This document shows positions 1-64,000 of a stretch of DNA of 64,000 nucleotides, one piece after another. How positions within the stretch are numbered: position 1 is the first letter of the stretch; the number at the start of each line of letters is the position of its first letter. The stretch is from Rhodobacterales bacterium. GTDB lineage: Bacteria; Pseudomonadota; Alphaproteobacteria; Rhodobacterales; Rhodobacteraceae. The DNA is taken from NCBI GenBank assembly GCA_009993005.1, contig JAACUH010000067.1, positions 6,848 to 70,847 of the forward strand, read 5' to 3'. Made by a program: the position numbers and the translations under genes. The notes under the pieces are model-generated. The model searched no databases. It saw only the letters and a list, made by a program, of their open reading frames with translations, and was not told where the DNA came from.

Positions 1-811
1 CGACGCGCAGGGCGTGGGGGGTGGTGAACACCTCTTCGGTCGGGATGTTGGCGTTGCAAACGATACCGTTTGAGGCAGGCGAGGACCCGCCCATCCAGGC
101 GTGACCATCGGCCAGGCCCACGGTCAGGTCGGTGCCCGGACCGGTAAAATGCAGCGCATGGAAGCGGTGGCCGTTGAGCCAGGCGGCGCGGTCATGCAGA
201 TGCGCGTTATGCGCGGCCCAGTTGGCGACGGGGTCGGGCTGATCGACGCGCGAGGCGGCAAAGATCGCGCGGGCGAGGGCGGCGATGGCCTCGCGTTCGC
301 TCAGGTCGGGAAAGACCTGTTTCGCCCAGGCGGGGTGCGGATAAGAACAGAGCGACCAGTTGATGTCGAAATTGCTGATGTAGGTCAGCGCCGGGCGATA
401 GGCCACCGCATTGGCCCTGGCCGCGCGGGCGACCTTGTCGGGGTCCTGGCCCGACAGCAGCATCGGGTTGTCGCCGACAACGGCCATGCGCGCGCAATTG
501 GCGGAAAATGCGGCGCCCATCCCGTCGTAAAGCCAGCCCGGCGCGCGGTCAAAGCTCAGGTCATGCGCATGGCCGTAGCGGGCGAGCGTGATCTCGTCAT
601 CGTTGAACAGCGGCGTGATCGTGGCGGCGCCGGCCTTGTAGGCATGCACCGCGATGCGCCGCACAAAGGGCAGCGCCGCGGTGGGCGCCGTGAGCAGCAG
701 GTCCTGCCCCGGTTGCAGGTTCAGCCCGACCTTGACCGCAACCTCGGCCATCCGGTCGAGCAGGACGGGGTCGATGGGGTCGGCGGCGGCGATGGGGGTC
801 TGGTCGGTCAT
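1..811 (-). CDS. M29-family aminopeptidase (AmpS/PepS-like), 3' end cut by window edge
   Basis: My own minus-strand translation from ATG at 811 gives MTDQTPIAAADPIDPVLLDRMAEVAVKVGLNLQPGQDLLL...NIPTEEVFTTP. It is absent from the ORF track because there is no stop inside the window. The + ORF 101..832 is its antisense shadow. Confidence 0.7.
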   Translation of the reverse strand, partial: MTDQTPIAAADPIDPVLLDRMAEVAVKVGLNLQPGQDLLLTAPTAALPFVRRIAVHAYKAGAATITPLFNDDEITLARYGHAHDLSFDRAPGWLYDGMGAAFSANCARMAVVGDNPMLLSGQDPDKVARAARANAVAYRPALTYISNFDINWSLCSYPHPAWAKQVFPDLSEREAIAALARAIFAASRVDQPDPVANWAAHNAHLHDRAAWLNGHRFHALHFTGPGTDLTVGLADGHAWMGGSSPASNGIVCNANIPTEEVFTTPHALRV

Positions 812-872
812 GATGCTCTCCTGCGGTTGTGAGGCGCAGGATAGACCCGGGGCGGGCAGCGTCAATCACCGT

Positions 873-1568
873 TCAGAGCGCGCGCAGCCAGCCCATCCGT
901 GCGGCCAGGTCCGGCGCACCAAAGGCGAGCGAGCCGAGCACGACCGTCTCGGCCCCGGCGGCGCGCAATTGCGGCACGGTGGTGTCGCGGATGCCGCCGT
1001 CGGCCGCGAGCACGATCCGCCGGCCGGTGGCGGCGATCAACGCACCGGCAGTGCGCAGCCGGTCGCAGGCGAGCGGGCTCAGCCCCTGCCCCTTGACCCC
1101 GATGGCGGTGCCCAAAAGCGTGAGCATGTCGAGCCGCCCGAGCCAGCGCGCGGCCTGTTCGACCGGCGTTTCCAGCCGCAGCACCATGCCGGCGGCGACA
1201 CCAAGCTGCGCCAGCCGGTCAAAGGCCGCCTCGGCCAGGGCGGCGTTCTCGACATGCAGGCTGATGAGGTCGGCGCCCGCCTCGACAAACTGGTCGATCT
1301 GCGCGAGCAGCACGGCGTCATCGACCATCAGGTGCACATGGATCGGGATCGTGGTCGCCTCGCGCAAGCGGGCGACCTGATCGGGAAAGAACAGGAGCGC
1401 GGGGGCGAAATGCCCGTCGGCCACATCGACATGCAGGATGTCGGCATGGGGCGTGATGCGGTCGAGGTCATCGGCCAGGCGCAAGAGGTCGGCCGACCAC
1501 ATCGAGAATTCGGCGATCAGGTGATCGGTCGGCAGGCGGGTCATCCAGCCGGCGGCGGGTCTGGGCAT
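873..1568 (-). CDS. ribulose-phosphate 3-epimerase family protein
   Basis: ORF track 873..1574 starts at TTG; the first ATG is at 1568. The HVDVADGHFAP and VHLMV motifs are typical of the Rpe/AlsE family. It lies directly downstream of the hydrolase gene stop. Confidence 0.8.
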   Translation of the reverse strand: MPRPAAGWMTRLPTDHLIAEFSMWSADLLRLADDLDRITPHADILHVDVADGHFAPALLFFPDQVARLREATTIPIHVHLMVDDAVLLAQIDQFVEAGADLISLHVENAALAEAAFDRLAQLGVAAGMVLRLETPVEQAARWLGRLDMLTLLGTAIGVKGQGLSPLACDRLRTAGALIAATGRRIVLAADGGIRDTTVPQLRAAGAETVVLGSLAFGAPDLAARMGWLRAL

Positions 1569-1570
1569 GG

Positions 1571-2353
1571 TCAAAGCTCCTCGAGGAAAGCGGTCATTGC
1601 AGCATGGAGAGCGGCAAAATGGCCTTGTTTGTCACTGGATTTTGGCGGCAGTTCGACCAGACGCGCGCCGATCAGCGCGGCCAGCCGCCCGGCATGGGCT
1701 GCCGGGTGGACATGGTCGCGCCCGGTGGCGCAGACGAGCGTCGGCACGGTGATGGCGGCAACCTGCGCGGGCGTCACGCCAGGGCCATCGGCTGAAATCG
1801 CCTGCAACAGCGCGGCGGTTTGCGCCAACGGCTCGCGCGCAAAAAAGCCCGTCAGCGAGCCGAGGTTGTCGGGTGCGGTGCGGGCGAGGTGTTGAGCCAT
1901 ATCAGTCTCTGCAAAGGCAGATGCGCCCTGACCGGCGGCAATCATCCGGCCGACCAGCGCATTTGGCGCCATGTTGTCGGGGGCAGCGTCGGTCACCCAG
2001 GCGGGGCGGATCAGGACCAGTGCGCGCACCAGATCCGGCCGCGTCACGGCGAGCCGCAACGCGATCGCCCCCCCCATGGAGATGCCGCCCAGCACGACCG
2101 GGCCCGGCAGCGTCTCGATCATCGCGGCGACGTCCTCGGCAAATGTCGTGATCGAAAGGTCGCCGCCGCACTCCGACCCACCATGCCCGCGACAGTCGAG
2201 CGTGATGCGCCGAAAGCGGGGGTCTTGCGGCATCGCTTCGGCCGTCTGGCGGGCGTCACCGCAGAGCCCGTGTTGCAGGACAACCGGCATCCCGCCGCCC
2301 CCCGCGTCATGCAGGGCGAGGCGCAGACCGTCGCGCAGGAGCCAGCCGGTCAT
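1571..2353 (-). CDS. alpha/beta-fold hydrolase
   Basis: ORF 1571..2353. It has the nucleophile elbow GISMGG and an alpha/beta hydrolase layout, and overlaps the upstream gene by 4 nt. Confidence 0.75.
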   Translation of the reverse strand: MTGWLLRDGLRLALHDAGGGGMPVVLQHGLCGDARQTAEAMPQDPRFRRITLDCRGHGGSECGGDLSITTFAEDVAAMIETLPGPVVLGGISMGGAIALRLAVTRPDLVRALVLIRPAWVTDAAPDNMAPNALVGRMIAAGQGASAFAETDMAQHLARTAPDNLGSLTGFFAREPLAQTAALLQAISADGPGVTPAQVAAITVPTLVCATGRDHVHPAAHAGRLAALIGARLVELPPKSSDKQGHFAALHAAMTAFLEEL

Positions 2354-3165
2354 GCCAGCGCCTCGGCGAGGACGCGTGCCACGCCGGGGGCCTCTGCGGC
2401 GCTCAGCCCATGTGTGACCAGGTCGCCATCGAACCCCGCCGCGCGCAGGCGGGCGATGAAGGCGGCGAAATCGACCACGCCCTGCCCGGCGGCGACAAAA
2501 CTGCCATCGGGCGCGCGGTCCTTGGCATGGGCCATGACGATGTGGCCTGCGAGCAGGTCAACCGCGCGGGCAATGATCTCGCCATGGTCGGGCGCGGTCT
2601 CGAACAGGTTGGCGGGGTCGAGCACGATGGCCAGCACAGGGCTCTGGAGCGTGTCTAACAGGGCCCGGGCGCGGGCGGCACTGTCCACGACATTGGCGAG
2701 TTCCGGCTCGATGCCGAGCCGGACGCCACGCGCCTCGGCCAGGGTGCAGGCCTTGGCCATCTCGCGCAGCAGATCGTCCCAGGCGGCAGGGCTCTGGTTG
2801 TCGGGGTGGGCGCGCCATTGATCGTCGGGATCGCGGGTGCCGGTGCACAGCGTGACCATCCCGGTGCCAAGGCCCGCGCAGGCGTCGATCAGCACGCCGA
2901 GCCTGCGCAGACCCGTTTCGCGCACCCTCCTGTCGGGGTGGATCATGTTGTAGGTGCCCGAGACGGCCGCGACATGCAGGCCGGTCGCCCGCGTGGCCTC
3001 GGTCACGGCCTGCGCCTGCGCGGTTGTGATCACATCGGGCATGGCAGGCAGTCCAGAGCAGGCCATGTTGTATTGCACGGCGTCGTAGCCCGCAGCGCGC
3101 GCGGCCTGCATCACGGTCAACGGGTCGCTGCCCGCAAAGGTCTTGGCAAAGATACCCAGCCGCAT
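2350..3165 (-). CDS. sugar phosphate isomerase/epimerase (xylose-isomerase-like TIM barrel)
   Basis: ORF 2350..3165. The MRLGIFAKTF N-terminus and overall pattern fit the AP-endonuclease-2/xylose-isomerase-like TIM barrel family. Confidence 0.75.
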   Translation of the reverse strand: MRLGIFAKTFAGSDPLTVMQAARAAGYDAVQYNMACSGLPAMPDVITTAQAQAVTEATRATGLHVAAVSGTYNMIHPDRRVRETGLRRLGVLIDACAGLGTGMVTLCTGTRDPDDQWRAHPDNQSPAAWDDLLREMAKACTLAEARGVRLGIEPELANVVDSAARARALLDTLQSPVLAIVLDPANLFETAPDHGEIIARAVDLLAGHIVMAHAKDRAPDGSFVAAGQGVVDFAAFIARLRAAGFDGDLVTHGLSAAEAPGVARVLAEALA

Positions 3166-4238
3166 CAGAGCGGCCCCGTGACATCGGCAAGCCGCACCGT
3201 CTCGCCTCTGTTGCGCGCCGATTGCGCGATGGCGACCATCGCGCGGACCGAGGCGATGCCATCCTCCAGATCGGCGCCGCCGGTGCGCTGACCGGTGAGC
3301 ACGGTGTCGGCAAAGCCTTCCACCTGGCGGCGGTAGAAATGCCCGTCTGCGCCCAGCACACGGCGCGTGGTGCCGTCGCTTTCGTGAAAGATGTCCACTT
3401 CGGAGGTCTTGTAATACCAGGGATTGTAGGTTTTGGCCAGTATAGAGCCGTTTTCACCGTAAATCTGAAAGCCCTCGTGCCAGTCCATCCGCACCGCGAC
3501 GGTGAGGTCGAGGTGGCCGAGCACGCCATTGGCAAAGGTCACATCGACAAACCAGGTGCGGATGCCCGCGCGGTTCAGGAGACGCGCGGAGACCGCTTCG
3601 ATCTCGCCTCCGAAAAAGCGCGCGGTATCGACAAGGTGGCTGCCATGGGCGAGCATGTAATACCGGTCGAGGTCGGCCTTGGGGTTTTCTGCGGGTTTGC
3701 GGGCCTGGGACGAGGTGACCATCAGCGGCTGCACCGCGTCGGTCATCGGGTAGCGGTGGGTGCTGTCGCAATACCAGGCCTTGAGCGCGACCATTGCGTC
3801 CATTTCAGTCTCTGCAAAGGCCTTGGCGGCCTGAAGCCCGGCGTCGTAACGCTTCATGTGACCGACCTGGAGCACCAGCCTGCCCGCGACGCCGCGCAGG
3901 CTTTCGGCCTCTTCCACGCTGGTGGCGAGGGGTTTCTCGCAGAGCACATGCTTGCCCGCCGCCAGCGCCATGCGCGCGGCGGGGACATGGAAGGCGTCCG
4001 AGGTGGCGATGATCACCGCCTCGAGGTCGGGATCGGCGAGCATCGCGGCATAGTCCGCATAGCTGCGCGCCGGGGCGTGGGTGGCGGCCATCCGGTCGCG
4101 CAGGTCGTCGGCCACGTCGCAGATCGCGTAGAGCGTCGCATTGCGCGCCTTGGTGCAGCTTTCGAAATGGGCGGCCTGGGCGATGGGGCCGCAGCCGAGC
4201 ACGCCGATACGCAAGAGGCGGTCCTGTTTGGGGGGCAT
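3165..4238 (-). CDS. Gfo/Idh/MocA family oxidoreductase
   Basis: ORF track 3165..4475, trimmed to ATG at 4238 (MPPKQDRLLRIGVLGCGPIAQAAH Rossmann start, CEKPLA motif). The upstream 79 codons are low-complexity read-through. Confidence 0.85.
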   Translation of the reverse strand: MPPKQDRLLRIGVLGCGPIAQAAHFESCTKARNATLYAICDVADDLRDRMAATHAPARSYADYAAMLADPDLEAVIIATSDAFHVPAARMALAAGKHVLCEKPLATSVEEAESLRGVAGRLVLQVGHMKRYDAGLQAAKAFAETEMDAMVALKAWYCDSTHRYPMTDAVQPLMVTSSQARKPAENPKADLDRYYMLAHGSHLVDTARFFGGEIEAVSARLLNRAGIRTWFVDVTFANGVLGHLDLTVAVRMDWHEGFQIYGENGSILAKTYNPWYYKTSEVDIFHESDGTTRRVLGADGHFYRRQVEGFADTVLTGQRTGGADLEDGIASVRAMVAIAQSARNRGETVRLADVTGPL

Positions 4239-4265
4239 GGCGCCGGTCCTTTCGGTGAGGGGGGA

Positions 4266-4326
4266 GGGGGCGCTGCCCCCGCGCGCGTGCCGCGCGCCCC
4301 CCGGGATATTTGGGGCAAGATGAAGC
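4266..4326 (+). repeat. short structured repeat, copy 1 (GGGGGC-GCT-GCCCCC hairpin, GCGCGCG-TGC-CGCGCGC hairpin, CCCCCGGGATATTTGGGGCAAGATGAAGC box)
   Basis: Read directly from the sequence. It lies in the 95-nt spacer between the PfkB stop (4334) and the oxidoreductase start (4238). Related copies are at 21506, 41961, 59021(-) and 60382. Confidence 0.8.
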
Positions 4327-4333
4327 GGGGGGG

Positions 4334-5257
4334 TCAGCCCGGCGGCGGGGTCGGAGGGCTGTTGCCCTCCATCGGGCCGCGCACGGTCACGGCGCGGGCG
4401 CCGGCGGCATTGGCCTCGGACAGAGCGCGTGCAAAGGGCGTGCCGAGGGCGGTGAGGGCGATGTAGGTGGCGCAAAAGCAGTCGCCCGCGCCGGTGGGGT
4501 CGATCACGGTGGCGGGATCGGCCGGCAGGGAAATGACCGCGCGGCGGTCAGTGCCGATGCAGCCCGCGTCGCCACGCTTGAGCACGACGCTGTGCGCGTG
4601 GGGAAGGGCGGCGGCGAGGGCGGCGAAATCGGCGCCGGGCCAGAGTGCTGCGGCGTCTGCATCGGAGGGCAGGACGTGGTGCGACAGGGCGATGAGCGCG
4701 CGCAGGGTCTCGATGTAGCCTGCGTCGCGCAGGAGTTCGGGCCTGATGTTCGGGTCGATGGACAGAATGACGCCCTGCGGCACAAGTGAGTCGCAAACCG
4801 TGCGGGCGGTGGCGCGCAGGGCGGGGTCGCCCAGGGTCGAGCCGGAGATATGCAGATGGGTGACGCCGGCGGCGGCGAAACCGGCGACGATGGTCGCGGC
4901 GTCGGGCAGCATCGCGGCGGCGCTGTGGCCGATGTTGAACACGAAAGCGCGGCTGCCGTCGGAGGCATAGGCGACATGGGCGGTGCCTGTCGGCCTGTCT
5001 GTCACCGCGATCAGCCGGTCATCGACGCCATGCGCGCGCAGCCGGTCGAGGATCACGCGGCCGAAGGGATCGTCACCGACGGCCCCGGCAAAGACCGCCT
5101 GCCCGATGATCTGAGCGGCCTGGTCGATGAAGATGCCGGGCGCGCCGCTGGGAAAGGGGCCGATGTAGGGGGCGGGCCGCGCATGTTGCGTATCGGTGTC
5201 GGTGCAGACGAACTCTACCAGCAGCTCACCCAGCGCTGCGATGATCGGGCGGGACAT
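4334..5257 (-). CDS. PfkB-family carbohydrate kinase
   Basis: ORF 4334..5257 with the C-terminal DPTGAGDCF signature of ribokinase/PfkB kinases. Confidence 0.85.
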   Translation of the reverse strand: MSRPIIAALGELLVEFVCTDTDTQHARPAPYIGPFPSGAPGIFIDQAAQIIGQAVFAGAVGDDPFGRVILDRLRAHGVDDRLIAVTDRPTGTAHVAYASDGSRAFVFNIGHSAAAMLPDAATIVAGFAAAGVTHLHISGSTLGDPALRATARTVCDSLVPQGVILSIDPNIRPELLRDAGYIETLRALIALSHHVLPSDADAAALWPGADFAALAAALPHAHSVVLKRGDAGCIGTDRRAVISLPADPATVIDPTGAGDCFCATYIALTALGTPFARALSEANAAGARAVTVRGPMEGNSPPTPPPG

Positions 5258-5260
5258 GGG

Positions 5261-6019
5261 CTAGCCGCCGACCATCAGCTTGACCACCTCGTCATGGGTC
5301 GTCTCGCTGATCCGCCGTTCGCCGGCGCGCACACCGCGGCGCAGCACCACAATGCGGTCGGACACGGCAAAGATGTCCTGCAGGTTATGGCTGATGAAGA
5401 TCACGCCGCGCCCCTGCGCCTTGAGCTGGTGGATGAGCGAGATCACCTTGCGCTGTTCGGGCACGCCCAGCGCCGCGGTGGGTTCGTCCATGATGAGGAT
5501 CTGCGCGTTCCAGTAGACGGCGCGGCCGATCGCCACCGCCTGCCGCTGGCCGCCGGAAAAGTTCGACACCGGCGCTTCCATCCGGTTCACATGGAAGTCG
5601 AGCAGCGCCATCGTGGTCTTGGCGGCTTCGGCCATCCTGGCGCGGTCGATCACCGGCAGAAAGCCGAAGGCGCGGCGCATCGGTTCGCGGCCCAGAAAGA
5701 TATTTGCCCCGATCGACAGGTTGTCGGCCAGCGCGAGGTCCTGGTAGATCGTCTCTATCCCCTTTTCGCGGGCCTCTTGCGGGCTCGCGAATTCGACCTT
5801 TTCGCCGCGCAGCAGGATGTCGCCGCCAGAGGGTTTGTACACGCCCGAGATCGCCTTGATCAGCGTGGTCTTGCCCGCGCCATTGTCGCCGGCCAGCGCC
5901 ACGACCTCGCCGGGGGCGATGGTCATCGACATGTCCTGGAGGGCCTGCACGGCGCCGAAGTTCTTGGACAGGTTGCGGATTTCGAGGAGAGGTTCACTCA
6001 CTTTGCCGGCCTCCGCCAT
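5261..6019 (-). CDS. sugar ABC transporter ATP-binding protein (single-domain, FrcA-like)
   Basis: ORF 5261..6019 with Walker A GDNGAGKTT, signature FSGGQRQ and Walker B ILIMDEPT. An alternative GTG start is at 6001. Confidence 0.9.
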   Translation of the reverse strand: MAEAGKVSEPLLEIRNLSKNFGAVQALQDMSMTIAPGEVVALAGDNGAGKTTLIKAISGVYKPSGGDILLRGEKVEFASPQEAREKGIETIYQDLALADNLSIGANIFLGREPMRRAFGFLPVIDRARMAEAAKTTMALLDFHVNRMEAPVSNFSGGQRQAVAIGRAVYWNAQILIMDEPTAALGVPEQRKVISLIHQLKAQGRGVIFISHNLQDIFAVSDRIVVLRRGVRAGERRISETTHDEVVKLMVGG

Positions 6020-7040
6020 AGTTGCGCTGGGCCTGGTCGATCAGCACCGAGATGATGATGACGACGCCCACGGAAATGAACTGCCAGAAGGGTTTGACGT
6101 TCATGAACACCAGCCCGTACTGGATGACCGCGATCACGAAGGCGCCCGCAAGCGTGCCCAGGATGGTCCCCGAGCCGCCGAAAAGGCTCGCCCCGCCGAT
6201 CACCACGGCCGCGACAGAATCGAGCAGCAGCGGCTCGCCCGCCTGCGCGGCCCCGGCGCTGAACCGCGCGGCATAGAGGAAACCCGCAAGCCCGGCGCAG
6301 ATGGCCGAAAGGATGTAGAGCTTCATCAGGTGGTTCTTCACGTCGATGCCGGCGCGGCGCGCGGCCTGTTCATTGGCGCCGATGGCATAGTTGTGCTGGC
6401 CAAAGCGGGTCTGGCTGAGCAGGTAGTGCATGATCAGCACGAACACCGCGGCGATGATGACGATATAGGGGATGTTCAGGATCTTGCCGTTGCCGATGGT
6501 GGACAGGAAACTGTTGCGCACCGGCACGGTGGTGCCGTTGGCAAGCAGGAAGGCCACGCCGCGCGCCACGCCGAACATGCCCAGCGTGCCGATGAAGGGC
6601 GGGATGCGCAGCCGCGACACCAGAAGGCCGTTGACCAGACCGGGGATGGCCGCGACGCCCACGGCGACCAGCATCCCGGTGAGCACCGCCATCGGCAGCG
6701 ACATGACGCCGCCGGCCCAGTTGATCACATGCGCCGCGACGACGGCCGCCAGCCCCATGATGAAACCCAGCGACAGGTCGATCCCGCCCGAGATGATGAC
6801 AAAGGTCTGCCCGGTCGCCAGCAAGAGCGGGACCACGGCAAAGATCGCGATGGATTGCAGGTTGAACGGGTTGAGGATGAACGAGCCGCCGAAATCGGCC
6901 CGGGCCCAGACCTCGAACCCGATGATGAGGGCGGCAAGGAACAGCCAGGCGCGCAGGTTGGCAATGCGCTGGAGCAGCGTCAGCTGCACATCGGCGTGGT
7001 CGGCCTGCGGCGCGACATGGGTCTCGGGGGCATGGGTCAT
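5994..7040 (-). CDS. sugar ABC transporter permease (CUT2 type)
   Basis: ORF 5994..7040. It is multi-TM, with the GQTFVIISGGIDLSLG motif typical of RbsC/FrcC-like permeases. Confidence 0.9.
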   Translation of the reverse strand: MTHAPETHVAPQADHADVQLTLLQRIANLRAWLFLAALIIGFEVWARADFGGSFILNPFNLQSIAIFAVVPLLLATGQTFVIISGGIDLSLGFIMGLAAVVAAHVINWAGGVMSLPMAVLTGMLVAVGVAAIPGLVNGLLVSRLRIPPFIGTLGMFGVARGVAFLLANGTTVPVRNSFLSTIGNGKILNIPYIVIIAAVFVLIMHYLLSQTRFGQHNYAIGANEQAARRAGIDVKNHLMKLYILSAICAGLAGFLYAARFSAGAAQAGEPLLLDSVAAVVIGGASLFGGSGTILGTLAGAFVIAVIQYGLVFMNVKPFWQFISVGVVIIISVLIDQAQRNYGGGRQSE

Positions 7041-7061
7041 GGATCATCCTGTGCGGCAAGG

Positions 7062-7090
7062 TGCGGCCGGACCGCAGGGGCCCGGCCGCA
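7062..7090 (-). promoter_or_regulatory. intercistronic stem-loop between SBP gene and permease gene
   Basis: TGCGGCCGG ... CCGGCCGCA forms a 9-bp stem in the 75-nt spacer. Its position matches the mRNA-stabilising hairpins often found after binding-protein genes. Confidence 0.45.
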
Positions 7091-7115
7091 GATACTCCGA
7101 CGGTCTAGGGAGAAA

Positions 7116-8102
7116 TCAGTCGGAGTAGATGTATTTGGCCACGTCCGGGTCGCTTACGTTGGACGCGTCGATGATGGTAAAGCCGGTGCCGATCGAGACC
7201 GGGATCGAGTTGCCGGTCAGGTGGGCATAGGCCGACACCACACCGTAATAGCCGATTTCGGCCGGGTGCTGTGCGATGGCCACGTCAACGAGGCCCGAGT
7301 TGATGTTGTCCACGATGCTGGTCGGTGCATCGAAGGCCACAACCTTGATCACGCCCGACTGCCCCGCCTGCTGCACGCCATTGGCGGCGCCCAGAGCCGA
7401 GAACAGGTTGGCGCCGAACACGCCCTTGAGGTCCGGGTTGCGGGCAAAGACGGCCTGCAACTGGCTCGCGGCATTGTTCGCGTCGTTTTCGTTGAACTGC
7501 GTTTCCAGCACTTCGACACCGGGGAAGTTCTCGGCCATTTCGGCCTTGAATCCCGCTTCGCGCTGGTCGGTGGTCGAGATGCCGGGGTTCACGTTCGACA
7601 CATAGACCTTGCCTTCACCGCCGATGGCATTGGCCAGCGCGCGCGCGGCAATGCGACCGCCGAGCACGTTGTCGGACGCGATATAGGCCAGCGGGAAATC
7701 GGCATCACCCGCGCCGGTCTGATAGACGCCGCTGCCGATGAACGTGTCCACCGTGATGACCGGAATGCCCGCTTCATATGCCTTGCGCAGCGGTTCGATC
7801 AGCTGGACGGTGTCGGTCGGCGCGATCAGGATCGCGTCGGGCCCCCGCGCGATGACGGCGTCGAGCACCGGCACCTGCGTCACCGGGTTGAAGTCGGGCG
7901 CGCCCTGAAACACAAGCTCGACCCCCAGTGCATCGGCCGCGGCCTGCGCGCCTTTCTGCATGGTGATGTAGAAGGCGTCGGTGGTCAGGCCGGGCACCAG
8001 CGCGATGGTGAACGAATGGCTCTCTGCCACAGCCGTGACCGGGCTGAAGGCGGTGGTCAGGGCGGCAAGTGCGGCTGCCCCGAGGATTGAACGGCGTTTC
8101 AT
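7116..8102 (-). CDS. sugar ABC transporter periplasmic substrate-binding protein
   Basis: ORF track 7116..8405, trimmed to ATG 8102 (signal peptide MKRRSILGAAALAALTTAFSPVTAVA). A GGAGGAG Shine-Dalgarno lies 5-6 nt upstream. The protein is RbsB/FrcB-like. Confidence 0.88.
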   Translation of the reverse strand: MKRRSILGAAALAALTTAFSPVTAVAESHSFTIALVPGLTTDAFYITMQKGAQAAADALGVELVFQGAPDFNPVTQVPVLDAVIARGPDAILIAPTDTVQLIEPLRKAYEAGIPVITVDTFIGSGVYQTGAGDADFPLAYIASDNVLGGRIAARALANAIGGEGKVYVSNVNPGISTTDQREAGFKAEMAENFPGVEVLETQFNENDANNAASQLQAVFARNPDLKGVFGANLFSALGAANGVQQAGQSGVIKVVAFDAPTSIVDNINSGLVDVAIAQHPAEIGYYGVVSAYAHLTGNSIPVSIGTGFTIIDASNVSDPDVAKYIYSD

Positions 8103-8283
8103 ATGATCTCCTCCCATGAGATGGCCGGGTTCTGCCCTCTGAGGGCCAGTCCCCGGTTCCGAATGAACGGTGTGGCGATAACATTGCCCTTTGACAGACC
8201 CGTCAAGTGCAATTCGTTTCTGCAAGAGATTTCTACCGCAGATTCTTCGCGGCCCCGGCCAGCGCCCTTGCAGCGGTGCTGGC

Positions 8284-9006
8284 TCATGGCGCTGCCTCCG
8301 GGGTGGTGGCCGTGAAAAAGCCAAGCCCCTGATGCAGATGGTCTGCCATGAAATACTGATAGGCGAGCCTGTCGCCCTCGCGCAGCGCGCGGATGATGGC
8401 GGCATGGCTGGCGTGCGCCATGTCGCGGCCGCGCGTTTCCTTGCCTGTCTCCATCAGCCGCAGGATCACCGGCTCCATGATCCGATAGACGTCGCGCAGC
8501 GTTGCATTGCCCGCGATGGCGACCAGCGCGTGGTGAAAGGCATAATCGGCGGCGGCGCAGGCGGCGACATCGGGCGCGGCCAGCATCGCGGCATTTTGCG
8601 CCTCGAGCCGGGCGAGGTCGGCCATGGTCAGGTGCGGCGCGAGCGCATCAAAGAGATTGACCTCGACCAGTTGGCGAAAACCCTGGATGTCGGCGAATGT
8701 CTCGGGCGAAATCGAGAGCTGGAACGAGAACACATCGAGCGCCGCCGACAGGTGCCGGTTGATGAGCACCGCGCCGACCTTTGGCCGCACCTCGATCACG
8801 CCATAGGCGCGCAGCACGCCGATCGCCTCGCGCACCGTGTTGCGCGCCATGCCGAACCTTTCCGACAATTCCCGTTCGGTCGGCAGGCTGTCGCCCGTCA
8901 CCAGACCCTCGGCCGCGATCATCGCGCGCAGCTCGGCCACAAGCGTGTGAACTGCGCCGGAGCGGGCGATGTCGGGGTCGGGCGGCAAAGGTCGGGCAGC
9001 CAGCAT
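8284..9006 (-). CDS. GntR-family (FadR/FCD subfamily) transcriptional regulator
   Basis: ORF 8284..9006 with the winged HTH LPTERELSERFGMARNTVREAI and a C-terminal FCD-like helical domain. It is divergent from uxuA. Confidence 0.85.
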   Translation of the reverse strand: MLAARPLPPDPDIARSGAVHTLVAELRAMIAAEGLVTGDSLPTERELSERFGMARNTVREAIGVLRAYGVIEVRPKVGAVLINRHLSAALDVFSFQLSISPETFADIQGFRQLVEVNLFDALAPHLTMADLARLEAQNAAMLAAPDVAACAAADYAFHHALVAIAGNATLRDVYRIMEPVILRLMETGKETRGRDMAHASHAAIIRALREGDRLAYQYFMADHLHQGLGFFTATTPEAAP

Positions 9007-9020
9007 CGCATCCCCATTCG

Positions 9021-9030
9021 TTGGACCAGA
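9021..9030. promoter_or_regulatory. candidate GntR-type operator half (TTGGACCAGA)
   Basis: It is the exact reverse complement of 9123..9132 and contains the TGG-N-CCA core typical of GntR/FadR operators. It lies in the GntR/uxuA divergent spacer. Confidence 0.3.
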
Positions 9031-9122
9031 ATATGGTTAGGGCGGCATGAGATTCGGTTCAATCCCCAATTTCACGATTTACACAGCCGAGAACTCGGTA
9101 TTTTCTCGCTCCGCAGGCGCAA

Positions 9123-9132
9123 TCTGGTCCAA
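9123..9132. promoter_or_regulatory. candidate GntR-type operator half (TCTGGTCCAA)
   Basis: It is the exact reverse complement of 9021..9030 and lies about 45 nt upstream of the uxuA ATG. Confidence 0.3.
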
Positions 9133-9174
9133 TCTTTGATTCGCGCAGTCCGATCCAGAAGAACGAGGCCCAGG

Positions 9175-10356
9175 ATGGAACAGACATGGCGATGGTTCGG
9201 CCCCGAGGACCCGGTGACGCTGTCCCATGTCCGCCAGGCGGGCGCCACCGGCATCGTGACCGCGCTGCATCAGCATTACCGGGGCGAGGTCTGGCCCGAG
9301 GCGGACATCGCCGCGCGCAAGCAGATGATCGAGGCCGCGGGCCTGCGCTGGTCTGTCGTGGAAAGCATCCCCGTGCCCAACGCGATCAAGCTTGGCGGGC
9401 CGGACGCCGCCCCCGCCATCGCCGCCTTTGCCGAGACGATGCGCAGGCTCGCGGCGGCCGGGGTCGGCACGATCTGCTACAACTTCATGCCGGTGGTGGA
9501 CTGGACCCGCACCGACCTGCGCTACCCGATGCCCTCCGGCGGGCGCGCGCTGCGCTTCGACATGGTGGCCTTCGTCGCCTATGACGTGTTCGTTCTCGCC
9601 CGCCCCTCCGCCGCGGATGACTATCCGCCCGCGCTGGTCGCGCAGGCGCAGGCGCATCGGGCGACGCTCGACGCCGCCGCGATCGACCGGCTCGAGCGCA
9701 CGATCATCGCGGGTCTGCCCGGCGCCGAGGCCTGGCATGACCGCGCGGGGATCGCGGACCTCATCGCGCGCTATGGCGACACCGGGCCGGACCAGTTGCG
9801 CGCCAACCTCACGGCGTTTCACAAGGCGATCATCCCGGTGGCGCGCGCCCATGGGCTGCGCATGTGCATCCACCCCGATGACCCGCCCTTCCCGCTCTTT
9901 GGCCTGCCGCGCGTCGTCTCGACCGGGGCGGATTATCAGGCGCTGTTCGATGCGGTGCCCGAGGTCGAGAATGGCATCACCTTCTGCACCGGCTCGCTGG
10001 GCGCGCGGCGCGACAATGACCTGCCCGCGCTGCTGGCCGCCTGGGCCGAGCGGGTGCATTTCGTCCATCTGCGCAACGTGGCGACCGAGGATGACGGGTC
10101 ATTCACCGAAGTCGGGCATCTCGATGGCGACACCGACATGGTCACGATGCTGCGCCTCTTGCGCGCAGAAGAGGCACGCCGCGCCAGCGCCGGGCGGGCG
10201 GACCATGTGATCCCCTTCCGCCCCGACCACGGGCACCTGCTGCTGGACGATCAGGAGAAGCAGACCCAGCCCGGCTATTCCGCCATCGGCCGGCTCAAGG
10301 GTCTGGCCGAGCTGCGCGGCATCCTCGCGGCGCTCGACCACGCGGCCGTGGCATGA
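9175..10356 (+). CDS. uxuA: mannonate dehydratase
   Basis: ORF track 8191..10356, trimmed to ATG 9175 (MEQTWRWFGPEDPVTLSHVRQAGATGIVTALH, a classic UxuA N-terminus). The protein is 393 aa. Confidence 0.92.
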   Translation: MEQTWRWFGPEDPVTLSHVRQAGATGIVTALHQHYRGEVWPEADIAARKQMIEAAGLRWSVVESIPVPNAIKLGGPDAAPAIAAFAETMRRLAAAGVGTICYNFMPVVDWTRTDLRYPMPSGGRALRFDMVAFVAYDVFVLARPSAADDYPPALVAQAQAHRATLDAAAIDRLERTIIAGLPGAEAWHDRAGIADLIARYGDTGPDQLRANLTAFHKAIIPVARAHGLRMCIHPDDPPFPLFGLPRVVSTGADYQALFDAVPEVENGITFCTGSLGARRDNDLPALLAAWAERVHFVHLRNVATEDDGSFTEVGHLDGDTDMVTMLRLLRAEEARRASAGRADHVIPFRPDHGHLLLDDQEKQTQPGYSAIGRLKGLAELRGILAALDHAAVA

Positions 10357-11138
10357 CCGGCGTGGCGCAGGATTTCGCCGGGCGCGTGGCGCTTGTGACA
10401 GGCACCAGCGGCATGGGTCTGGCGGCTGCGCTGCGGCTGGCGCGCGGCGGGGCGCGTGTGCATCTGTGCGGTGTCGATGCGGCGAGCAATGCGGCGGCGG
10501 CAGAGGCCGCACGCGGTCTGCCCGTTGCCGTGCATCTCTGCGATATCGCCCAGGACGATCAGGTTGCAGGCTGGGTCGATGACGTGATGGTGGATGAGAC
10601 GGGCATCGACATCCTCGTGAACGCCGCCGGCATCCAGACCTATGGCGACCTCGAAACGACAACGATCGCCGACTGGGACCGCGTGATGGGCGTCAACCTG
10701 CGCGGCGCCTTTCTCACCAGCCATTTCTGCTGGCCGCATATGAAAGGGCGGCGCGGCGCGATCATCCACATCAGTTCCGTCCAGGGGCATGCGAACCAGT
10801 TTGGTGTTCTGGGCTATGCGACCACCAAGGGCGCCGTCCATGCGATGACCCGCGCCATGGCTGTCGATTGTGCGAAACATGGGATCCGGGTGAACTCGAT
10901 CAGCCCCGGCTCGGTGCGCACGCCGCTGCTGGAATATGGCGCGGCGCAACTCGCCAAACCGGGCGAGACGATGGAGGACATGATTGCCACCTTCGGTGCG
11001 GCCCACCCCGTCGGCCGCGTCGGAACGGTCGAGGAAGTGGCCGAGATGGTCGCCTATCTCTGTTCCGACGCCGCCGCTTTCGTCACTGGCGCAGATTTCC
11101 GGATCGACGGGGGGCTGACTGCCTGGCTCGGGGTCTGA
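10353..11138 (+). CDS. SDR-family oxidoreductase
   Basis: ORF 10353..11138 with the TGTSGMGLA glycine motif and the YATTK catalytic motif. It has an ATGA overlap with the uxuA stop. Confidence 0.85.
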   Translation: MTGVAQDFAGRVALVTGTSGMGLAAALRLARGGARVHLCGVDAASNAAAAEAARGLPVAVHLCDIAQDDQVAGWVDDVMVDETGIDILVNAAGIQTYGDLETTTIADWDRVMGVNLRGAFLTSHFCWPHMKGRRGAIIHISSVQGHANQFGVLGYATTKGAVHAMTRAMAVDCAKHGIRVNSISPGSVRTPLLEYGAAQLAKPGETMEDMIATFGAAHPVGRVGTVEEVAEMVAYLCSDAAAFVTGADFRIDGGLTAWLGV

Positions 11139-11174
11139 CACACCGGCGTGGTGCGGGCTGGCAGCGGCGCGGAT

Positions 11175-11237
11175 GAGTATTTGGGCACAGAGAAATCCAG
11201 GCGCCGGCGCTCCCGGCTTCTCTGTGCCCAAATACTC
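11175..11237. repeat. perfect 20-bp inverted repeat (GAGTATTTGGGCACAGAGAA / TTCTCTGTGCCCAAATACTC) with 23-nt loop
   Basis: Read directly. It lies between the convergent SDR and ROK genes, and the right arm abuts the ROK stop codon. The arm resembles the GGATATTTGGGGCAAGA box of the repeat family. Confidence 0.85.
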
Positions 11238-12702
11238 AAACGCTGTCGGGGCCAGCCGCACCAAGCCATGACAGGAGCGCCGCGACATCCATGGGCATCG
11301 TCGTCCCGACCTCCCGCACCGGGCCCCGCGCCATCGGCCGCGCCCGGGTGGCGAGCGCGATGAGTTCTGGCACATAGTCCATCCCCGGGTGGCCGGGGTC
11401 GCGGGTGGCCACGCGGGCGGCATAGCGCGCGCCGATCTCTTCTGGCGGGGCATGGCACCAGATCTCGGCGATCTCGGTGATGCCGGCCCGCGCGAGGCCG
11501 GCGTCCAGCACCTCGGCCGGCTGGAAACCGAACCAGGCATCCATGATGAAGGTGCCGCCGGACGCGTCGGCGATCAGGTCAAAGATCGCATCATAGGCCG
11601 CGCGGCCCAGCCTGCGGTTCATCGGCCGGTCCACCGGGGCGAGCGTGGTGAGGAACGGGCCCTTGACGGTGTCGAGGGTCAGGCGCGGCCAGCCGGTCGC
11701 CTCGGCCAGCGCGCGTGCCACAGCACTTTTGCCGCTGGCGGGAACGCCGTTTACCATGATCAGCCGCTTGCGCAGGGGCGCGGGCAGCGCGCGCAGGCCG
11801 GCCAGTGCCGCGCCGATGACGCCCGCGTCGTCGCCGAGACGCGCGGCTGCGAGGGGGGCGTCGAACCAGGAATGCTCTGCGGGCACACGGCCGAGCGCGG
11901 CAACCATGGTCGCGCCCGCGCCGCCGCCGATCACCACAATGTCGGGATTGCAGATCGAAATCAGCGAATCGATGGCCGCCCGCAAGGGCCGGGCCCAGGC
12001 GTCGAGGACAGCGCCGGCGGCCGGGTCTTGACGCGCGAGCAGCGCCTCGGCGCGGGTATCGGCCGGCAGGCCGGCCGCGGCGAGATGGGTGGCAAAGGCG
12101 GTGCCGGAGCTCAGGGTCTCGACACAGCCAGTGCGGCCGCAGACACAGGGGCGACCATCAATATCGACCCTGATATGGCCCAACTGGCCTGCAAGGCCGC
12201 GCCCGCGCAGCACCTCACCGCCTGTGATCACAGCACCACCGATGCCCGTGCCGATGGTCAACAACACCGCGTTCGCCATGCCCTTTGCGGCGCCAAAGGC
12301 AGCTTCGGCCAGCAGAGCCATGGTCGCGTCATTCTCGACGGCGACAGGCAGGCCTGCGCCCGCCTCGACCAGCGCCGCAAAAGGCAGCGCGCTGAGGTCC
12401 ACATAGCCGCCCGACAGCACCCTGCGCGCCGCCGCATCGACCTGGCCGGGGATGCCGATACCGATGGCGGCAACCTGAGGCCTGCGCACCCGTTCGATCA
12501 GGTCAAGGCAGCGCCCCAGCACCACCTGCGGGTCGGGGTCGCTCGGCGCATGGGCGCGGGCGAGGATCTGGCCGTCGTCCGCCACGAGGGCCGCGCGCAT
12601 ATGCGTGCCGCCGATGTCTATGCCGATGGCGGGGCCGATGGCGGGGCCGATAGCGGGGCCGATGGCGGGGCCGATAGCGGGGCCGATGGCGGGGCGGGTC
12701 AT
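11236..12702 (-). CDS. ROK-family sugar kinase fused to a C-terminal P-loop (AAA_33/gluconokinase-like) kinase domain
   Basis: ORF 11236..12702. The ROK part has IDIGGT and the zinc motif CVCGRTGCVE. The C-terminal ~170 aa carry Walker A GVPASGKS. The N-terminus carries a (PAIG)x6 repeat. Confidence 0.8.
   Translation of the reverse strand: MTRPAIGPAIGPAIGPAIGPAIGPAIGIDIGGTHMRAALVADDGQILARAHAPSDPDPQVVLGRCLDLIERVRRPQVAAIGIGIPGQVDAAARRVLSGGYVDLSALPFAALVEAGAGLPVAVENDATMALLAEAAFGAAKGMANAVLLTIGTGIGGAVITGGEVLRGRGLAGQLGHIRVDIDGRPCVCGRTGCVETLSSGTAFATHLAAAGLPADTRAEALLARQDPAAGAVLDAWARPLRAAIDSLISICNPDIVVIGGGAGATMVAALGRVPAEHSWFDAPLAAARLGDDAGVIGAALAGLRALPAPLRKRLIMVNGVPASGKSAVARALAEATGWPRLTLDTVKGPFLTTLAPVDRPMNRRLGRAAYDAIFDLIADASGGTFIMDAWFGFQPAEVLDAGLARAGITEIAEIWCHAPPEEIGARYAARVATRDPGHPGMDYVPELIALATRARPMARGPVREVGTTMPMDVAALLSWLGAAGPDSV
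12622..12693 (-). repeat. 12-bp tandem repeat x6 (GCCGATGGCGGG / GCCGATAGCGGG) encoding (PAIG)6
   Basis: Read directly. The repeat is in-frame at the 5' end of the ROK gene, immediately before the IDIGGT ATP-binding motif. Confidence 0.95.
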
Positions 12703-12703
12703 C

Positions 12704-13603
12704 TCAGCCAGGGAAATGGCGCGCGATCACCGCCTGGATCTCGCGCAGGCGAGGGACGGCGATGTCGGTCAGGCGCTGCTGTGTCACGGCGCGGTCGAGC
12801 GAGATGCAATCTTTCCACAGCGAACGCCCGGCAATCACGCCGCTGGCGCCGTTCTCCATCGCGATCTCGACCTGACCCAGAAATGTCGCGTGATCGACCC
12901 CGGCCGACAGGACCGCCCAGGGCACATCGCCCGCCATCGCCGTGATTGCGGCGCAGGCGGCGGGGGTGCCGGGATAGGGGATCTTGAGCACCTTGGCGCC
13001 GAGGTCGAGGCAGATGCGCGACCCGCCCTCGATCAGCGCGGGGATGCGGGCGGCGTAATCCTCGGGCGCTTCGCCAGGCAGGGCGTAGGTGAGGAATTCG
13101 ACCACCAGCAGCAGGTCCTCGGCGGCATAGTCCGCAATCACGCGGCGCAGCGTCTCGATATTGGCCGCATCGGCCCCGGGCGTGTCGGCGCGCAGATAGA
13201 CCATGACCTTGGCGCCGGTTCCGCCCAGTTCGCGCACACGCCGCGCGGTGATCCCGGGCACCATGTTCGAGATGCGGTAGCCCTCGGGCGTGGTGTCGAA
13301 ACCCGAGGCGTCGATCCCGATCAGCAGGGCGGTGGCGCGGTCAAGCACGCCGTCATCCACGATCGCGGGCACCGCGCAGAGCGGATCGACCAGAACGCAA
13401 CCGGCGTAGCTGGCGAGATAGCGCGCGATATCCATCTTGGTCAGGCCGAGTGTAGTGTCTGATATGGCCTTCTGCTCCTCGGGCGTGCCGGCCAGCACCT
13501 GGCGCATCCCGCCGCGCTGGTCGCAGGCGATGACCATCATCGCGCCGTTCGTGCCGCAGATCTGCTGGTAACCGCGCCGTTCTGCGGTGGTCATGCGTGA
13601 CAT
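12704..13603 (-). CDS. class I aldolase, LacD/YihT (tagatose-bisphosphate / sulfofructose-phosphate aldolase) family
   Basis: ORF 12704..13603. MMVIACDQRGGMRQ, KVLKIPYPG and GASGVIAGRSLW resemble my recollection of E. coli YihT/LacD-type aldolases. Confidence 0.7.
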   Translation of the reverse strand: MSRMTTAERRGYQQICGTNGAMMVIACDQRGGMRQVLAGTPEEQKAISDTTLGLTKMDIARYLASYAGCVLVDPLCAVPAIVDDGVLDRATALLIGIDASGFDTTPEGYRISNMVPGITARRVRELGGTGAKVMVYLRADTPGADAANIETLRRVIADYAAEDLLLVVEFLTYALPGEAPEDYAARIPALIEGGSRICLDLGAKVLKIPYPGTPAACAAITAMAGDVPWAVLSAGVDHATFLGQVEIAMENGASGVIAGRSLWKDCISLDRAVTQQRLTDIAVPRLREIQAVIARHFPG

Positions 13604-13657
13604 GGTCTGTCCTTTGCTGGCCGCCCTGCGGCGTCTGCGCCTTGCCGATTGCCAGAC

Positions 13658-13675
13658 TATCGCGATTGCGCGATA
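13658..13675. promoter_or_regulatory. candidate operator palindrome TATCGCG-ATTG-CGCGATA
   Basis: A 7-bp perfect inverted repeat in the divergent aldolase/SorC-regulator spacer. Confidence 0.25.
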
Positions 13676-13765
13676 ACTCCATCAGCGCGATTGCTGTAAC
13701 ACGTTGCAGAAAGGAATTGCAAGCTGTCCACAGCCCCTCTGTCTGAAACCGGCGCAACCCGGGCT

Positions 13766-14671
13766 TTGCTGCACACCGTGGCGCGGCTGCACTATATCTC
13801 TGACCTCAGCCAGGTGAAGATTGCCAAGCAGCTTGGCGTGTCAACCGCGACGATCTCGCGGCTTCTGGCGCGGGCGCGTGCCGAAGGGATCGTGCGGATC
13901 GAGGTGCGTGACCTTGCCGTGCCCGAGGCGCTGGCGGACAGGCTCGCCGCCGCGCTGGGCCTCGCACAGGTGAGCGTGACCGACATGAACGCGACAGCCC
14001 AGCCCGGAGGGCTGGCGGTGCCGCTGGGGGCGATGCTGGTCGCGCAGGGGCTGGGGGCCGGGGCGGTTGTCGCGATCGGCTGGGGCCGGGCGATCAGGGC
14101 GGTGATCGAGGCCGGGTTGCCGCAGATCGCGGGCGTGCATGTGGTGCCGGCGACGGGCGGCCTGCAACAGCAGGCGCCGCATTTCCAGATCAACGAATTC
14201 GTGCGCATGGCCGCCGACCAGATGGGCGGGCAGCCGCATTTCATCCACGCGCCCTACCTGCCGTCGGCCGAAACCCGCGCGCTGTTCCTCGCCGATCCGG
14301 CAATCGCGGACAGTGTTGCGCTGTGGGACAGGATCGACGTGGCCGTGATGGGCGTCGGCCTGCCGCCCGCGCTGACCCCGCCCGAGGCGAGTGTCGCCAC
14401 GGCGAGCGAGCATGGCCTTGTCAGCGCCGCGGGGGACGTGATCCGCCATTACTACGAGGCCAGTGGCGAGATCATCGGGTGGGAGGGTGAGGGGCGTATG
14501 ATCGCTGTCGCACCTGACCAGTTGCGCCGTGCGCGTCTCTGTATCGGCCTCGCCGCCGGACAGAGCAAGGCCGCCCCGATCATCGGGGCCGCGCGCGCGG
14601 GGCTGATCAACGCGCTGGTCACAGACGTGCCGACCGCCGAGGCGATCCTGGACCTGCTGGGCGCCGCCTGA
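13766..14671 (+). CDS. SorC/DeoR-type sugar-binding transcriptional regulator
   Basis: ORF 13766..14671 (TTG start) with the HTH QVKIAKQLGVSTATISRLL followed by a sugar-phosphate-binding domain pattern. Confidence 0.85.
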   Translation: MLHTVARLHYISDLSQVKIAKQLGVSTATISRLLARARAEGIVRIEVRDLAVPEALADRLAAALGLAQVSVTDMNATAQPGGLAVPLGAMLVAQGLGAGAVVAIGWGRAIRAVIEAGLPQIAGVHVVPATGGLQQQAPHFQINEFVRMAADQMGGQPHFIHAPYLPSAETRALFLADPAIADSVALWDRIDVAVMGVGLPPALTPPEASVATASEHGLVSAAGDVIRHYYEASGEIIGWEGEGRMIAVAPDQLRRARLCIGLAAGQSKAAPIIGAARAGLINALVTDVPTAEAILDLLGAA

Positions 14672-14754
14672 GGCGGATTTTCCGGTCGCGGCGCATTCTT
14701 CTGGACGACTCCCTTGGTCTTGTGTGACGTTACGTCGCAAGAGCGGGGGCAAGG

Positions 14755-15034
14755 ATGAAGCTGGGTATTCTGACCGCAGCCTTTGGCGATGTCCCGCTGA
14801 CGGGCGTTGCTGATTGCGCGGCCTGCGCGGGGTTTGAGGTGCTGGAGGTGGCGTGGTGGCCCGCCGGCGCCGGGCGAGGTCGATTGGCCGGGCTTTTTAG
14901 CCGGGCTCTGGCGTGCAGGCCATCACGGGGCCGTGGTGATCGAACACGAGGACAGGGATTTCGAGGGCAGCGACGAGAAGGTCAAACGCGGCTTTCTGCT
15001 CGCCCGCGATGTGCTGCGCCCTTACGTCAAGTAG
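14755..15034 (+). pseudogene. remnant of a sugar phosphate isomerase/epimerase (TIM barrel) gene with large internal deletion plus frameshift
   Basis: Frame 1 gives a typical N-terminus, MKLGILTAAFGDVPLTGVADCAACAGFEVLEVA. Frame 2 (ORF 14807..15034) gives a typical C-terminus, GEVDWPGFLAGLWRAGHHGAVVIEHEDRDFEG...LRPYVK. Roughly 200 central codons are missing. Confidence 0.7.
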
Positions 15035-15061
15035 CGGCGCATTTGGAGGAGGAGAGATAAA

Positions 15062-16102
15062 ATGGGAGCGAGAACGATGAGGACATTCATGCAGGGCGTG
15101 GCCGGGGCTGCGTTGCTGGCGGGTCTGGCCGGGGCCGCGATGGCCGAGGGCTATACCATCGGCATTTCGAACACCGTGCAGGGCAATGGCTGGCGCGAGG
15201 AAATGGTCTGCGCGATGAAGGCGCAGGCGCTGTCCTCGGGGCTGGTGGACAGCCTGAACATCGCGCATCGCAACACCGACGCGGCCGGGCAACTCGAGGA
15301 TATCCGCAACCTCATCCAGGCGGGTGTGGATGCCATCGTGGTCAACCCGTCCTCGGCCGATGCGATCAATTCGGCGATTGCCGAGGCGACGGCGGCGGGC
15401 ATCGTCGTGGTCGCGGTTGACCAGGCGGTGAGCGAGGCGAGCGCCTACAACATCTCGAACGACCAGGAAGAATACGCCTATCTGGGCGCGAGCTGGCTGT
15501 TCCAGCAGATGGGCGGCGAGGGGCCGGTGGTCTATATGCGCGGCGCTGCCGGCGCGGGCGCCGACAATGACCGCGATACCGGTTTCCAGCGCGCGCTGGC
15601 CGAAAACCCGGGGATCCGCGTGGCACAAGAGGTGTTCACCGGCTGGCAGCAGGATCAGGGCAAACAGCAGATGCTCGACATCCTCGCCTCTGGCATTCCG
15701 GTGGCCGGCGTCTGGACCTCGGGCATCGACAATGTGATCGTCGATGCGTTCATCGAAAGCGACGTGCCGCTGGTGCCGATCGTGGGCGCCGACAATGCGG
15801 GCTTTGTCGGGCAACTGGCCTCGGTCGAGGGGTTTGTGGGCGCGGCGGTGTCGAACCCCGGCTCGATCGGTGGGGCCGGCATGACGCTGGCGCTGCGGAT
15901 TCTCGAAGGGCAGGTGCCCGAGGGTCAAACGCTCTATGTCACGCCGGCGCTGTGGGAAAACGTGACCGAAGAAGGCCGCGCCGTGATCGCCGCTGCGCAG
16001 AACCCGAACCTCGACCCCGAATGGCCGGTGTCGGTCGCGATTGCCGACTGGACGACCTATTCGCTGGACGAGATCATCGCCTGCAAGGGTCCGGGCGAGT
16101 AA
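15062..16102 (+). CDS. sugar ABC transporter periplasmic substrate-binding protein
   Basis: ORF 15062..16102 with signal peptide ...AALLAGLAGAAMA and the periplasmic-binding-protein type I pattern. Confidence 0.88.
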   Translation: MGARTMRTFMQGVAGAALLAGLAGAAMAEGYTIGISNTVQGNGWREEMVCAMKAQALSSGLVDSLNIAHRNTDAAGQLEDIRNLIQAGVDAIVVNPSSADAINSAIAEATAAGIVVVAVDQAVSEASAYNISNDQEEYAYLGASWLFQQMGGEGPVVYMRGAAGAGADNDRDTGFQRALAENPGIRVAQEVFTGWQQDQGKQQMLDILASGIPVAGVWTSGIDNVIVDAFIESDVPLVPIVGADNAGFVGQLASVEGFVGAAVSNPGSIGGAGMTLALRILEGQVPEGQTLYVTPALWENVTEEGRAVIAAAQNPNLDPEWPVSVAIADWTTYSLDEIIACKGPGE

Positions 16103-16115
16103 ACGACCGATGATG

Positions 16116-16144
16116 CCACCCCCGGCCCGCACGGTCGGGGGTGG
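16116..16144 (+). promoter_or_regulatory. intercistronic stem-loop after SBP gene
   Basis: CCACCCCCG ... CGGGGGTGG forms a 9-bp stem in the 75-nt spacer before the ATPase gene. Confidence 0.45.
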
Positions 16145-16177
16145 CGCCCCCCGACCCGCAGCCGTGACAAGAGCCTG

Positions 16178-17665
16178 ATGCAGCCCAATCCGCCCAAAAC
16201 ACCCCGCGCGATCCTCGACGCGCAGGGCGTCACAAAGAGTTTCGGCGCCGTGCAGGCGCTGCGCGGTGCGTCGCTGCGCGTGGGCGCGGGCGAGATCGTG
16301 GCGCTGATGGGGGCCAATGGCGCGGGCAAATCGACGCTGGTCAAGATCCTGACCGGCGCGCTGCGCCATGACGCCGGGACCATCACGATCAAGGATCGGC
16401 CGGTGCGCTTTGCCTCGCCCGCTGCCGCGCGGCGCGCCGGGCTGGTGCCGGTCTATCAAGAGCCCGCGCTGATCCCCGACCTCGATGTCGGCCAGAACCT
16501 GCGGCTGGGCGCGACACCGGTCGCGCCGTTCCGCCACTGGGTCGATGCGCTGGGCGTGACCGGGCTGCGGATGGACGATGCCATCGGGCATTTGCCGCTC
16601 GCCACGCTGCGCATCCTCGACCTCGCCCGCGCGCTGGCGATGGAGCCTGACGTCCTGATGCTCGACGAGATGACCGCCGCGCTGCCGACCGATCTGGTGG
16701 ACAATGTGCTGCGGGTGATGCGCGGCCAGGCCGATGCGGGGCGCGCGGTGATCTATATCTCGCATCGCTTTCCCGAGATCGCGCGCATCTGTGACCGCGC
16801 CACCGTGCTGCGCGACGGGGTGACGGTTGGCGACCTGCCGATCGTGCCGGGGGTCGAGGAGGAGGTGGTGGAGCTGATGCTGGGCCAGCGGATGACGCCC
16901 GCAGTCGCCGCGACCGGCCGCAGCGCCGCCAAAGGCACCGCGCGCCTGTCGGTCGCGGGCCTGTCGTTGGGCAGCAAGCTCGCCGAAGTGTCCTTTGACC
17001 TGCATGCGGGCGAGGTGCTGGGGGTTGTCGCGCTCGAAGGGCAGGGGCAAGACGAGCTGTTCGAGGTGCTCGCGGGCTTTCGGCGGGCCGGATCGGGCCG
17101 GATCAGTGTCGATGGCACGCCAGTCGCCTTTCGCCACCCCGCCGATGCGATTGCCGCAGGGCTGACCTTTGTGCCCGGCAACCGTGCCGATGCGCTGGCG
17201 ATGGGGCGCTCGGTGCGCGAGAATATCGCGCTTCCGGGCTTTGCCGCGCCGCGCCGCTGGGGGCCGATTGCGATGCAGGCCGAGGCGACGCGCATCGGCG
17301 CCGCCATCGACCGGCTCCAGATCGACACGCGCGCGCAGGGTGAGGTGCGGCGCCTGTCGGGCGGTAACCAGCAAAAGGTCACCATCGGCCGCTGGATCGC
17401 GCATGGGGTGCAGACATTGCTGCTGTTCGACCCCACGCGGGGGATCGACGTGCGGACCAAGAGGCAGATCTATGAATTGTGTCGCGACCTGGCCGCGCAG
17501 GGGGCGGCGGTGCTTTACTATACCTCCGAACTGGCCGAGGTGCCGCAGGCCTGCGACCGGGCCATCGTGATCTTTGGCGGGCGCGTGGTGGCCGAAATGC
17601 CGGCGGCAGAGGCGACCGAGGCCGCGCTGTTGCGCGCGGCCTATGGCCTGGCGGTGGCCACGTGA
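16178..17665 (+). CDS. sugar ABC transporter ATP-binding protein (two fused ATPase domains)
   Basis: ORF 16178..17665 with Walker A GANGAGKST, LSGGNQQK in the second domain, and 495 aa, typical of RbsA-like ATPases. Confidence 0.9.
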   Translation: MQPNPPKTPRAILDAQGVTKSFGAVQALRGASLRVGAGEIVALMGANGAGKSTLVKILTGALRHDAGTITIKDRPVRFASPAAARRAGLVPVYQEPALIPDLDVGQNLRLGATPVAPFRHWVDALGVTGLRMDDAIGHLPLATLRILDLARALAMEPDVLMLDEMTAALPTDLVDNVLRVMRGQADAGRAVIYISHRFPEIARICDRATVLRDGVTVGDLPIVPGVEEEVVELMLGQRMTPAVAATGRSAAKGTARLSVAGLSLGSKLAEVSFDLHAGEVLGVVALEGQGQDELFEVLAGFRRAGSGRISVDGTPVAFRHPADAIAAGLTFVPGNRADALAMGRSVRENIALPGFAAPRRWGPIAMQAEATRIGAAIDRLQIDTRAQGEVRRLSGGNQQKVTIGRWIAHGVQTLLLFDPTRGIDVRTKRQIYELCRDLAAQGAAVLYYTSELAEVPQACDRAIVIFGGRVVAEMPAAEATEAALLRAAYGLAVAT

Positions 17666-18621
17666 GCGGCTGGTTGCGGCGCAATGGCTGGGTCGCGGCG
17701 CTGGCCTTTGCCTTTGCCGCGCTGCTGGTCGCGACCAAGATCATCCAGCCGGGCTTTGGCGCCTCGGGTCTCGAATCACTGGCGCGCGCGGCGCTGCCTT
17801 TTGCCTTTGCCACGGCGGCCATGGCGGTGGTGGTGATCGCGGGCGGGATCGACCTGACCGTCGCCGCGGTGATGGCGGTGGCGGGGGTCACGTCCGCCGT
17901 GCTGATGCGCGACTGGGGCGTGGCCGGGACGGTGCCGGCGGTGATCGTGGTGCTGGCGCTGGGCGCGGTGATCGGCGCGATCAATGGTGCCGCCATCGTG
18001 CTGTCGCGCGCGCCCGACATCGTGGTGACGCTGGCGATGATGTATGTCTGGCAGGGCATGGCGCTGCTGATCCTCAACGGCCCCGGCGGCACGGCGACCC
18101 CCTGGCTGCGCGAAGTGATCCTCGGGGGCGTGCCCATTCCGGGCCTGCGCTGGCTGCCGCAGGCGGCGGTGGTGCTGGCCTTCGCGCTCGCGCTGGTCTG
18201 GCTGCCGCTCAAGCGCTCGCGGCCGGGCCTGTCGCTTTATGCCATCGGCAGCGACCAGACCGCCGCCTTCCGCTCGGGCGTCGCCATTGGCCCGACCAAG
18301 GTGTTGGCCTATGCCGTCTCGGGCCTCTTTGCCGCGATGGGCGGGCTGACGCTGACGCTCTCGACCGGCGTGGGCGAGCCGATCCCCGGGCCCTATCTGC
18401 TGGCCGCCGTGGCAGCGGTTGTGCTGGGCGGTGTCGCGCTCACCGGCGGGGTGGGCGGTATCCTCGGGCCGATCATCGCGGTGCTGATCCTGCGGCTGCT
18501 GCGGCTCGACCTGACGCTGCTGTCGGTTGACCCGAACGTGACCACGATCATCGAAGGCACCATCATGGCGGTCGTCGTGATGATCGGCGGTCTGCTCGCC
18601 ATTCGGAGGAAACGGGCATGA
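17662..18621 (+). CDS. sugar ABC transporter permease
   Basis: ORF track 17479..18621, trimmed to GTG 17662, which overlaps the ATPase stop (GTGA). The protein is multi-TM and RbsC-like. Confidence 0.85.
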   Translation: MSGWLRRNGWVAALAFAFAALLVATKIIQPGFGASGLESLARAALPFAFATAAMAVVVIAGGIDLTVAAVMAVAGVTSAVLMRDWGVAGTVPAVIVVLALGAVIGAINGAAIVLSRAPDIVVTLAMMYVWQGMALLILNGPGGTATPWLREVILGGVPIPGLRWLPQAAVVLAFALALVWLPLKRSRPGLSLYAIGSDQTAAFRSGVAIGPTKVLAYAVSGLFAAMGGLTLTLSTGVGEPIPGPYLLAAVAAVVLGGVALTGGVGGILGPIIAVLILRLLRLDLTLLSVDPNVTTIIEGTIMAVVVMIGGLLAIRRKRA

Positions 18622-19592
18622 CAACAGGCACTGTTCAGGCCCCGTTCGCCCGGATCGGCCGCCTGCTGCGCGACTATCCGATCATCGCGCTCTTGGTGCT
18701 GCTGGTGGCGCTGATCGTGCTGTTGCAGATCCTCAACCCCGGTATCATCAACCAGCGCTGGATCGGCAACACCATCAAGTTCGCGATCCCGCTCGCCATG
18801 CTGGCCGCCTGCCAGACCTTTACCATGTATACCGGTGGCATCGACCTTTCGGCGGCGGCAGTCGCCACCATCACCGCCTTTGTCATGGCGACGCAGGTGC
18901 CGCATCTGGGCGATGCGGCGGGGATCGCGCTGGCGCTGGTGCCGGCGGTGCTGATCGGGCTGCTCAACGGTTTTGGGGTGGGCATCTGCCGGGTGCATCC
19001 GCTGATCATGACGCTGGGGTCGGGGCTGATCGGGATCGGCTGTCTGCAGGTCTATCAACGCTCGACCATCGCGACGGGGTCCGCGATCCCGCCGGTTCTC
19101 GAATGGTTGGGGACGGGGCGCACATTCTGGCTGCCCAACGGGCTGTGGCTGTTCGTGCCCTTTGCCGCGCTGATGCTGTTCATCCAGCGGCGCACCGGAT
19201 TCGGGCGGCTCCTCTATGCGGTGGGCGCGAATGAAGGTGCGGCACGGCTGTCGGGGCTGCGGACCTGGCAGCTTTACTTTGCGCTCTACACGCTCTCCGC
19301 GCTGATCGCAGGGCTGACCGGGCTGCTTTATGCCGGGATCATCCGCACGACCTCCCTTTCGCTGGTCGAGCCGCTCTTGCTGCCTTCGGTCGCGGCGGCG
19401 GTGATCGGCGGCACGTCGATCTTTGGCGGGCGGGGGAGCTATGCCGGCACCATCGTCGGTGCGCTGATCCTGACGGTGCTGGGCACGCTGCTTACGCTGT
19501 TGCAGATGCCCGAGGGCGGGCGGCAGATCATCTTTGGCGGGATCATCCTCGCCGTCACGGCGATCTACATGCGCCTGACCGAAACCGGGTAA
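18618..19592 (+). CDS. sugar ABC transporter permease
   Basis: ORF 18618..19592 with an ATGA overlap with the preceding permease. It is multi-TM with a TMYTGGIDLS motif. Confidence 0.88.
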   Translation: MTTGTVQAPFARIGRLLRDYPIIALLVLLVALIVLLQILNPGIINQRWIGNTIKFAIPLAMLAACQTFTMYTGGIDLSAAAVATITAFVMATQVPHLGDAAGIALALVPAVLIGLLNGFGVGICRVHPLIMTLGSGLIGIGCLQVYQRSTIATGSAIPPVLEWLGTGRTFWLPNGLWLFVPFAALMLFIQRRTGFGRLLYAVGANEGAARLSGLRTWQLYFALYTLSALIAGLTGLLYAGIIRTTSLSLVEPLLLPSVAAAVIGGTSIFGGRGSYAGTIVGALILTVLGTLLTLLQMPEGGRQIIFGGIILAVTAIYMRLTETG

Positions 19593-19595
19593 GCG

Positions 19596-20702
19596 TCAGA
19601 GATCGACCCACTGCCCGCGCGCCTGCGAGCGATGCGCGGCGTCGATCACAAGGTTGACGGCATGACCATCGGCAAAGGTAGGCCAGACCGGCGCGCCGGT
19701 CTCGATCGCGCGCAGGAAATCGCGCGCCTCGATGATGATCTGGTCCTGATAGCCGGTGCCATGCCCCGGCCCCTGGCAAAAAGGCAGAAAGTCGGGATGC
19801 TCCGGCCCGGTCAGGATCTTGCGAAAGCCGCGCTGGCCGGGGGTGTCGTCGGCGAGGTAGAGCCAGAGCGCGTTCTGATCCTCTTGATCAAAGCGGATCG
19901 CCCCCTTGGTCCCTGTGATCTCATAGGCATAGCCCATCTTGCGGCCCAGCGCGACACGGCTGAACGACAGGTGCCCGATGGCGCCAGAGGCAAAGCGGCA
20001 CATGAACTGCCCGATGTCATCATTGGTGACGGTCACCGGTCCATCCGGGCCGGGCCGCGTGGCGTGAACGGTGGCGATATCGGCGCTGAGCCGCGCGATG
20101 GGGCCGATCAGCGCCAGCGCGGCGTTGATCATATGCGGGGCGAGGTCGCCCATGGTGCCATTGGCCTGCCCCTGATTGCGCCAGGTGGCGGGGCGGGTGG
20201 GGTCGGCGTCGAAATCCTCGCTATGTTCGCCGCGAAACCAGGTGATCTGGCCCAGCGCGCCGCTCTGCACCAGGTGGCGGACGTATTGCGAGGCGGGCGT
20301 GCGGATATAGTTGAAACCGACCATGTTGATCGCACCGCTGGCCTTTGCCGCGGCGACCATCGCGGCACTGTCGGCGAGCGAGGCGCCGAGCGGCTTTTCG
20401 CAGAACACCGGCTTGCCCAGGGCGCATGCGGCTTCGGCAATCGCGCGGTGCGTTTCCTGCGGCGAGGCGATCACGACGGCCTCGACGCCCGGATCGGCGA
20501 CCAACGCGCGCCAGTCGGCCGTCGCGCGGGCAAAGCCATAGGCGCGGCGGTAGTGCTCGGCCTTGTCCGGGGTTGTGGCGCAGACCATGTCGAGCCGGGG
20601 GCGCAGGGTGGTGTTGAACACCGCCCCGACCGCAGCCATCGCGACCGCATGCGCCTTGCCCATATAGCCACCGCCGACGATCCCGATCCCGATTTCGCGC
20701 AT
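19596..20702 (-). CDS. Gfo/Idh/MocA family oxidoreductase
   Basis: ORF track 19596..20954, trimmed to ATG 20702 (MREIGIGIVGGGYMGKAH Rossmann start, CEKPLG motif). Confidence 0.85.
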   Translation of the reverse strand: MREIGIGIVGGGYMGKAHAVAMAAVGAVFNTTLRPRLDMVCATTPDKAEHYRRAYGFARATADWRALVADPGVEAVVIASPQETHRAIAEAACALGKPVFCEKPLGASLADSAAMVAAAKASGAINMVGFNYIRTPASQYVRHLVQSGALGQITWFRGEHSEDFDADPTRPATWRNQGQANGTMGDLAPHMINAALALIGPIARLSADIATVHATRPGPDGPVTVTNDDIGQFMCRFASGAIGHLSFSRVALGRKMGYAYEITGTKGAIRFDQEDQNALWLYLADDTPGQRGFRKILTGPEHPDFLPFCQGPGHGTGYQDQIIIEARDFLRAIETGAPVWPTFADGHAVNLVIDAAHRSQARGQWVDL

Positions 20703-20817
20703 GGCAGGGCCCTCCTCGGTTTGCAACCGGTTGCAAGGTTGTAGCGTCCCAGCCTCGCGCGGGTCAATGGCCTTGGCCCGTCTCGCCAAATGCGGCGCAA
20801 GTGCTAGGTTTGTCGCC

Positions 20818-21492
20818 ATGATGCTGATCGTGACACCCGATACCGTGCGCAACCCGGAAGCGCTCAAGGTCCGGCAACTCCCACGCCGGTTCTTCAAGCG
20901 CGTGACACTGATCCCGCGCGGACGGGTGAGTGTGGGTCTGGCGCTGCGGATCATGGCCGAATTCCAGGTGCTGCGCTATATGCTGCCGCTCTTGCCGGTG
21001 GTGGCCATCGGGTTGATCTGGACCAATACCGCGCTGGCCCTGTCGCAGGCGCCCCTGCTGATGTTCCTGCTCATCTGGTGGGTAGAGATGCGGCTCTTGC
21101 GGGTGCCGGCAGGGCGGCGTCGGGCCTTGATAGACCCTGATGCGGCCGCGCGCGGGCTCGATCTTCTGGAGGTGCGCGGGCGGGCAGTGCTCGCAAGGGT
21201 GGCCGCCACGCGCGGGATGCGGGTGGGGCAGTTGCATCTGGTGGTCGAGCAGTCCGAACTCGGCCGCTTGCCGCCACTCACCTATGTCTCGGTCCAGTCC
21301 GAAGACGGGCCGGAGGTGGTCGCGCTCGATCCGTCCGAACGCGCGCAGATTGCCGCTGCGCTGTTTCAGCCGCCGCTGGACGAGCGCCTGCTGCACAGGA
21401 TCAATCAGGCCGAGGATGTTTTCCTGCGCGATGTCGTGCTGGATGCGCGGCAGGTGTCGGCCCATGCAAGGCTGGCGGCGGCGCTGGCTTAG
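20818..21492 (+). CDS. hypothetical membrane protein (two predicted TM helices)
   Basis: ORF track 20701..21492, trimmed to ATG 20818. The hydrophobic stretch is YMLPLLPVVAIGLIWTNTALALSQAPLLMFLLIWWV. I recognise no family. Confidence 0.5.
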   Translation: MMLIVTPDTVRNPEALKVRQLPRRFFKRVTLIPRGRVSVGLALRIMAEFQVLRYMLPLLPVVAIGLIWTNTALALSQAPLLMFLLIWWVEMRLLRVPAGRRRALIDPDAAARGLDLLEVRGRAVLARVAATRGMRVGQLHLVVEQSELGRLPPLTYVSVQSEDGPEVVALDPSERAQIAAALFQPPLDERLLHRINQAEDVFLRDVVLDARQVSAHARLAAALA

Positions 21493-21505
21493 CCTGCGGA
21501 AGCCT

Positions 21506-21535
21506 CCGGCGGGGATATTTTTGGCAAGATGAAGC
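21506..21535 (+). repeat. short structured repeat, degenerate copy (3' box only: CCGGCGGGGATATTTTTGGCAAGATGAAGC)
   Basis: Read directly. It lies in a convergent spacer between the hypothetical gene and the VWA gene. Confidence 0.6.
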
Positions 21536-21548
21536 CGGGACCGGCGCG

Positions 21549-22784
21549 TCAGGCGGTGAGGGTGATGACCTTGCCGAAAGATGGGGCTGGCGGGGTTCCG
21601 TCCGGCACGGCCCAGAGGACGGGCAGCGCGCGGGGCGGTGGGCCGGGGTCACCGTCGAGGTCGGTCAGGACCACGAGCGCGGAGGGGCGCAGCGCCTGTG
21701 CGGCTGCAATCACAGGCGCGAACGCGGTGCCGCCGCCGCGTGGCATGTCCGGGCGTGGCATTTCGGCCTGTAAAGGGTCTATTTTCATGTGCAACCTGAC
21801 GGTGTCATCAAACACCAGCAGGTGCAGTTCCGCGCGGCAGCGAAGCGCGACGCCAGTGATCTCGCCCCAGAACAGCGCGAGGCGCGTATCGTCGATTGAC
21901 CCCGAGGCATCGAGCGCCAGCACGACGCGCGGCACGTCGGTCAGCGGGCGCTGGCCGGGCTCGAACCCCGGCGTCGGGGTGTCGGCGGCCAGGGCCTGCG
22001 CTGCGCCCGCGATCCAGCGGCGCGAGGGGCGGCGATGGCTCGGCTGCGGCTGAGCCAGCGCGGCCCGGGTGAGAAAGTGGCGCAGGATCACCTCCCACGG
22101 CGTGCGCGGCGTGGGAATGTCGGCGATGCGGTGGCCGATCAGCCCGATCCCGCGCCCTGCCGCCCGCCCCGCATCGAGGGCGCGGGTCAGGTGCTGGCGC
22201 CAGCGGGCGGCGGCCTCGACATCTCCTTCGGCGTCGGCATCGCCGCTTTCGGGGTCGAGGTCGGGGTCGAAACTGCGCGACCTTGCATAGGCGCGGGCGG
22301 TCTGACCGCCGCCCCCTTTGCCGGCATCGGGGCGCATCAGGCAATGATAGAGCCGTTCGACATCCCATTCCGCCAGCAGCTGTTGGGGCGGCATCTGCTT
22401 TCCGGTTGTCGCGCCGATCAGCTCTGTCGCGGTGACGGCGGGGCGGGGGAGGGCATAGGTGGACAGCAGCAGCGCCTCGTTCACCAGTGCATCGGCGGCG
22501 AGGTTGAAGAGCGCGGCGTCAAAGCCGGGGCCAAAGCGGGTCGCCAGCGCCTGCATCCGGGCGGAATGGCGCAGCGCGACATGCAGGATATGATGCGCGG
22601 CGAGGGCGATCTGTTCGTGCAACGGCCGCGCGGTGAAATCCGGGCCATATGTGATCACAACGCCGCTGCTGCGGGTCGCATCGCCATCCCGGTGGTCGCA
22701 CCAGAGCGAGAGCGCCGCCAAAGCAGGGTCTGTTTCGGCCAAACTCTGCAAGGCTCGACCAGCGCGGGCGCTGTGGCCGGTCAT
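21549..22784 (-). CDS. VWA-domain protein with N-terminal putative metallopeptidase-like domain (DUF2201-type architecture)
   Basis: ORF 21549..22784 with the MIDAS motif VLALDASGS in the C-terminal half. The N-terminal half has HHILHVALRH where relatives, as I recall, carry HExxH. It overlaps the MoxR gene by 4 nt. Confidence 0.7.
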   Translation of the reverse strand: MTGHSARAGRALQSLAETDPALAALSLWCDHRDGDATRSSGVVITYGPDFTARPLHEQIALAAHHILHVALRHSARMQALATRFGPGFDAALFNLAADALVNEALLLSTYALPRPAVTATELIGATTGKQMPPQQLLAEWDVERLYHCLMRPDAGKGGGGQTARAYARSRSFDPDLDPESGDADAEGDVEAAARWRQHLTRALDAGRAAGRGIGLIGHRIADIPTPRTPWEVILRHFLTRAALAQPQPSHRRPSRRWIAGAAQALAADTPTPGFEPGQRPLTDVPRVVLALDASGSIDDTRLALFWGEITGVALRCRAELHLLVFDDTVRLHMKIDPLQAEMPRPDMPRGGGTAFAPVIAAAQALRPSALVVLTDLDGDPGPPPRALPVLWAVPDGTPPAPSFGKVITLTA

Positions 22785-23887
22785 GCGGGGCGCGACGCCG
22801 CATAGGCGGCATAGGCGGCGGAGGTGCGGAACACTTCGGCCAGACCAAGCCCCAGCGCCTTGTCGATCAACAACTCAAAGCCGTAGGTGCAAAGTTCGCC
22901 CAGTGGCAGCCGGGCAAAGGCGGGGTCGTCGCGCTGGTCTGCCAGATGGCGCAGCCCCTCCATCACCTCGATGCTCTGCGGCAGCGTCTCGGCATTGGCG
23001 AGCGTGACGAGCGCATAGACCAGCGCGGTGAGGCCATGCAGGCTCGCCGGATAGAGCGCCCAGCGGTCGGCAGGGCGGGCGGCGAGCATGTCGGCCACCT
23101 GCACGGTCGCGGCGATATCCTCCGCGATCAGGATGAACTCGGCCGCCGCCGCCTCGCCCACCGTCCCGGCGATCAGCACATGGCGCAGCGCGCAATCGGG
23201 CACGGCGTTCAGGATCGTGCTGACGCGGGCCCAGGAGCGCGGCGTGCAGGCGATCATCTGGCCGCGGCGCAGCGCATCCTCGGTCGTGTCCAGCAGGTCG
23301 GGCCGCGTGCGGATGAAGGCGGTGACCGCCGGGTGCAGCCCGCGCGGCACGGCGTAACGGGCGAGCCAGTCGCCCGCCTCGGCGCGCAGCGACAGGTGGA
23401 TCAGCCGGTCAGAGAGCGCGGTGCCCATGTCATAGGCGACCGCGCCATCCTCGACCGCGTTGCCGGCTGCAACGATGAAGGTGCTTGCAGGCAAGAGGTG
23501 CCGCCCGACGCGGCGTTCCTGCAACAGGCCATAGACGGTCGGTTGCAGCGACGGCGCCGCGGCGGTGAGTTCGTCGAGAAACAGGATCGCGGGATGCGCG
23601 GGGTCGTCGGGCAGATCTTCGGGCCGATACCAGACGGTGCGCTGGCGGTCGTGGTCGTAAAAGGGCAGGCCGCGCAGGTCTTGTGGCTCGATCGTGGTCA
23701 GGCGCAGGTCAAAGAGGGTGGAGCCACTCTCGCTTGCCAGTTGTTGCACGATCTCGGTCTTGCCGATGCCGGGGCGACCGTGGAGCATCCATGACGCGGT
23801 CATGGTGCACGCGCGTTGCGCGGCGAGGCCGGCGCGCAGCGCATCGAGCGCCTGCCCCGCGCTGATCGGCGTGGTGTTGACGGCCAT
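22781..23887 (-). CDS. MoxR-like AAA+ ATPase
   Basis: ORF 22781..23887 with Walker A GRPGIGKT and Walker B ILFLDELT. Its size and layout are those of AAA_5/MoxR ATPases. Confidence 0.8.
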   Translation of the reverse strand: MAVNTTPISAGQALDALRAGLAAQRACTMTASWMLHGRPGIGKTEIVQQLASESGSTLFDLRLTTIEPQDLRGLPFYDHDRQRTVWYRPEDLPDDPAHPAILFLDELTAAAPSLQPTVYGLLQERRVGRHLLPASTFIVAAGNAVEDGAVAYDMGTALSDRLIHLSLRAEAGDWLARYAVPRGLHPAVTAFIRTRPDLLDTTEDALRRGQMIACTPRSWARVSTILNAVPDCALRHVLIAGTVGEAAAAEFILIAEDIAATVQVADMLAARPADRWALYPASLHGLTALVYALVTLANAETLPQSIEVMEGLRHLADQRDDPAFARLPLGELCTYGFELLIDKALGLGLAEVFRTSAAYAAYAASRPA

Positions 23888-23890
23888 GCC

Positions 23891-24655
23891 TCAGCCCTTC
23901 CACCGGGCGGCGGCGGCGCGGGCGCCGCGCTGCAACAGGGCGGTGTCGGTATCGACGGCGGTAAAGGTCGTGCCGGCGGCGATGGCGTCGGACAGGAAAC
24001 CGGGGTCGAGCGACAGGATGCCGGCAGGGGTGCCCGCAGCGACAATCCGGCGGATCGCATCGAGGATTGCGGCTTTGACCTCTGGATGGCCTGGGTTGCC
24101 CGGATGCCCCATGGAGGCGGCGAGGTCGGCGGGCCCGATAAAGATGCCATCGACACCATCCACCGCCGCAATAGCCTCGATTTGGGCCAATGCAGAGGCT
24201 GTTTCGACCTGCACCAGCAGGCAGACCTCTGCGTTGGCACGGGCCGTGTAATCGGGGATCGCGCCATAGCGGCTGGCGCGCGACAGGGCCGACACACCGC
24301 GCATGCCATGGGGCGGATAGCGCATGGCGGCGACGGCGCGCGCGGCTTCTTCGGCGGTCTGGACATAGGGCACGAGGATCGTCTGCGCGCTACTGTCGAG
24401 CAGGCGCTTGATCTCGACCGCGTCGTTCCAGCCGGGGCGGACGCCGAAATGCGTCGGATAGGGGGCGGTGGCCTGGAGCATGGCCAAGACGCGGCCCTGG
24501 TCGATCACGCTATGCTCTGTGTCGATCATCACCCAGTCGAACCCGCAATTCGCGAGCACCTCGGCCACGCCCGCGTCGGGCGTCGAACACCAGAGCCCGA
24601 TCTGCTGCTGTCCCGCCTGCAAGGCTGCCTTGAATTGGTTCTTCGGTAGTTCCAT
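23891..24655 (-). CDS. HpcH/HpaI-family 2-keto-3-deoxy-acid aldolase
   Basis: ORF track 23891..24661 (GTG); the first ATG is at 24655. [11 protein letters not shown] and VQVETASAL are typical of this family. Confidence 0.85.
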
Positions 24656-24798
24656 GGTCACGCCCCTCGCCCGTCATTCGATGTGACCAGACCATCCGGG
24701 CGGGCGTTTTGCAACGGCGCCCATGGCCCTTTTGGCTTGACCGCGCCGCGCACGGGTGCACATCGTCGTGGCGTTCATCGTCACGCAGAGGATCCGCC

Positions 24799-26637
24799 AT
24801 GCCCGCCTACCGTTCCCGCACCACCACCCATGGCCGCAACATGGCCGGCGCCCGTGGCCTCTGGCGTGCGACGGGGATGAAGGATGGCGATTTCGGCAAG
24901 CCGATCATCGCCATCGTCAACAGCTTTACCCAATTCGTGCCCGGCCATGTCCACCTCAAGGATCTGGGCCAGCTCGTCGCGCGCGAGGTCGAGGCGGCGG
25001 GCGGCGTGGCGAAAGAGTTCAACACCATCGCGGTGGATGACGGCATCGCCATGGGGCACGACGGGATGCTCTATTCGCTGCCCTCGCGCGAGCTGATCGC
25101 CGACAGTGTCGAATATATGGTGAACGCCCATTGTGCCGATGCCATGGTCTGCATCAGCAATTGCGACAAGATCACGCCGGGGATGCTGATGGCCGCGATG
25201 CGGCTCAACATTCCGGCCGTGTTCGTCTCTGGCGGGCCGATGGAGGCGGGCAAGGTCGTGCTCAAGGGCAAGAATGTCGCGCTCGACCTCGTGGATGCCA
25301 TGGTCGCCGCTGCCGATGATGCGATGACCGACGCCGAGGTCGATGCGATCGAGGCCGCCGCCTGTCCGACCTGCGGGTCATGCTCTGGCATGTTCACCGC
25401 CAATTCGATGAACTGCCTGACCGAGGCGCTGGGCCTGTCGCTGCCCGGCAATGGCTCCACACTCGCCACCCATGCCGACCGCAAGCGGCTTTTCGTCGAG
25501 GCGGGGCACACCATCGTCGATATCACCAAGCGCTATTACGAGCAGGACGACACCACAGTGCTGCCGCGCAACATCGCCACCAAGGCGGCGTTCGAGAATG
25601 CCATGGCGCTGGACATCGCGATGGGCGGGTCCACCAATACCGTGCTGCACATCCTCGCGACAGCGCATGAAGGTGGCGTCGATTTCACCATGGCGGATAT
25701 CGACCGGTTGTCACGGCAGATCCCCGTGCTGTGCAAGGTCGCCCCGGCCAAATCCGACGTGCATATGGAGGATGTCCACCGCGCCGGCGGGATCATGGCG
25801 ATCCTCGGTCAGCTTGATGCGGCGGGGCTGCTGCACCGTGACACCTATACCGTGCACGCGCCGACGCTGGGCGCAGCTATCGACCATTGGGACATCAGCC
25901 GCAGCAACCAGCAATCGGTGCGCGACTTTTTCATGGCCGCCCCCGGTGGCGTGCCGACGCAGACCGCCTTCAGCCAGTCCGAGCGGTGGGATGACCTCGA
26001 CCTCGACCGCGAACATGGGGTGATCCGGTCGGCCAAGACCCCGTTCTCGCGCGATGGCGGGCTGGCGGTGCTGTCAGGCAACCTCGCGCCCGAGGGCTGC
26101 ATCGTGAAAACAGCGGGGGTGGATGACAGTATCCTCGTCTTTACCGGCCCCGCCCGCGTGTTCGAGAGCCAGAATGACGCCGTCGCCGCGATCCTGTCGA
26201 ACAAGATCCGCGAAGGCGATGTGCTGGTGATCCGCTACGAGGGGCCCAAGGGCGGGCCGGGGATGCAGGAAATGCTTTACCCCACCAGCTACCTCAAGTC
26301 GCGGGGGCTGGGCAAAGCCTGCGCTCTCATCACTGACGGGCGGTTTTCGGGGGGCACGTCGGGCCTCTCCATCGGCCATGTCTCGCCCGAGGCGGCGTCG
26401 GGCGGGATGATCGGGCTGGTGGCCGAGGGCGACCGGATCGAGATCGACATTCCCGCGCGCAGCATCACGCTTGCCGTGCCCGAGGCCGAGCTGGCTGCGC
26501 GCCGCGCCGCGCAAGAGGCCGCCGGGTGGAAGCCCGCGAAGGTCCGCCCGCGCAAGATCACGCAGGCGCTGCGGGCCTATGGGCTGTTTGCGACCTCGGC
26601 CGCGACAGGTGCCGTGCGCAAGCTGCCGGAGGAATAG
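24799..26637 (+). CDS. ilvD: dihydroxy-acid dehydratase
   Basis: ORF track 24709..26637, trimmed to ATG 24799 ([26 protein letters not shown]...). The CDKITPGM motif is present and the protein is 612 aa. Confidence 0.92.
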
Positions 26638-27486
26638 TCACAGCGCGTCGCGGATCAGCCCGGCGACGACCTCTGGCGCCTCCTCATGCGCGAGATGGCC
26701 GAGGCCGGGCAGGTCGATCACCGTCGCATCCGCGAACCGCGCCGCTGCGTCGTGACTGGTGCGCGGCGGCACGGCGCGGTCGCCCGCCGCCGCGATCAGC
26801 GTGACCCGGGCCCGCAAGTCGGGCAGGCGGGCGAGCAGCCCATCGAGCCGCCATTGCGCCATCATCGCCAGCGTGCCGTCCACATGCGCCCGGTCCTGCG
26901 CGAGCCGCAGGTAAAGCGCGCGCCCCTCGGGGTCGAGCGTGGAGCCCGTCCCCGCGATCAGGCTCCGCACCGTCGCCTCGGTCGCGGTCGCGGCAAAGGC
27001 GCCGGCGGTAAAGGGCGCCAGCGCCAGCACCTTGGCCAGGGCGGGAAACAGCCAGCCCGCCACGCCCTTGAAATTCGCGAGTGCCGCGTTGAGGCCGATC
27101 ACCTGCCCGTCCGGACAGGTGCCGATCTCGGCCAGCCGAAGCGCCACCGCAGCACCCGCCGAATGCCCGATGATCGCGCGCGGCTGCCAGCCCTGTGCGG
27201 TTGCAAGTGACGCGATATCTTCGGCCATATGGTCGAGCCCGCAGCGTTGCCGCGCGCCAAGTTGGGTAAATCCCTGCCCCGGCAGGTCGATCGCCACGAC
27301 ATGATGGGTCTGCACCAGCAGCGGAAACAGCCCGCGCCAGCTTTGCGTGGCGCCGCCTGCGCCGTGGATGAGCAGCAGCGTGTCGCCTTGGCCCGCCTCC
27401 TGCACATGCCAGCGGTGCGGACGGTGCAGCACAATGCGGGAATGTTCGGCCATCGGCCAGCCTTGCGCGTCCTGCGGCCAGCGCAT
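26638..27486 (-). CDS. bchO: magnesium chelatase accessory protein BchO (alpha/beta hydrolase)
   Basis: ORF 26638..27486 with the GHSAGA nucleophile elbow. It lies directly downstream of bchD, as in Rhodobacter PGCs. Confidence 0.85.
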   Translation of the reverse strand: MRWPQDAQGWPMAEHSRIVLHRPHRWHVQEAGQGDTLLLIHGAGGATQSWRGLFPLLVQTHHVVAIDLPGQGFTQLGARQRCGLDHMAEDIASLATAQGWQPRAIIGHSAGAAVALRLAEIGTCPDGQVIGLNAALANFKGVAGWLFPALAKVLALAPFTAGAFAATATEATVRSLIAGTGSTLDPEGRALYLRLAQDRAHVDGTLAMMAQWRLDGLLARLPDLRARVTLIAAAGDRAVPPRTSHDAAARFADATVIDLPGLGHLAHEEAPEVVAGLIRDAL

Positions 27487-27489
27487 GAC

Positions 27490-29157
27490 CTAGCCCAGCG
27501 CGGCGGAAACGGCCGCCGAGAGCCGTTCGGCATTCGCGCGCGGCAGCGGCAGGTAGAGCGCGCCCATCGTCTCTGCCAGGCGCTTCAGAGCCTGTTCCGG
27601 CCGGTTGCCGGTGTCGATCACGACCCCGTCCATCCCCGCCGCGCGCAAGAGGCGGGCCAGCAGCAGCGCGTCCTCGGCCGCGCGCGGGCGGTCGGGCAGC
27701 CCATCGAGGGCGATATTGGCCCGCCCGTCGGTCAGCAGCGCCAGCGTTGGCGTCAGACCGCGCCGTTTGGCGAGGGCAGCCAGATCATGCGCCGCGCGCA
27801 GACCGGCGGCAAGCGGCGTGCCTCCGCCACCCGGCAGCGCCGCAAGCCGCCGTTTGGTCTGCACCAGACTCCGCGTCGGCGGCAGCAGCACCTCGGCCGC
27901 GGTCCCGCGAAACGCGATCAGCGCCACATGGTCGCGCCGTGCATAGGCCTGCGCGAGAAGCAGTTCGACCGCGCCCTTGGCCTCGGCCAGCCGCGCCAGC
28001 GCGGCAGAGCCGGAGGCATCCACGGCAAAGATCAAGAGCCGGTCGGATTTGTCCTCGAACCGCTTGAGCCGGATGTCACCCGCGCGCACCAGCACGCCCG
28101 CGCCGCGCGGCGCGCCGTTTGCGCGGATCACCTGCCAGGGGGCCGCGGCGCGCAGCGTCGCCACGATGTCGATGCGCGCGCCATTGCCCAGCCGTCCGGC
28201 GCGCGGTGGCAGCGGACGACCGCGCCGGTTGCCCTTGCGCGCCGCCCCCGTGCCGCTACCGGTGCCGCCGCGCGCGGCCTTGGCGGCGAGCCGGGCGAGC
28301 AGGTCGGGTGGCAGCAGCGCGCGCACGGCCTCGAGCAGCAGCTCGTCAGGCAGGGTCAGGTCGTCGCTTTGTTGCTCTTCGCCGTCGCCGTCGTTTTCGG
28401 GCGGGGTATCCTCTTTGGCGGGGGGCTCCGGCGCCTCGGGCACTTGCGTCGCGCGATGGGCGAGCGTCAGGGCGCAGGCGGCGGTCAGGTCGTCGTCATC
28501 GACACTGTCATGGCCCAAAAGCGCCGCATGGGCCCGCGCGGCGCGCAGCGCAAAGAGCGGCGCGCGCAGGCTGTCGATGCCCAGCGCGGCACAGATACCG
28601 ATGATCCGCTCGGCCAGGTCGTCGCCTGTGATCACATGGGAGAGAGCGGTGCGCGCGCTGGCCATCTCATCCGGTTCGGGCGGAAAGCCGGTGATGTCGC
28701 CCATCGCCACATCGCCCAGGTCGATGTCAAAGGCGAGCCGCTCCGCCAGCACCTGCGGCGCGCGTTCATCCTCGGCCGCGCCTTCGTCGAGCGCGATCAG
28801 GCAATGCCCGGCGTCCCTGTCCAGCGCCATCGCCAGCCGCGCGGCAAGCTGCTGCGGGCAGCGTTCCGCCATCGTCAGCACAAGCGCGGCGGGGCGTGCC
28901 AGCAGACCCTGTTCCTGCACGATCCGCCCCTTGGCCAGCGTCGCCGACAGGTCGAGCCCGCCAAAGAGCGCCTCATCCGTGACCTGCGGATGCAGCCGGA
29001 CCTGCGGCAGCGGCAGCGCCGGCAGCAGCGCCGTCACCGCGTCGCGCACCGGGCCTGACCGCGCGCGCAGGACCATGCCACCGAGGCCGGCGGGGTCGAT
29101 GGCCAGCAGCGCCAGCGCCAGCGTGGCGCGGCCAAAGGGGGTGTCCTGCTCAGGCAA
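27490..29157 (-). CDS. bchD: magnesium chelatase subunit D
   Basis: ORF track 27490..29382, trimmed to TTG 29157 (MPEQDTPFGRATLALALLAIDPAGLGG). It has an acidic linker and a C-terminal VWA domain with MIDAS FAVDASGS. It overlaps the bchI stop by 8 nt. The start is uncertain. Confidence 0.9.
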   Translation of the reverse strand: MPEQDTPFGRATLALALLAIDPAGLGGMVLRARSGPVRDAVTALLPALPLPQVRLHPQVTDEALFGGLDLSATLAKGRIVQEQGLLARPAALVLTMAERCPQQLAARLAMALDRDAGHCLIALDEGAAEDERAPQVLAERLAFDIDLGDVAMGDITGFPPEPDEMASARTALSHVITGDDLAERIIGICAALGIDSLRAPLFALRAARAHAALLGHDSVDDDDLTAACALTLAHRATQVPEAPEPPAKEDTPPENDGDGEEQQSDDLTLPDELLLEAVRALLPPDLLARLAAKAARGGTGSGTGAARKGNRRGRPLPPRAGRLGNGARIDIVATLRAAAPWQVIRANGAPRGAGVLVRAGDIRLKRFEDKSDRLLIFAVDASGSAALARLAEAKGAVELLLAQAYARRDHVALIAFRGTAAEVLLPPTRSLVQTKRRLAALPGGGGTPLAAGLRAAHDLAALAKRRGLTPTLALLTDGRANIALDGLPDRPRAAEDALLLARLLRAAGMDGVVIDTGNRPEQALKRLAETMGALYLPLPRANAERLSAAVSAALG

Positions 29158-30154
29158 GCACCGTCTCCACCACCCGGGCCACGCGCGCGCCGCTGCCCGC
29201 CTCGTCCAGCGGGTCGCGCCGCAGCCGGTGGCGCAGCGCCATCGCCGCCACGTCGCGCACATGCGCGCGCGTGAGCGCGGTATCGTCGCGCCAGGCGGCA
29301 TAGGCCCGCGCCGCGCGCAAGAGCGTGAGTTCGCCGCGCAGCCCGTCGGACCCGAGCGCAAGGCAGAGCTCGGCCACGTCATGCAGGGTCTTTTCGGGCG
29401 TCTTGAGCAGTTTGAGCGCCTTGCGCGCGGTCAGGATGCGGTCGCGGATCGCGGCATCCTCGGCCTGCCAGCGCAGCATGAAGGCGGCGTTGTCATTGTC
29501 ATAGGCATCGCGTCGGCGGATCACCTCGACCCGCGTTTCGATGTCCTTGGGCGATGTCACCTCGACCGAGAGGCCGAACCGGTCGAGCAATTGCGGCCGC
29601 AACTCGCCCTCCTCGGGGTTGCCGGACCCCACCAGCACGAAACGCGCGGCGTGGCGGATGCTCAGCCCTTCGCGCTCCACCACATTCTCGCCCGAAGCGG
29701 CGACGTCGAGCAGCAGATCCACGATGTGATCCTCGAGCAGGTTGACCTCGTCGATATAGAGGTAGCCGCGGTTCGCCCGTGCGAGCAGGCCGGGCTGAAA
29801 CGCCTTTTCGCCCCGCGTCAGCGCCTTTTCGATGTCGAGCGCGCCAGTCACGCGATCCTCGGTCGCGCCGAGCGGCAGATCGACGACAGGGGTCGGGATG
29901 CTATGGGTGATTTTCGTCTCTATCCCGGCCCAATCGGGCACATCTGCCGCCGTTTCACCGTTGACCGGGCAGCCCTTGACCACCGTGATCGGTGGCAACA
30001 GTGCCGCCAGCGCGCGCACGGCAGTCGATTTTCCGGTGCCGCGGTCGCCAAAGACCAGCACGCCGCCGATGCCGGGGTCGATCGCGGTCAGGATCATCGA
30101 CAATTTCATCTCTTCCTGGCCGACGATGGCGGAAAAGGGAAAAGGGTGTTTCAT
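29150..30154 (-). CDS. bchI: magnesium chelatase ATPase subunit I
   Basis: ORF track 29150..30202, trimmed to ATG 30154 (MKHPFPFSAIVGQEEMK). It has Walker A GDRGTGKST and Walker B YIDEVNLL, and an ATGA overlap with the crtA stop. Confidence 0.95.
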   Translation of the reverse strand: MKHPFPFSAIVGQEEMKLSMILTAIDPGIGGVLVFGDRGTGKSTAVRALAALLPPITVVKGCPVNGETAADVPDWAGIETKITHSIPTPVVDLPLGATEDRVTGALDIEKALTRGEKAFQPGLLARANRGYLYIDEVNLLEDHIVDLLLDVAASGENVVEREGLSIRHAARFVLVGSGNPEEGELRPQLLDRFGLSVEVTSPKDIETRVEVIRRRDAYDNDNAAFMLRWQAEDAAIRDRILTARKALKLLKTPEKTLHDVAELCLALGSDGLRGELTLLRAARAYAAWRDDTALTRAHVRDVAAMALRHRLRRDPLDEAGSGARVARVVETVLA

Positions 30155-30861
30155 GCGGGCTCCAGTATCGGCAAGTGGGCGAGGGGCGAGGCCCCGTTCC
30201 ATGTCCCGCTATCAGACTGCACGCTGAAGCGGGCGTAAAGCTCTTCGCTGAACCAGGCGCCGTCGCGCACGGCGCGGATCGCGGCGGCATGCGGGCCTGT
30301 GCGGGCGAAACCGGCCATCGCCTGCTCGTCCGGCCAGATCGAAAAGGTGACCTGATGCAAGAGCGGCACCTCGCCGATCCCAATCTTGAAAGCCACGTTG
30401 AGATCAGAGCCTATCATGGCGGAAATGTCGGGCACCCGGCGCCAGAATTGCAGCGCGATGCGCGGCTTTACGGTGGCACGGGTCAGCGCGGCGATGGGGC
30501 CGGGCATCGCGGGTCCGGGCGTAAAGGGCGCGCGCCCGGACCAGGCGCCGCGCGCCTGTGTCGGGCTGAGAAACACGGTCCAGCTTTCCGTGGCGCGCGC
30601 GCGGTAGCGACGAAAGATGCCGGCCTGCGCGACCTGAGCGCGCGCGACCTCATGCGAGGGCCAGGTGGCAAGGATCGCATAGACGGCCGTGTTGGGCAGC
30701 GGGGTGAAGCCCACGCCGGTGCCCGAGCCGCAAAGCTTCCAGAAGCCGATCTGCGGCACGCGTGCGAGCGGCCCGCGCGCCGCGCCCATCATGCCCAGCG
30801 CCCAGAGCCGCGCCAGCGGCCCGGCAAAGCGGAAAAAGGACAGGCTGACGGTCTGGGTCAC
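30151..30861 (-). CDS. crtA: spheroidene monooxygenase
   Basis: ORF 30151..30861. MTQTVSLSFFRFAG...GFWKLCGSGTG matches my recollection of Rhodobacter CrtA. Confidence 0.9.
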   Translation of the reverse strand: MTQTVSLSFFRFAGPLARLWALGMMGAARGPLARVPQIGFWKLCGSGTGVGFTPLPNTAVYAILATWPSHEVARAQVAQAGIFRRYRARATESWTVFLSPTQARGAWSGRAPFTPGPAMPGPIAALTRATVKPRIALQFWRRVPDISAMIGSDLNVAFKIGIGEVPLLHQVTFSIWPDEQAMAGFARTGPHAAAIRAVRDGAWFSEELYARFSVQSDSGTWNGASPLAHLPILEPA

Positions 30862-30877
30862 GGGGGCCTCGGGTAAG

Positions 30878-30895
30878 TGTCAACTTATCCTGACA
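30878..30895. promoter_or_regulatory. PpsR/CrtJ palindrome TGTCAACTTATCCTGACA
   Basis: A perfect TGT-N12-ACA site, 17 nt upstream of the crtA start in the crtA/crtI divergent spacer. Confidence 0.8.
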
Positions 30896-30988
30896 GACCG
30901 CGGGTGCTTTGGAAAGGTCATGCGACACTTTGCGTGGCGCGCAAATCGTTGCAAGCGATGGATTGTCAGACTCGCCAGCCCGAGCTAC

Positions 30989-31006
30989 TGTAAGTCTATG
31001 TTGACA
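30989..31006. promoter_or_regulatory. PpsR/CrtJ palindrome TGTAAGTCTATGTTGACA
   Basis: A perfect TGT-N12-ACA site that contains the only plausible crtI start codons (ATG 30998, TTG 31001). Confidence 0.8.
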
Positions 31007-32614
31007 CATCCCCCCGCCAATCTCGCCCCCGGTCTCGCGCCAGATCTCGCGCCCGACCCCGCCCTCGCCAACCGCGCCATCGTCATCGGCGCGGGCCTCG
31101 GCGGGCTTGCCGCCGCGATGCGCCTTGGCGCCAAGGGCTACCGCGTCACCGTGCTCGACCGGCTCGACCGGGCGGGCGGGCGCGGGTCGTCGATCACGCA
31201 GGACGGGCACCGATTCGACCTCGGGCCGACCATCGTGACCGTGCCGCAGGTGTTCGAGAGCCTCTGGGCCGCCTGCGGGCGCGATTTCCGCGCCGATGTG
31301 GACCTGCGCCCGCTCGACCCGTTTTACCGGATCGCCTTTGCCGATGGGTCGCATTTCGACGCGACCGGCGACACCGACCGCATGGTGGCCGAGGTCGCGC
31401 GGCTGAGCCCCGGCGATGTGGCGGGCTACAAGCGGTTTCTCAAGGATAGCCAGCGCCGATTCGTCGTGGGCTATGAGGGGATGGTCGCCAAGCCGATGCA
31501 CCGGTTCTGGGAGACGCTCAAGGTCATCCCCGAGTTTGCCCGCCTGCGCGCCGACCGCTCGATATTCGGCCTGGCAAAGCGGCGTGTGGCGGACCCGCGG
31601 CTGCGCATGGCGCTGTCCTTCCATCCGCTCTTTATCGGTGGCGACCCGATGCATGTCACCTCGATCTATGCGCTGGTGAGCCATCTGGAGAAGGAATACG
31701 GCGTCCATTACGCGATGGGCGGTGTGCAGGCGATTGCCGACGCGATGGTGGATGTGATCACAGCGCAGGGCGGCGAGGTGCGGCTGAATTGCGAGGCGGA
31801 CGAGATCCTGTTCAACGGCGATGCCGCGACCGGCGTGCGGATGGCGGATGGCACCAGCCTGCTCGCGCCCTTGGTGGTGAGCAATGCTGACGCCGGGCAC
31901 ACCTATACGCGGCTGTTGCGCAACCGCACGCGGCGGGTGTGGAGCGACCGCAAGGTGGCCGCGCGGCGCTGGTCGATGGGGCTATATGTCTGGTATTTCG
32001 GCACCAAGGTCACGCGCGGCATGTGGCCGGATCTGGGCCATCACACGATCCTGAGCGGGCCGCGCTATGAGGGCCTGCTGCGCGACATCTTCATCAAGGG
32101 TCGCCTCGCCGATGACATGAGCCTGTATATCCACCGGCCGACCGTGACCGACCCCTCGGCCGCGCCGGCGGGCGATGATACGTTCTATGTGCTCTCGCCG
32201 GTGCCGCATCTGGGCCATGAAAACCCGGTGGATTGGCAGACGGAAGAGCCGATCTATCGCGAAAAGGTCGCGGCAGAGCTGGAAAAGGTCATGCCCGGCT
32301 TTCGCGATCACCTCTCCACCAGCCTGGTGTTCACGCCCGAGACCTTTCGCGACCGCTATCTGTCGCCGCATGGCGCGGGCTTTTCGATCGAACCCCGCAT
32401 CCTGCAAAGCGCCTGGTTCCGCCCGCATAACGTGAGCGAAGAGGCGCGCGGGCTCTACCTCGTGGGTGCGGGCACGCATCCCGGCGCGGGCCTGCCCGGC
32501 GTGGTGTCGAGCGCGGAGGTGCTGGGCAAGCTGGTGCCCGATGCGCCCGAAGTGCCTGAACAGAGCCTGAAACGGGGTCTGAAACGGGGCCTCCCGCGGA
32601 TGGCGGCCGAATGA
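30998..32614 (+). CDS. crtI: phytoene desaturase
   Basis: ORF track 30689..32614, trimmed to ATG 30998. IVIGAGLGGLAAAMRLGAKGYRVTVLD is the FAD fold, and there is strong CrtI-like sequence throughout. Confidence 0.93.
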   Translation: MLTHPPANLAPGLAPDLAPDPALANRAIVIGAGLGGLAAAMRLGAKGYRVTVLDRLDRAGGRGSSITQDGHRFDLGPTIVTVPQVFESLWAACGRDFRADVDLRPLDPFYRIAFADGSHFDATGDTDRMVAEVARLSPGDVAGYKRFLKDSQRRFVVGYEGMVAKPMHRFWETLKVIPEFARLRADRSIFGLAKRRVADPRLRMALSFHPLFIGGDPMHVTSIYALVSHLEKEYGVHYAMGGVQAIADAMVDVITAQGGEVRLNCEADEILFNGDAATGVRMADGTSLLAPLVVSNADAGHTYTRLLRNRTRRVWSDRKVAARRWSMGLYVWYFGTKVTRGMWPDLGHHTILSGPRYEGLLRDIFIKGRLADDMSLYIHRPTVTDPSAAPAGDDTFYVLSPVPHLGHENPVDWQTEEPIYREKVAAELEKVMPGFRDHLSTSLVFTPETFRDRYLSPHGAGFSIEPRILQSAWFRPHNVSEEARGLYLVGAGTHPGAGLPGVVSSAEVLGKLVPDAPEVPEQSLKRGLKRGLPRMAAE

Positions 32615-33633
32615 CCCGGGCCGACGACCTCGCCCATTGCCGCGCGGCGATCCGTACCGGGTCGCTGTCGTTTCATGCCGCGTCACGGCTGTTGCCCGCA
32701 CGGGTGCGTGACCCGGCGCTGGTGCTCTATGCCTTTTGTCGGCTGGCCGATGACGAGGTCGATGAAGGGACGGACAAGGCCAGCGCCGTGCTGCGCCTGC
32801 GCGACAGGCTCGACCTTGCCTATGCAGGCCGGCCGCGCAATGCGCCCGAGGATCGTGCCTTTGCCGCCATTGTAGAGACGTTCGAGATGCCGCGCGCATT
32901 GCCCGAGGCGCTGCTCGAAGGGCTCGCCTGGGATGCGGTCGGGCGGCGCTATGCCACGCTGTCGGGCGTGCGCGACTATTCCGCCCGCGTGGCCGCGGCG
33001 GTGGGCGCGATGATGTGCGTGCTGATGCGGGTGCGCGACCCGCATGCGCTGGCGCGGGCCTGTGATCTGGGCGTGGCGATGCAACTGACCAATATCGCGC
33101 GCGACATCGGCGAGGATGCGCGCGCCGGGCGGCTCTATCTGCCGACCGGCTGGCTGGCCGAGGCCGGGATCGACGCCGGGGATTTCCTGCGCGCCCCCGC
33201 CGCGACGCCCGCGATCCGGCGGATGGCCGGGCGGCTCCTGGCCGAGGCGGACAGGCTTTATCTGAGGTCCGAGGCCGGGATCGGCGCGCTGCCGCGCGAT
33301 GCGCGGATGGGGATCTGGGCCGCGCGGCTGATCTATGCCGGGATCGGGCGCGAGGTCCGTCGCCAGGGTTGCGACAGCATCACCCGGCGCGCGCATACCT
33401 CTGCCGCGCAAAAGATCGGCTGGATGGCACAGGCCTGCGCGCGGGCGGCGGGTGGCAGCCTCATGCCGCGCTCTGCCGTGATCTATGCGCCCCCGCTGGC
33501 CGAGACGGCCTATCTGGTCGATGCCGCAGGCCGCGCCGTGGCCGACCGGGGCCGCACCCATGCGCTGCTCGACGTGCTCGCGCAATTGAAAGCGCGCGAA
33601 ATAAGGGTTGGAACCCGGGGGCAGGGCGCTTAG
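32611..33633 (+). CDS. crtB: phytoene synthase
   Basis: ORF 32611..33633 with an ATGA overlap with crtI. The pattern is the squalene/phytoene synthase one (YAFCRLADDEVDE). Confidence 0.93.
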   Translation: MTRADDLAHCRAAIRTGSLSFHAASRLLPARVRDPALVLYAFCRLADDEVDEGTDKASAVLRLRDRLDLAYAGRPRNAPEDRAFAAIVETFEMPRALPEALLEGLAWDAVGRRYATLSGVRDYSARVAAAVGAMMCVLMRVRDPHALARACDLGVAMQLTNIARDIGEDARAGRLYLPTGWLAEAGIDAGDFLRAPAATPAIRRMAGRLLAEADRLYLRSEAGIGALPRDARMGIWAARLIYAGIGREVRRQGCDSITRRAHTSAAQKIGWMAQACARAAGGSLMPRSAVIYAPPLAETAYLVDAAGRAVADRGRTHALLDVLAQLKAREIRVGTRGQGA

Positions 33634-33669
33634 TTACCATAGCGACACCCATGAAAGGGGCGCCGCGCC

Positions 33670-34149
33670 ATGGATCTGATGTTTTTCGCGATCTTTCTCG
33701 TGGCGACCTTCGCCGCAGGGGCAACCGGGGCGATGTTCCCGACCGGTGAGTGGTACAAAAGGCTCAACAAACCATCCTGGACGCCGCCCAACTGGGTGTT
33801 TCCTGTGGCCTGGACCTCGATCTACCTGCTGATCGCCTTTGCCGGCGCGCGTGTCGCGCCGCTAAATGGCAATGGCTATGCGATGGCCTTCTGGGCGTTG
33901 CAGATCGCGTTCAATACGCTGTGGACGCCGATTTTCTTTGGCCTGCGGCGGCTCAAGGGGTCGCTGCCGGTGATGGCGGGGCTCTGGCTGGCGGTCGCGG
34001 GGGCGACCGTGACGCATATGCAGCTCGACCTTTGGGCGGGGCTCGCCTTTGTGCCCTATCTGGCCTGGGTGACGGTGGCGGCCGCGCTCAACATCGAAAT
34101 GGCGCGGCTGAACCCGGACGCCGTGCCGCTCGAACCCGCCAAGCTCTGA
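33670..34149 (+). CDS. tspO: tryptophan-rich sensory protein TspO (CrtK)
   Basis: ORF 33670..34149. It is a five-TM Trp-rich protein (NKPSWTPPNWVFPVAWTSIY) at the canonical position after crtB. Confidence 0.92.
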   Translation: MDLMFFAIFLVATFAAGATGAMFPTGEWYKRLNKPSWTPPNWVFPVAWTSIYLLIAFAGARVAPLNGNGYAMAFWALQIAFNTLWTPIFFGLRRLKGSLPVMAGLWLAVAGATVTHMQLDLWAGLAFVPYLAWVTVAAALNIEMARLNPDAVPLEPAKL

Positions 34150-34153
34150 GGCG

Positions 34154-35224
34154 TTACGCGCCCCAGGTCCGGCGCAGCACGCCGATCCAGTTTTCGTGGC
34201 AGAGCTTGCGCAAGAGCGCATCATCATAGCCATGCGCGCGCAGCGCCTCCTGAAACGCCGGCAGGCCGGTGACATCGCCGATCGGCGCAGGGATCTCGGC
34301 GCCGTCGAAGTCCGAGCCAAAGCCGACATGGTCCTCGCCCAGATGCGCGATCAGATGGTCGAGGTGGCGCAGCATCACGTCGTGCCCGAAATCCGGGTCG
34401 CGCCGCCCGTCGGGCCGCAGGAATGCGGTGGCAAAGTTCAGCCCGACCATGCCGCCGCTGTCGCGAATCATGGCAAGCTGCCGGTCGGTGAGGTTGCGCG
34501 CCGAAGGGCAGATGGCATGCGCGTTGGAATGGGTGGCGACCAGGGGCGCGTCGCTGATCGCGGCCACGTCCTCGACCCCCTTGGCATTCATGTGCGACAG
34601 GTCGATCATGATCCGCAGGCGATTGCATTCGCGCACCAGCCGCGTGCCCGCCTCGGTCAGGCCCGGGCCGGTGTCGGGGCTCGATGGATAGCGGAACGGC
34701 ACGCCATGGCCGAATGCGGTGGGCCTGCTCCACACCGGGCCAAGCGACCGCAGACCCATCGCGTGAAACACATGCAGCGCGTCGAGGTCGGGGTCGATCG
34801 CCTCGGCGCCCTCCATATGCATGACGGCAAAGATGATGCCGCGCGCCAGGCAGTGCTCGATCTCGGCCACCGTGCGGCAGATGCGAAAGTCATCGGGCGT
34901 GAGCCGTTCGAGCCCCAGCAGATGCCCCGCTTGCAAGAGCGCCACGGGCTGCGCCTCGGCCAGTGACAGCGCCGGCGGCAAGGGTAGCGCATAGGGCGGA
35001 TGCGCCATCATCTCGTTCATGGCGGCGAGGCCGGGTGCGTCGCTGTCGGGCCGCACGGGAATGTAGATGGCAAAGAACCCGCCCGCGAAATGCCCCTTGC
35101 GCATCCGCGGCAGGTCAAGATGCCCACCGCCCGCCTGCCCGCTCCAGATCGCCTCGCGCCCGGCGGGGTCGGTCATCAGCCGCAGGAGAAGGTCGTTATG
35201 GCCGTCAAGGATGGGAATGGTCAT
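34154..35224 (-). CDS. membrane dipeptidase (peptidase M19 family)
   Basis: ORF 34154..35224 with the ILDGHNDL metal-binding start and the THSNA, GLNF and GSDFDG motifs of renal-dipeptidase-like enzymes. Confidence 0.8.
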   Translation of the reverse strand: MTIPILDGHNDLLLRLMTDPAGREAIWSGQAGGGHLDLPRMRKGHFAGGFFAIYIPVRPDSDAPGLAAMNEMMAHPPYALPLPPALSLAEAQPVALLQAGHLLGLERLTPDDFRICRTVAEIEHCLARGIIFAVMHMEGAEAIDPDLDALHVFHAMGLRSLGPVWSRPTAFGHGVPFRYPSSPDTGPGLTEAGTRLVRECNRLRIMIDLSHMNAKGVEDVAAISDAPLVATHSNAHAICPSARNLTDRQLAMIRDSGGMVGLNFATAFLRPDGRRDPDFGHDVMLRHLDHLIAHLGEDHVGFGSDFDGAEIPAPIGDVTGLPAFQEALRAHGYDDALLRKLCHENWIGVLRRTWGA

Positions 35225-35290
35225 GGGGGGTCCGGGCGTAAGTGTTTCGCGCAGGATAGGGTGTCGCCGGGCCGCGTCCAGCCCTTGTCG

Positions 35291-36130
35291 TCAGAACCGC
35301 CAGCCCGCCCGGCGCGGCACCCGCATGGCCAACATCGGCTTGAGCCAGGGCGAGGCAAAGCGGTCGAGGTCGAGCGCCTCGTGCACGCCGGTTACCACCT
35401 CACCGCCGATCTGCGTGCGCACGGAGGACCGCGAATAGAACGGTGCGTCGAGCATCCCGAGCACCTGCCGCGGCACCACGCCCGGGTCGGCGCGCGTCTC
35501 GCGCCGCACCTGCCAGAGCGAACGGCGGAAGGGCGTGCGCGGCGGCGCCGTCACCATCTGCGCATCGCCTTGCCCGTCAAAGCGGATCGCGGCGTCGAGC
35601 GTGCTGCCGTCACGGCGCACGGCGTCATAGAAACAGATCGCGCCGTCGCGCGTCGGGTAGCGCCCCCAGGTCCAGAAGCTGAAATCCTTCTCCAGCGCGC
35701 GCGTCCCGAAATTGGCGTCGAAATAGCCGTGCCCCTGCCAGTTCCAGCCTTTCGCCTCGAGCGCGACCTCGATCCGGGCCGAGGGCGCAAAGGGCCGCCA
35801 GACATGCGCGCCATCCGGCGTCAGCGGCAGCTCGACCCCGGTGAGCGCGTCGGGGATCAGCGTGATGGTGCCGCGCACGCGGCTGATGAGGGGCGGGCTG
35901 CTGATTTCGTCGATCCCGATCACCAGCCGGTCGCCCTGCCAGCGCATTGCCGAGGGGCCGACCGTCAGCGCGTCGGATTCGGCGCGCAGCGCGGCGCGGC
36001 CCCGGTCGGTCATGGTGAACCGGCCTCCGGGACCATAGGTCGCCACGTTGATGCAGCAATGGTTGGCAGGCTCTCGCCGGCCCGACCAGGCATACCAGGG
36101 CGAAAAGACCGACCCTATGAACCCGATGAC
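35291..36130 (-). CDS. crtC: hydroxyneurosporene synthase (acyclic carotenoid 1,2-hydratase); start codon unresolved
   Basis: Frame of ORF 35291..36619. CrtC-like sequence starts at the latest at VIGFIGSVFSPWYAWSGRREPANHCC (36130) and continues upstream to about 36211. The first canonical in-frame starts are GTG 36046 and ATG 36013. Confidence 0.8.
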   Translation of the reverse strand, partial: VIGFIGSVFSPWYAWSGRREPANHCCINVATYGPGGRFTMTDRGRAALRAESDALTVGPSAMRWQGDRLVIGIDEISSPPLISRVRGTITLIPDALTGVELPLTPDGAHVWRPFAPSARIEVALEAKGWNWQGHGYFDANFGTRALEKDFSFWTWGRYPTRDGAICFYDAVRRDGSTLDAAIRFDGQGDAQMVTAPPRTPFRRSLWQVRRETRADPGVVPRQVLGMLDAPFYSRSSVRTQIGGEVVTGVHEALDLDRFASPWLKPMLAMRVPRRAGWRF

Positions 36131-37677
36131 CGAGACGGCGCGCTGGCCGTCGTCGCTGATCCCGTCAACATACCACCAGGCGTAGCCGTCGGGCGGGACG
36201 TCGAGCGCAAAGCAAGGTCTTGCGTGATCGCCGCGGCCGCGTGCCGGGCGGAGAGCACCGCCATCGGCACCCCCGCCCCCGGATGCGCCCCGCCCCCCGT
36301 CAGGTAGAGCCCCGCGAGCGCCGTGCGCGCCCGTGGCCGTGCCAGCCCCGCCGTCAGCCCATGCGGGCTCTGCCCGTAAAGCGAACCGCGGCTGCCCGGA
36401 AACATCCGCGCAAAGCCCTGCGGCGTGGTCAGGCTCTCGGGCCCCGGGGCGGGGGTAAAGGTCAGGCCGAACCGCTCCAGCCGGGAAAACACCTGTGTCT
36501 GGCATTGGCGGATCTCCTCTTGCGTCTCGGGTGTCTCGCCCGCAGGCGCGCCGTTCAATATGATCTCGAACCGCTCCGGCCCCCCGGGCGCAGCACCTGC
36601 GCCCCGGTCCTGTGCACAAAGGTAGAGCGTGGCGTCGGTCGGGCGCGCTCCCTGGTCCAGTGCCGCGAATTCTGCGCGCGGGTCGTCGCCGAAAAACACC
36701 GTGTGATGGGCGAGCGGCGGGCCGCTGACCGTCGCCGCAAAGGCATGGACATAGGCCGAGAGGCTGCGCGCCTCGAGCGGGCGCGCCTTGACCGCCTTTG
36801 TCACGCCTGGCCCCAGGAGGCCGGTGGCCAGCGCGCGCGGGTCGCCGTTGAACAGCACCGCGTCTGCGGCGATCCGGCCTTGCGGCGTGACCACGGCCGA
36901 GGCGCGGCCGCCCTGCACCTCTACCCTATGCGCGGGCGTGGTGTAGAGAAAGGTCGCGCCGCGCGCGCGGGCCAGCGCCTCGAGCGTTTGCGCGAGCCGG
37001 TGCATCCCGCCTGTCACCGCCCAGACGCCGCGCGCCTCGGAATGCGCGATCAGCGCGAGCAGCGCGGGCGACAGATATGGCGAACCGCCGACATAGGTCG
37101 CATAGCGCGCGAAAAGCTGCGCGAGGCGCGGGTCGCTGAAAGCGCCGCGCAGCATGGCGGCGAGACTGCAGTGTGGGGCCATGTCGGCGATCAGCCGGGG
37201 CCTGCGGGCGACGGTCGCCACGAGCACGCGTTGCGATGGCGCGGCGGTCTGCATCATCGGCGCGTCAAAGGCCTCGTAGAGGCGCGCCGCACGGGCGGCA
37301 AAGCTGCGGAACTCGGCCGCAGCCCTGGGGCCAAAGGCGGTCGCGACATTCGCCGCACTCGCCTCCGTGTCGGCCATCAGGTCGAGCGTCGCGCCATCGG
37401 CCCAGTAATGGCGCGCAAGCACCGGCAGCGGCGCGAGCGTGAGGTGGTCCTCGAGCGTTTCACCCAGATCGGCGAACAGCGCCTCGAACACCGGCCGCAT
37501 GGTCAGCACGGTCGGCCCGGCATCGACCGGCCCCGCGACCGAGGGCACCTGCCGCATCTTGCCACCCGGCGTCGCCATTGCCTCGATCACCGTGACAGCA
37601 TGGCCCGCATGGGCCAGCCGCGCAGCGGCGGCGAGCCCGCCAATTCCGGCGCCGATGATGACAACGTGGTTTTTCAA
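36115..37677 (-). CDS. crtD: methoxyneurosporene/hydroxyneurosporene desaturase
   Basis: ORF track 36115..37827, trimmed to TTG 37677 (KNHVVIIGAGIGGLAAAARLA FAD fold) with an AGGAGGG Shine-Dalgarno 5 nt upstream. The C-terminal GGGAHPGAGVPMA motif is present. Confidence 0.9.
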   Translation of the reverse strand: MKNHVVIIGAGIGGLAAAARLAHAGHAVTVIEAMATPGGKMRQVPSVAGPVDAGPTVLTMRPVFEALFADLGETLEDHLTLAPLPVLARHYWADGATLDLMADTEASAANVATAFGPRAAAEFRSFAARAARLYEAFDAPMMQTAAPSQRVLVATVARRPRLIADMAPHCSLAAMLRGAFSDPRLAQLFARYATYVGGSPYLSPALLALIAHSEARGVWAVTGGMHRLAQTLEALARARGATFLYTTPAHRVEVQGGRASAVVTPQGRIAADAVLFNGDPRALATGLLGPGVTKAVKARPLEARSLSAYVHAFAATVSGPPLAHHTVFFGDDPRAEFAALDQGARPTDATLYLCAQDRGAGAAPGGPERFEIILNGAPAGETPETQEEIRQCQTQVFSRLERFGLTFTPAPGPESLTTPQGFARMFPGSRGSLYGQSPHGLTAGLARPRARTALAGLYLTGGGAHPGAGVPMAVLSARHAAAAITQDLALRSTSRPTATPGGMLTGSATTASAPSRSSGS

Positions 37678-37717
37678 GGTCCCTCCTGCCCGCGATAGTT
37701 GACTCGCGCGCGGAAAC

Positions 37718-37735
37718 TGTCCAGTCTGATTGACA
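37718..37735. promoter_or_regulatory. PpsR/CrtJ palindrome TGTCCAGTCTGATTGACA
   Basis: A perfect TGT-N12-ACA site in the crtD/crtE divergent spacer. Confidence 0.85.
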
Positions 37736-37742
37736 CATAGAC

Positions 37743-37760
37743 TGTCTGATTTGTCTGACA
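37743..37760. promoter_or_regulatory. PpsR/CrtJ palindrome TGTCTGATTTGTCTGACA
   Basis: A perfect TGT-N12-ACA site, 7 bp from the previous palindrome (tandem pair). Confidence 0.85.
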
Positions 37761-37783
37761 GTTGCCGGTCGAGGGAGACCAGA

Positions 37784-38665
37784 ATGGGCATTTCGAGCCG
37801 GATCGACGCGGCGATGGCCGCCGCCATCCGCAGCGGGCAGGGCGCGCAGGCGCCCGCGCGGCTCGCCGCGGCGCTGGGCTATGCGGTGACGCCGGGCGGC
37901 GCGCGGATCAGGCCGACGATCCTGATGTCGGTGGCGCTCGCCTGTGGCGACGACCGGCCCGCGCTGTCGGATGCGGCGGCGGCGGCGCTCGAACTCATCC
38001 ATTGCGCGAGCCTCGTGCATGACGATCTGCCCTGTTTTGACGATGCCGACATGCGGCGCGGCAAGCCCGCGGTGCACCGCGCATTCTCGCAGCCGCTCGC
38101 CGTGCTTGCAGGTGACAGCCTGATCGTGAAGGCGTTCGAGGTGCTGGCGCGGGCGGCGGGACATGATCCTGCGCGCGCGGTGGCGCTGATCGACGTGCTG
38201 GCGGTGCGCACGGGCATGCCCTATGGCATCTGCGCCGGGCAGGGATGGGAAAGCGAGAGCCAGATCGACCTGTCCGCCTACCATCAGGCCAAGACCGGCG
38301 CGCTGTTCATCGCGGCCACGCAGATGGGCGCGATCGCCGCCGGGCAGGACGGGGCAGAGTGGGAAGAGCTGGGCGCGCGCATCGGTGAGGCGTTCCAGGT
38401 CGCCGACGACCTGCGCGATGCGCTGTGTGACGAGGCGACGCTGGGCAAGCCCGCGGGCCAGGACGACCTGCATGGCCGCCCCAATGCGGTGCGCCAACTC
38501 GGCCTGCACGGCGCGTTGGCGCGGCTTGACGATATCCTCGCCGGTGCCATCGCCTCGATCCCCGCCTGCCGGGGCGAGGCGGCGCTCGCGCAGATGGTCC
38601 ATGCCTATGCCGACCGACTGGTGCCCGCCACAGCGCGCAACCGGCCGACGGTTCCCGGGGAATAG
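37784..38665 (+). CDS. crtE: geranylgeranyl diphosphate synthase
   Basis: ORF track 37730..38665, trimmed to ATG 37784. It has the polyprenyl synthase motifs LVHDDLPCFDDADMRRG and FQVADDL. Confidence 0.92.
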   Translation: MGISSRIDAAMAAAIRSGQGAQAPARLAAALGYAVTPGGARIRPTILMSVALACGDDRPALSDAAAAALELIHCASLVHDDLPCFDDADMRRGKPAVHRAFSQPLAVLAGDSLIVKAFEVLARAAGHDPARAVALIDVLAVRTGMPYGICAGQGWESESQIDLSAYHQAKTGALFIAATQMGAIAAGQDGAEWEELGARIGEAFQVADDLRDALCDEATLGKPAGQDDLHGRPNAVRQLGLHGALARLDDILAGAIASIPACRGEAALAQMVHAYADRLVPATARNRPTVPGE

Positions 38666-38684
38666 CGACAGTGCCGCTGCGACC

Positions 38685-38707
38685 AAAAATTTTCGTAGAA
38701 AATTTTT
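38685..38707. promoter_or_regulatory. AT-rich perfect palindrome AAAAATTTTC-GTA-GAAAATTTTT
   Basis: Read directly. It is a sharp AT island in the 75-nt crtE/crtF spacer of an otherwise GC-rich cluster. Confidence 0.4.
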
Positions 38708-38740
38708 CCCTCCCGGTTCCCCGGTTCCCCCGGTGCCGCC

Positions 38741-39874
38741 GTGGCTGAGGTCGGACTGCCTGCCGCCGCTGGGCCTGCCGCACCGCGCGCCGGGCTCGTC
38801 AACCGCCTGGCCGCCTCGCGTGGCTTCCAGTCCTGGGCGGCGCGCTTTGCGTTGACCCGCCGCCTTGTGCGGCGCGAGGGCGAGGCGATGTTCGACCTTG
38901 TCGCCGGCTTTTGCCATTCGCAGATCCTGCTCGCGCTGGTCGAGCTCGACATCCCCGCCACGCTGCTCGCCGCCCCTGCCACGGCCGAGGCTCTGGCCCG
39001 GCGCGCGGCTGTCCCGCCCGAGCGGATGCGCATTCTGCTGCGCGGTGGCATCGCCATCGGCCTCCTGCGTGAGAGGCGCGGCCTTTATGGCCTCACCCGG
39101 CGCGGCGCGGCGCTGACCGGGGTGCCGGGGCTTGCCGGGATGATCGCGCATCACCGGGTGCTCTACCGCGACCTCGCCGACCCCGTTGCCTTTTTCCGCG
39201 GTGAAACAGAGACTGAACTGGCCGCATTCTGGCCCTATGTCTTTGGCGCCGGCGCCGCGCAGGACCCCGAGACCGCGCAGACCTATTCGCGCCTCATGGC
39301 CGACAGTCAGGTGCTGGTGGCCGAGGATACGCTCGCCGCTGTGCCGCTTGCGGGGATCACGCGGCTGATGGATGTTGGCGGCGGAACCGGCGCGTTTCTC
39401 GCGGCCGTCGCCGTGCGCTGGCCGGAGGTGGCTCTGTCGCTCTTCGACCTGCCTGCGGTGGTCCCTGCCGCGCGCGCGCGGTTCGACCTTGCGGGGCTGG
39501 GCGACCGGCTCATGATCCATCCCGGCTCGTTCCGCGACGACCCGCTGCCTGCGGGTGCCGATGCGATCAGCCTGGTGCGGGTGCTCTATGACCATTCCGA
39601 CGACACCGTGCGCGCGCTGCTGCGTGCGGTGCATGCCGCGCTGCCGCCCGGCGGGCGGCTGATCGTGTCCGAGCCGATGACAGGTGGTGCCGATCCGCAA
39701 CGCGCGGGTGACGCCTATTTCGCGCTCTACTGTCTGGCGATGCGCACGGGCCGCGCGCGCTCGGCAGTTGAAATCTCCGAATTGCTGCGCGCGGCGGGCT
39801 TTTGCGCCATCGCCACGCCGCGCCCGGCGCGCCCCTTCATCACCAGCGTGGTGACAGCCGTCAAATCTGATTGA
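38741..39874 (+). CDS. crtF: demethylspheroidene O-methyltransferase
   Basis: ORF 38741..39874 (GTG start). The SAM-MT motif is [11 protein letters not shown], and the position after crtE fits. Confidence 0.9.
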
Positions 39875-39883
39875 CAGGACAAC

Positions 39884-39901
39884 TGTCTAAACAGATTGAC
39901 A
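39884..39901. promoter_or_regulatory. PpsR/CrtJ palindrome TGTCTAAACAGATTGACA (contains -35-like TTGACA)
   Basis: A perfect TGT-N12-ACA site upstream of bchC. Confidence 0.88.
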
Positions 39902-39909
39902 GATCAAAC

Positions 39910-39927
39910 TGTAAGGCTAGACTTACA
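39910..39927. promoter_or_regulatory. PpsR/CrtJ palindrome TGTAAGGCTAGACTTACA (contains -10-like TAGACT)
   Basis: A perfect TGT-N12-ACA site, 8 bp after the previous palindrome. This matches the two-palindrome bchC promoter layout known from Rhodobacter capsulatus. Confidence 0.88.
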
Positions 39928-39996
39928 CCAAGGGACAATGTTCCCACCGAATCCTGTCACTCATGACCGGACCGGCAAAGAGGGGGACCAGCGATC

Positions 39997-40938
39997 GTGC
40001 AGACGCAAGCCGTCATACTGACCGCGCCAGAGCAGCTCGAGCTCGGCACGCTGGGTCTCACCCCGCCTGCGGCGGATGACCTTGTCGTCGCGATCTCGCA
40101 TTCCGGCATTTCCACCGGCACCGAAAAACTGTTCTGGTCGGGCCAGATGCCGCCCTTTCCCGGCATGGGTTATCCGCTTGTCCCCGGTTACGAATCGGCG
40201 GGCGAAGTGGTCGAGGCCGGGGCGGATACCGGGTTTCGCGTGGGCGAGCGGGTCTTTGTGCCCGGCGCGTCCTGCTATGTCGGCGCCTTCGGGCTTTTTG
40301 GCGGGGCTGCGGCCTGTGTCGTGACCAAGGCGTCGCGCGTGACCCGCATCGACGCTGGCCTTGGCGCCGAGGGCGCGCTTCTGGCGCTCGCCGCCACCGC
40401 GCGGCATGCGATGGCGGGGCCGGGCAAGGCCGTGCCGGACCTGATCGTGGGGCATGGCGTGCTGGGCCGGCTGCTGGCGCGGCTGACGATTGCCGCGGGC
40501 GCCCCTGCGCCGACCGTCTGGGACATCAACCCCGACCGCATGACCGGCGCGCAGGGCTATGAGGTGATCGCGCCCGAGGCCGACACGCGCCGCGACTACC
40601 GGTCGATCTATGATGCCTCGGGCCGCGCCGATCTGCTCAACGACCTGATCCCGCGCCTGGCCAGGGGTGGCGAGATCGTGCTGGCGGGGTTCTATACCCA
40701 GCCGCTGAGTTTCGCCTTTCCGCCCGCCTTCATGAAGGAAGCGCGGCTGCGCATCGCGGCGGAATGGGCGCCCGACGACATGGTGGCGACACGCTCGCTG
40801 GTGGAAAGCGGCGCGCTGTCGCTGGGCGGGCTCATCACCCATACCGCCCGCGCGACCGACGCATCCGCCGCCTACAGGACCGCGTTCAGCGACCCGTCCT
40901 GCCTCAAGATGATCCTCGACTGGAAAGGCCGGGCATGA
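39997..40938 (+). CDS. bchC: bacteriochlorophyllide a dehydrogenase (3-hydroxyethyl)
   Basis: ORF 39997..40938 (GTG start with a GAGGGGGA Shine-Dalgarno). It has the MDR/zinc-ADH-like fold pattern and lies upstream of bchXYZ. Confidence 0.92.
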
Positions 40939-41939
40939 CCCTCGATATCCCCAATCTCAAGGACTTCGACCAGCGCCTGCGCGACGAAGCGCATGAAGAG
41001 CCGACGCTCGAGGTGCCGCAGGGCGAGCCCACGAAGCATACCCAGATCATCGCGATCTATGGCAAGGGCGGTATCGGCAAATCCTTTACGCTCGCCAATC
41101 TCAGCCACATGATGGCCGAAATGGGCAAGCGGGTGCTGCTGATCGGCTGCGACCCCAAGTCCGACACCACGAGCCTCCTGTTCGGCGGCAAGGCCTGCCC
41201 GACGATCATCGAAACCTCGAGCCGCAAGAAGCTTGCCGGCGAAGAGGTTGCCATCGGTGACGTATGCTTCAAGCGCGGCGGTGTCTTTGCGATGGAGCTT
41301 GGCGGGCCCGAGGTCGGGCGCGGCTGCGGCGGGCGCGGGATCATCCACGGCTTTGAGCTGCTGGAGAAGCTGGGCTTTCATGACTGGGATTTCGACTATG
41401 TGCTGCTCGATTTTCTGGGCGACGTGGTCTGCGGCGGCTTTGGCCTGCCGATCGCGCGGGACATGGCGCAAAAGGTGATCCTGGTCGGGTCGAACGATCT
41501 GCAATCGCTTTATGTCGCCAACAACGTCTGTTCGGCGGTGGAGTATTTCCGCAAGCTCGGCGGCAATGTCGGCGTGGCGGGGCTCGTGATCAACAAGGAT
41601 GACGGCACCGGCGAGGCGCAGGCCTTTGCCAGGGCTGTCGGTATCCCGGTGCTGGCCGCGATCCCGCAGGACGACGATCTGCGCAAGAAATCCGCCAATT
41701 ACCAGATCGTCGGCACGATGCAGAGCCAATGGGGCCCGATGTTCGTGGGTCTGGCCGAGGCGGTGGGCCTTGCCCCGCCGGTGCGGCCCAAGGCGCTCAA
41801 CCAGGACGGGCTGCTCGCGCTGTTCGATGCCAAGGATACCGGCGGCGACTATCAACTTGTGCCTGCCAGTGACGCCGACATGCGCGGCAAGTTCGCGGTC
41901 GTGCGGGAAAGCCTCGAGGTCATCTATGACGATGCGTGA
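40935..41939 (+). CDS. bchX: chlorophyllide a reductase iron protein subunit X
   Basis: ORF track 40764..41939, trimmed to ATG 40935 (ATGA overlap with bchC). It has the NifH-like P-loop YGKGGIGKS and CGGFG. Confidence 0.95.
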
Positions 41940-41960
41940 TCTCATGGACGGCGCCGGCGC

Positions 41961-42023
41961 GGGGGCTCTGCCCCCCGTCCCCGATGGGGACGTCCCCCGG
42001 GATATTTCGGGCCAAAAGATGGA
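41961..42023 (+). repeat. short structured repeat, copy in bchX/bchY junction
   Basis: The sequence is GGGGGCTCTGCCCCCCG + GTCCCC-GAT-GGGGAC hairpin + GACGTCCCCCGGGATATTTCGGGCCAAAAGATGGA. The 17-nt and 35-nt modules are identical to copy 60382. Confidence 0.85.
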
Positions 42024-43515
42024 TGCGGGTCTGCCTGTGGATGGCATGGGCTGTCATGCCGGGGCGGGTGCGCTGCAGGCGGCGGCGCGGGCGGCGGGCA
42101 AGTCCGAGATCCTGGATCAATATGCGCGGGACTATCCGCAAGGGCCGCATGACCAGCCACAGTCGATGTGCCCGGCCTTTGGGTCCTTGCGTGTGGGTCT
42201 GCGGATGCGGCGGGTGGCAACGGTGCTGTCGGGCTCGGCCTGCTGTGTCTATGGGCTGACCTTTGTCAGCCATTTCTACGGGGCGCGGCGGTCGGTCGGT
42301 TATGTGCCGTTCAACTCCGAGACGCTGGTCACGGGCAAGCTCTTTGAGGATATCCGCGAGGCGGTGCATGATATCGCGGACCCCGCGAATTATGACGCCA
42401 TCGTGGTGACGAACCTCTGTGTGCCGACTGCCTCGGGCGTGCCGCTGCGGCTTTTGCCGGATGAGATCAACGGCGTGCGGATCGTGGGGATCGACGTGCC
42501 GGGCTTTGGCATTCCGACCCATGCCGAGGCCAAGGATGTGCTGGCGGGCGCGATGCTGGCCTATGCGCGCAAGGAAATCATGGCGGGGCCGGTGGCGGCG
42601 CCTGTGGGCGGCAAGTCGGACCGGCCGACCGTGAGCCTTTTGGGCGAGATGTTTCCCGCCGATCCGGTGATGATCGGCGCGATGCTGGCGCCGCTGGGGC
42701 TGGCCGTGGGGCCGGTTGTGCCGGCGCGCGAATGGCGCGAGCTTTATGCCGCGCTTGACTGCGGGGCGGTGGCGGCGATCCATCCGTTCTATACGGCGGC
42801 TGTGCGTGAGTTCGAGGCGGCAGGGCGGCCCGTGGTCGGCTCGGCGCCGGTGGGCCATGACGGCACGGCGGCCTGGCTGGCCGCGATCGGCGACGCGTTC
42901 GGTCTGCCGGCTGACCGCGTCGCGGCAGCGCAGAACGCATTCCTGCCAGCGATCAGGGGCGCGCTGGCGGCGGCGCCGATCAAGGGGACGATCACGCTGT
43001 CGGGCTATGAGGGGTCGGAACTGCTGGTCGCGCGGCTGCTGATCGAGAGTGGCGCGGATGTGCCCTATGTCGGCACCGCCTGTCCGAAAACCCGCTGGTC
43101 CGCCGATGACGCCGCATGGCTCGAGGCGCGCGGCGTCAAGGTCAAGTATCGCGCCAGTCTTCAGGATGACCTGTCGGCGATGGAGGCGATCCGCCCCGAC
43201 CTCGCCATCGGCACGACGCCTGTCGTGCAGAAGGCCAAGGAGATGGGCGTGCCGGGGCTCTATTTCACCAACCTCATCTCTGCCCGGCCGCTGATGGGGC
43301 CGGCGGGGGCGGGTTCGCTCGGCCAGGTGATCAATGCCGCGATTGCGGGCAAGGATCGCATGGACAAGATGAAGGCGTTCTTTGCCGGTGTGGGCGAAGG
43401 CGACACCGCCGGGATCTGGGAGGGCAGCCCCAACCTGCGCCCCGATTTCCGTGCGCAGCATCAGAAGAAGCTCGACAAACTGGCGCGCGCGGCCAAGGCC
43501 GAGGAGATGATCTGA
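42019..43515 (+). CDS. bchY: chlorophyllide a reductase subunit Y
   Basis: Frame of ORF 41599..43515. ATG 42019 ([18 protein letters not shown]...) is the start closest to the conserved BchY N-terminus. In-frame ATGs at 41926, 41932 and 41944 would add a repeat-encoded extension. [17 protein letters not shown] is present. Confidence 0.9.
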
Positions 43516-44978
43516 TGCTCGTCATGGATCATGATCGCGCGGGCGGCTACTGGGGGGCGGTTTACGCCTTTTGCGCCGTCAAGGGCTTGCAGGTGGTGAT
43601 CGACGGCCCGGTGGGCTGCGAGAATCTGCCGGTGACCTCCGTGCTGCATTACACCGACGGCCTGCCGCCGCATGAGTTGCCCATTGTCGTCACCGGCCTG
43701 GGCGAGAGCGAGATGGGCGCGGGCACCGAGGAGGCGATGAAACGCGCCTGGCAGACGCTCGACCCGGCGCTGCCGGCGGTCGTGGTGACGGGCTCCATCG
43801 CCGAGATGATCGGGGGCGGCGTGACGCCGCAGGGCACCAATATCCAGCGCTTTCTGCCGCGCACCATCGACGAGGACCAGTGGCAGAGCGCGGACCGTGC
43901 GATGACCTGGATCTTTACCGAATTCGGCATGACCAAGGGCCGCATGCCGCCGGAGAAAAAGCGCGAGGCGGGCGATGCGCCGCGCGTCAATATCCTCGGG
44001 CCGATGTATGGCACGTTCAACATGCCGTCCGACCTGCACGAGATCCGCAGGCTGGTCGAAGGGATCGGCGCGCAGGTCAACATGGTGATGCCGCTGGGCG
44101 CGCATGTGGCCGAGATGCGCAATCTGGTGAATGCGGATGTCAACATCTGCATGTATCGCGAGTTTGGCCGGGGGCTCGCCGAGGTGCTGGGCAAGCCCTA
44201 TCTGCAAGCGCCCTTTGGCATCGAGAGCACGACACTGTTCCTGCGCAAGCTGGGCGAGATGCTGGGGCTCGATCCCGAGCCGTTCATCGAGCGGGAAAAG
44301 CATTCCACGATCAAGCCGGTCTGGGATCTGTGGCGGTCCGTCACGCAGGATTTCTATGCCACGGCCGAATTCGCCATCGTCGCGAACGAGACCTATACGC
44401 GCGGCGTGCGCAACTACCTCGAAGGCGATCTGGGCTTTCCCTGCGCCTTTGCCGTGGCGCGCAGGCGCGGCGCCAAGACCGACAATGACGAAGTGCGCCG
44501 CCTGATGCGGACCAAGCGCCCGCTCATCGTCATGGGGTCGATCAACGAAAAGATGTATCTGGCCGAGATGAAGGGCGGGCATGGGCCGCAGCCTGTGTTC
44601 ATCCCCGCGTCCTTTCCGGGTGCCGCGATCCGGCGGGCCACAGGGACCCCATTTATGGGATATGCGGGTGCCACCTACATGTTGCAAGAGGTCTGCAACG
44701 GCCTCTTTGACGCACTCTTTCACATTCTGCCGCTGGCGACCGAGATGGACGCCGCGCAGGCCACGCTGACGCCGTTGCGCCGCGACTTCCCCTGGGATGC
44801 CGATGCGCAGCGCCGCCTGGACGAGATTGTCGCCAGTCATCCGATCCTCACCCGCATTTCGGCGGCCAAGTCCCTGCGCGATGCCGCAGAGCGGGCCGCG
44901 CTGGATGCGGGGGCAGAGCGGGTCGTGCTGGAGACCGTCGAAATGCTTGAACCCAATCTGGGAGGATCAGGGACATGA
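43515..44978 (+). CDS. bchZ: chlorophyllide a reductase subunit Z
   Basis: ORF 43515..44978 with a 1-nt overlap with the bchY stop (TGATG). The N-terminus is [39 protein letters not shown]. Confidence 0.95.
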
Positions 44979-45199
44979 CCGACTTCACTTCGGATACGCC
45001 GGTTCTGCGGGCGCGTTCTGCGCCCCCCAAACGGGAATACTACGCCTATTTCGCGATCATCTTTCTGGCAGCCCTGCCGCTGGCGACCCTGACCTGGGCG
45101 CTGGGCGCGGCGCGCCGGTTCGAGATGCCGGAAAAAGGCCCCCTTGCGCGCGCCTGGACCCAGGCCCGCATCATCACGCCGCAGATCTTTTCGGCGTGA
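44975..45199 (+). CDS. pufQ: PufQ
   Basis: ORF 44975..45199, 74 aa, with an ATGA overlap with bchZ. It has a central TM segment and the C-terminal [17 protein letters not shown], resembling my recollection of Rhodobacter PufQ. Confidence 0.85.
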
Positions 45200-45281
45200 C
45201 ACCCCATTGGTGCCGGCCCCCCGGGCCAGGCACCTGCGACTTCGCCTCCCCCACAAAGGGGGGCGATCACAAGGGCAGGAG

Positions 45282-45356
45282 ATGACCTCCTGTCGAGACC
45301 CGGCCGCGGGGGACGTGCGGTGTCAGTACAATTTTTCGGAGGAAAAACATGGCTGA
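45282..45356 (+). CDS. pufK: pufK-like upstream small ORF (24 codons) overlapping the pufB start
   Basis: ATG 45282 is preceded by GGCAGGAG. The peptide is [24 protein letters not shown], and its stop TGA (45354-45356) overlaps the pufB ATG region. It sits at the position of R. sphaeroides pufK. Confidence 0.4.
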
Positions 45357-45504
45357 TAAATCCGACCTGTCGTTCACAGGTCTCACTGACGAGCAGGCAC
45401 AGGAGCTGCACTCGGTGTACATGAGCGGGCTGTGGATCTTCACGATCATCGCAGTCGTCGCGCATGTCCTGACGTACATCAAACTGCCCTGGTTCAGCTG
45501 GTAA
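45349..45504 (+). CDS. pufB: light-harvesting 1 beta polypeptide
   Basis: My own translation gives [51 protein letters not shown]. The ORF is too short for the track and has a GGAGGAAAAAC Shine-Dalgarno. Confidence 0.95.
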
Positions 45505-45519
45505 GGAAGGACACACACA

Positions 45520-45672
45520 ATGGCACAGTTCTACAAGATCTGGCTCATCTTCGACCCCCGCCGCGTGTTCGTGGCGCAGGGCGTGTTCCTTTTCCTGCTG
45601 GCAGCGATGATTCACCTCGTCCTGCTGAGCAACGAAAAGACCAACTGGCTCACGCTGGCTTTCGGCCAGTAA
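45520..45672 (+). CDS. pufA: light-harvesting 1 alpha polypeptide
   Basis: My own translation gives [50 protein letters not shown]. Confidence 0.95.
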
Positions 45673-45692
45673 GCCGTTCGGCCAAGACAAGG

Positions 45693-45764
45693 CTGCGGGC
45701 GGGGCCAAGCGTCCGCCCGCGGCAAACCCGACAGTCTGAGACGGTCCCGCATCAGGATGCGGGA
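45693..45764 (+). promoter_or_regulatory. pufA-pufL intercistronic hairpins (mRNA stabiliser/partial terminator region)
   Basis: There are two stems: CTGCGGGCGG...CCGCCCGCGG (45693-45722) and TCCCGCAT-CAGG-ATGCGGGA (45745-45764). They correspond to the known puf intercistronic stem-loops that give pufBA mRNA its long half-life. Confidence 0.7.
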
Positions 45765-45789
45765 TGACGCTCGTTAATGGAGACGGAAG

Positions 45790-46620
45790 ATGGCTCAGCT
45801 CAGCTTCGAAAGAAAATACCGCGTCCGAGGCGGGACGCTGGTCGGCGGGGATTTGTTCGATTTCTGGGTGGGCCCGTTCTATGTGGGCTTCTTCGGGGTC
45901 ACGACGATCTTTTTCGCCGTCCTGGGGACGATCCTTATATTTTACGGGGCTTCGCAGGGGCCGACATGGAATCCCTGGCTGATCTCGATCAACCCGCCGT
46001 CGCTTGAATACGGCCTTGGTGCAGCACCCCTGTTGCAAGGCGGCCTGTGGCAGATCATCACGATCTGTGCCATCGGCGCCTTTGTCAGCTGGATGATGCG
46101 CGAGGTCGAGATCTGCCGCAAGCTCGGCATCGGCTACCACGTGCCCTTTGCCTTTGGCATCGCGATCCTGGCCTATGTGACGCTCGTCGTCATCCGCCCG
46201 GTCCTGATGGGGGCCTGGGGTTATGCGTTTCCCTACGGGATCTTCAGTCACCTCGACTGGGTGAACAACACCGGCTACGCCTACGGCAACTTTCACTACA
46301 ATCCCGCGCATATGATCGCGATCAGCTTCTTCTTCATCAATGCTGTCGCGCTTGCCCTGCACGGGTCGCTCGTTCTGTCCGCGGTGAACCCCGCCAAGGG
46401 CCAGACCGTGCGCACGCCGGACCACGAGGACACCTATTTCCGCGACCTGATCGGCTATTCGATCGGGCCCTTGGGCATTCACCGTCTGGGCCTGTTCCTG
46501 GCGCTGAGCGCCGTGTTCTGGAGCGCGGTCTGTATCGTGATTTCGGGCACCATCTGGTTCGACGAATGGATCGTGTGGTGGGATTGGTATGCAGAATTGC
46601 CCTGGTGGGCGGACCTGTAA
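45790..46620 (+). CDS. pufL: photosynthetic reaction centre L subunit
   Basis: ORF 45790..46620, beginning [36 protein letters not shown]. Confidence 0.97.
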
Positions 46621-46634
46621 GGAGGACCTGACAA

Positions 46635-47561
46635 ATGGCTGAATATCAGAACATTTTTACCCAGGTTCAGATTCAGGGCCCCGCCGAAATGGGCATGGCC
46701 GGCGATCTGGACACCAACCGCGAGCGTACGACGAACACGCGGTTCTCGACCCTGCTGGGGTCATTCGGCAACGCCCAGATCGGGCCCGTTCATCTGGGCT
46801 CCTACGGGCTGGTGTCGGTGATCAGCTTTGCCGCCTGGTTTTTCATCATCGGGATGAACTTCTGGGCGCAGGTTGACTACAGCCCCGCGCTGTTCCTGCG
46901 CGAGCTGTTCTGGCTCTCGCTCGAGCCGCCTTCGCCGTCCTACGGCCTGGGCTTTGCGCCGCTCGATGAAGGCGGATGGTGGCTGATCGCCAGCTTCTTC
47001 TTCCTCGTCGGTTGCTGGACATGGTGGATCCGCACCTATCGGCGGGCAGAAGCGCTGGGCATGGGTCACCATGTCACCTGGGCCTTCACCTCGCTGCTGT
47101 GGCTCATCATGGTGCTTGGCCTTATCCGGCCGATCCTGATGGGAAGCTGGTCCGAGGCGGTGCCCTATGGCATCTTCTCGCACCTCGACTGGACCAACCT
47201 GTTCTCGATCACCTACGGCAACCTGTTCTACAACCCGTTCCACGCGCTCTCGATCGCCTTCCTCTATGGCTCGGCCCTGCTGTTTGCCATGCATGGGGCG
47301 ACGATCCTCGCGGTCAGCCGCTTTGGCGGTGAACGCGAGATCGAACAGATCGTGGATCGTGGCACGGCGTCCGAACGTGCGGCGCTGTTCTGGCGCTGGA
47401 CCATGGGCTTCAACGCCACGATGGAGGGTATCCACCGCTGGGCCTGGTGGTTCGCAGTCCTCACGCCGCTTGCGGGCGGCATCGGGATCCTGCTGACCGG
47501 GACTGTCGTGGACAACTGGTATGTCTGGGCGCAAGTCCATGGCTATGCCCCGCCGAACTGA
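46635..47561 (+). CDS. pufM: photosynthetic reaction centre M subunit
   Basis: ORF 46635..47561, beginning [16 protein letters not shown] and containing [22 protein letters not shown]. Confidence 0.97.
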
Positions 47562-47573
47562 GGAGAGTGAGAA

Positions 47574-47942
47574 ATGAGCAACAACGACTCCATGGTCGGC
47601 ATGTCCCCACGGACACGGCTCAAGGCAGAGGTCACCTACCTCATGCTCAAGGGGGCCGGCTACGCCGCTGTCCTTGTGCTGGGGATCTGGCTGGTGATCG
47701 CGGTCATCGCGGGGATCGGCCGGGCCCTGCCGGAACAAAGCCGCATGGCGCCTGATCCGGCCCCGCAGGCCTTTATCGAGTTTGCCGCCCGCGAAGCCGC
47801 GCCGGCCATGGTAGAGGAACCCGCAGCCGAAGAGGCGGCACCTGCCGCCGCAGAGGACGCAGCCGCTGCCGAGGCACCCGCCGAGGCTGCCGCGACCGAA
47901 GAGGCTGCGCCCGCCGCAGAAGAGACCGCCCCGGCGGAATAA
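47574..47942 (+). CDS. pufX: PufX homologue with extended Ala/Glu/Pro-rich C-terminal tail
   Basis: ORF 47574..47942 with a GAGGAGAG Shine-Dalgarno. LMLKGAGYAAVLVLGIWLVIAVIAGIGRALPEQSRMAPDPAP aligns by eye with R. sphaeroides PufX [39 protein letters not shown]. It lies directly after pufM, and no pufC is present. Confidence 0.75.
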   Translation: MSNNDSMVGMSPRTRLKAEVTYLMLKGAGYAAVLVLGIWLVIAVIAGIGRALPEQSRMAPDPAPQAFIEFAAREAAPAMVEEPAAEEAAPAAAEDAAAAEAPAEAAATEEAAPAAEETAPAE

Positions 47943-47948
47943 AGCATC

Positions 47949-47980
47949 AGGGGCGGACCGGCTGCAACCGGGCCGCCCCT
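47949..47980 (+). terminator. GC-rich stem-loop just after pufX stop
   Basis: AGGGGCGGACCGG-CTGCAA-CCGGGCCGCCCCT pairs at 12 of 13 positions. There is no T tract. Confidence 0.5.
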
Positions 47981-48062
47981 TCAGTCGTCGGACCCGCCCT
48001 CCCGGAACGGTCCTTCATTGGGGCCTTGGCCCCAGTTCCCTTCCTGTTGGCTACAGGAGACT

Positions 48063-48101
48063 GGCGTCACGAAGGGCAATACCCATCGTGACGCCTTTTT
48101 T
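48063..48101 (+). terminator. Rho-independent terminator (puf operon 3' end)
   Basis: GGCGTCACGA-(13 nt)-TCGTGACGCC is a perfect 10-bp stem followed by TTTTTT. It lies 19 nt upstream of the dxs ATG. Confidence 0.75.
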
Positions 48102-48119
48102 GCCACAAGGATAGCCCCC

Positions 48120-50060
48120 ATGACCCAGCCCCGATTTCCCGAAGATCGCCCCGCCACCCCGACGCTCGACCGCGTGACCGGCCCCGCCGATCTGCGGCAG
48201 ATGTCGGATGCCACGCTGACCGCCCTGGCGACCGAGGTCCGCAACGAGGTGATCTCGGCCGTGTCTGTCACCGGCGGGCATCTGGGGTCGTCGCTGGGCG
48301 TGGTCGAACTGGCCGTGGCGATCCATGCCGTGTTCGACACCCCGCATGACAAGCTGATCTGGGACGTGGGCCACCAGTGCTATCCGCACAAGATCCTGAC
48401 CGGCCGGCGCGACCGCATCCGCACCCTGAGGCAAGAAGGCGGGCTGTCGGGTTTCACCAAGCGTGCCGAGAGCGACTATGACCCTTTCGGCGCCGCGCAT
48501 AGCTCGACCTCCATTTCTGCCGCGCTGGGCTTCACCATCGGGCGCGACATGGGGATGGCGACGGGTGATGCGATTGCCGTGATCGGCGATGGCTCGATTT
48601 CCGCCGGCATGGCCTATGAGGCGCTCAACAACGCCGGGACCGAGGGGCGGCGGCTGTTCGTGATCCTCAACGACAACGAGATGTCCATCGCACCGCCGGT
48701 GGGCGCGATGTCGAAATACCTCTCGGGCCTCTATGGCTCGACCCCCTTTGGCGCGATCACCAAGATGGCCGAGGGGTTCGAGGCGGCACTCCCCGGCCCG
48801 ATCCGCGACCACGCGCGCCGCGCACGGCAGATGGTGACAGGGATCCCGGGCGGGCAGGGCACGCTGTTCGAAGAGCTGGGGTTCACCTATGTCGGCCCGA
48901 TCGACGGGCATGACATGGCGCAACTGTTGCCCGTCCTGCGCGCCGCGCGGGCGCGTGCGACAGGGCCGGTGCTGATCCATGTCTGCACGGTCAAGGGCAA
49001 GGGCTATGCGCCCGCAGAAACCAGCGCCGACAAATATCACGGCGTGAACCGGTTCAACGTCGGCACCGGCGAGCAGGCCAAATCGCGCCCCAATGCGCCG
49101 AGCTATACCAAGGTCTTTGGCGATGCGCTGACGTGCGAGGCGACGCATGACCCGCGTATCGTCGGGATCACGGCGGCGATGCCGTCCGGCACCGGACTCG
49201 ACATTCTGGGCAAGCGGTTTCCGGGCCGGGTGTTCGACGTGGGCATTGCCGAACAGCACGGCGTCACCTTTGCCGCCGCGATGGCGGCGAGCGGGCTGAA
49301 GCCGTTCTGCGCGATCTATTCGACCTTTCTGCAACGCGGCTACGATCAGGTCGTGCATGACGTGGCCTTGCAAAACCTGCCGGTGCGCTTTGCCATCGAC
49401 CGGGCGGGGCTGGTCGGCGCCGATGGGCCGACCCATGCGGGGTCGTTCGACATCGGCTATATGGCGGCGCTGCCCAATATGGTGGTGATGGCGGCGGGCG
49501 ACGAGGTCGAGCTCATGCATATGGTGGCGACTGCCGCCGCCCATGATGCCGGGCCCATCGCGTTCCGCTATCCGCGCGGCGAAGGCGAGGGGCTGGAGAT
49601 GCCCGCACGCGGCGCGGTGCTCGAGATCGGCAAGGGGCGCGTGGTGCAGGAAGGCAGCGACATCGCGCTCTTGTCCTTTGGCGCGCATCTGGGCGAAAGC
49701 CGGCGCGCGGCGCGGATCATGGAGGAGCAGGGCGCGAGCGTCACCATCGCCGACGCCCGCTTTGCCAAGCCGCTGGACCAGGCGCTGATCCGCCAGCTCT
49801 TGCGTCATCACAAGGCGCTGGTCACGGTCGAGCAGGGCGCGCAGGGGGGATTTGGCGCGATGGTGCTGCATATGCTGGCCAATGAGGGCTTGCTCGACGG
49901 GCGCTGTGCGGTCCGCACCATGACGCTGCCCGACCGGTTCATCGACCAGGCCGCGCCGGATGCGATGTATGCCGATGCGGGGCTCACGGCGGTGGACATT
50001 GCGGCAACGGCGCTGCAAGCGGCGGGGATGCAGGCCAACCGGGCCGGTGTCGTGGTCTGA
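48120..50060 (+). CDS. dxs: 1-deoxy-D-xylulose-5-phosphate synthase
   Basis: ORF track 48018..50060, trimmed to ATG 48120 ([19 protein letters not shown]...[13 protein letters not shown]...[13 protein letters not shown]). Confidence 0.95.
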
Positions 50061-50062
50061 CA

Positions 50063-50147
50063 GGCAAAGAGGGTGGCAAAGAGGGTGGCAAAGAGGGTGG
50101 CAAAGAGGGTGGCAAAGAGGGTGGCGGAGGAGGGTGGCGGACGGCGC
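50063..50147. repeat. 12-bp tandem repeat GGCAAAGAGGGT x5 plus two degenerate units
   Basis: Read directly. It fills essentially the whole 87-nt spacer between the dxs stop (50060) and the convergent hypothetical gene stop (50148). Confidence 0.95.
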
Positions 50148-50567
50148 TCAGCCCGCCCCTTCACGCACATGGACGCGCGTCACGCGGTCGCCTGACCCGT
50201 AGATCGTGACATTCATATACATCGGCTCTTGCTGCTGGACAGACCGCCGGATGTAATCCCGCAACGCTGGCGCCACGTCGCAATTGGTCGAGATGCGCGC
50301 CCTGTTGGCGGCATCGGCAAAGAAATAGTCATAGCCGTCTAACCTGTCCTGCCGGCCAAAGCGGTGCAGGTTCGCGCGGTCCTGCTGGACCATGGCGCAG
50401 AAGTCGGTCAGTGGCACACCCTGGGAATTGCGCATGTCCTGTGCCGTGATCCAGGTGTTGTAGCTCCCGATCACATGGTCGCTCTGCGCATGGGCCAGCG
50501 AAGCAAGCGTCAACCCGGCCAAGACCGCAGCAATCCGTGTGACCATCATCCGCGCGCCCCTTCGCAT
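50148..50567 (-). CDS. hypothetical secreted protein (signal peptide, two Cys)
   Basis: ORF 50148..50567. The likely start is the MM at 50549/50546, giving MMVTRIAAVLAGLTLASLAHA|QSD. I recognise no family. It lies 57 nt downstream of idi on the same strand. Confidence 0.55.
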   Translation of the reverse strand: MRRGARMMVTRIAAVLAGLTLASLAHAQSDHVIGSYNTWITAQDMRNSQGVPLTDFCAMVQQDRANLHRFGRQDRLDGYDYFFADAANRARISTNCDVAPALRDYIRRSVQQQEPMYMNVTIYGSGDRVTRVHVREGAG

Positions 50568-50624
50568 CTGCCAACACCGACAGTTAGACCGCGATTCGGC
50601 AGGTGTGGCAACGCAAGGCTGGCC

Positions 50625-51155
50625 TCAAACCGGTGCCAGAGCCCCGAAGATGCGCGCCTTGTGCTCTGCCAGATAGATCCGCAGCCATGGCGTGAATTCG
50701 AACGGGCGGCGCAGGCATTGCGCGGCGAGGTCGTGGAAATCGACCCAGCGCGTGGCCATCACCTCGGCCGGATTGGGCCGCAGCGGCAGTGCCTCGGTCG
50801 CCTGCGCGACAAAGACATCGACCACCTCATGTTCCGTCAACCCGCCACCGACCTCGGCGCGGTATTCGACGGTGTCGCGGAAGGACGGGTAGATGCCGGT
50901 GATCCCCAATTCCTCCTCCAGCCGCCGGATCGCGCAAACGGCGCTGTCCTCGTCCCAGGCGGGATGGGTGCAGCAGGTATTGGCCCAGAGGCCGGGCGTG
51001 TGGTATTTTCCCATCGCGCGCTGCTGGATCAGCACCTTGGTCCCCGCCATGACAAACACGCTCACCGCCTTGTGGCGCAGGCCCTGGCGGTGCACGGCAA
51101 GCTTTTCGACCGGGGTCAGGGTGCCATCGACCCAGGCGGGGATCATGTCCGTCAT
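50625..51155 (-). CDS. idi: isopentenyl-diphosphate delta-isomerase, type 1 (Nudix)
   Basis: ORF track 50625..51296, trimmed to ATG 51155 (ATGA overlap with the bchP stop). The protein is 176 aa and contains TNTCCTHP and the Nudix-type EHE. Confidence 0.9.
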   Translation of the reverse strand: MTDMIPAWVDGTLTPVEKLAVHRQGLRHKAVSVFVMAGTKVLIQQRAMGKYHTPGLWANTCCTHPAWDEDSAVCAIRRLEEELGITGIYPSFRDTVEYRAEVGGGLTEHEVVDVFVAQATEALPLRPNPAEVMATRWVDFHDLAAQCLRRPFEFTPWLRIYLAEHKARIFGALAPV

Positions 51156-52339
51156 ATACGCTCTGCCGATACAAGGCCCGTGAGATGGGCGAGGTTCTTG
51201 ATCCCGATCTTGATGTGCGCCATCGGGCGGGCCTTGACCAGTTCCTTGTTCATATAGGCCTCGAAGGTCAGCTTTTGAACATCGACATCGTGGCACAGCG
51301 ACACGAAGCGTTCACGCCGCATGTCGCTGCGGTAATAGGCGTTCTGCATCGCGCCCAGCACCCGGAACACCGACCCGTGGTCGCGCAGAAAGAGCTTGCG
51401 CGCGAGTTGCAGGTCCTTGATGCGGCCGGTTTTCAGCTTGGCCGCGACGGCCGTCGCGGCAACGCGGCCGCCGACCATCGCGTAGAATATCCCCTCACCG
51501 GAGGACGGCGCCACCACGCCCGCCGCATCGCCCGCGAGCACGATGTCGCGCCCATTGTCCCAGCGGTCCAGCGGCTTGAGCGGGATCGGCGCGCCTTCGC
51601 GGCGGATCGTCTTGCAATCCGTCAGCCCCGATTGCGCCCGCAACCGCGCGGTCGCGTCCTTGAGGTCCACGCCATCGACCATGGTGCCCATGCCGATGCT
51701 GGCCTGCTTGCCATGCGGAAAGACCCAGCCATAGAAATCTGGCGAAATCGCGCCGTCATAGATCACGTCGCAGCGCACCGGGTCATAGAGGTCGCTGGCG
51801 GCGGGCGCCTCGACGATTTCGTGGTAGGCAATCACATAGGGGATCTTGCTCGCGCCGGGGATATAGTCGCGCGCGATGTTGGACCGCGCGCCATCGGCGC
51901 CGATGATCATGCGGGTGGCAAGCCGCATCTCTTCTCCGCTGGCCTTGTCGCGGTAGATGACATGGCTGCCGTCCGCGTCCCGTTCGATCCGCAGGAAGGT
52001 GCCGGTGAGACGGTGCGCCCCGGCCTCTGCCGCGCGATTGCGCAGGAATTCGTCGAAATGCTCGCGGTCCACCATGCCGACATAGCCGCCCTCGATGGGG
52101 ATATCGACGCGCCGCCCGGTGGGCGAGATCATCCGCGCGGTGGTGATTTTCGCGACGATCTGGTCGTCTGGGATAAAGAAATCGCGGATCAGCCTGGGCG
52201 GGATCGCGCCGCCGCAGGGCTTGATCCGCCCCGCACGGTCCAATAGCGCGACCTTGTGGCCCGAACGCACGAGATCCTCGGCCGCGGTTGCACCAGAGGG
52301 GCCACCGCCCACCACGACGACATCGTATTTCATGCTCAT
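51152..52339 (-). CDS. bchP: geranylgeranyl diphosphate/bacteriochlorophyll reductase
   Basis: ORF 51152..52339, with MSMKYDVVVVGGGPSGATAAEDL as the FAD fold. Confidence 0.95.
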   Translation of the reverse strand: MSMKYDVVVVGGGPSGATAAEDLVRSGHKVALLDRAGRIKPCGGAIPPRLIRDFFIPDDQIVAKITTARMISPTGRRVDIPIEGGYVGMVDREHFDEFLRNRAAEAGAHRLTGTFLRIERDADGSHVIYRDKASGEEMRLATRMIIGADGARSNIARDYIPGASKIPYVIAYHEIVEAPAASDLYDPVRCDVIYDGAISPDFYGWVFPHGKQASIGMGTMVDGVDLKDATARLRAQSGLTDCKTIRREGAPIPLKPLDRWDNGRDIVLAGDAAGVVAPSSGEGIFYAMVGGRVAATAVAAKLKTGRIKDLQLARKLFLRDHGSVFRVLGAMQNAYYRSDMRRERFVSLCHDVDVQKLTFEAYMNKELVKARPMAHIKIGIKNLAHLTGLVSAERI

Positions 52340-53616
52340 TCTCCCGGAACCATCGTGGCAACCGGCATCCGCCGGTCCATGACCTTGGCCGCCATCAGCG
52401 CGGCGGCGACAAAAACGACGGCTTCGATCAGGAACACCGCGCCGAACGCCTCGGCATCAGGCAGGCCCATCCGCAGCATATCGACCAGTGCTGCGCCCAT
52501 AAGCCCGCCAAAGCCTGCGGCGACGGCCTGCGCCGCGCCCCACAGGCCCATCCGCGTGCCTTCGCGCCGGCCGCGCCCTTCGCCCGCCAGCGCCATCATG
52601 GAGCCGATGGCGGCGACCGCGAACATGCCGTTGAAGAACCCGAGCGCCACCACCGCAGGCACCAGCGGCGCGCCCGCGCCGATCGGCCCGATCATGGTGA
52701 TGACAGCGAGCGCCGCCGCCGAGCCCAGACAGCCCGCCACGACCCAGGTGCGCAACTGGCCGAGGCCAAAGCCCGTCGCCGCGATGCCCACCGTCAGCAT
52801 CCCGACGAACACGCCGCCGTTCTGCGCGCCCGACAGGCTGGTCGATTGGCCCGGCGTAAAGCCAAAGACAAGGCCAGCGTAGGGTTCGAGGATCAGTTCC
52901 TGCATGAAATAGGCGGTCATCGACAGGAACACGAAGATGGTGAAGTTGCGCGCGCGGCGCTCGGCCCAGATCTCGGCAATGCCTTCGCGAAAGGTGCCGG
53001 TGTCGGGCTCGCGCTCGGCCTTGACGCGCCGTTCGATCCCCCAGACGGCCAGCGTCGTCAGCCCCAGCGCGCCGGTCACGACCACGGCCACAACCCGCAG
53101 CAGCAGCGCGTCGGAATAGGGGTGCAGCATCGCGCCCACGGTGCCCGCAGTGACGGCAATGCCAAAGATCATCATCAGCCAGGTGATCGTCGCCGCCGCC
53201 GCGCGCCGCTTGGGCGCGGTGGCGGTGGCGAGCAGCGCGAGCAGCGAGGTGCCCGAGGCCCCCACGCCCATGCCGATCATCGCATAGGCCAGGACCGACA
53301 GCGCCAGCCCCCAGCCAAAGGAGGTATCCAGCACGACCACCGCCAGCGTGGCGAGCATCGCGCCTGCCGCCAGCATCGCCATGCCGCCGATGATCCAGCG
53401 CGTCCGCTTGCCACCGGCATCCGAGACAAAGCCCCAATGCGGCCGCGTCATCTGGATCCCGTAATGCAGCGCGACAAGCGCCGCCGGCAGCACCGCGGGA
53501 AGCGCCAGTTCGACCACCATCAGCCGATTGAGCGTCGATGTGGTCAGCACCACGATCGACCCCAGTGCCATCTGCACCAGCCCCAGCCGCACGATCTGTG
53601 CCCAGGTCAATGTCAT
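52336..53616 (-). CDS. PucC/LhaA-family (BCD) MFS protein at the orf428 position
   Basis: ORF track 52336..53646, trimmed to ATG 53616 (MTLTWAQIVRLGLVQMALG). It is a 12-TM protein between bchG and bchP, as in Rhodobacter. Confidence 0.88.
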   Translation of the reverse strand: MTLTWAQIVRLGLVQMALGSIVVLTTSTLNRLMVVELALPAVLPAALVALHYGIQMTRPHWGFVSDAGGKRTRWIIGGMAMLAAGAMLATLAVVVLDTSFGWGLALSVLAYAMIGMGVGASGTSLLALLATATAPKRRAAAATITWLMMIFGIAVTAGTVGAMLHPYSDALLLRVVAVVVTGALGLTTLAVWGIERRVKAEREPDTGTFREGIAEIWAERRARNFTIFVFLSMTAYFMQELILEPYAGLVFGFTPGQSTSLSGAQNGGVFVGMLTVGIAATGFGLGQLRTWVVAGCLGSAAALAVITMIGPIGAGAPLVPAVVALGFFNGMFAVAAIGSMMALAGEGRGRREGTRMGLWGAAQAVAAGFGGLMGAALVDMLRMGLPDAEAFGAVFLIEAVVFVAAALMAAKVMDRRMPVATMVPGE

Positions 53617-53617
53617 C

Positions 53618-54535
53618 TTACAGCCCTCCGACGCTGCGCAGCGCAAAGGCCGCGATCATCATGCCACTGATGTAAAGGACGATTCCCGTCCCGTTGTACC
53701 AGGGCGCCTTGCCCTTGGGGTCGCGCAGCAGCACCCGCATCGCGGCAAACTGCGCCAGCAGCAGCGCGCCGATGGCCGCCGCATGCAGCGGCTTGCCCCA
53801 GCCGAGCAGCAGCGCGACAACCGCGACCTGCGGCACCGCCATCACCCAGCAGGCCAGCCGCGCCGCGCGCGCGGGCCCCAGCGTCACGGGCAGCGAGGCG
53901 AGGCCCATCTGCCTGTCACCCTCGAGCGCCTTGAAATCGTTGAGCGTCATGATCCCGTGCGCGCCGATCCCGTAAAGCAGAGCCACGAGGATGTTTGGCC
54001 AGGTTGGCGCGCCCTGGGCGAGCACGGCGGCGCCGGTGAGCCAGGGCAGCGTCTCATAGGACAGCCCGCACAGGCCCGGCCCCCACCAGCCCGACCGTTT
54101 GGCGCGGATCGGTTCGGCCGAATAGGCCCAGGCGGCGATGACCGCGACCACCGTCGCGCCAAAACCCCAGGGGCCGAGCAGCCAGCCCACGGCCAGCGAC
54201 AGCACCGTCATGGCGAGCGCGATCCAGAGGCCCCAGCGGCCGGGGATCCGGCCCGAGGGAATCGGCCGGTCGGGTTCGTTGATCGCATCGACATGGCGGT
54301 CGCACCAGTCGTTCGCGGCCTGGCTCATCCCGCAGACGACCGGACCCGCCAGCACGACGCCCAGCGCCACCAGCCCCCAATTCCCGCCAAAGGCCACGCC
54401 CGACGACACCGCGCCGCACAGAAAGGCCCACATCGGCGGGAACCATGTCACCGGCTTGATCAGCCGCAGCATGGCGCGCGGCTCGGGCCAGCGGCGCAGG
54501 ACGGCAGAAGGGGCAAGATCGGATGTCACGCTCAT
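53618..54535 (-). CDS. bchG: bacteriochlorophyll a synthase
   Basis: ORF 53618..54535. It is a UbiA-type prenyltransferase (NDWCDRHVDAINEPDRPIPSG). Confidence 0.95.
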   Translation of the reverse strand: MSVTSDLAPSAVLRRWPEPRAMLRLIKPVTWFPPMWAFLCGAVSSGVAFGGNWGLVALGVVLAGPVVCGMSQAANDWCDRHVDAINEPDRPIPSGRIPGRWGLWIALAMTVLSLAVGWLLGPWGFGATVVAVIAAWAYSAEPIRAKRSGWWGPGLCGLSYETLPWLTGAAVLAQGAPTWPNILVALLYGIGAHGIMTLNDFKALEGDRQMGLASLPVTLGPARAARLACWVMAVPQVAVVALLLGWGKPLHAAAIGALLLAQFAAMRVLLRDPKGKAPWYNGTGIVLYISGMMIAAFALRSVGGL

Positions 54536-54537
54536 AC

Positions 54538-54555
54538 TGTCAGTCTAGAGTGACA
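54538..54555. promoter_or_regulatory. PpsR/CrtJ palindrome TGTCAGTCTAGAGTGACA
   Basis: A perfect TGT-N12-ACA site that ends 2 nt upstream of the bchG start codon. On the gene strand it contains TAGACT. Confidence 0.8.
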
Positions 54556-54572
54556 GCTTGTCGCTCGGCAAG

Positions 54573-54590
54573 TGTAAACTTCACTAGACA
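54573..54590. promoter_or_regulatory. PpsR/CrtJ palindrome TGTAAACTTCACTAGACA
   Basis: A perfect TGT-N12-ACA site, 17 bp from the previous palindrome. Confidence 0.8.
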
Positions 54591-54626
54591 GCTCTGCCAG
54601 AATGCCGCGCCCGGCTCCTGTGCCGG

Positions 54627-56045
54627 CTAGTCCTGCCCTTTATGAAGCAGATCGTATTTGCGCAGCTTCACATAGAGCGACTGGCGCGACAGACCCAGCA
54701 TTTCGGCCGCCGCCACGCGGTTGTTCATGGTGAGTTCGACCGCCGTCTCGATGCACATCCGCTCGATCACGTCGGTCGTCTCGGCCACGATATCCTTGAG
54801 CGTCGCGGACCCCACAAGCTCCATCACCGAGCGCACATTCTCGTCCGACCCCGGCGTGCCGGCGGGGCGCAGGCTGTCGGACCGGCTCGCGTCGCGAACG
54901 ACATAGCCAAAGACATCGCCCTGATCCGAGGGCAGCAGCGTCACCGCGATCTCGACCGCGCGCGGCTCTGCGAATTCGCCGGCGATGCGCGTGGGGAACA
55001 TCCGCAGCCGCCCGGCGCGGCTGGCATTGTCGATCATCACCCGCAGGTCCACCGACCCGCGCGACAGGAAATCGGCGAGGCTGCGCCCCCTGACCTTGCG
55101 GTCATGTGCCGCGTCGATCAGGTCGAGCAGGCTTTCGTTGGCCCACAGGATGGTCCCGTCCTGATCGGTAAAGAGAATCGCATCAGGCCCGCGCTGGTAA
55201 AGTGACCCCAGCAATTGCGTCAGGCTGTCGATCTCGACCTTGACGGCCTCTTCGGCCTCGATCCGGCACAGCAGGAAACGTTCGCCCGCCGCGCGGAACA
55301 GGGTCGGCGTGATGTCCACCGCCTCGCCCGTCCTGCGCTGCAAGGCGCGCACCGCCACAGGCCGGTCGGCAAGCGCCTGTTCGGCGAGGTCCACGATCAG
55401 CTCGCCCTTGCGGCTGTCCGAAAAGCTGTCGGCCAGCGGGCTTCCGACAAGCTCCTCGCGCGGGCGGCCCAGTTGCGTGGCGGCGATGCTGTTGAGGTCG
55501 GTGATATTGCCGGTATGGACCGAGACAAAGACCAGCGCCTCGCGCGTGGCCTCCATCATCACGCGAAACCGGGTGTCGAACTCGCGCTGCGCCTCGTAGT
55601 CGCGTTCCAGCGCGATCTGCGCCTTGACCAACTGGCGCTGCATCTCGGCGATCGGGCGCAGGTCACGGCCCAGCAGCAGGATCGCGCCTTCCGGCCCGAT
55701 CCGGTGCAGCGTGTAGCGGACCGGAAACTCCCACCGCCCCGCCTCATCGCTATGGTTCAACTCGACCGGCCGGCTCGCCGTCTGCCCGCCCAGGAACTCT
55801 GCCAGCCGCCGGTCGAACTTTTCGATGCTCTCGCTCGCCAGGACCTTGCGGAAATCAAGCGTTTCCCACTTCTCCATCCGGCGGAAGAAATCATTGCCGG
55901 CGTTTACCAGAACCGAAAGCACAACCCCCGCATCGTTGATCACGACCGCCAGATCGGCCAAATCGGCGATGATGTCGCCCAGGATTTCCGGAGCGATCAG
56001 GGGGATCGCGCCGCTGTTCCAGTATTTGGTCCCGCGCGAACTCAC
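54627..56045 (-). CDS. ppsR: photopigment suppressor PpsR (CrtJ), PAS-domain repressor
   Basis: ORF track 54627..56162. The start was placed at GTG 56045, because ATG 56162 would overlap ppaA by 55 nt. The C-terminal HTH is RVAAAEMLGLSRQSLYVKLRKYDLL. LLGRDLRPIAEMQRQLV resembles my recollection of R. sphaeroides PpsR. The start is uncertain. Confidence 0.9.
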   Translation of the reverse strand: MSSRGTKYWNSGAIPLIAPEILGDIIADLADLAVVINDAGVVLSVLVNAGNDFFRRMEKWETLDFRKVLASESIEKFDRRLAEFLGGQTASRPVELNHSDEAGRWEFPVRYTLHRIGPEGAILLLGRDLRPIAEMQRQLVKAQIALERDYEAQREFDTRFRVMMEATREALVFVSVHTGNITDLNSIAATQLGRPREELVGSPLADSFSDSRKGELIVDLAEQALADRPVAVRALQRRTGEAVDITPTLFRAAGERFLLCRIEAEEAVKVEIDSLTQLLGSLYQRGPDAILFTDQDGTILWANESLLDLIDAAHDRKVRGRSLADFLSRGSVDLRVMIDNASRAGRLRMFPTRIAGEFAEPRAVEIAVTLLPSDQGDVFGYVVRDASRSDSLRPAGTPGSDENVRSVMELVGSATLKDIVAETTDVIERMCIETAVELTMNNRVAAAEMLGLSRQSLYVKLRKYDLLHKGQD

Positions 56046-56107
56046 GTGCGCGGCTTTCGCCGGATGCCTCTGGGTGTCGCGCGAAAGGGTGCCTGCCGGT
56101 CCATCCG

Positions 56108-56914
56108 TCAGTTCCTTCGAACTGAATGGGGGGCGGACCGAAATCCTGTTCTTATGCCGCAATGGTCCAGCGCTTCCGACGCCACATTTGTTGCCATGGT
56201 CGCGCCGGTGATCCGCAAGATATCGTTCACATCCACATGCCGCGACCCGAGGATGCTTCCTCCGATGACGACAGGCGGCACAGGGGCCGGCGCGCGACGA
56301 ACAGTAGCGACCAATTTGCGGGCAACTTCAAGAGGATCACCCGCCGCAACCGAGATCAAAACGCCATCGAAATGGGCCTTGCGCAGAACCTCGGCAACAT
56401 CGCTGCCTTGCGCGTCCACAAGGATCCGCACCGACAGCCCCCGCCGGCGCAACTGCCCCGTCAGCAGCGTCGCGCCGAGCGTATGCTGCGCGTCCGCACA
56501 GGCGAGCACCAGAACCGAAGGCGCATTGGCCGGCGCCATGCTGTCGGCCCGCCATTCCGGCCCGAGATCGCGCAGCAGCGCATGCAGCCGCGAGCAGCCG
56601 ATGGTGACCATCGCAAACCCCATGCCATCATCGACCCAGGCCTCGCCCAGCGCACGCGCCACCGCCGGCACATAGAGATCGGCAATCTCCTCGCAGCGAA
56701 TCCCCTGCCGCTGGATCTCGGCCACGGCCGGCCCGAAACCGGCCCGCTCGCGGCTTGTCGCAACGGCCACAAGCCGCGCCACGATCTTCGGGTCGGCCAG
56801 GCGCGGCCCCTTGTGCGTCGCAACAACCTTGAGCGCGCGCTCTGCCAGGGTCTCGACCAGGTCGTCAGGGTTGTTACCCGACTCCTTGAGGCCGACATGG
56901 GGACTTTCCGACAT
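56108..56914 (-). CDS. ppaA: cobalamin-binding antirepressor PpaA/AerR
   Basis: ORF 56108..56914 with a B12-binding-domain pattern (VLACADAQHTLGATLL). It is at the canonical position upstream of ppsR and divergent from bchF. Confidence 0.85.
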   Translation of the reverse strand: MSESPHVGLKESGNNPDDLVETLAERALKVVATHKGPRLADPKIVARLVAVATSRERAGFGPAVAEIQRQGIRCEEIADLYVPAVARALGEAWVDDGMGFAMVTIGCSRLHALLRDLGPEWRADSMAPANAPSVLVLACADAQHTLGATLLTGQLRRRGLSVRILVDAQGSDVAEVLRKAHFDGVLISVAAGDPLEVARKLVATVRRAPAPVPPVVIGGSILGSRHVDVNDILRITGATMATNVASEALDHCGIRTGFRSAPHSVRRN

Positions 56915-57005
56915 CGCTCAACTCCAGCCGTGCGCGCCTCGCTTCTCGCCGCACGGCTTTCTGGACACCACGTGTTCCAAACATTGTCAATGACAGGTCA
57001 GCCAA

Positions 57006-57023
57006 TGTCAAAGTAAATTGACA
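57006..57023. promoter_or_regulatory. PpsR/CrtJ palindrome TGTCAAAGTAAATTGACA
   Basis: A perfect TGT-N12-ACA site in the ppaA/bchF divergent spacer. Confidence 0.8.
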
Positions 57024-57129
57024 GAGCCAGGGGCGCCAGACCGCATAAGGCCCGTTTTCTGCATCTATTTTGAATGTTTACAGTTATAATCGCGCCGATG
57101 CACCCTCTGCAAGTTTTGCGGCATAAAGT

Positions 57130-57147
57130 GTAAGTTAAAGTTGACAC
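57130..57147. promoter_or_regulatory. PpsR/CrtJ palindrome TGTAAGTTAAAGTTGACA (TTGACA -35-like; TAAAGT 18 nt downstream)
   Basis: A perfect TGT-N12-ACA site 55 nt upstream of the bchF ATG. Confidence 0.8.
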
Positions 57148-57201
57148 TCAGGCGTTGCAAACCCTAAAGTTTCCATAAAGCCGGGAACGAGAGGGCGCAA
57201 A

Positions 57202-59015
<1,814 letters not shown>

Positions 59016-59020
59016 CCCCG

Positions 59021-59071
59021 TTCATCTTTTGGCCAGAAATATCCTCGGGGGTCCGGGGGCAGACAGCCCCC
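59021..59071 (-). repeat. short structured repeat, inverted copy in bchN/bchB spacer
   Basis: The reverse complement reads GGGGGC-TGTCT-GCCCCC GGACCCCCGAGGATATTTCTGGCCAAAAGATGAA. It lacks the second hairpin. Confidence 0.8.
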
Positions 59072-59082
59072 GGCGGCCAGCC

Positions 59083-60648
59083 ATGAAGCTCACCGTCTGG
59101 ACATACGAGGGCCCGCCCCATGTCGGCGCCATGCGCGTCGCCACCGCGATGAAGGGGCTGCATTACGTCCTGCACGCGCCGCAGGGCGACACCTATGCCG
59201 ACCTCCTGTTCACCATGATCGAGCGGCGCAACCACCGCCCGCCCGTCACCTACACCACCTTCCAGGCGCGCGACCTCGGCGCCGACACGGCGCTCTTGTT
59301 CAAGGAGGCCTGCCGCGACGCGGTCGAACGCTTCGCCCCGCAGGCGATCATCGTGGGCGCCTCCTGCACGGCGGAACTGATCCAGGACGATCCCGCAGGT
59401 CTGGCCGAAACCATGGGCCTGTCGATCCCGGTGATCCCGCTCGAGCTTCCCTCCTACCAGCGCAAGGAAAACTACGGCGCGGACGAGACCTTCCTGCAGA
59501 TCGTGCGCCACCTTTCGCGCCCGCAGAACCGCACCGCGCGCGTGACCTGCAACATCCTCGGCGCCACCGCGCTGGGGTTCCGCCATCGCGACGATGTCGA
59601 GGAAATCACCGGCCTGCTGTCCGACCTCGGTGTCGAGGTGAATGTGGTGGCGCCGCTCGGGGCCACGCCAGCCGACATCGCCCGCCTGCCCGCGGCGCAT
59701 TTCAATGTGCTCCTTTACCCCGAGACCGCGGAAGCCGCCGCGCGCTGGCTGGAAAAGACCCATGGCCAGCCCTGGACGAAAACCGTCCCGCTCGGCGTCG
59801 GCGCGACCCGCGATTTCATTGCCGAAGTGCAGGCGATCACCGGGCTTGCGGCCACGGCCGATGAAGGCCGCCTGCGCCAGCCCTGGTGGAGCCGGTCGGT
59901 GGACAGCACCTATCTGACCGGCAAGCGGGTGTTCCTCTTTGGCGACGGCACCCATGTCATCGCCGCCGCGCGGATCGCGCGCGACGAGATGGGCTTCGAG
60001 GTCGCGGGGCTGGGCTGCTACAACCGCGAGATGGCGCGGCCGGTGCGGGCCCTGGCCAAGGCGATGGGCCTCGAGGCGCTGATCACCGACGACTACCTGG
60101 AGGTCGAGGCGGCGATTGCCGCTCTTGCCCCGGAGATGATCCTCGGCACCCAGATGGAGCGGCATATCGGCAAGCGGCTGGGCATCCCCTGTGCCGTGAT
60201 CTCTGCTCCGGTGCATGTGCAGGATTTCCCCGCGCGCTACAGCCCGCAGATGGGGTTCGAAGGCGCGAATGTGATCTTTGACACCTGGATCCATCCGCTG
60301 GTGATGGGGCTCGAGGAACATCTGCTGACCATGTTCCGCGACGATTTCGAGTTCCACGACGAGGCGGGTGCGTCGCATCACGGGGGCTCTGCCCCCCGCC
60401 GGCCTGCGGCCGACGTCCCCCGGGATATTTCGGGCCAAAAGATGGACGCGCCGGAGCCTGCGGTCGTGGCCGTTGCGACAGCAGACAATATCGTCTGGCT
60501 GGGCGATGCAGAGCGCGAGTTGAAGAAGATCCCGTTCTTTGTGCGCGGCAAGGCGCGGCGCAATACCGAAAGCTATGCGGCGGCGAAAGGGCTGAGCCAG
60601 ATCAGCATCGACACGCTTTACGAGGCAAAGGCCCATTATGCGCGATAG
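59083..60648 (+). CDS. bchB: light-independent protochlorophyllide reductase subunit B
   Basis: ORF track 58858..60648, trimmed to ATG 59083 ([43 protein letters not shown]). The C-terminal [14 protein letters not shown] domain is in the same frame. Confidence 0.95.
60382..60446 (+). repeat. short structured repeat, copy embedded in-frame in bchB
   Basis: The sequence is GGGGGCTCTGCCCCCCG + CGGCC-TGC-GGCCG hairpin + GACGTCCCCCGGGATATTTCGGGCCAAAAGATGGA. It is translated as ...[23 protein letters not shown]... within the BchB linker. Confidence 0.85.
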
Positions 60649-63600
60649 CAGCGATCAGGGCGCGTTCCGTTTCGTGGTGATCACGCTGGACAGCCATGCG
60701 GCCGGCCCGGCGCTGCGGGTGCGGGCGCGGCTGGCGGCGGATTATCCGGGGCTCGAGGTGGCGATCCATGCGGCGGCGGAATGGGGCGAGAACCCGGCCG
60801 CGCTGGCCAACGCGCGCCAGGATATCGCGCGGGCCAATATCATCGTCACCAACCTGCTGTTCCTCGAAGAGCATACCGCCGCGATCATGCCGGACCTGCT
60901 GGCGCGGCGCGATCATTGCGATGCGATGGTCAACCTGATTTCGGACCAGTCCATCGTGCGGCTCACCCGGATGGGCGATCTCGACATGACGCGGCCGGCG
61001 TCGGGGGCGATGAAGCTCCTGAAATCGCTCAAGCCGTCCAAGGGCAGTTCGGCGAGTGGTGCCAAGACGATGAAGGCGCTGCGCACGCTGCCCAAGCTGT
61101 TGCGGCTCATTCCCGGCAAGGCGCAGGATCTGCGCGCCTGGTTCCTGTCGATGCAATACTGGCTGGGCGGGTCGGACGACAATATCGAACAGATGATCCG
61201 GTTCCTGCTGGCGCGCTATGCAGAGCGCCCGGACTGGGCGCTGGTCAAGGCGAATGCGCCGATCGAATATCCCGAGGTGGGCGTCTATCACCCCGATCTG
61301 CCCGGCCATCACATCACCACCGACATTGCCGCGCTGCCGTCGCCTGTGGCACCTGTCGCGACGGTTGGTCTGTTGATGCTGCGGTCCTACATCCTGTCGT
61401 CGGACAATGCGCATTACAACGCGGTCATCCGCGCCTTTGAGGCCAAGGGGATGCGGGTCATTGCGGCCTTTGCCGGTGGGCTCGACGGGCGGCCGGCGGT
61501 GGAGGCCTATTTCAAGGGGCGGGTCGATGCGCTGGTGTCGCTGACCGGGTTCTCTCTGGTCGGCGGGCCGGCCTATAACGACAGTGAGGCGGCGGTGGCG
61601 ATGCTTGCGGACCTCGACGTGCCCTATATCGCCGCACATCCGCTCGAGTTCCAGACGCTGGGGCAATGGGCGGGGGCGGCGCAGGGGCTGGGGCCGATCG
61701 AGACGACGATGCTCGTGGCGCTGCCCGAGATCGACGGTGCGACCAACCCGACCGTCTATGCCGGGCGTCATGGGCCCGATGGCTGCACGGGCTGTGCTGC
61801 CGGATGTGCCGCGCAATCGGATTGCAAGGCGATGGCGCCCTGCCACGAGCGCATCGCGGTGCTGGCGGAAAAGACGCTGCGCCTCGCGCGGTTGCGGCAG
61901 TTGGGCAATGCCGACAAGAAGGTCGCGGTGGTGCTCTTCGGATTTCCGCCCAATGCGGGCGCGGTGGGCACGGCCGCCTATCTGAGCGTGTTCGAGAGCC
62001 TGCACAACACGCTGCGGCGGATGGCGGATGATGGCTACCGCGTCGATGTGCCCGCCACGGTCGATGATCTGCGCGCGGCGATCCTGCATGGCAATGCGCG
62101 CACCTATGGGCAGGAGGCCAATGTCGCGGCCCATGTCGATGCCGACACGATCGTGCGCGCCACGCCGCATCTGGCCGAGGTCGAGGCTGTCTGGGGCCCG
62201 GCGCCCGGCAAGATCCAGTCGGACGGGCGCGGCGTCTTTGTCCTGGGCCAGCAGTTCGGCAATGTGTTCGTGGGGGTGCAGCCGACCTTTGGCTATGAGG
62301 GCGACCCGATGCGCCTGCTATTCGAGCGCGGCTTTGCGCCGACGCATGCCTTTGTGCAGTTCTACCTGTGGCTGCGCAACAGCTTTGCCGCCGATGTGGT
62401 GCTGCATTTCGGGATGCATGGCGCGCTCGAGTTCATGCCGGGCAAGCAGGCGGGGATGGGGGCGGCGGACTGGCCGGACCGGCTGATCGGCGAGATGCCC
62501 AATGTCTATCTCTACGCCGCCAACAACCCCTCCGAGGCGTCGCTGGCCAAGCGGCGCAGCAATGCGGTGACGGTGACGCATCTGACGCCGCCGCTGGCTG
62601 CGGCCGGGCTCTACAAGGGGCTGGCGGACCTCAAGGACAGTCTGTCGCGCTGGCGGGTGATGGAGGCGGATGCGCATGGGCGCGCCGATCTGCTCGCGCT
62701 GATCCGCGATCAGGCGGCGGCGGTCGATCTGGCGGCGACCGACCCGGACAGGCTCTGGCTGGCCGTGCTCGAGACCGAAGGCTCGCTGATCCCCGATGGG
62801 CTGCATATCGTGGGGCGCCCGATGGCGGCGCAGGCGCGGGCCGAGATGCTGGCGCTGATGCCGCAGGCGAGCGATGCCGAGATGGCGCGGCTCGATGCGC
62901 TGCTGTCGCAGGATCATGAGCTTCCCGCGCTGATGCGGGCGCTGGGCGCGCGGTTCATCGCGCCAGTGCCGGGGGGCGACCTGATCCGGTCGCCGCAGAT
63001 CATGCCGACGGGGCGCAATATCCATGCCTTCGATCCGTTCCGCATGCCCACCGCGCATGCGCTGGCCGAGGGGATGCGGCAGGCCGATCTGCTGATCGCC
63101 ACGCATCAGAGCCTGCCGCGGTCGGTCGCGCTGGTGCTCTGGGGGTCGGACAACATCAAGTCGGACGGCACGCCGATTGCGCAGGCGCTGGCGCTGATGG
63201 GCGCGCGCCCGCGGTTTGACGGCTATGGAAGGCTCTCGGGCGCGGATCTGATCCCGCTGGCAGAGCTTGGCCGGCCGCGGGTCGATGTGGTGATGACGCT
63301 CTCGGGGATCTTTCGAGACCTGCTGCCGCTGCAAAGCCGGATGCTGGCCGAGGCCGCGCTGAAATGCGCGATGGCCGATGAGCCGGTCGCGCAGAACTTT
63401 GTGCGGGCCCATGCGCTCGCGCATATGGAGGCGATGGGCTGCGACATCGAGACGGCCGCGCTGCGGGTGTTCTCGAACGCCGAGGGTGCCTATGGCGCGA
63501 ATGTGAACGCGCTGGTGGACAGCTCTGCCTTTGGCGACGAGGACGAGCTCGCCGATGCCTATGAGGCGCGCAAGAGCTTTGCCTATGGCGTGAACGGCAA

Positions 63601-64000
63601 GGCGGTGGCGAGCCACGCGCTGTTGCAGCGCACGCTGGCGGATGTGGAGCTGGCCTATCAGAACCTCGAATCGGTCGAGCTGGGCGTGACCACGGTGGAC
63701 CATTACTTTGACACGCTCGGCGGGATCGCGCGGGCGGTGAAGCGGGCCAAGGGCGGCGTCGCGGCGCCTGTCTATATCGGCGACCAGACGCGCGGCGCGG
63801 CCAAGGTGCGCACGTTGCAGGCGCAGGTCGCTCTCGAGACGCGGGCGCGCAGCCTGAACCCCAAGTTCTATGAAGGGCTGCTGCGGCACGGCCATGAGGG
63901 CGTGCGCCAGATCGAGGCGCAGATCACCAATACGATGGGCTGGTCGGCCACGACCGGCGTGGTCGAGCCCTGGGTCTATCAGCGGCTGTCGGAGACCTTT
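60638..64000 (+). CDS. bchH: magnesium chelatase subunit H, 3' end beyond window
   Basis: My own translation from ATG 60638 gives [56 protein letters not shown]... The frame is open to the window end, so it is absent from the ORF track. It overlaps bchB by 11 nt. Confidence 0.93.

Follow-up and report, generated by a model that had tools for sequence, protein, structure and literature searches.

A Candidate Mosaic Repeat Family of Rhodobacterales With a Variable Palindrome and a Conserved AT-Rich Box

Introduction

Pneumococcal BOX and rhizobial RIME elements are modular repeats in which the end modules are conserved, the middle modules vary in number and the predicted secondary structure is strong. 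Triplex formation in vitro is known for the BoxC/PIT/TMECO repeats of Escherichia coli (Holder et al., 2015, PMC4666352). In their layout, a loop of 3-7 nt joins a purine arm to a pyrimidine arm, and a 3-nt centre separates the latter from a third block; they are intergenic, occur sometimes as inverted pairs and are unlinked to transposons, phages or plasmids (PMC4666352). The Rickettsia RPEs are different in placement, as nearly half of them lie in ORFs (PMC10969869). RAYTs are reported to be rare in Alphaproteobacteria (PMC5581495).

Here, a structured repeat from a 64-kb stretch of Rhodobacterales DNA (the window, meaning the whole stretch analysed) is compared with these systems. Its five copies are best read as members of a mosaic interspersed DNA repeat family of Rhodobacterales that resembles REP, BIME and BoxC repeats, a reading to which we give a probability of about 0.65. 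The first-pass annotation of this DNA had been unable to assign the element to a named family, and this still holds. Rfam gave no match at the gathering threshold and none overlapping any copy at E ≤ 5, and the searched literature on repeats of Rhodobacter, Paracoccus and Rhodobacteraceae (REP, MITE, RAYT) yielded no description of it. The genera that carry the element are likewise absent from the MITE review and from the supplements of the triplex paper (PMC4666352). The family was found nowhere in Rfam or in the literature searched and is, to that extent, new.

Five Copies in the Window

The 8-mer GGATATTT occurs exactly five times on the two strands of the window, and each occurrence lies inside a box of the form GGATATTT-NN-GGC-(0 or 3 nt)-AAGATGRA. 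The pattern GGATATTTNNGGC matches five times, against 0.01 expected from 100 dinucleotide-preserving shuffles of the window, none of which reached five. The box is AT-rich within DNA of about 68% GC (67.7% over the window) and comes in two lengths: copies 1 and 2 have 21 nt, and copies 3-5 have 24 nt (…GGCCAAAAGATGRA). Within the window, the GGGGGC-loop-GCCCCC hairpin is confined to the four hairpin-bearing copies. The features are collected in Table 1.

Table 1. Element parts and host genes in the window.
Feature	Position	Strand	Basis or remark
Copy 1, hairpin 1, GGGGGC-GCT-GCCCCC	4266-4280	+	sequence reading, folding
Copy 1, variable hairpin 2, GCGCGCG-TGC-CGCGCGC	4281-4297	+	folding; aligned to covariance-model stem
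Copy 1, C5 run, a candidate third strand as long as the G5 run in hairpin 1	4298-4302	+	
Copy 1, 21-nt box GGATATTTGGGGCAAGATGAA	4304-4324	+	antisense to PfkB/oxidoreductase operon
Copy 2, hairpin-less, GAAGCCTCCGGCGG plus box GGATATTTTTGGCAAGATGAA	21499-21533	+	box at 21513-21533
bchY, host or neighbour of copy 3	41944-43515	+	
Copy 3, hairpin 1	41961-41975	+	
Copy 3, hairpin 2, CGTCCCC-GAT-GGGGACG	41976-41992	+	folding
Copy 3, C5 run	41994-41998	+	
Copy 3, 24-nt box GGATATTTCGGGCCAAAAGATGGA	42000-42023	+	
bchN-bchB junction holding copy 4	59012-59086	+	comparison with 80 related loci
Copy 4, 24-nt box, minus-strand reading GGATATTTCTGGCCAAAAGATGAA	59021-59044	-	
Copy 4, run complementary to C5 run (59047-59051), plus 3-nt centre	59047-59073	-	
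Copy 4, hairpin CCGGGGGC-loop-GCCCCCGG	59053-59073	-	folding, covariance model
bchB, host gene of copy 5, 521 aa	59083-60648	+	Pfam; full-length match to solved BchB chains
Copy 5, hairpin 1	60382-60396	+	
Copy 5, hairpin 2, around CGGCC-TGC-GGCCG	60397-60415	+	folding
Copy 5, C5 run	60417-60421	+	
Copy 5, 24-nt box	60423-60446	+	

Sequence reading bore out the first-pass annotation on the coordinates and strands of all five copies. It also bore out the two modules said to be shared by copies 3 and 5, a 17-nt 5′ module (41961-41977, identical to 60382-60398) and a 35-nt 3′ module (41989-42023, identical to 60412-60446), between which the divergent middle stems fold as had been described. Single-sequence fold energies of the copies are no better than those of shuffles and are uninformative in DNA of 68% GC.

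Copy 1 (4266-4326, plus strand) was correctly placed between the stop of a PfkB gene and the start of a GFO/IDH/MocA oxidoreductase gene on the minus strand, and it is antisense to this operon. Copy 2 ends 15 nt upstream of the stop of a minus-strand DUF2201 gene. The type to which it belongs, in which GCCTCCGGCGG precedes the box, recurs at many related loci.

Copies in the bch Operons

The remaining three copies lie in bch operons. This had been recognised from the start as far as location is concerned, in terms that understate the coding involvement of copies 3 and 5. The position of copy 5 inside the bchB frame, and of copy 3 in or at the start of bchY, had been overlooked.

Copy 5 (60382-60446, plus strand) is in frame within bchB. 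Between the Oxidored_nitro domain (aa 12-406) and PCP_red (aa 472-516) the frame stays open across the element, and the box is translated as (P)RDISGQKMD in this linker, at about aa 433-455. The gene is called as a single 521-aa gene on 22 public metagenome contigs, and the window protein aligns end to end with solved BchB chains, placing the element in the variable inter-domain linker. Six lineages carry the element in this linker (the window, L124, L147, L184, L174, and L141), all in one reading frame with the peptide GGxxP…PRDISGQKM. Since independent insertion would give a shared frame with a probability of about one-third per lineage, common ancestry is the simpler reading. The second hairpin is different in each lineage and self-complementary in every one, with arms CCGGCC/GGCCG, GCTGC/GCAGC, ATCAGCC/GGCTGAT, GCTGATCG/CGATCAGC, and GTCGCCG/CGGCGAC. 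These orthologous copies are the strongest single case showing that the palindrome is maintained.

Copy 4 (59021-59073, minus strand) lies between bchN and bchB, antisense to transcription. The empty site reads GGAGGCnGCnGAATGAAGCTCACC, and in most relatives the bchN stop and the bchB start overlap as GAATGAAG, which is the empty state. Relative to empty sites the insertion measures 71 nt and has ATGA on both flanks, the old stop/start overlap at 59012-59015 and a second ATGA at 59083-59086. Landing here would have cost bchN and bchB their translational coupling. A comparison of orthologous spacers with and without the element, as the first pass had proposed, found the junction patchy, being empty in most relatives, including the closest one (L121, 89% BchB identity). 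About 20 relatives are filled at exactly this point, always in one orientation and in all stages of decay, and filled and empty states are interleaved on the BchB tree. This junction is the clearest candidate site of movement, for which the evidence is indirect. The element could have been gained several times at a favoured position, or gained once long ago and then lost precisely, more than once, between the ATGA repeats. Presence of the element is patchy even between relatives as close as the window and L121.

Copy 3 (41961-42023, plus strand) comes after the bchX stop and continues into bchY. The ATG in its box (42019) is in frame with bchY and with an upstream ATG at 41944. Relatives of BchY (83-91% identical) open with an M(T/S)DEVTYD…VI… segment of about 35-40 residues ahead of GCHAG; the window BchY is without this conserved N-terminal motif (MTDEVTYD..VI) and carries translated copy 3 residues in its place. 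Copy 3 is either translated within BchY or supplies the bchY start codon, the latter being a possible outcome of its landing site. The BchY N-terminus is probably the second place where the element is translated as an extra peptide.

Distribution and Anatomy of the Family

Further copies in related Rhodobacteraceae, which the first-pass annotation had proposed to look for, do exist. A scan with the exact box pattern, using one genome per species, found the box in at least 114 public genome stretches, almost all of them from Rhodobacterales among the matches listed. These listed matches include Roseovarius, Rhodobacter, Paracoccus, Primorskyibacter, Thioclava, Gemmobacter, Defluviimonas, Sinisalibacter, Tabrizicola, Cypionkella, and many MAGs; the same set holds a few lone Clostridia and Planctomycetales matches that lack the flanks and are at chance level. 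Plasmid matches are likewise confined to Rhodobacterales (Paracoccus, Roseinatronobacter, Leisingera, and Roseobacter). Exact 21-nt boxes number 109 in the related genomes. An association with phages was considered and rejected, as 2.9 million viral contigs contain only 8 box matches.

Read 5′ to 3′ on the plus strand, the element opens with a G-run/C-run hairpin, to which a second hairpin of free sequence may be added; a C-run matching the first G-run in length and the asymmetric box follow. The box core is GGATATTT-NN-GGC(0-3 nt)AAGATGAA, and the family consensus is CCCCC-N-R-GGATATTT-NN-GGCAAGATGAA-R-GGGG. Three architectures recur upstream of the box: one G/C hairpin, a G/C hairpin followed by the free-sequence second hairpin, and no hairpin at all, with the conserved GCCTCCGGCGG instead. 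Some copies are kept at corresponding spacers in related species, for example L048/L051 and L036/L054.

The two variable bases of the box are adjacent, so its constraint does not follow codons. Pairing of these two bases with the flanks was looked for, and no covariation with anything nearby was found. The box looks like a sequence that is read directly, most simply by a protein. We know of no alphaproteobacterial operator that fits it, and to our knowledge none of the promoter, IHF, DnaA, or sigma-54 readings fits well. Of 127 copies, 15 have a start codon 9-18 nt 3′ of the box, where the flank is rich in purines, and some copies may abut or supply ribosome-binding sites.

Probable Spread and the Possible Role of the Box

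If the five copies do belong to an interspersed repeat family, spread as a non-autonomous element, past or present, would be the most likely history. The box would be recognised by a conserved protein acting in trans, and the hairpins would become exposed where DNA is single-stranded at the replication fork, much as in REP/BIME and IS200/IS605-type ends. Direct traces of mobility were sought in several ways. Target-site duplications, a check proposed in the first pass, show no excess: family-wide, direct repeats in the flanks are the same as in permuted flanks, and the sole duplication seen is the ATGA at bchN-bchB. Inverted pairs 0.6-4.6 kb apart enclose ordinary housekeeping genes or an antitoxin-like ORF, and no transposase. 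In REP systems the cognate RAYT gene is typically flanked by the repeats; a tblastn search with the E. coli RAYT (4ER8), run over 1.5 Mb of related loci and over the plasmid records of Rhodobacterales, gave no relative. No recent insertion turned up among the loci compared.

A 19-base motif that is exact across a whole order is unusual for selfish repeats and would also fit a host-function binding site. The box would then be the site of a nucleoid-associated or other conserved DNA-binding protein, held by selection and copied incidentally. Its base-for-base conservation over many genera, in two half-motifs set 2 free nt apart, is what such a site would display, as is its AT-richness within 68% GC DNA; the retention of copies at the same spacers in related species and the failure to find a transposase, a target duplication, or a RAYT in the loci searched point the same way. 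A host site is nevertheless rather unlikely, given that orthologous copies decay freely in many lineages, that others sit inside coding linkers, that close relatives such as the window and L121 differ in carrying the element, and that the box is not known to fit any alphaproteobacterial operator.

Maintenance of the Palindrome

MAFFT and RNAalifold misaligned the variable stems, and a covariance-model alignment was used instead. The model was built from eight seeds, five of them real sequences and three length-adjusted by one G:C pair (as search seed only), and it recovered 137 copies at E ≤ 0.01 in 786 kb. Stem covariation, which the first-pass annotation had put forward as a check, lies well above chance. 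Standard pairs are formed by 97.1% of stem cells versus 71.7% after shuffling (0 of 500 shuffles reach the observed value), 164 cells are changed on both sides versus 29.9, and double-sided changes affect all pairs (8/8 versus 6.3 shuffled); these counts come from a model-fitted alignment, which is biased towards structure, and the margin is still large. When the partners are slid by 1-3 columns, at most 65% of cells are paired. The stem adjoining the C-run takes wholly different sequences, among them GTCGCGC, GCCGCCGC, CCCCGGAC, and ATCGTCGT.

The proposal that the fold is kept while the middle module varies is supported by this covariation, in the sense that a DNA palindrome is kept. Templated quasipalindrome correction during replication can yield compensatory changes in DNA palindromes too, and covariation is therefore no proof of selection on an RNA fold. 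Selection on the fold, concerted evolution among copies, and templated quasipalindrome correction all predict that the palindrome is maintained. The first-pass annotation had named three outcomes that would speak against a family, namely no further copies, covariation at chance level, or a known IS or prophage fragment; none of these was found.

Orientation to Transcription and Replication

Copies were placed relative to genes with a crude GC3-based gene caller. In unidirectional spacers, 25 copies are sense and 22 antisense; a further 29 lie between convergent genes and 9 between divergent ones. This pattern is REP-like, in that promoter regions are avoided and transcriptional polarity is absent.

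Orientation does follow local GC skew, which was measured over 8-kb loci and serves as a proxy for the direction of replication. In 84 of 120 copies (84:36) the box reads in the sense direction on the G-rich strand, as it does in 70 of 100 when one copy per locus is counted (p = 8e-5); with skew averaged separately over plus- and minus-strand genes, the ratio is 49 versus 21 (p = 0.001). Skew is positive in the window, where copies on the plus strand outnumber those on the minus strand by four to one. The leading strand is usually G-rich, and by this rule the box-sense strand would preferentially be the lagging-strand template. Elements processed in single-stranded form at the fork, among them the IS200/IS605 family, show such an orientation. 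The bias points to replication, and it fits handling of single-stranded DNA and selection against structure on one template strand equally well.

The same observations bear on whether the copies act as a cis-acting RNA element, be it an mRNA 3′-end stabiliser, a processing site, or a terminator module. Stable GC hairpins with compensatory changes would suit such a role, and so would the many copies that lie between a stop codon and an intrinsic terminator (e.g., in R. capsulatus L042) and the 15 of 127 that end shortly before a start codon. However, sense and antisense copies are balanced (25:22) in unidirectional spacers, copies 1 and 4 of the window are antisense, and orientation tracks GC skew and not the direction of neighbouring genes. 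A U/T tract directly 3′ of the hairpins was looked for and not found, the C-run and box occupying that place, Rfam gave no match even at permissive thresholds, and fold energies equal those of shuffled GC-rich sequences. Taken with these points, an RNA function is quite unlikely. Separate terminators are sometimes present 3′ of the box. The element acts as DNA, lying either way round to transcription and preferring gene ends, and it is tolerated wherever a stop-free GC-rich insert is harmless, including operon junctions and disordered protein linkers, in which it is translated. A secondary consequence of where copies landed would be hairpins at the 3′ ends of mRNAs.

Inverted Pairs

In the REP/RAYT system, an inverted doublet, the REPIN, replicates as a unit. 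In the present family, close inverted pairs are mostly arranged tail to tail, with nine such pairs less than 200 nt apart. Some of these bracket a bidirectional terminator between convergent genes, as in R. capsulatus L042. Head-to-head dimers number two or three, against more than 100 single copies. In L040, L089, and L030 these dimers have box-to-box inverted symmetry over about 35 bp per arm, which would be expected of a classical MITE whose terminal inverted repeat is the box. On that account the dimer would be the complete element, the DDE transposase of a parent IS would move it, and single copies would be half-elements. The rarity of the dimers relative to single copies and to tail-to-tail pairs, together with the negative searches for target-site duplications and for a parent IS between the longer inverted pairs of these loci, makes a MITE very unlikely.

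An artefact of chance or low complexity in GC-rich DNA can practically be dismissed: 5-bp hairpins do form in 45 of 128 shuffles versus 70 of 128 real copies, but five matches where 0.01 are expected, 109 exact 21-nt boxes, and covariation far above the controls speak against it.

Matched Runs and a Possible Triplex

In 66 of 88 copies, the C-run preceding the box is as long as the longest G-run in the 5′ arm of the hairpin, whereas permutation gives a mean of 32 and a maximum of 46. The match holds in 41 of 52 copies where the hairpin adjoins the C-run and in 25 of 36 where more than 14 nt separate the two. The same loop types (GCT, TCT, TGTCT, and TTT) occur with runs of 4, 5, and 6, and coordinated change in run length has therefore happened more than once.

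Some purine arms contain an interior A (GGAGGGG, GGGGAGG, GAGGGGG, and GAGGGG). In eight copies from at least three subfamilies, a T in the C-run mirrors this A; five further copies have A or G at the mirror position. No copy with an interior A places the T as a direct repeat or antiparallel to it. A mirror repeat cannot arise by copying and is the signature of a putative third strand parallel to the purine arm. The proposed triplets would be C+.G:C and T.A:T on the box-sense strand, a pyrimidine motif, and G.G:C with A.A:T or T.A:T on the complement, a purine motif. Both A and T at the mirror position are canonical in the purine triplex motif.

The G-run, C-run, and second C-run might thus be kept for an intrastrand triple helix, which would make the family a replication-oriented triplex-forming repeat with a protein docking box. 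Because informative copies are few and uninterrupted runs could also pair in Watson-Crick fashion, this extension of the repeat-family reading is put forward tentatively and is more probably wrong than right. Watson-Crick pairing of the G-run with the distal C-run was itself considered as a candidate; it is possible for pure runs (L147, L141) and is disfavoured by the mirrored A/T.

Implications

Rhodobacterales include model phototrophs, denitrifiers, and abundant marine bacteria, and a definition of the family aids their annotation: spurious ORFs with a PRDIFGQ-type peptide become recognisable, and start codons can be placed correctly, that of bchY among them. The bch loci offer natural presence/absence experiments in which the bchN-bchB coupling is split, a peptide is added to the BchB linker, or the BchY N-terminus is replaced. 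If the triplex reading is true, a natural bacterial repeat family would provide, through its three-way covariation, evolutionary evidence that a DNA triplex is under selection, and a BoxC-like system would also tolerate or use translation through protein linkers. The GC-skew orientation suggests that single-stranded DNA at the replication fork is involved.

Comparison With Described Repeat Systems

Like the REP, BIME, and REPIN repeats that RAYT Y1 transposases mobilise in gamma-proteobacteria, the members of this family are short GC-rich hairpin repeats, mostly extragenic and situated at gene ends and in convergent spacers. They likewise occur as singles or inverted pairs, form mosaics of modules, undergo compensatory changes in the stem, and are without target duplications. 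The 20-40-nt imperfect palindrome with compensatory variation by which REPs are recognised is present here. In contrast to REPs, there is no GTAG-type tetranucleotide, and the sequence 5′ of the hairpin is not conserved. The conserved part is instead an asymmetric AT-rich box of 21-24 nt located 3′ of the hairpins, and it is conserved across a whole order, whereas REPs are conserved within one genus. The family differs from MITEs in the asymmetry of its single copies, which have a hairpin end and a box end; inverted ends are found only in the rare head-to-head dimers. The sequences, host range, and module logic of BOX and RIME are presumably unrelated to this Rhodobacterales family.

The likeness to BoxC/PIT/TMECO lies in a putative three-block triplex layout with a first loop of 3-7 nt and a 3-nt centre, in loops that vary more than stems, and in an intergenic location, sometimes as inverted pairs, without a link to transposons, phages or plasmids. 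The TMECO pattern CCCTCNCCC-N3-6-GGGNGAGGG-N3-GGGNGAGGG, with stems of at least 8-9 nt, has no match in the present family, in which the blocks have other sequences and comprise 4-7 triplets versus 9. TMECO belongs to class II, whereas block order here is purine-pyrimidine-third, which is class III on one strand and class I on the complementary one. Unlike in TMECO, a second hairpin may sit between blocks 2 and 3, and the AT-rich box invariably accompanies the module. TMECO repeats have no strand bias (13:10, PMC4666352), whereas this family follows GC skew.

With the Rickettsia RPEs the family shares in-frame coding copies that are translated in tolerant regions, here the linker of BchB and, probably, the N-terminus of BchY. 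With a length of about 100-150 bp, RPEs form Rickettsia-specific families, whereas the present element is about 60 nt and belongs to Rhodobacterales, with most copies intergenic and few coding. The family thus behaves like REP/BIME repeats, like BoxC-type repeats, and, in its coding copies, like RPEs, yet it appears to be a member of none of them.

Element copies in coding sequences

At its N-terminus (window positions 41926-42025), the BchY protein of the window is missing the M(T/S)DEVTYD..VI motif that is conserved in about 120 relatives, and residues encoded by the element occupy this position. Translation could start at any of three ATGs in the reading frame (41926, 41944 and 42019); the public gene call begins at the first, giving a protein of 529 aa. 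Open reading frames also run through other element copies, where the box, the sequence-conserved 3′ part of the element, yields peptides such as ..PRDIFGQ.. and ..PNIPGG.. on translation. Spurious small proteins are likely to be predicted across element copies by automated annotation.

The exact BchB protein of the window is recorded only on metagenome contigs (ENA ERZ272933xx and JGI; the observation concerns the whole window and loci L115-L120), so the window apparently comes from a Rhodobacterales lineage that is uncultured.

Hairpin modules and paired copies

At the related locus L031 (~1587-1720, plus strand), three tandem 44-nt units, each with a GCGAGGGGCTGGCCCCTCGC hairpin, adjoin a box copy; thus, the hairpin module can amplify in tandem on its own. 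A perfect hairpin, GGAGGG-CTGTTG-CCCTCC, lies 26 nt past copy 1 at window 4352-4369, within the 3′-terminal part of the PfkB gene's coding region, and has no box attached.

In two different genomes, a conserved segment of ~45 nt, CACGGTACAGG.GGG..CCGATGACCGTGCAAGGTGAAAGCGCC, is found between element copies in a close inverted (tail-to-tail) pair. It has no match in Rfam and may constitute an undescribed RNA or leader.

Features associated with element copies
Feature	Locus	Position
Conserved ~45-nt segment and element pair	L104	2110-2290
Conserved ~45-nt segment and element pair	L107	6340-6470
ORF through element copy	L069	7579-7791
ORF through element copy	Window	4013-4318
ORF through element copy	Window	4310-4789

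Two inverted element copies bound a low-GC islet at the related locus L112 (6040-6730). The islet contains a 93-aa ORF (6134-6415, minus strand) that, judged by eye from its sequence, looks like a candidate Phd/YefM antitoxin. This islet, with an antitoxin-like ORF between inverted element copies, resembles reported associations of REPs with toxin-antitoxin loci.

What the first reader, a model, noticed from the sequence alone, without database searches (positions are those of the whole stretch)
36013..36211. CrtC-like reading frame continues about 65 codons upstream of its first ATG and about 30 codons into crtD, with no canonical start codon
On the minus strand the crtC frame reads FALDVPPDGYAWWYVDGISDDGQRAVSVIGFIGSVFSPWYAWSGRREPANHCCINVATYGPGGRFTMTDRG. 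The GYAWWYVD..SDDG and IGSVFSPWY segments match what I remember as the conserved N-terminus of hydroxyneurosporene synthases. The only canonical in-frame starts are GTG 36046 and ATG 36013, both downstream of these motifs, and then nothing until ATG 36505, deep inside crtD. Bases 36115-36211 are simultaneously read in the crtD frame as ...ALRSTSRPTATPGGMLTGSATTASAPSRSSGS-stop. Possible explanations are non-canonical initiation (the codon aligned to the Rhodobacter-type start is GTC at 36130), a dual-coding overlap with an unusual re-initiation mechanism, a truncated CrtC, or a base error.
Basis: partly seen in the sequence, partly recalled or inferred. Interest (0 to 1): 0.6.

Follow-up and report, generated by a model that had tools for sequence, protein, structure and literature searches.

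The report
crtC starts inside crtD
The carotenoid hydratase gene crtC does have a normal start codon: a conserved ATG with a ribosome-binding site about 100 codons further upstream, inside the preceding gene crtD in another reading frame. The puzzle is therefore a mis-called gene start that hides a real, ancient overlap of about 390 bases between the two genes.

Summary
On the minus strand the conserved CrtC core (FALDVPPDGYAWWYVDG...) begins at 36211, inside the crtD reading frame. The only nearby in-frame starts, GTG 36046 and ATG 36013, lie downstream of conserved core sequence. No unusual mechanism is needed, though.

- It is present in 77/77 Roseobacter-group loci, in 75/81 loci from Sphingomonadales, Methylobacterium, Hyphomicrobium, Beta- and Gammaproteobacteria, and in Rhodobacter capsulatus.
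- It is built from an invariant wobble A of an otherwise variable CrtD codon plus a conserved CrtD Cys codon.
- A GGAG-type Shine-Dalgarno sequence precedes it in 71/77 loci (6% background).
- No stop codon follows it in 7,392 codons. About 21/77 open frames would be expected from the CrtD protein and codon usage.

The product is 404 aa. Residues 1-82 are predicted disordered and Gly/Ala/Pro/Arg-rich; an AttH-like core follows. This matches the characterised 44-kDa CrtCs of Rubrivivax and Thiocapsa. Frameshifting, non-canonical initiation, truncation and base error are all poorly supported. Database starts giving 240-311 aa, the 278-aa NCBIfam model and the classical 281-aa R. capsulatus CrtC all look N-terminally truncated. 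Translation from this ATG is inferred, not shown.

The parts
35291..36505 (-). Proposed full-length crtC: ATG 36505-36503 to TGA 35293-35291, 404 aa
   Evidence: Translation. NCBIfam NF045922 scores 523.6 bits against a cut-off of 400. The long ORFs in relatives are 397-420 aa. ATG, Shine-Dalgarno sequence and open frame are conserved.
36503..36505 (-). Conserved crtC start codon ATG, made of the wobble A of crtD codon CAA (Gln) plus the TG of the crtD Cys codon TGC
   Evidence: ATG is present in 77/77 loci. The preceding CrtD codon varies in meaning (Q/T/P/A/R/E/K/S/L/I) but always ends in A. About 18/77 would be expected from codon usage. In the diverse set 74/81 loci have the ATG over a crtD Cys codon.
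36514..36519 (-). Shine-Dalgarno sequence GAGGAG, 8 nt upstream of the ATG. It encodes Glu-Glu in crtD
   Evidence: Sequence. A strict GGAG/GAGG/AGGA motif lies at -17..-5 in 71/77 loci, against 6.3% of background positions within crtD, and in 74 of the 75 diverse-set loci that have the ATG.
36212..36502 (-). Rest of the 98-codon N-terminal leader of CrtC (codons 2-98), read in the -1 frame over the conserved C-terminal domain of CrtD
   Evidence: AlphaFold2 gives pLDDT below 50 for residues 1-82. Composition is G22 A20 P11 R11 of 98, with 16% Pro in the first 50 residues. There are no stops in 77 loci. Pairwise identity is 0.47 in the crtC frame and 0.67 in the crtD frame.
36013..36211 (-). 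The finding's interval: start of the conserved CrtC core (F99 to T164 of the 404-aa protein, plus the Met165 codon ATG 36013)
   Evidence: Conserved with synonymous variation in 80 loci. It forms strands 108-117, 123-130 and 150-157 at pLDDT above 90.
36115..37677 (-). crtD: probable start TTG 37677 (AGGAGG 4 nt upstream), stop TAG 36117-36115, 520 aa
   Evidence: NCBIfam NF045637 scores 711.9 bits and covers residues 55-537 of the 570-aa ORF that starts at ATG 37827. The start region is shown.
36118..36216 (-). Non-conserved 33-residue tail of CrtD, the passive frame over the conserved CrtC core
   Evidence: The crtD stop falls 5 to 56 residues after the last conserved Asp in different species. 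Identity here is 0.51 in the crtD frame and 0.76 in the crtC frame.
36115..36505 (-). crtD/crtC same-strand, out-of-frame overlap of 391 nt (crtC frame = crtD frame -1)
   Evidence: Variability at crtD four-fold sites falls to 1.11 bits, against 1.48 bits upstream (p = 3e-6).

Best explanation
crtC is translated from the ATG at 36505-36503. This ATG is preceded by the Shine-Dalgarno sequence GAGGAG and lies inside the 3' part of crtD in the -1 frame. The product is a 404-aa carotenoid 1,2-hydratase. Its first ~82-98 residues form a Gly/Ala/Pro/Arg-rich, predicted disordered leader that is read passively from DNA whose sequence is dictated by the conserved C-terminal domain of CrtD. Its folded AttH-like core starts near Pro97/Phe99 at 36211. 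Downstream of the last conserved CrtD residue (Asp, GAC 36219-36217) the roles swap: crtC becomes the constrained frame, and CrtD runs on as a variable tail until it meets a stop by chance. Shown here: conservation of the ATG, of the Shine-Dalgarno sequence and of the open frame; the switch of constraint between the two frames; and the predicted structure. Inferred: that ribosomes actually initiate at this ATG. The shorter database proteins (240-311 aa) are start-codon miscalls.
For: - **ATG.** It sits 98 (or 96 or 102) codons upstream of the core Phe in 77/77 Rhodobacterales loci.
- **Wobble A.** The A of the ATG is the wobble base of a CrtD codon whose amino acid varies. It is always A; 18.2/77 would be expected.
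- **Shine-Dalgarno.** A strict motif is present in 71/77 loci, against a 6.3% background.
- **Open frame.** There are 0 stops in 7,392 crtC-frame codons after the ATG, against 6-55 per 1,540 codons in the same frame upstream. Stops occur at -100 to -104 in several loci. Given each CrtD protein and its own codon usage, 20.6/77 open frames are expected and 77 are observed. In the window, three crtD-silent single changes would create a crtC stop.
- **Synonymous sites.** crtD four-fold sites are less variable in the overlap: 1.11 against 1.48 bits, and 0.65 in the last 20 codons.
- **Core upstream of Phe.** Pro at -2 is kept with all four codons while the CrtD residue there varies.
- **Breadth.** The same geometry (ATG on the CrtD Cys codon, HPGxGxP motif 24 codons before Phe) is found in 75/81 loci from Sphingomonadales, Methylobacterium, Hyphomicrobium, Ectothiorhodospira, Halochromatium, Variovorax and low-GC Polynucleobacter. 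It is also found in 8 of the 9 Rhodobacter-named loci, including R. capsulatus DSM 1710.
- **Gene callers.** Many gene callers already predict 401-410-aa proteins.
- **Structure.** AlphaFold2 gives residues 1-82 as disordered and the fold as confident from about residue 90.
- **Biochemistry.** RgCrtC and TrCrtC, expressed from their full-length ORFs, are 44-kDa enzymes. Their proline-rich N-terminal 45-57 residues are dispensable for activity (PMC3145076, PMC4717167).
Against: - There is no direct evidence of initiation at this ATG: no N-terminal peptide and no ribosome profiling, in this or any relative.
- Initiation would have to occur inside a gene that ribosomes are translating in another frame.
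- The loci are phylogenetically related, so the counts are not independent events.
- Four species also carry an ATG directly before the core Phe, so a shorter product could be made there.
- 6 of 81 diverse loci lack the ATG at the expected place.
- R. capsulatus CrtC has been reported as active after heterologous expression (Steiger et al. 2003, cited in PMC3145076). I could not check which ORF was used.
Confidence: 0.88

Rival explanations
1. A programmed -1 ribosomal frameshift near the end of crtD carries ribosomes into the crtC frame and makes a CrtD-CrtC fusion protein.
For: The crtC frame is the -1 frame of crtD, and the frame is open across the junction. A G_GGG_GGC heptamer lies 28 codons upstream of Phe in the window and in 29/77 loci. 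A few database ORFs read as merged CrtD-CrtC proteins (P0257 of 829 aa, P0136 of 595 aa).
Against: No slippery heptamer is conserved; the best position is present in only 29/77 loci and comes from Gly-Gly codons. Frameshifting explains neither the invariant ATG 98 codons upstream, nor its Shine-Dalgarno sequence, nor why the frame is closed just upstream of that ATG. In P0257 the merged reading replaces the CrtD C-terminal part that holds the conserved GGGxHPGxGxP motif with the crtC-frame reading, which looks like an indel error.
Confidence: 0.03
2. Non-canonical initiation close to the core, for example at GTC 36130 (the Rhodobacter-type start position) or at a codon next to Phe 36211.
For: The NCBIfam CrtC model begins at 36130. 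In some relatives that valine is GTG or ATG and is annotated as the start.
Against: The codon at 36130 is GTC, GTG, GTT or GTA across species, as expected for an internal valine. The codon before Phe is TGC, AAC, TTC, CAG, ATG, GTC, CGG and others. No position near the core holds a start or near-cognate codon consistently. The 28 residues upstream of 36130, and Pro at -2, are under purifying selection.
Confidence: 0.03
3. The functional CrtC here is the short protein from GTG 36046 or ATG 36013 (251 or 240 aa), and the upstream homology is a relic.
For: These are the only canonical starts near the core. A 240-aa protein is what some gene callers report (P0006, P0115). Met165 is ATG in all 80 loci.
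Against: The supposed relic is among the best-conserved parts of the protein: 0.76 pairwise identity with synonymous codon variation. It forms three strands and a helix of the first beta-barrel at pLDDT above 90. GTG 36046 is not conserved. The conserved Met is equally explained as a structural residue.
Confidence: 0.03
4. A sequencing or assembly error (missing or extra base, or GTC instead of GTG) creates the apparent lack of a start.
For: None beyond the oddity itself. Indel-like frame merges do occur in other assemblies (L172 Rhodobacter viridis).
Against: Contigs from four metagenome runs match 35900-36600 with no difference. The same arrangement is present in more than 150 other genomes.
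Confidence: 0.005

Closest known systems
Long-form (44-kDa, about 400-aa) carotenoid 1,2-hydratases RgCrtC (Rubrivivax gelatinosus) and TrCrtC (Thiocapsa roseopersicina), Hiseni et al. 2011 and 2015 (PMC3145076, PMC4717167)
   Same: Same enzyme family. Same length class (404 aa here). Same non-conserved, proline-rich N-terminal part, which those authors showed to be dispensable for activity (truncations of 45 and 57 residues). The catalytic residues H239/W241/Y266/D268 (Rg numbering) correspond to the invariant H234/W236/Y261/D263 here.
   Different: Those papers treat shorter CrtCs as naturally lacking the N-terminal part. They do not mention that it is encoded in the crtD frame overlap. Here the leader is shown to be encoded wherever crtD precedes crtC, including in genomes annotated with short CrtCs. 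Activity of the window's protein was not tested.
Classical Rhodobacter CrtC annotation (281 aa in R. capsulatus; NCBIfam NF045922 CarotHydtaseCrtCRhod, 278 aa)
   Same: Closest sequence family. The window protein scores 523.6 bits over model positions 1-278.
   Different: The model and the annotation begin at MIAFIGSVF. That is 28 residues inside the conserved core and about 125 codons after the conserved ATG, which R. capsulatus also has together with an AGGAGG. The window has GTC at the model's start position.
AttH-like double beta-barrel fold: PDB 2ICH, kievitone hydratase 7A0T, the Diels-Alderases Fsa2/Phm7/CghA, and 25-phosphosteroid lyase
   Same: The predicted core (residues ~99-404) matches these by Foldseek, with E from 2e-10 to 8e-7 and probability 1.0. 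Several of them are cofactor-independent enzymes acting on hydrophobic substrates.
   Different: Sequence identity is only 8-16%, and a profile search of PDB sequences finds nothing. None of them has the overprinted leader.
Long same-strand overlapping genes made by overprinting (common in viruses, rare and often doubted in bacteria)
   Same: Two proteins are read from one strand in different frames over 391 nt. One frame is constrained and the other is a disordered, compositionally biased read-out. Synonymous variation in the older frame is reduced.
   Different: Only an N-terminal leader is overprinted here, not a whole new gene. The constrained frame swaps within the overlap. I did not test when the arrangement arose.
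Programmed -1 frameshifting (dnaX, IS3-family transposases)
   Same: A downstream ORF lies in the -1 frame with no nearby start codon.
   Different: There is no conserved slippery heptamer. A conserved ATG and Shine-Dalgarno sequence exist instead.

Membership tests
CrtC carotenoid 1,2-hydratase (NCBIfam NF045922) | Profile score above the curated cut-off over the whole model | tested here: met
   523.6 bits against a cut-off of 400, model positions 1-278 of 278.
CrtC carotenoid 1,2-hydratase (NCBIfam NF045922) | Catalytically important His, Trp, Tyr and Asp (H239, W241, Y266, D268 in RgCrtC; PMC4717167) | tested here: met
   H234, W236, Y261 and D263 are invariant columns in the 63-sequence alignment A2. 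The spacing is the same as in RgCrtC.
CrtC carotenoid 1,2-hydratase (NCBIfam NF045922) | Sits in a photosynthesis or carotenoid gene cluster next to crtD | tested here: met
   crtD (NF045637, 711.9 bits) lies immediately upstream. ORFs whose sequences I recognise as CrtE-like (37730-38665) and TspO-like (33670-34149) lie nearby; these two were not run against profiles.
CrtC carotenoid 1,2-hydratase (NCBIfam NF045922) | [quoted passage not shown] | not testable with these tools
   This needs an enzyme assay or a knockout phenotype.
Long-form 44-kDa CrtC (RgCrtC/TrCrtC type) | About 400 aa, with a non-conserved proline-rich N-terminal part ahead of the conserved core | tested here: met
   404 aa, 8 Pro in the first 50 residues (16%), leader identity 0.47, residues 1-82 at pLDDT below 50.
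Long-form 44-kDa CrtC (RgCrtC/TrCrtC type) | Translation actually starts at the upstream ATG in the native host | not testable with these tools
   Only comparative evidence is available. I found no proteomic or ribosome-profiling data.
Programmed -1 ribosomal frameshift site | Conserved slippery heptamer X_XXY_YYZ in the upstream frame | tested here: not met
   The best position is present in only 29/77 loci (G_GGG_GGC from Gly-Gly codons). No position between the CrtD end and the CrtC core is conserved.
Programmed -1 ribosomal frameshift site | Downstream stimulatory hairpin or pseudoknot | not tested
   Not pursued, because the slippery-site test failed.
Functional same-strand overlapping gene pair | The second frame is kept open and has its own conserved start signals, beyond what the first frame's protein imposes | tested here: met
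   77/77 frames are open against 20.6 expected, and wobble A is present in 77/77 against 18.2 expected. Shine-Dalgarno motif in 71/77 against a 6.3% background.
Functional same-strand overlapping gene pair | Reduced synonymous variation in the first frame inside the overlap | tested here: met
   Third-position entropy at four-fold sites is 1.11 bits inside the overlap and 1.48 bits upstream, Mann-Whitney p = 2.8e-6.

The most novel reading that the evidence does not exclude
The ~100-codon leader is not just a passive by-product of where the start codon happens to lie. On this reading it is a conserved device. Placing the crtC ribosome-binding site and ATG inside actively translated crtD would tie CrtC output to CrtD translation, or the disordered Pro/Arg/Gly-rich leader would tether the hydratase to the membrane or to CrtD as a small carotenoid metabolon. 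That would explain why the exact geometry has been held across Alpha-, Beta- and Gammaproteobacteria: the ATG on one CrtD Cys codon, and 24 codons from the HPGxGxP motif to the core Phe. Loci without this crtD arrangement immediately upstream have canonical starts closer to the core (L167: TTG 10 codons before Phe), and some database CrtCs have only 12-25 residues ahead of it.
Probability: 0.15. Interest if true: 0.6.

Novelty: new member of a known kind. Interest (0 to 1): 0.4.

Why it matters
- **The puzzle has an ordinary answer.** The same apparent no-start-codon problem was flagged independently in at least seven other genomes of this scan. The answer can be transferred to all of them.
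- **Annotation is systematically wrong.** RefSeq and other pipelines call CrtC at whatever ATG, GTG or TTG happens to lie inside the core, giving 240-311 aa. The curated NCBIfam model and the textbook 281-aa R. capsulatus protein start 28 residues inside the conserved fold. Constructs made from those annotations would lack the first beta-strand of the core, or the first three plus a helix for the 240-aa call.
- **The overlap itself is unusual.** A 300-390-nt same-strand, out-of-frame overlap held with fixed geometry across three proteobacterial classes is one of the better-supported long gene overlaps in bacteria. It shows cleanly how the constrained frame can swap within an overlap.

Tried and rejected
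- **Pfam.** The scan of the crtC frame gave no hit. The family PF27123 that is precomputed for homologues is evidently newer than the copy on hand.
- **Slippery site.** Reading the codon alignment between the CrtD end and the CrtC core showed that the intervening codons vary freely. A systematic heptamer scan found nothing conserved.
- **Non-canonical start.** Codons at -1, +3, +5 and at 36130 vary among non-start codons.
- **First attempt to fetch Rhodobacter.** I used representative P0181 (281 aa), which turned out to be a MAG with Polynucleobacter relatives. That was useful as a low-GC control but was not Rhodobacter. A back-translated MIAFIGSVFSPWY pattern then worked.
- **Literature.** Searches for an explicit description of the crtD/crtC overlap found none. 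A search for proteogenomic start-site evidence also found none. The original sequence papers are not held, so I cannot say whether they noted the overlap: Armstrong 1989 (no id tried), Lang 1995, Ouchane 1997 and Kovacs 2003.
- **Monte-Carlo resampling.** The first version timed out. It was replaced by an exact dynamic-programming calculation.
- **Profile search of PDB sequences.** No hit.
Full report
**1. Observation**

On the minus strand, the frame that ends at TGA 35293-35291 is open up to 36925. Near the conserved core the only in-frame ATG/GTG/TTG codons are GTG 36046 and ATG 36013. The next one upstream is ATG 36505. The crtD frame runs through the same DNA to TAG 36117-36115.

The NCBIfam CrtC equivalog NF045922 (278 aa) matches at 523.6 bits, and its position 1 falls on GTC 36130. 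The CrtD equivalog NF045637 ends at about the Asp of ...AITQD, leaving a 33-residue tail outside the model. Contigs from four metagenome runs (aquifer, hot-spring and cold-spring samples) reproduce 35900-36600 without any difference.

**2. The core upstream of the nearby starts is translated**

I fetched 80 species-level relatives from genome contigs, at 70-82% CrtC identity. In all of them the crtC frame reads F-x-[LI]-x-V-P-P-x-G-Y-A-W-W-Y-[VI]-D-G..., with synonymous codon variation: TAT/TAC, GCN, GGN, CCN. The crtD-frame reading of the same bases is not conserved. The crtD stop falls anywhere from 5 to 56 residues after the last conserved Asp.

Pro at -2 relative to the core Phe uses all four codons, while the overlapping CrtD residue varies among L, H, R, P and Q. 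The valine at the Rhodobacter-type start position is GTC, GTG, GTT or GTA, and the codon before Phe is almost free. Only 4 of 80 species have ATG there. Annotators have accordingly picked scattered starts, giving proteins of 240, 271-291 and 302-314 aa. No canonical or near-cognate start close to the core is conserved.

**3. The real start**

Extending the view upstream showed an ATG in the crtC frame in all 77 loci with enough flank. It lies 98 codons before Phe in 70 loci, 96 in 6 and 102 in 1. In the window it is ATG 36505. Four lines of evidence mark it as a selected start codon.

- *The ATG itself.* Its A is the wobble base of a CrtD codon whose amino acid varies (CAA, ACA, CCA, GCA, AGA, GAA, AAA, TCA, CTA, CGA, ATA). 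The base is always A. The TG belongs to a conserved CrtD Cys codon. From each locus's own codon usage, 18.2/77 wobble A's are expected.
- *Shine-Dalgarno sequence.* A strict GGAG/GAGG/AGGA motif lies 5-17 nt upstream in 71/77 loci, against 6.3% of positions elsewhere in crtD. In the window it is GAGGAG at 36519-36514, 8 nt from the ATG.
- *Open frame.* From the ATG to the core there is no stop in 7,392 codons. The same frame upstream carries 6-55 stops per 1,540 codons, several of them at -100 to -104. The third frame is full of stops within the overlap. An exact calculation that keeps each CrtD protein fixed and draws synonymous codons from its own usage expects 20.6/77 open frames; 77 are observed. 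In the window, three crtD-silent single-base changes would create a crtC stop.
- *Synonymous sites.* Third-position entropy at conserved four-fold crtD codons drops from 1.48 bits upstream to 1.11 in the overlap, and to 0.65 in the last 20 codons (p = 3e-6).

**4. Breadth**

A second scan used a profile of distant long-form CrtCs. It returned Sphingomonadales, Methylobacterium, Hyphomicrobium, Rhodomicrobium, Caulobacteraceae, Ectothiorhodospira and Halochromatium (Gammaproteobacteria) and Variovorax (Betaproteobacteria).

- In 75/81 loci there is an ATG 95-100 codons before the core Phe.
- 74 of these lie over a crtD Cys codon, 74 have a strict Shine-Dalgarno motif, and all 75 are open to the core.
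- In most loci the crtD motif HPGxGxP lies exactly 24 codons before Phe.

The low-GC Polynucleobacter locus shows the same arrangement, with stops just upstream of the ATG and many stops in the third frame.

A back-translated MIAFIGSVFSPWY pattern fetched Rhodobacter capsulatus (including DSM 1710), R. lacus, R. maris, R. aestuarii and others. There the classical 281-aa start is preceded in frame by GGPDFRREVGPNGYAWWYCDGISDDGEKAFS. An ATG 125 codons upstream sits behind AGGAGG and again overlaps the CrtD Cys codon.

One locus in that set, L167, has no crtD upstream. It has stops in the crtC frame upstream of the core and a TTG 10 codons before Phe. Representative CrtCs with 12-25 residues before Phe also exist. 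The long leader therefore goes with the crtD-crtC arrangement, not with the enzyme family as such.

**5. What the protein looks like**

The 404-aa product was modelled with a 63-sequence alignment. Mean pLDDT is 82.4 and pTM is 0.77. Residues 1-82 are below pLDDT 50, and confidence rises from about residue 83 and exceeds 85 from about residue 91.

Strands 108-117, 123-130 and 150-157 and helix 136-140 all lie upstream of Met165, which is ATG 36013. A 240-aa protein would therefore lack part of the first barrel. Foldseek places the core with the AttH-like protein 2ICH, kievitone hydratase, the fungal Diels-Alderases and 25-phosphosteroid lyase (E from 2e-10 to 8e-7). A sequence profile finds nothing in the PDB. 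The residues that Hiseni et al. found essential correspond to the invariant H234, W236, Y261 and D263 (PMC4717167).

The leader is G/A/P/R-rich, with 16% Pro in its first 50 residues. This matches the proline-rich N-terminal part described for RgCrtC and TrCrtC. That part is absent from the active 38-kDa processed form, and its deletion (45 or 57 residues) leaves activity intact (PMC3145076, PMC4717167).

**6. How the overlap is organised**

From the ATG to the last conserved CrtD residue (36505-36217), the crtD frame is the better conserved one: pairwise identity 0.67 against 0.47. From the core Phe onward the crtC frame is: 0.76 against 0.51. The switch lies within a few codons of position -3.

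Each stretch of DNA therefore has one master frame and one passive read-out. The passive read-outs are the disordered CrtC leader and the variable CrtD tail. What selection clearly maintains in the passive part of crtC is the start signal and the absence of stops. The stronger loss of synonymous variation in the last 20 codons suggests that residues about -18 to -1 already matter to CrtC.

**7. Rivals**

- *A -1 frameshift fusion.* There is no conserved slippery site; the best is G_GGG_GGC in 29/77 loci. Frameshifting also does not explain the ATG, the Shine-Dalgarno sequence or the upstream boundary of the open frame.
- *Non-canonical initiation near the core.* This is contradicted by the free variation of the candidate codons.
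- *A truncated functional CrtC.* This is contradicted by purifying selection on, and the structural role of, the part that would be missing.
- *Base error.* This is excluded.

What remains unproven is initiation itself. I found no proteomic or ribosome-profiling evidence. The original sequence papers are not in the library, so I cannot say whether the overlap was noted there. The accessible reviews and the Hiseni papers do not mention it, and they treat the short forms as real.

**8. Verdict**

The finding is real but has an ordinary mechanism. The crtC start is a conserved ATG with a ribosome-binding site, 98 codons upstream of the core and inside crtD. The window's CrtC is a new member of the known long-form (44-kDa) CrtC class.

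Two points of wider interest follow.

- The crtD/crtC overlap is an ancient same-strand overlap of fixed geometry, conserved across three proteobacterial classes.
- Short CrtC annotations are probably N-terminally truncated. This includes the NCBIfam Rhodobacterales model and the classical R. capsulatus protein.

Seven other first-stage notes of this scan describe the same puzzle in other genomes. The same resolution should apply to them.

Noticed in passing
window 37674-37830 (minus strand): The 570-aa crtD ORF from ATG 37827 is probably too long. The CrtD profile starts at residue 55, and TTG 37677 is preceded by AGGAGG (37687-37682) and gives MKNHVVIIGAG (520 aa). The extra 50 codons run across the TGT-N12-ACA palindromes of the crtD/crtE spacer.
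   Followed up: partly
L172 (Rhodobacter viridis JA737), about 45 codons upstream of the CrtC core Phe: The crtD frame and the crtC-leader frame are swapped by an apparent 1-nt indel. As a result crtD reads into the crtC frame (...SGGWGTHPGAGVPMALTSG...). This is either an assembly error or a broken or fused crtD in this strain.
   Followed up: no
P0257 (829 aa), P0136 (595 aa), L151:2480-4120 (547-aa ORF): Some database ORFs read as single CrtD-CrtC or otherwise extended CrtC proteins. In P0257 the reading passes from the CrtD frame into the CrtC-leader frame upstream of the GGGxHPGxGxP motif. These are probably indel errors, but natural in-frame fusions were not excluded.
   Followed up: no
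L082, L084, L092, L095, L123, L129, L136 and others (diverse set), 49 codons upstream of the core Phe: A second in-frame ATG at -49 recurs in 24 of the 81 diverse loci analysed. It is absent from the Roseobacter group and from the window. It could be an alternative start or a by-product of a conserved CrtD residue.
   Followed up: no
NCBIfam NF045922 against window 36130: The curated 278-aa model for Rhodobacterales CrtC begins 28 residues inside the conserved core. 90%-identity protein clusters hold both short (279, 302 aa) and long (402, 404 aa) calls of nearly the same protein. This shows inconsistent start calling across pipelines.
   Followed up: yes
window 36284-36290 and 29/77 related loci: The heptamer G_GGG_GGC lies in the crtD frame 28 codons upstream of the CrtC core (Gly-Gly of LTGGGAHPG). 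It fits the formal slippery-site pattern but is not conserved.
   Followed up: partly
window 35900-36600: Identical sequence occurs in contigs of many aquifer, hot-spring and cold-spring metagenome runs. The organism, or a very close strain, is therefore widespread in groundwater and spring samples.
   Followed up: no
window 34154-35224 (minus strand): A 356-aa ORF lies between crtC and the TspO-like ORF. An earlier first-reader note (e1-2946488, unchecked) calls it an M19 membrane dipeptidase gene that interrupts the usual Rhodobacter-type tspO-crtC adjacency.
   Followed up: no

Follow-up and report, generated by a model that had tools for sequence, protein, structure and literature searches.

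The Rickettsia palindromic elements (RPEs; Ogata et al. 2000) are repeats that lie in frame inside conserved genes (PMC10969869, PMC3184786). Other repeats are found upstream of genes, as with REP2 of Neisseria and the upstream repeats of Borrelia, which provide a promoter and an RBS together with the ATG start (PMC3184786). Here we analyzed a stretch of 64,000 nucleotides from a Rhodobacterales bacterium (contig JAACUH010000067.1 of GCA_009993005.1), referred to below as the window, in which a repeat made of two hairpins and a conserved box lies between the stop codon of bchX and the conserved core of bchY. By analogy, the behavior of this element would be closest to that of the RPEs and to that of a copy of the same repeat in bchB. 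We hold with moderate confidence that the element is a translated passenger, probably near-neutral, carried in a disordered leader of BchY that is translated from ATG 41926 or ATG 41932.

The bchX-bchY junction and its repeat family

The window includes a photosynthesis gene cluster of Rhodobacteraceae in which bchC, bchX, bchY and bchZ are consecutive, and a Fer4_NifH domain is called on the identical bchX gene in metagenome contigs. The features of the junction are collected in Table 1. A full copy of the repeat, ~61 nt long and composed of two GC hairpins and the box GGGATATTTCGGGCCAAAAGATG, occupies 41961-42021. It starts 21 nt past the bchX TGA, and its box is an exact match at 41999-42021. 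An assembly artefact is ruled out, as the junction (41840-42120) is identical in 11 independent metagenome contigs. The original prediction for this locus, made from the letters of the window, had placed the bchX stop at 41939 and ATG 42019 within the end of the repeat box and in the BchY frame, and had described the same frame as open from the ATGs at 41926, 41932 and 41944. All of these placements were confirmed: the stop is a TGA, ATG 42019 is the last triplet of the box, and the BchY frame runs open from each of the three upstream ATGs through the element to the core, with the box ATG in the same frame. The prediction also let the repeat fill 41940-42023, which stands for 41961-42021 and needs correction for 41940-41960, where the sequence is not repeat but probably a remnant of the old leader.

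Table 1. Features of the bchX-bchY junction, in window coordinates
Feature	Position	Strand	Remarks
bchX CDS	40935..41939	+	from the ORF list and a crude gene model; TGA at 41937-41939; C-terminus ...SLEVIYDDA
GAGG, Shine-Dalgarno-like	41916..41919	+	6 nt before ATG 41926; also within the bchX codons L-E-V
ATG 41926 and ATG 41932	41926..41934	+	both overlap the bchX end (ATGACGATGCGTGA, 41926-41939)
Putative old-leader remnant (..DLMDGAGA)	41940..41960	+	pre-element; contains ATG 41944, the start in the NCBI record
Hairpin 1, GGGGGC-TCT-GCCCCC	41961..41975	+	-12.4 kcal/mol, z -2.2
Hairpin 2, CGTCCCC-GAT-GGGGACG	41976..41992	+	palindrome variable within the family; -12.5 kcal/mol, z -3.2
C-run and conserved 3' box GGGATATTTCGGGCCAAAAGATG	41993..42021	+	ends with in-frame ATG 42019-42021
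Post-element leader, short (DAGLPVDG)	42022..42045	+	continues into invariant D-G-M-G-C-H-A-G
BchY core, conserved	42046..43515	+	Oxidored_nitro domain; stop overlaps the bchZ ATG at 43515

The element had been described as structured, and this is true of each hairpin singly (see the z scores in Table 1). The whole 66-nt element is no better folded than shuffled GC-rich sequence (z -0.8; for 121 nt, z -0.06). Its overall folding is unremarkable because any sequence this GC-rich folds well, and because the energy of the whole element is about that of shuffled sequence, only hairpins 1 and 2 count as exceptionally structured. A scan of 41700-42300 detected no sigma-70-like promoter sites. Likewise, a scan for an intrinsic terminator, defined as a GC-rich stem followed by a T-run, detected none; the tail after the stems is GGGATATTTC.

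The 23-nt box is present in 111 copies in the 3.40-Mb genome when up to 4 substitutions are allowed, where the chance expectation is 0, and a shorter box variant (TATTTNNGGCAAGATGAA) contributes dozens of further copies. The family box has the form GGATATTT-NN-GGCCAAAAGATG with a C-run before it, and the bchY-leader copy fits this form. It also shares with other copies an architecture in which hairpin 1 (GGGGGC-N3-GCCCCC) is followed by a variable palindromic hairpin 2, the loop of which is GAT in the bchY-leader copy versus TGCG in the common form. The boxes of this genome fall into two subfamilies, TATTTNNGGCAAGATGAA (~70 exact-pattern copies) and TATTTNNGGCCAAAAGATG(G/A)A, and the bchY and bchB copies belong to the second. 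Further copies in the window are located at 4262-4344, 59016-59050 (minus strand) and 60381-60463. The copy in the bchB linker (60382-60446) is in frame, and its box is read in the same frame as in bchY. The window also contains 5-6 tandem 12-nt units of GGCAAAGAGGGT at 50063-50137, which are separate from a 12-nt GCCGATGGCGGG array at 12610-12695.

Copies were placed against a crude codon-usage gene model of 3231 genes (91% coding). Intergenic copies with both neighbors lie mostly between convergent genes (49), followed by tandem genes (23 and 24 in the two orientations) and divergent genes (4), and 8 copies, those of bchY and bchB among them, are inside predicted ORFs. Genome-wide, the 5' end of the repeat is usually 0-20 nt past a stop codon, and where an upstream stop is co-oriented the box mostly follows it by 18-60 nt, such that the bchY copy has the usual location. 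The habit of the repeat is thus REP-like: gene 3' ends are colonized, promoter regions are avoided, and there is no bias relative to the direction of transcription. Between convergent genes, several copies also stand tail to tail, 13-23 nt apart (for example C77:11154-11171 and C77:28363-28380). Literature text searches found no description of this repeat, and an Rfam scan of 41800-42200 returned nothing above threshold, the sole match being RAGATH-16 (19.3 bits vs a gathering score of 65.6, E = 0.36). Apparently, this hairpin-plus-box repeat of Rhodobacterales is undescribed.

The element as an insertion in the bchY leader of this and other genera

In a BchY tree, the window and a metagenome-assembled genome (MAG; 98% protein identity) are sister to the genera G006 and G334 (support 100/97). 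In both sister genera bchY starts at an ATG overlapping the bchX stop, giving BchY proteins that begin MTMPDG..., MTTREG... or MTMPDL... and Y-D leaders (MTMPDGPITYDDADAVEVI... in G006 and MTTREGFEVGYDASGQVEVI... in G334) that share the motif x-T-Y-D-x-A-x-x-E-V-I. Their junctions read ATGACGATGCCTGA... and MTTREGFEVGYDASGQVEVIQ..., respectively, and the element is absent from both. Matches to the box pattern number 3 in G006 and 0 in G334 vs 93 in the genome of the window. The distance from the bchX stop to the codons for the invariant GCH is 109 nt in the window vs 94 nt in G006, a gain of 15 nt that keeps the frame. Most of the leader gave way to the element, and the E-V-I half of the Y-D...E-V-I motif was lost with it. 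Because repeat-free relatives differ from the window in sequence as well as in spacing, the repeat at this junction is a real insertion when the bchY leader is compared with that of the sister genera, and the insertion supposed in the original prediction is borne out. Tentatively, MDGAGA (41944-41961) may be homologous to YDDADA of G006, with 12/18 nt matching in the same frame.

The leader into which the element was inserted is widespread. In 98 of 119 related BchY proteins, 30-45 residues precede the core D-G-M/L-G-C-H-A-G, and their first residues follow the pattern M-x-x-E-(V/I)-(T/R)-Y-D-x-A-x-x-x-E-V-I. Across natural BchY the leader ranges from 10 to 51 residues and its sequence is variable too; some proteins have leaders of 10-20 residues with no Y-D motif. 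In an AlphaFold monomer model, pLDDT is <50 for residues 1-83 (29-41 for residues 1-80), which together with the natural variation in length fits a leader that would be a tolerant disordered tail. We found no solved structure of chlorophyllide reductase (COR). We also observed that the N-terminal motif of BchY (x-E-V-T-Y-D-D-A-x-x-A-E-V-I) resembles the BchX C-terminus S-L-E-V-I-Y-D-D-A-stop encoded just upstream (window 41905-41939; also L002, L022 and L035). This likeness could mean that the 3' end of bchX was duplicated, or that the two proteins share a docking peptide.

We compared the junction with MAG contig L101. The bchY core differs at 146 of 1470 positions (~10%), 132 of them third codon positions, and 27% of core third positions differ. 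Between 41940 and 42018 the differences number 4 in 79 positions, of which 3, including those at 41949 and 41952, are at third positions of the bchY frame. By this measure the stretch appears clearly constrained. The third-position bias involves 4 substitutions only (p ~0.11), and a uniformly constrained non-coding element fits it about equally well. The change T41978G would replace Val with Gly and breaks one pair of hairpin 2 with no compensation, which would argue weakly against strong selection on structure.

To place the junction in the family, one genome per genus was surveyed across 401 genera of Rhodobacteraceae, of which 170 have bchY; 151 bchX-bchY junctions were read. An HMM of the box region detected the element in 13 of 140 new junctions, and 16 of the 151 genera have a family member at the junction, 4 inside the leader ORF and 12 in the spacer. 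In the 12 spacer genera the box is 0-25 nt upstream of a normal bchY start with a Y-D leader, and all spacer copies inspected are in the orientation of transcription. The four genera with the element in the leader are that of the window, G243, G319 and G256, and extra records supply two more in-leader junctions, Roseovarius sp. MBR-78 (L045) and a Natronohydrobacter MAG (L055). In each of the six, one open frame runs from the overlap ATG through the element to the core. The overlap ATG and the box triplet are 93, 93, 84, 87, 90 and 87 nt apart, lengths that vary but always in steps of 3 nt. The six in-leader junctions require 5 changes on the BchY tree, at least 4 of which are forced by well-supported branches; by this count the BchY leader took up such an element at least 4 times independently. 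G243 (MTMHDRDVAGGPSAPRPAGPPEDISQPKPEAPAEGGACH) and G319 (MTLEADDRGGPSAPHPSGPPEDISRAKTGCH) offer no in-frame start codon (ATG, GTG or TTG) between the beginning of the element and the invariant Cys, and therefore the element must be translated there.

At the junction, the box variant matches that of the host genome (GGCAAGATGAA in G256, GAAAGATGAA in G103), which fits independent insertions from resident families. A metagenome scan for the box followed by GGNTGYCAYGCNGG within 6-36 nt gave two matches, both unrelated chance matches, and no diverged lineage with the exact configuration, in a collection from which records close to the genome of the window may be missing. Junctions of other genera have features of their own. 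In many genera the bchX-bchY spacer is 150-350 nt long and contains one of two small conserved ORFs, neither of which is in the window: one encodes ...A-R-P-E-Q-I-x-R-L-L-x-D-I... and the other, which starts at or over the bchX stop, encodes (M)-x-D-L-D-A-L-x-x-L-D... (loci L004, L007, L022, L035, L073, L125, L216 and L238; L006, L021, L024, L030, L042, L060, L064, L120, L139 and L143). Weak to moderate matches to the box HMM were found just past the bchY stop (L002:3021-3039, L027:2713-2734, L052:4064-4081, L061:4046-4062 and L079:4014-4042), which suggests that the bchY/bchZ junction is also colonized by the repeat family in other genera.

The start codon of bchY and alternative roles for the element

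Public records of the identical gene give BchY three lengths, 529 aa from ATG 41926 (JGI, ENA), 523 aa from ATG 41944 (NCBI) and 498 aa from ATG 42019 (JGI), because the start codon was chosen differently around the repeat. Among six candidate starts, a Shine-Dalgarno (SD) sequence precedes only ATG 41926 (GAGG, 6-nt spacing); in this genome an SD is found at 36% of predicted starts vs 6% of internal ATGs. The presence of GAGG and of the overlap ATGs proves nothing alone, because the codons of the conserved BchX C-terminus LEVIYDDA dictate both, and both are also present in relatives that start bchY far downstream. In Mameliella (MTMPDLATPAGDGCH), where 22 nt separate the stop from GCH and the Y-D motif is absent, the overlap ATG is the only possible start. 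ATG 42019 is 80 nt past the bchX stop and behind the two hairpins, and the 20 nt before it (GGGATATTTCGGGCCAAAAG) contain no GGAG, GAGG or AGGA that could serve as an RBS within the repeat.

The original choice of the box ATG as the best bchY start is not supported. It has no SD and is distant from the bchX stop, whereas ATG 41926 has GAGG and a stop overlap as in the sister genera, and G243 and G319 lack a start like that in the box. The comparative data, among which the genus survey carries most weight, favor the other option that had been offered, in which the element is translated and extends the BchY N-terminus. We conclude from these comparisons that bchY most likely starts at ATG 41926 or ATG 41932, which would be equivalent to the start of the sister genera. 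The element lies past the stop/start overlap ATGACGATGCGTGA (41926-41939), which is intact, and for a start at 41926 or 41932 the ORF runs ~30-35 nt before it reaches the hairpins. The proposal that a structured element sits at the point of bchX-bchY coupling would hold only if the start were ATG 42019.

The history that we favor is as follows. A resident hairpin-plus-box repeat, which mostly settles just past stop codons, would have given one copy at this site when the ancestral bchY start was the ATG overlapping the bchX stop. Because bchY began at that ATG, an insertion ~20 nt past the bchX stop would have fallen inside the bchY frame, where it would have replaced most of a poorly conserved leader together with the Y-D...E-V-I motif. 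It would have survived because the frame was kept and no stop codon was introduced. Translation from ATG 41926 or ATG 41932 would be coupled to termination of bchX, and the element would be read through as ~20 Pro/Gly/Ala-rich residues of a disordered tail. Family membership, the insertion relative to the sister genera, the continuous frame and the recurrence in other genera are shown by the sequences, whereas we infer the start codon in use and near-neutrality of the element for enzyme function.

Alternatively, bchY may truly begin at the box ATG. The ORF would then have been cut off from its old start, the protein would be the 498-aa form, and the AT-rich box would serve for initiation that is independent of an SD. 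This ATG closes the box in the BchY frame, one JGI annotation calls it, and a 498-aa protein should be viable because natural BchY with 10-20-residue leaders exist. In 4 of the 6 in-leader junctions (window, L045, G256 and L055) the box ends in an in-frame ATG or GTG, and in Natronohydrobacter the box ATG is followed by the Y-D motif at its usual N-terminal distance (MKGEAVYD). The spacing of the element before bchY in the 12 spacer genera, where its purine-rich tail is often in the initiation region, is also in its favor. Against these points stand the missing SD, the distance from the bchX stop and the absence of a start codon at that place in G243 and G319. Further, 6/6 junctions are open, in frame and different in length by multiples of 3, which would be unexplained with an untranslated upstream part. 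Elsewhere in the genome, genes downstream of copies use their own SD and start 10-40 nt past the box. We regard this start as unlikely. We also considered, and rejected, the idea that the box ATG generally donates starts in this genome: ~12 copies are just upstream of co-oriented genes, most of which have their own SD as just described, and the box ATG is in frame with these downstream genes no more often than chance. Initiation might instead be dual, with most ribosomes coupling at 41926 or 41932 and some starting at the box ATG to yield long and short BchY. This would explain why an overlap ATG and the box triplet are both kept in one frame, and 5/5 independent in-leader lineages read the box in the frame of its ATG codon, an observation that also counts for the box start; with two of the three frames open for boxes of the GATGAA type, the chance of this is ~0.06. 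However, the signal is marginal, and the box ATG was lost in G243 and G319 and has no SD in the window. We find dual initiation quite improbable.

It is also conceivable that the element is retained because it regulates the bchCXYZ transcript at the RNA level, with translation incidental and with hairpins that slow ribosomes or serve as a processing or stabilizing site, setting the BchX:BchY ratio. Both hairpins are stable individually, the junction is far less diverged from the MAG than synonymous sites (4/79 nt vs 27%), and the family member is at the junction in 16/151 genera, in transcription orientation wherever inspected. Yet the sister genera and most of the Rhodobacteraceae lack the element, the MAG substitution in hairpin 2 is uncompensated, and folding of the whole element is unexceptional (z -0.8). 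There is also no terminator-like or promoter-like site and no Rfam match in the regions scanned, and tandem copies show no orientation bias genome-wide (23 vs 24). Such a regulator seems very unlikely to us. More broadly, we speculate that the repeat might be a portable module of translation initiation and structure, repeatedly selected at the bchX-bchY junction of the superoperon (16/151 genera), in which the box ATG stays in frame to provide a second, uncoupled start and the hairpins buffer bchY translation from bchX. We consider this quite doubtful; if true, different lineages would set the X:Y stoichiometry of chlorophyllide reductase differently.

Comparison with known repeat systems

A translated passenger in the BchY leader, the reading that we prefer, bears on several matters. 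For annotation, the comparisons supply evidence for choosing among the 529, 523 and 498 aa records of one gene. The element would be the second case in the same cluster of this repeat lying in frame inside an essential pigment-biosynthesis gene, and the series of BchY leaders offers natural material for how non-coding repeats become coding sequence. From the leaders that lack it, the widely conserved Y-D...E-V-I motif of BchY is evidently dispensable in several lineages, which is useful for work on the structure of COR, still unsolved.

We compare the element with described repeats by behavior, and claim no sequence membership in any named family. The family shares with the REP/BIME sequences of gamma-proteobacteria its GC-rich hairpins, a copy number above 100, and positions downstream of genes, especially convergent ones (49/100 here), with some tail-to-tail pairs. 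Unlike them, it also has a conserved AT-rich 3' box, and its hairpin 2 varies in sequence. REPs are also extragenic by definition, and the bchY copy is not. Like the REP2-type repeats, members of this family can be at or immediately upstream of a gene start and carry an ATG, as in the 12 genera where the box is 0-25 nt before the bchY start. However, the box has no SD, the scan found no promoter-like site, and a start at the box ATG is impossible in G243 and G319. The element is therefore outside the REP2-type definition of promoter, RBS and ATG.

The nearest counterpart is the copy in bchB, which shares with the bchY copy the subfamily (GGCCAAAAGATG box), the reading frame of the box and the photosynthesis gene cluster. 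Conserved protein flanks the internal bchB copy on either side, and its translation is not in doubt, whereas the bchY copy is N-terminal and its translation depends on the start. RPEs and the bchY element are both short palindromic interspersed repeats that lie in frame in conserved genes. RPEs are translated and located where the fold tolerates them, as the bchY element would be. In the window and in five other lineages the element is in frame and free of stop codons inside a conserved ORF, as RPEs are. RPEs are 100-150 bp, AT-rich and specific to Rickettsia, whereas the bchY element is ~61 nt, GC-rich, built of hairpins and a box, and drawn from a family that is mostly intergenic. Without claiming any sequence relationship to RPEs, we note that the bchY element, unlike them, is at the extreme 5' end of its gene, which puts the identity of the start codon at issue.

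Follow-up and report, generated by a model that had tools for sequence, protein, structure and literature searches.

A long acidic C-terminal tail on PufX in an environmental lineage of Rhodobacteraceae and its possible place on the RC-LH1 core complex

PufX is the textbook small subunit that reshapes the photosynthetic core, by opening the ring, permitting quinone exchange and driving dimerisation. In all solved PufX structures known to us, it ends in a short C-terminus that lies on RC-L. The puf operon considered here raises the question of why a PufX protein should continue well beyond this point, and whether the additional residues are genuine, selected and of use to the core complex. In the window (the whole 64,000-nucleotide stretch of Rhodobacterales DNA that was analysed), an open reading frame on the forward strand, 47574-47942, starts with ATG, stops with TAA and specifies 122 amino acids (122 codons plus TAA), for a full-length protein of about 12.3 kDa. 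A preliminary description had pointed to this frame as a 122-residue PufX with an Ala/Glu/Pro-rich tail, and the observation itself holds, as the translation is exactly the protein quoted there and the motifs named in it are present.

That the product is PufX, a protein of the RC-LH1 core complex, is practically certain. Pfam family PF11511 (RhodobacterPufX) matches it at 89.9 bits against a gathering cut-off of 25, with residues 1-63 aligned to positions 1-63 of the 67-position profile. The top PDB matches are R. sphaeroides PufX chains (2DW3, 2NRG, 7PIL and others; E ~6e-7), and the alignment to them spans residues 8-66 of the window protein. The motifs LKGAGYA (residues 25-31), a hydrophobic helix and GRALPEQSRMAPDPAP follow one another in the sequence, and K26, G27, A28, G29, Y30, A31, L52, P53, D61 and P62 are invariant among the close relatives in alignment A1. 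PufX proteins are recognised by a long transmembrane helix with (L/M)KGAG(Y/W)A, a basic N-terminal side and an LPE...DP turn, and by a gene slot directly 3' of pufM and upstream of dxs. Both the protein features and the slot were found here, the latter from the open reading frame map and the Pfam matches of the neighbours, whereas the usual length of ~75-85 residues is exceeded at 122. Such a length is typical of the PufX family but does not define it, and the window protein is filed as a long-tail form, a new subfamily of the known PufX family. A search against NCBIfam returned only meaningless low-complexity matches, to GltJ and CdhD.

The neighbouring genes, all on the forward strand, follow the order pufQ-B-A-L-M-X and then dxs. 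They comprise pufQ (44975-45199; 74 aa; PF05398, 102.9 bits), pufB for LH1 beta (45349-45504; 51 aa; PF00556), pufA for LH1 alpha (45520-45672; 50 aa; PF00556), pufL (45790-46620; 276 aa; taken from the open reading frame list, with PF00124 recorded on the identical locus L030), pufM (46635-47561; 308 aa; PF00124, 337 bits) and dxs (48120-50060; 646 aa; open reading frame list and called genes). The pufQBALMX-dxs layout has been described as diagnostic of PufX-type photosynthesis gene clusters in Rhodobacteraceae (PMC6052148), and pufX here fills the slot that pufC holds in other taxa. Sequence reading places a Shine-Dalgarno element, GGAGAG, at 47561-47566, 8 nt upstream of pufX, and a GC-rich hairpin with a 12-bp stem and one mismatch at 47950-47979, 8 nt after its stop. 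A simple terminator scan of the region 3' of pufX made no call, because this hairpin is without a T-run.

The genome (3.4 Mb, 99.6% complete, 67% GC) encodes a single LH alpha/beta pair, pufB/pufA, which indicates that LH2 is absent. A search with PF02276 (PufC) gave no match in this 99.6%-complete genome, and the control genomes were silent too. BchE (822 bits) and the RuBisCO large subunit are present in the genome, and AcsF was not found there. The complex that hosts the long PufX would be an LH1-only and probably PufC-less RC-LH1 core.

Five parts can be distinguished along the protein. Residues 12-51 (47607-47726) form a long, predicted transmembrane helix that includes LKGAGYA (47646-47666), supported by Pfam and by AlphaFold2 at pLDDT 87-98. 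The conserved periplasmic turn LPEQSRMAPDPAP occupies residues 52-64 (47727-47765), including the invariant L52, P53, D61 and P62. Overlapping its end is a lineage-specific junction helix, APQAFIEFAAREAAPAMV, at residues 63-80 (47760-47813), which carries the motif APQAF[IV][ED]xA and is predicted at pLDDT 74-81. Residues 81-122 (47814-47939), as judged from composition, dN/dS and a pLDDT of ~40, make up a predicted-disordered, Lys-free, polyanionic Ala/Glu/Pro tail. Its last part, residues 107-122 (47892-47939), is a semi-conserved distal module, ATEEAAPAAEETAPAE, that forms the C-terminal end of the protein and recurs in the ends of most long forms. The AlphaFold2 model, built on a 21-sequence alignment, accordingly consists of helix 12-51, a turn, helix 63-80 and a coil from 81 to 122. 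Tandem Repeats Finder (TRF) detected imperfect in-frame tandem repeats with periods of 21 and 18 nt at 47819-47883 within the tail DNA.

For residues 73-122 the composition is 25 Ala, 13 Glu, 6 Pro, 1 Asp and 1 Arg, with Lys absent and a net charge of -13, and the predicted-disordered segment carries a net charge of about -0.2 per residue. Comparable acidic A/E/P/D 40-mers occur in five six-frame open reading frames (>=60 aa) of the 3.4-Mb genome, among which PufX has the top score, while the other frames of the tail DNA are rich in Arg and Gly, as expected of random GC-rich read-through. Taken together, these two observations place the composition of the PufX tail beyond chance. Low-complexity segments of Ala, Glu and Pro are also seen in a few other proteins of the same genome, and they are common linkers in high-GC Alphaproteobacteria; because of this occurrence elsewhere, the composition of the tail is not in itself specific.

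Is the tail an accident of assembly or sequencing? A lost or mis-sequenced stop, or a frameshift, could fuse PufX to non-coding 3' sequence. Stops are rare in DNA of 67% GC, which makes long accidental read-through possible, and chimeric or frameshifted PufX frames are known in metagenomes (P0060, P0078, P0081, P0094). Against such an origin, the assembly collection indexes the identical 122-residue protein in 61 blocks, from which 24 contigs of up to 464 kb were read, and this recurrence in many independent assemblies rules out a sequencing error. Relatives of 60-70% identity keep the frame, the composition and the terminal motif, the substitutions that separate the tail from its nearest alleles lie at third codon positions, and the hairpin follows directly after the stop. 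An artefact is therefore scarcely credible; an earlier stop or a sequence error is excluded at the DNA level, and an unrelated frame is excluded by homology.

How widespread the long form is depends on where it is sought. A word-indexed search of 5.8 billion proteins recovered 60 PufX clusters at 90% identity, about half of which are 95-181 aa long with a like tail. The long clusters (at least 30, at 90% identity and 95-181 aa) come nearly all from metagenomes or metagenome-assembled genomes (MAGs), and their members are mostly unnamed or labelled 'hypothetical'. When HMMER was run exhaustively over 1.84 billion representatives clustered at 50% identity, only 45 PufX clusters were obtained, most of them 71-89 aa, with long C-terminal tails in about six (P0007, P0010, P0016, P0069, P0071 and P0072). 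When one genome was taken per genus from 401 genera of the family, 74 were PufX-positive and the long form was clearly present in two of these. Thirty loci of this sample were read, and PufX measured 74-81 aa in all but two, namely the 122-aa protein of the window's genome and a 95-aa protein in G342 that ends in ...AASE. The GTDB genus of the window had no further representative among the genomes sampled.

Counting residues after the conserved DP gives a similar picture across 146 distinct PufX sequences, a set that is enriched for long forms as a result of long queries. The median is 17 and 111 of the 146 have 5-20 such residues; the window PufX has 60, and 35 sequences qualify as long forms (>=30 residues), with a range of 31-118. 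The length of about 80 aa given in the preliminary description for known PufX proteins is borne out by these counts and by the genome representatives. Its description of the tail as unusual applies to cultured and genome-representative PufX, among which the long form is rare; it does not extend to the lineage itself, of which the tail is a hallmark with dozens of metagenomic members. The long tail is thus rare among genome representatives, yet characteristic of a sizeable environmental lineage of Rhodobacteraceae. A literature search found no paper on a long, acidic or disordered PufX tail, and the PufX reviews and structures in the searched literature deal with ~80-aa proteins only. The long-tail subfamily is concealed by annotation filters based on length and by a Pfam model of just 67 positions.

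The long forms share more than length. The junction (A/Q)(P/S)QAF(I/V/R)(E/D)x(A) occurs in all 35 except P0071, which has a classical DPTPW junction followed by a different, 44-residue acidic D/G/T tail, and the motif APQAF[IV][ED]xA is found in none of the short forms. None of the 35 tails contains Lys, and the few Arg residues all lie in the first positions past the DP turn. Net charge ranges from -3 to -23, with a charge density that is roughly constant regardless of tail length. Most long forms end in T(E/D)E(A/T)APA...A(S/P)ASE, a distal motif that was recognised post hoc in a low-complexity alignment.

These regularities bear on a second alternative, in which slippage in GC-rich DNA lengthened an unconstrained C-terminus that is tolerated but has no function. 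The pattern of length change is what such a neutral expansion would produce: tandem repeats are present, copy number changes rapidly among near-identical alleles, and the region past the DP turn spans 31-118 residues. The nearest allele, L061/L062 (114 aa, with a PufM 98% identical to that of the window), differs by indels of 27 nt and 3 nt, both inside the repeat region 47819-47883. TRF repeat periods within tails are 15, 18, 21, 24 and 45 nt, and these periods, like all tail indels, are multiples of 3. Alleles of 151, 166 and 181 aa are separated by steps of one 15-aa unit, and those of 138-144 aa differ by PAAEA-like units. Third-position GC (GC3) is also relaxed in the tail, at 0.66 compared with 0.83 in pufL and pufM.

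Codon-level evidence speaks against a functionless tail. Between the window and L062, the tail has accumulated 16 synonymous and 2 non-synonymous changes, for a dN/dS of 0.028 that may be rough, as misaligned repeats or relaxed codon bias could inflate the synonymous count. The corresponding value for the PufX head is 0.124, and dS is 0.79 in the tail vs 0.21 in the head. Frameshifts and early stops are absent from all 35 distinct long alleles, in which the ...ASE-type end is kept. The complete lack of Lys, the near-constant charge density at any length and the restriction of comparable segments to five six-frame frames in the whole genome are likewise hard to reconcile with neutral drift, and we regard this explanation as improbable. 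The tail is instead very likely translated and under selection, as judged from the substitution pattern and from indels and repeat periods that keep the frame. It behaves like an in-frame variable-number tandem repeat (VNTR) that preserves both frame and end, and its length changes quickly by in-frame slippage of 15-45-nt repeats. As a hypervariable in-frame VNTR, pufX tail length is a possible strain-typing marker in metagenomes. The preliminary description did not mention the junction helix and its conservation, the variation in length through repeat slippage, or the strength of purifying selection.

Comparison with characterised PufX proteins indicates what has been altered. The closest heads belong to the short PufX proteins (74-81 aa) of Cognatiyoonia, Yoonia, Loktanella and related genomes of the Roseobacter group, with up to 73-80% identity. 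These short proteins have a near-identical transmembrane segment, VLVLxIWLVIAVIAGIGRALPE, and the same operon structure as the window, but end differently, in ...DP(I/T)(N/P)xS plus ~12 residues. The PufX of Cereibacter (Rhodobacter) sphaeroides (82 aa; PDB 2NRG, 2DW3, 7PIL, 7F0L, 7VA9 and others) belongs to the same Pfam family, occupies the same slot after pufM and has in common with the window protein the KGAG motif, a long bent transmembrane helix and the LP(E)...P turn, at an identity of about 35-40% over the shared part. It ends ~16 residues past the point where the alignment stops, in a hydrophobic segment that is partly trimmed, whereas the window protein goes on with a helix and a 42-residue predicted-disordered polyanionic tail. 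C-terminal truncation of R. sphaeroides PufX abolishes dimerisation. Similarity to the PufX of Rhodobacter veldkampii (7DDQ), from a monomeric RC-LH1-PufX complex, is weak (E 0.007). That protein is a single-transmembrane 'cross-brace' with a periplasm-exposed C-terminal loop on RC-L, which sits where the tetraheme subunit would be and does not obstruct the c2 site (PMC8208714). Its loop is short and structured, fixed by Arg54/Arg56 and Tyr60/Tyr78, and is without an acidic tail.

These structures also indicate where the additional residues would lie. PufX has an N-in/C-out topology with its C-terminal loop exposed in the periplasm (PMC8208714), and the region towards its C-terminus is wrapped around the periplasmic side of RC-L (PMC8589327); a periplasmic location is thus expected for the tail. 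Together with the pLDDT of ~40 for residues 81-122, this topology agrees with the preliminary proposal of a disordered periplasmic tail, as a prediction. The PufX loop clashes with the position of the tetraheme subunit, and the central c2 site next to it is left unblocked (PMC8208714). For a disordered chain of 42 residues, polymer scaling predicts a radius of gyration of ~18 Å and an end-to-end distance of ~45 Å or more, from which the predicted tail could sweep the donor face of the reaction centre.

Whether the tail stays on the mature protein is the point on which the main rival explanation turns. The tail may be a C-terminal pro-segment, translocated and then cleaved like the end of R. 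sphaeroides or R. capsulatus PufX, so that the mature subunit is of ordinary size. It would then serve biogenesis only, for example by assisting C-out insertion with the help of the proton-motive force, or by holding PufX in a soluble or unassembled state before docking on RC-L. According to the 'positive-inside' rule, acidic segments free of Lys and Arg cross the membrane easily, and the tail is such a segment. The phmmer alignment stops at residue 66 of the window protein and residue 69 of the chain, close to the trimmed region of the R. sphaeroides protein, so that the whole extra module lies past that point. The trimming itself, to which the preliminary description had alluded, is documented, as R. 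sphaeroides PufX loses C-terminal residues by processing (PMC5538271). However, an equal cleavage position in the window protein is an assumption, short PufX proteins manage insertion without a segment of this kind, the clade as a whole retains the junction helix and the terminal motif, and a dN/dS of 0.03 reflects stronger constraint than a throw-away peptide should need. On balance, we consider a cleaved pro-segment unlikely.

The best overall explanation, to which we assign a probability of roughly 55%, is that the tail is a selected feature that acts as a polyanionic brush or tether in the periplasm, next to the docking face for cytochrome c2/cy. In the window protein, a lineage-specific module stands in place of the ~17 mostly hydrophobic residues that follow the LPE..DP turn of an ordinary PufX. 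The module consists of the predicted helix at 63-80, the ~42-residue predicted-disordered polyanionic segment and the semi-conserved distal motif, with the helix probably taking over the role of the usual RC-L-hugging end. Under the brush-or-tether explanation, the tail would be exported to the periplasm, a step favoured by its lack of basic residues, and would form a flexible negative brush or tether, ~40-60 Å wide, that covers the donor side of the reaction centre beside the gap in LH1. This site would adjoin the central cytochrome c2 docking site and would be the place that a PufC subunit otherwise takes. Its most likely action would be electrostatic or steric, steering or retaining the basic heme-edge face of cytochrome c2 or of membrane-anchored cytochrome cy; it might also prevent close packing or dimerisation of core complexes. 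Effects on cytochrome c2 docking, dimerisation or processing had likewise been suggested as possibilities in the preliminary description. The narrower claim that the tail is kept on the mature complex and acts at the donor side is held tentatively, at somewhat below even odds. The almost four-fold variation in tail length among relatives argues against a precise structural role. A widespread environmental lineage in which the PufX end has been rebuilt offers a natural experiment on the donor-side electrostatics and packing of RC-LH1, and it also bears on why PufX undergoes C-terminal processing.

The electron donors of the genome were considered in this light. A net charge of -8 was calculated for the cytochrome c2 homologue, in which a basic cluster, DRRARGKM, precedes the Met ligand. 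Simple electrostatic capture of a basic cytochrome c2 is weakened by this negative charge, though the basic patch is kept. The genome also encodes a cytochrome cy-like protein with a transmembrane anchor and an acidic A/E/P linker containing ETEAAPVEE. In R. capsulatus, cytochrome cy has a transmembrane anchor, a flexible Ala/Pro/Glu-rich linker and a cytochrome c domain. PufX and cytochrome cy of R. capsulatus and its relatives are thus alike in design, each joining a transmembrane anchor to a flexible acidic Ala/Glu/Pro segment in the periplasm, within one electron-transfer neighbourhood, but the cy linker bears a folded heme domain whereas the window PufX tail bears a short terminal motif only. 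The resemblance of ETEAAPVEE to ATEEAAPAAEE in PufX is a compositional likeness and not homology. The expression TE{1,2}AAP[AV]A?EE, built after both sequences had been seen, matches nothing in the genome other than PufX and the cy-like cytochrome. The EEAAPVEE pattern of the cy-like linker is present in G342, the other long-tail genome, and absent in eight short-PufX relatives, a distribution that may merely track phylogeny; the likeness of the two motifs is a lead only.

A more specific version of the brush-or-tether explanation would make the tail a functional tether, with an anchor, a variable spacer and the terminal motif T-E-E-A-A-P-A...A-S-E, that recruits or retains cytochrome c2, the cy-like cytochrome or the bc1 complex at the reaction centre. 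We assign this version a low probability. If it were true, the tether would partly replace the role of the lost PufC in this lineage, and repeat slippage would tune its reach.

Extensions of small antenna polypeptides offer a further parallel. Rubrivivax gelatinosus PucA has an Ala/Pro-rich C-terminal extension. The LH1 alpha of Thiorhodovibrio strain 970, like PufX a small single-helix subunit, has a periplasmic C-terminal extension, and its extensions make added contacts with the C-subunit of the reaction centre (PMC10214105). Both antenna extensions differ from the PufX tail in belonging to other proteins, in being shorter and in not being polyanionic.

The history of the module was approached through trees of PufX and its neighbours, with groups that were set after the first tree had been seen, so that the result on origin is suggestive rather than formal. 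In the tree of PufX heads, from which the tail was excluded, seven of eight long-tail loci grouped together with the short form L025 (support 95/82), and monophyly of the eight was not rejected (AU p = 0.61). The tree of the first 340 residues of Dxs placed all nine long-tail loci, again with L025, in one group (SH-aLRT 89), and long-tail monophyly was likewise not rejected (p = 0.275). In the PufM tree, the long-tail loci fell into two well-supported clades and their monophyly was rejected (delta-lnL 126, AU p = 6e-26). This split had prompted the idea of a horizontal move of pufX, which was set aside as the PufX head and Dxs unite the long-tail loci. Sliding-window identities confine the discordant signal to PufL 41-120 and PufM 1-160; from PufM residue 160 through Dxs, the window is equally close or closer to other long-tail loci. 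The exchanged piece is therefore more likely the 5' region of pufL-pufM.

Read from these sequences, the long C-terminal module most probably had a single origin in an under-described lineage of Rhodobacteraceae. The simplest reading of the discordance is that the pufL-pufM 5' region of one sub-lineage was exchanged later on by recombination, with pufM containing the breakpoint. A mosaic puf operon of this kind means that pufM-based phylogenies of such phototrophs can mislead. Yoonia sp. 67-2 (L005) and the MAG of Rhodobacterales nearest to it in the tree (L008) carry a short acidic A/E/P end, DPINRPAPVEEPAADAAVAE, that has the look of a miniature tail. Together with P0071, these two hint that an acidic PufX C-terminus may have been gained more than once.

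The puf operon in the window looks like a mosaic. Trees and sliding-window identities give conflicting affinities for pufL-pufM (45790-47561) as against pufX-dxs (47574-50060): over PufL 41-120 and PufM 1-160, the genome that carries the window (G000) sides with Yoonia/Loktanella-type sequences, whereas over the 3′ part of PufM, PufX and Dxs, it sides with the other long-tail loci, i.e. puf loci whose PufX bears an extended acidic Ala/Glu/Pro C-terminus. Because a single clade of the long-tail loci is rejected by PufM (AU p = 6e-26), but not by PufX or Dxs, the data suggest a recombination breakpoint within pufM.

The length of the pufX tail is a coding VNTR, with potential use in strain typing. 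In a 166-aa allele, the tail contains 3.9 copies of a tandemly repeated 45-nt unit (93% matches; locus L065, 688-863), and its sister alleles, 151 and 181 aa long, are each exactly one such unit away from it. Length by itself is not a safe criterion for membership of the long-tail subfamily, since several ‘long PufX’ entries are frameshift or fusion artefacts. These are the metagenome proteins P0060, P0078, P0081 and P0094, with either unrelated sequence joined to the PufX head (the protein without its tail) or PufX fused to the N-terminus of PufM.

Codon usage in the pufX tail of the window (47790-47939) is relaxed, with a GC3 of 0.66 compared with 0.83 in pufL and pufM, and with numerous GCA and GCT codons. 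Further, the apparent dS between the window and the nearest allele (114 aa; L061/L062) is approximately four times higher in the tail than in the head. The relaxed codon usage and high dS have several possible causes: perfect repeats may be selected against, translational selection may be weaker, or the repeats may be misaligned.

The periplasmic C-terminus of LH1 alpha is unusually short in G000, because PufA (pufA, 45520-45672) has 50 aa and stops shortly past the conserved Trp, as compared to 56-59 aa at other long-tail loci. A cytochrome cy-like protein anchored in the membrane and encoded outside the window (L072; contig C157, 24748-25260) carries ETEAAPVEE in its linker, which resembles ATEEAAPAAEE of the PufX tail. 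A narrow regex for the shared motif, defined post hoc, matches only these two proteins across G000. EEAAPVEE is present in the other long-tail genome (G342; PufX of 95 aa) and absent from eight relatives with short PufX.

The genome encodes BchE (L070; C120, 8326-9825) and the RuBisCO large subunit (L071; C24, 62246-63139), and no match to AcsF was found in it. It has only one LH alpha/beta pair and therefore lacks LH2. The presence of BchE and RuBisCO without AcsF and LH2 is an unusual combination for a Roseobacter-type phototroph, and this gene mix may point to a microaerobic, anaerobic or CO2-fixing lifestyle.

Two other proteins of G000 with Ala/Glu-rich stretches were noted outside the window. 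Ribosomal protein L3 (C71, minus strand, offset 1941) has an apparent Ala/Glu-rich C-terminal extension of ~60 residues, which includes ...EAAAAEAAAAEAAAAKAAAEAEEAAMQAAEAEAANATPADD.... A protein on C90 (plus strand, offset 46721) combines an N-terminal TM anchor and a small C-terminal domain with a middle of ~200 residues of nearly pure Ala/Glu repeats with some Val/Gly, and is a further anchored poly-anionic low-complexity protein in this genome.
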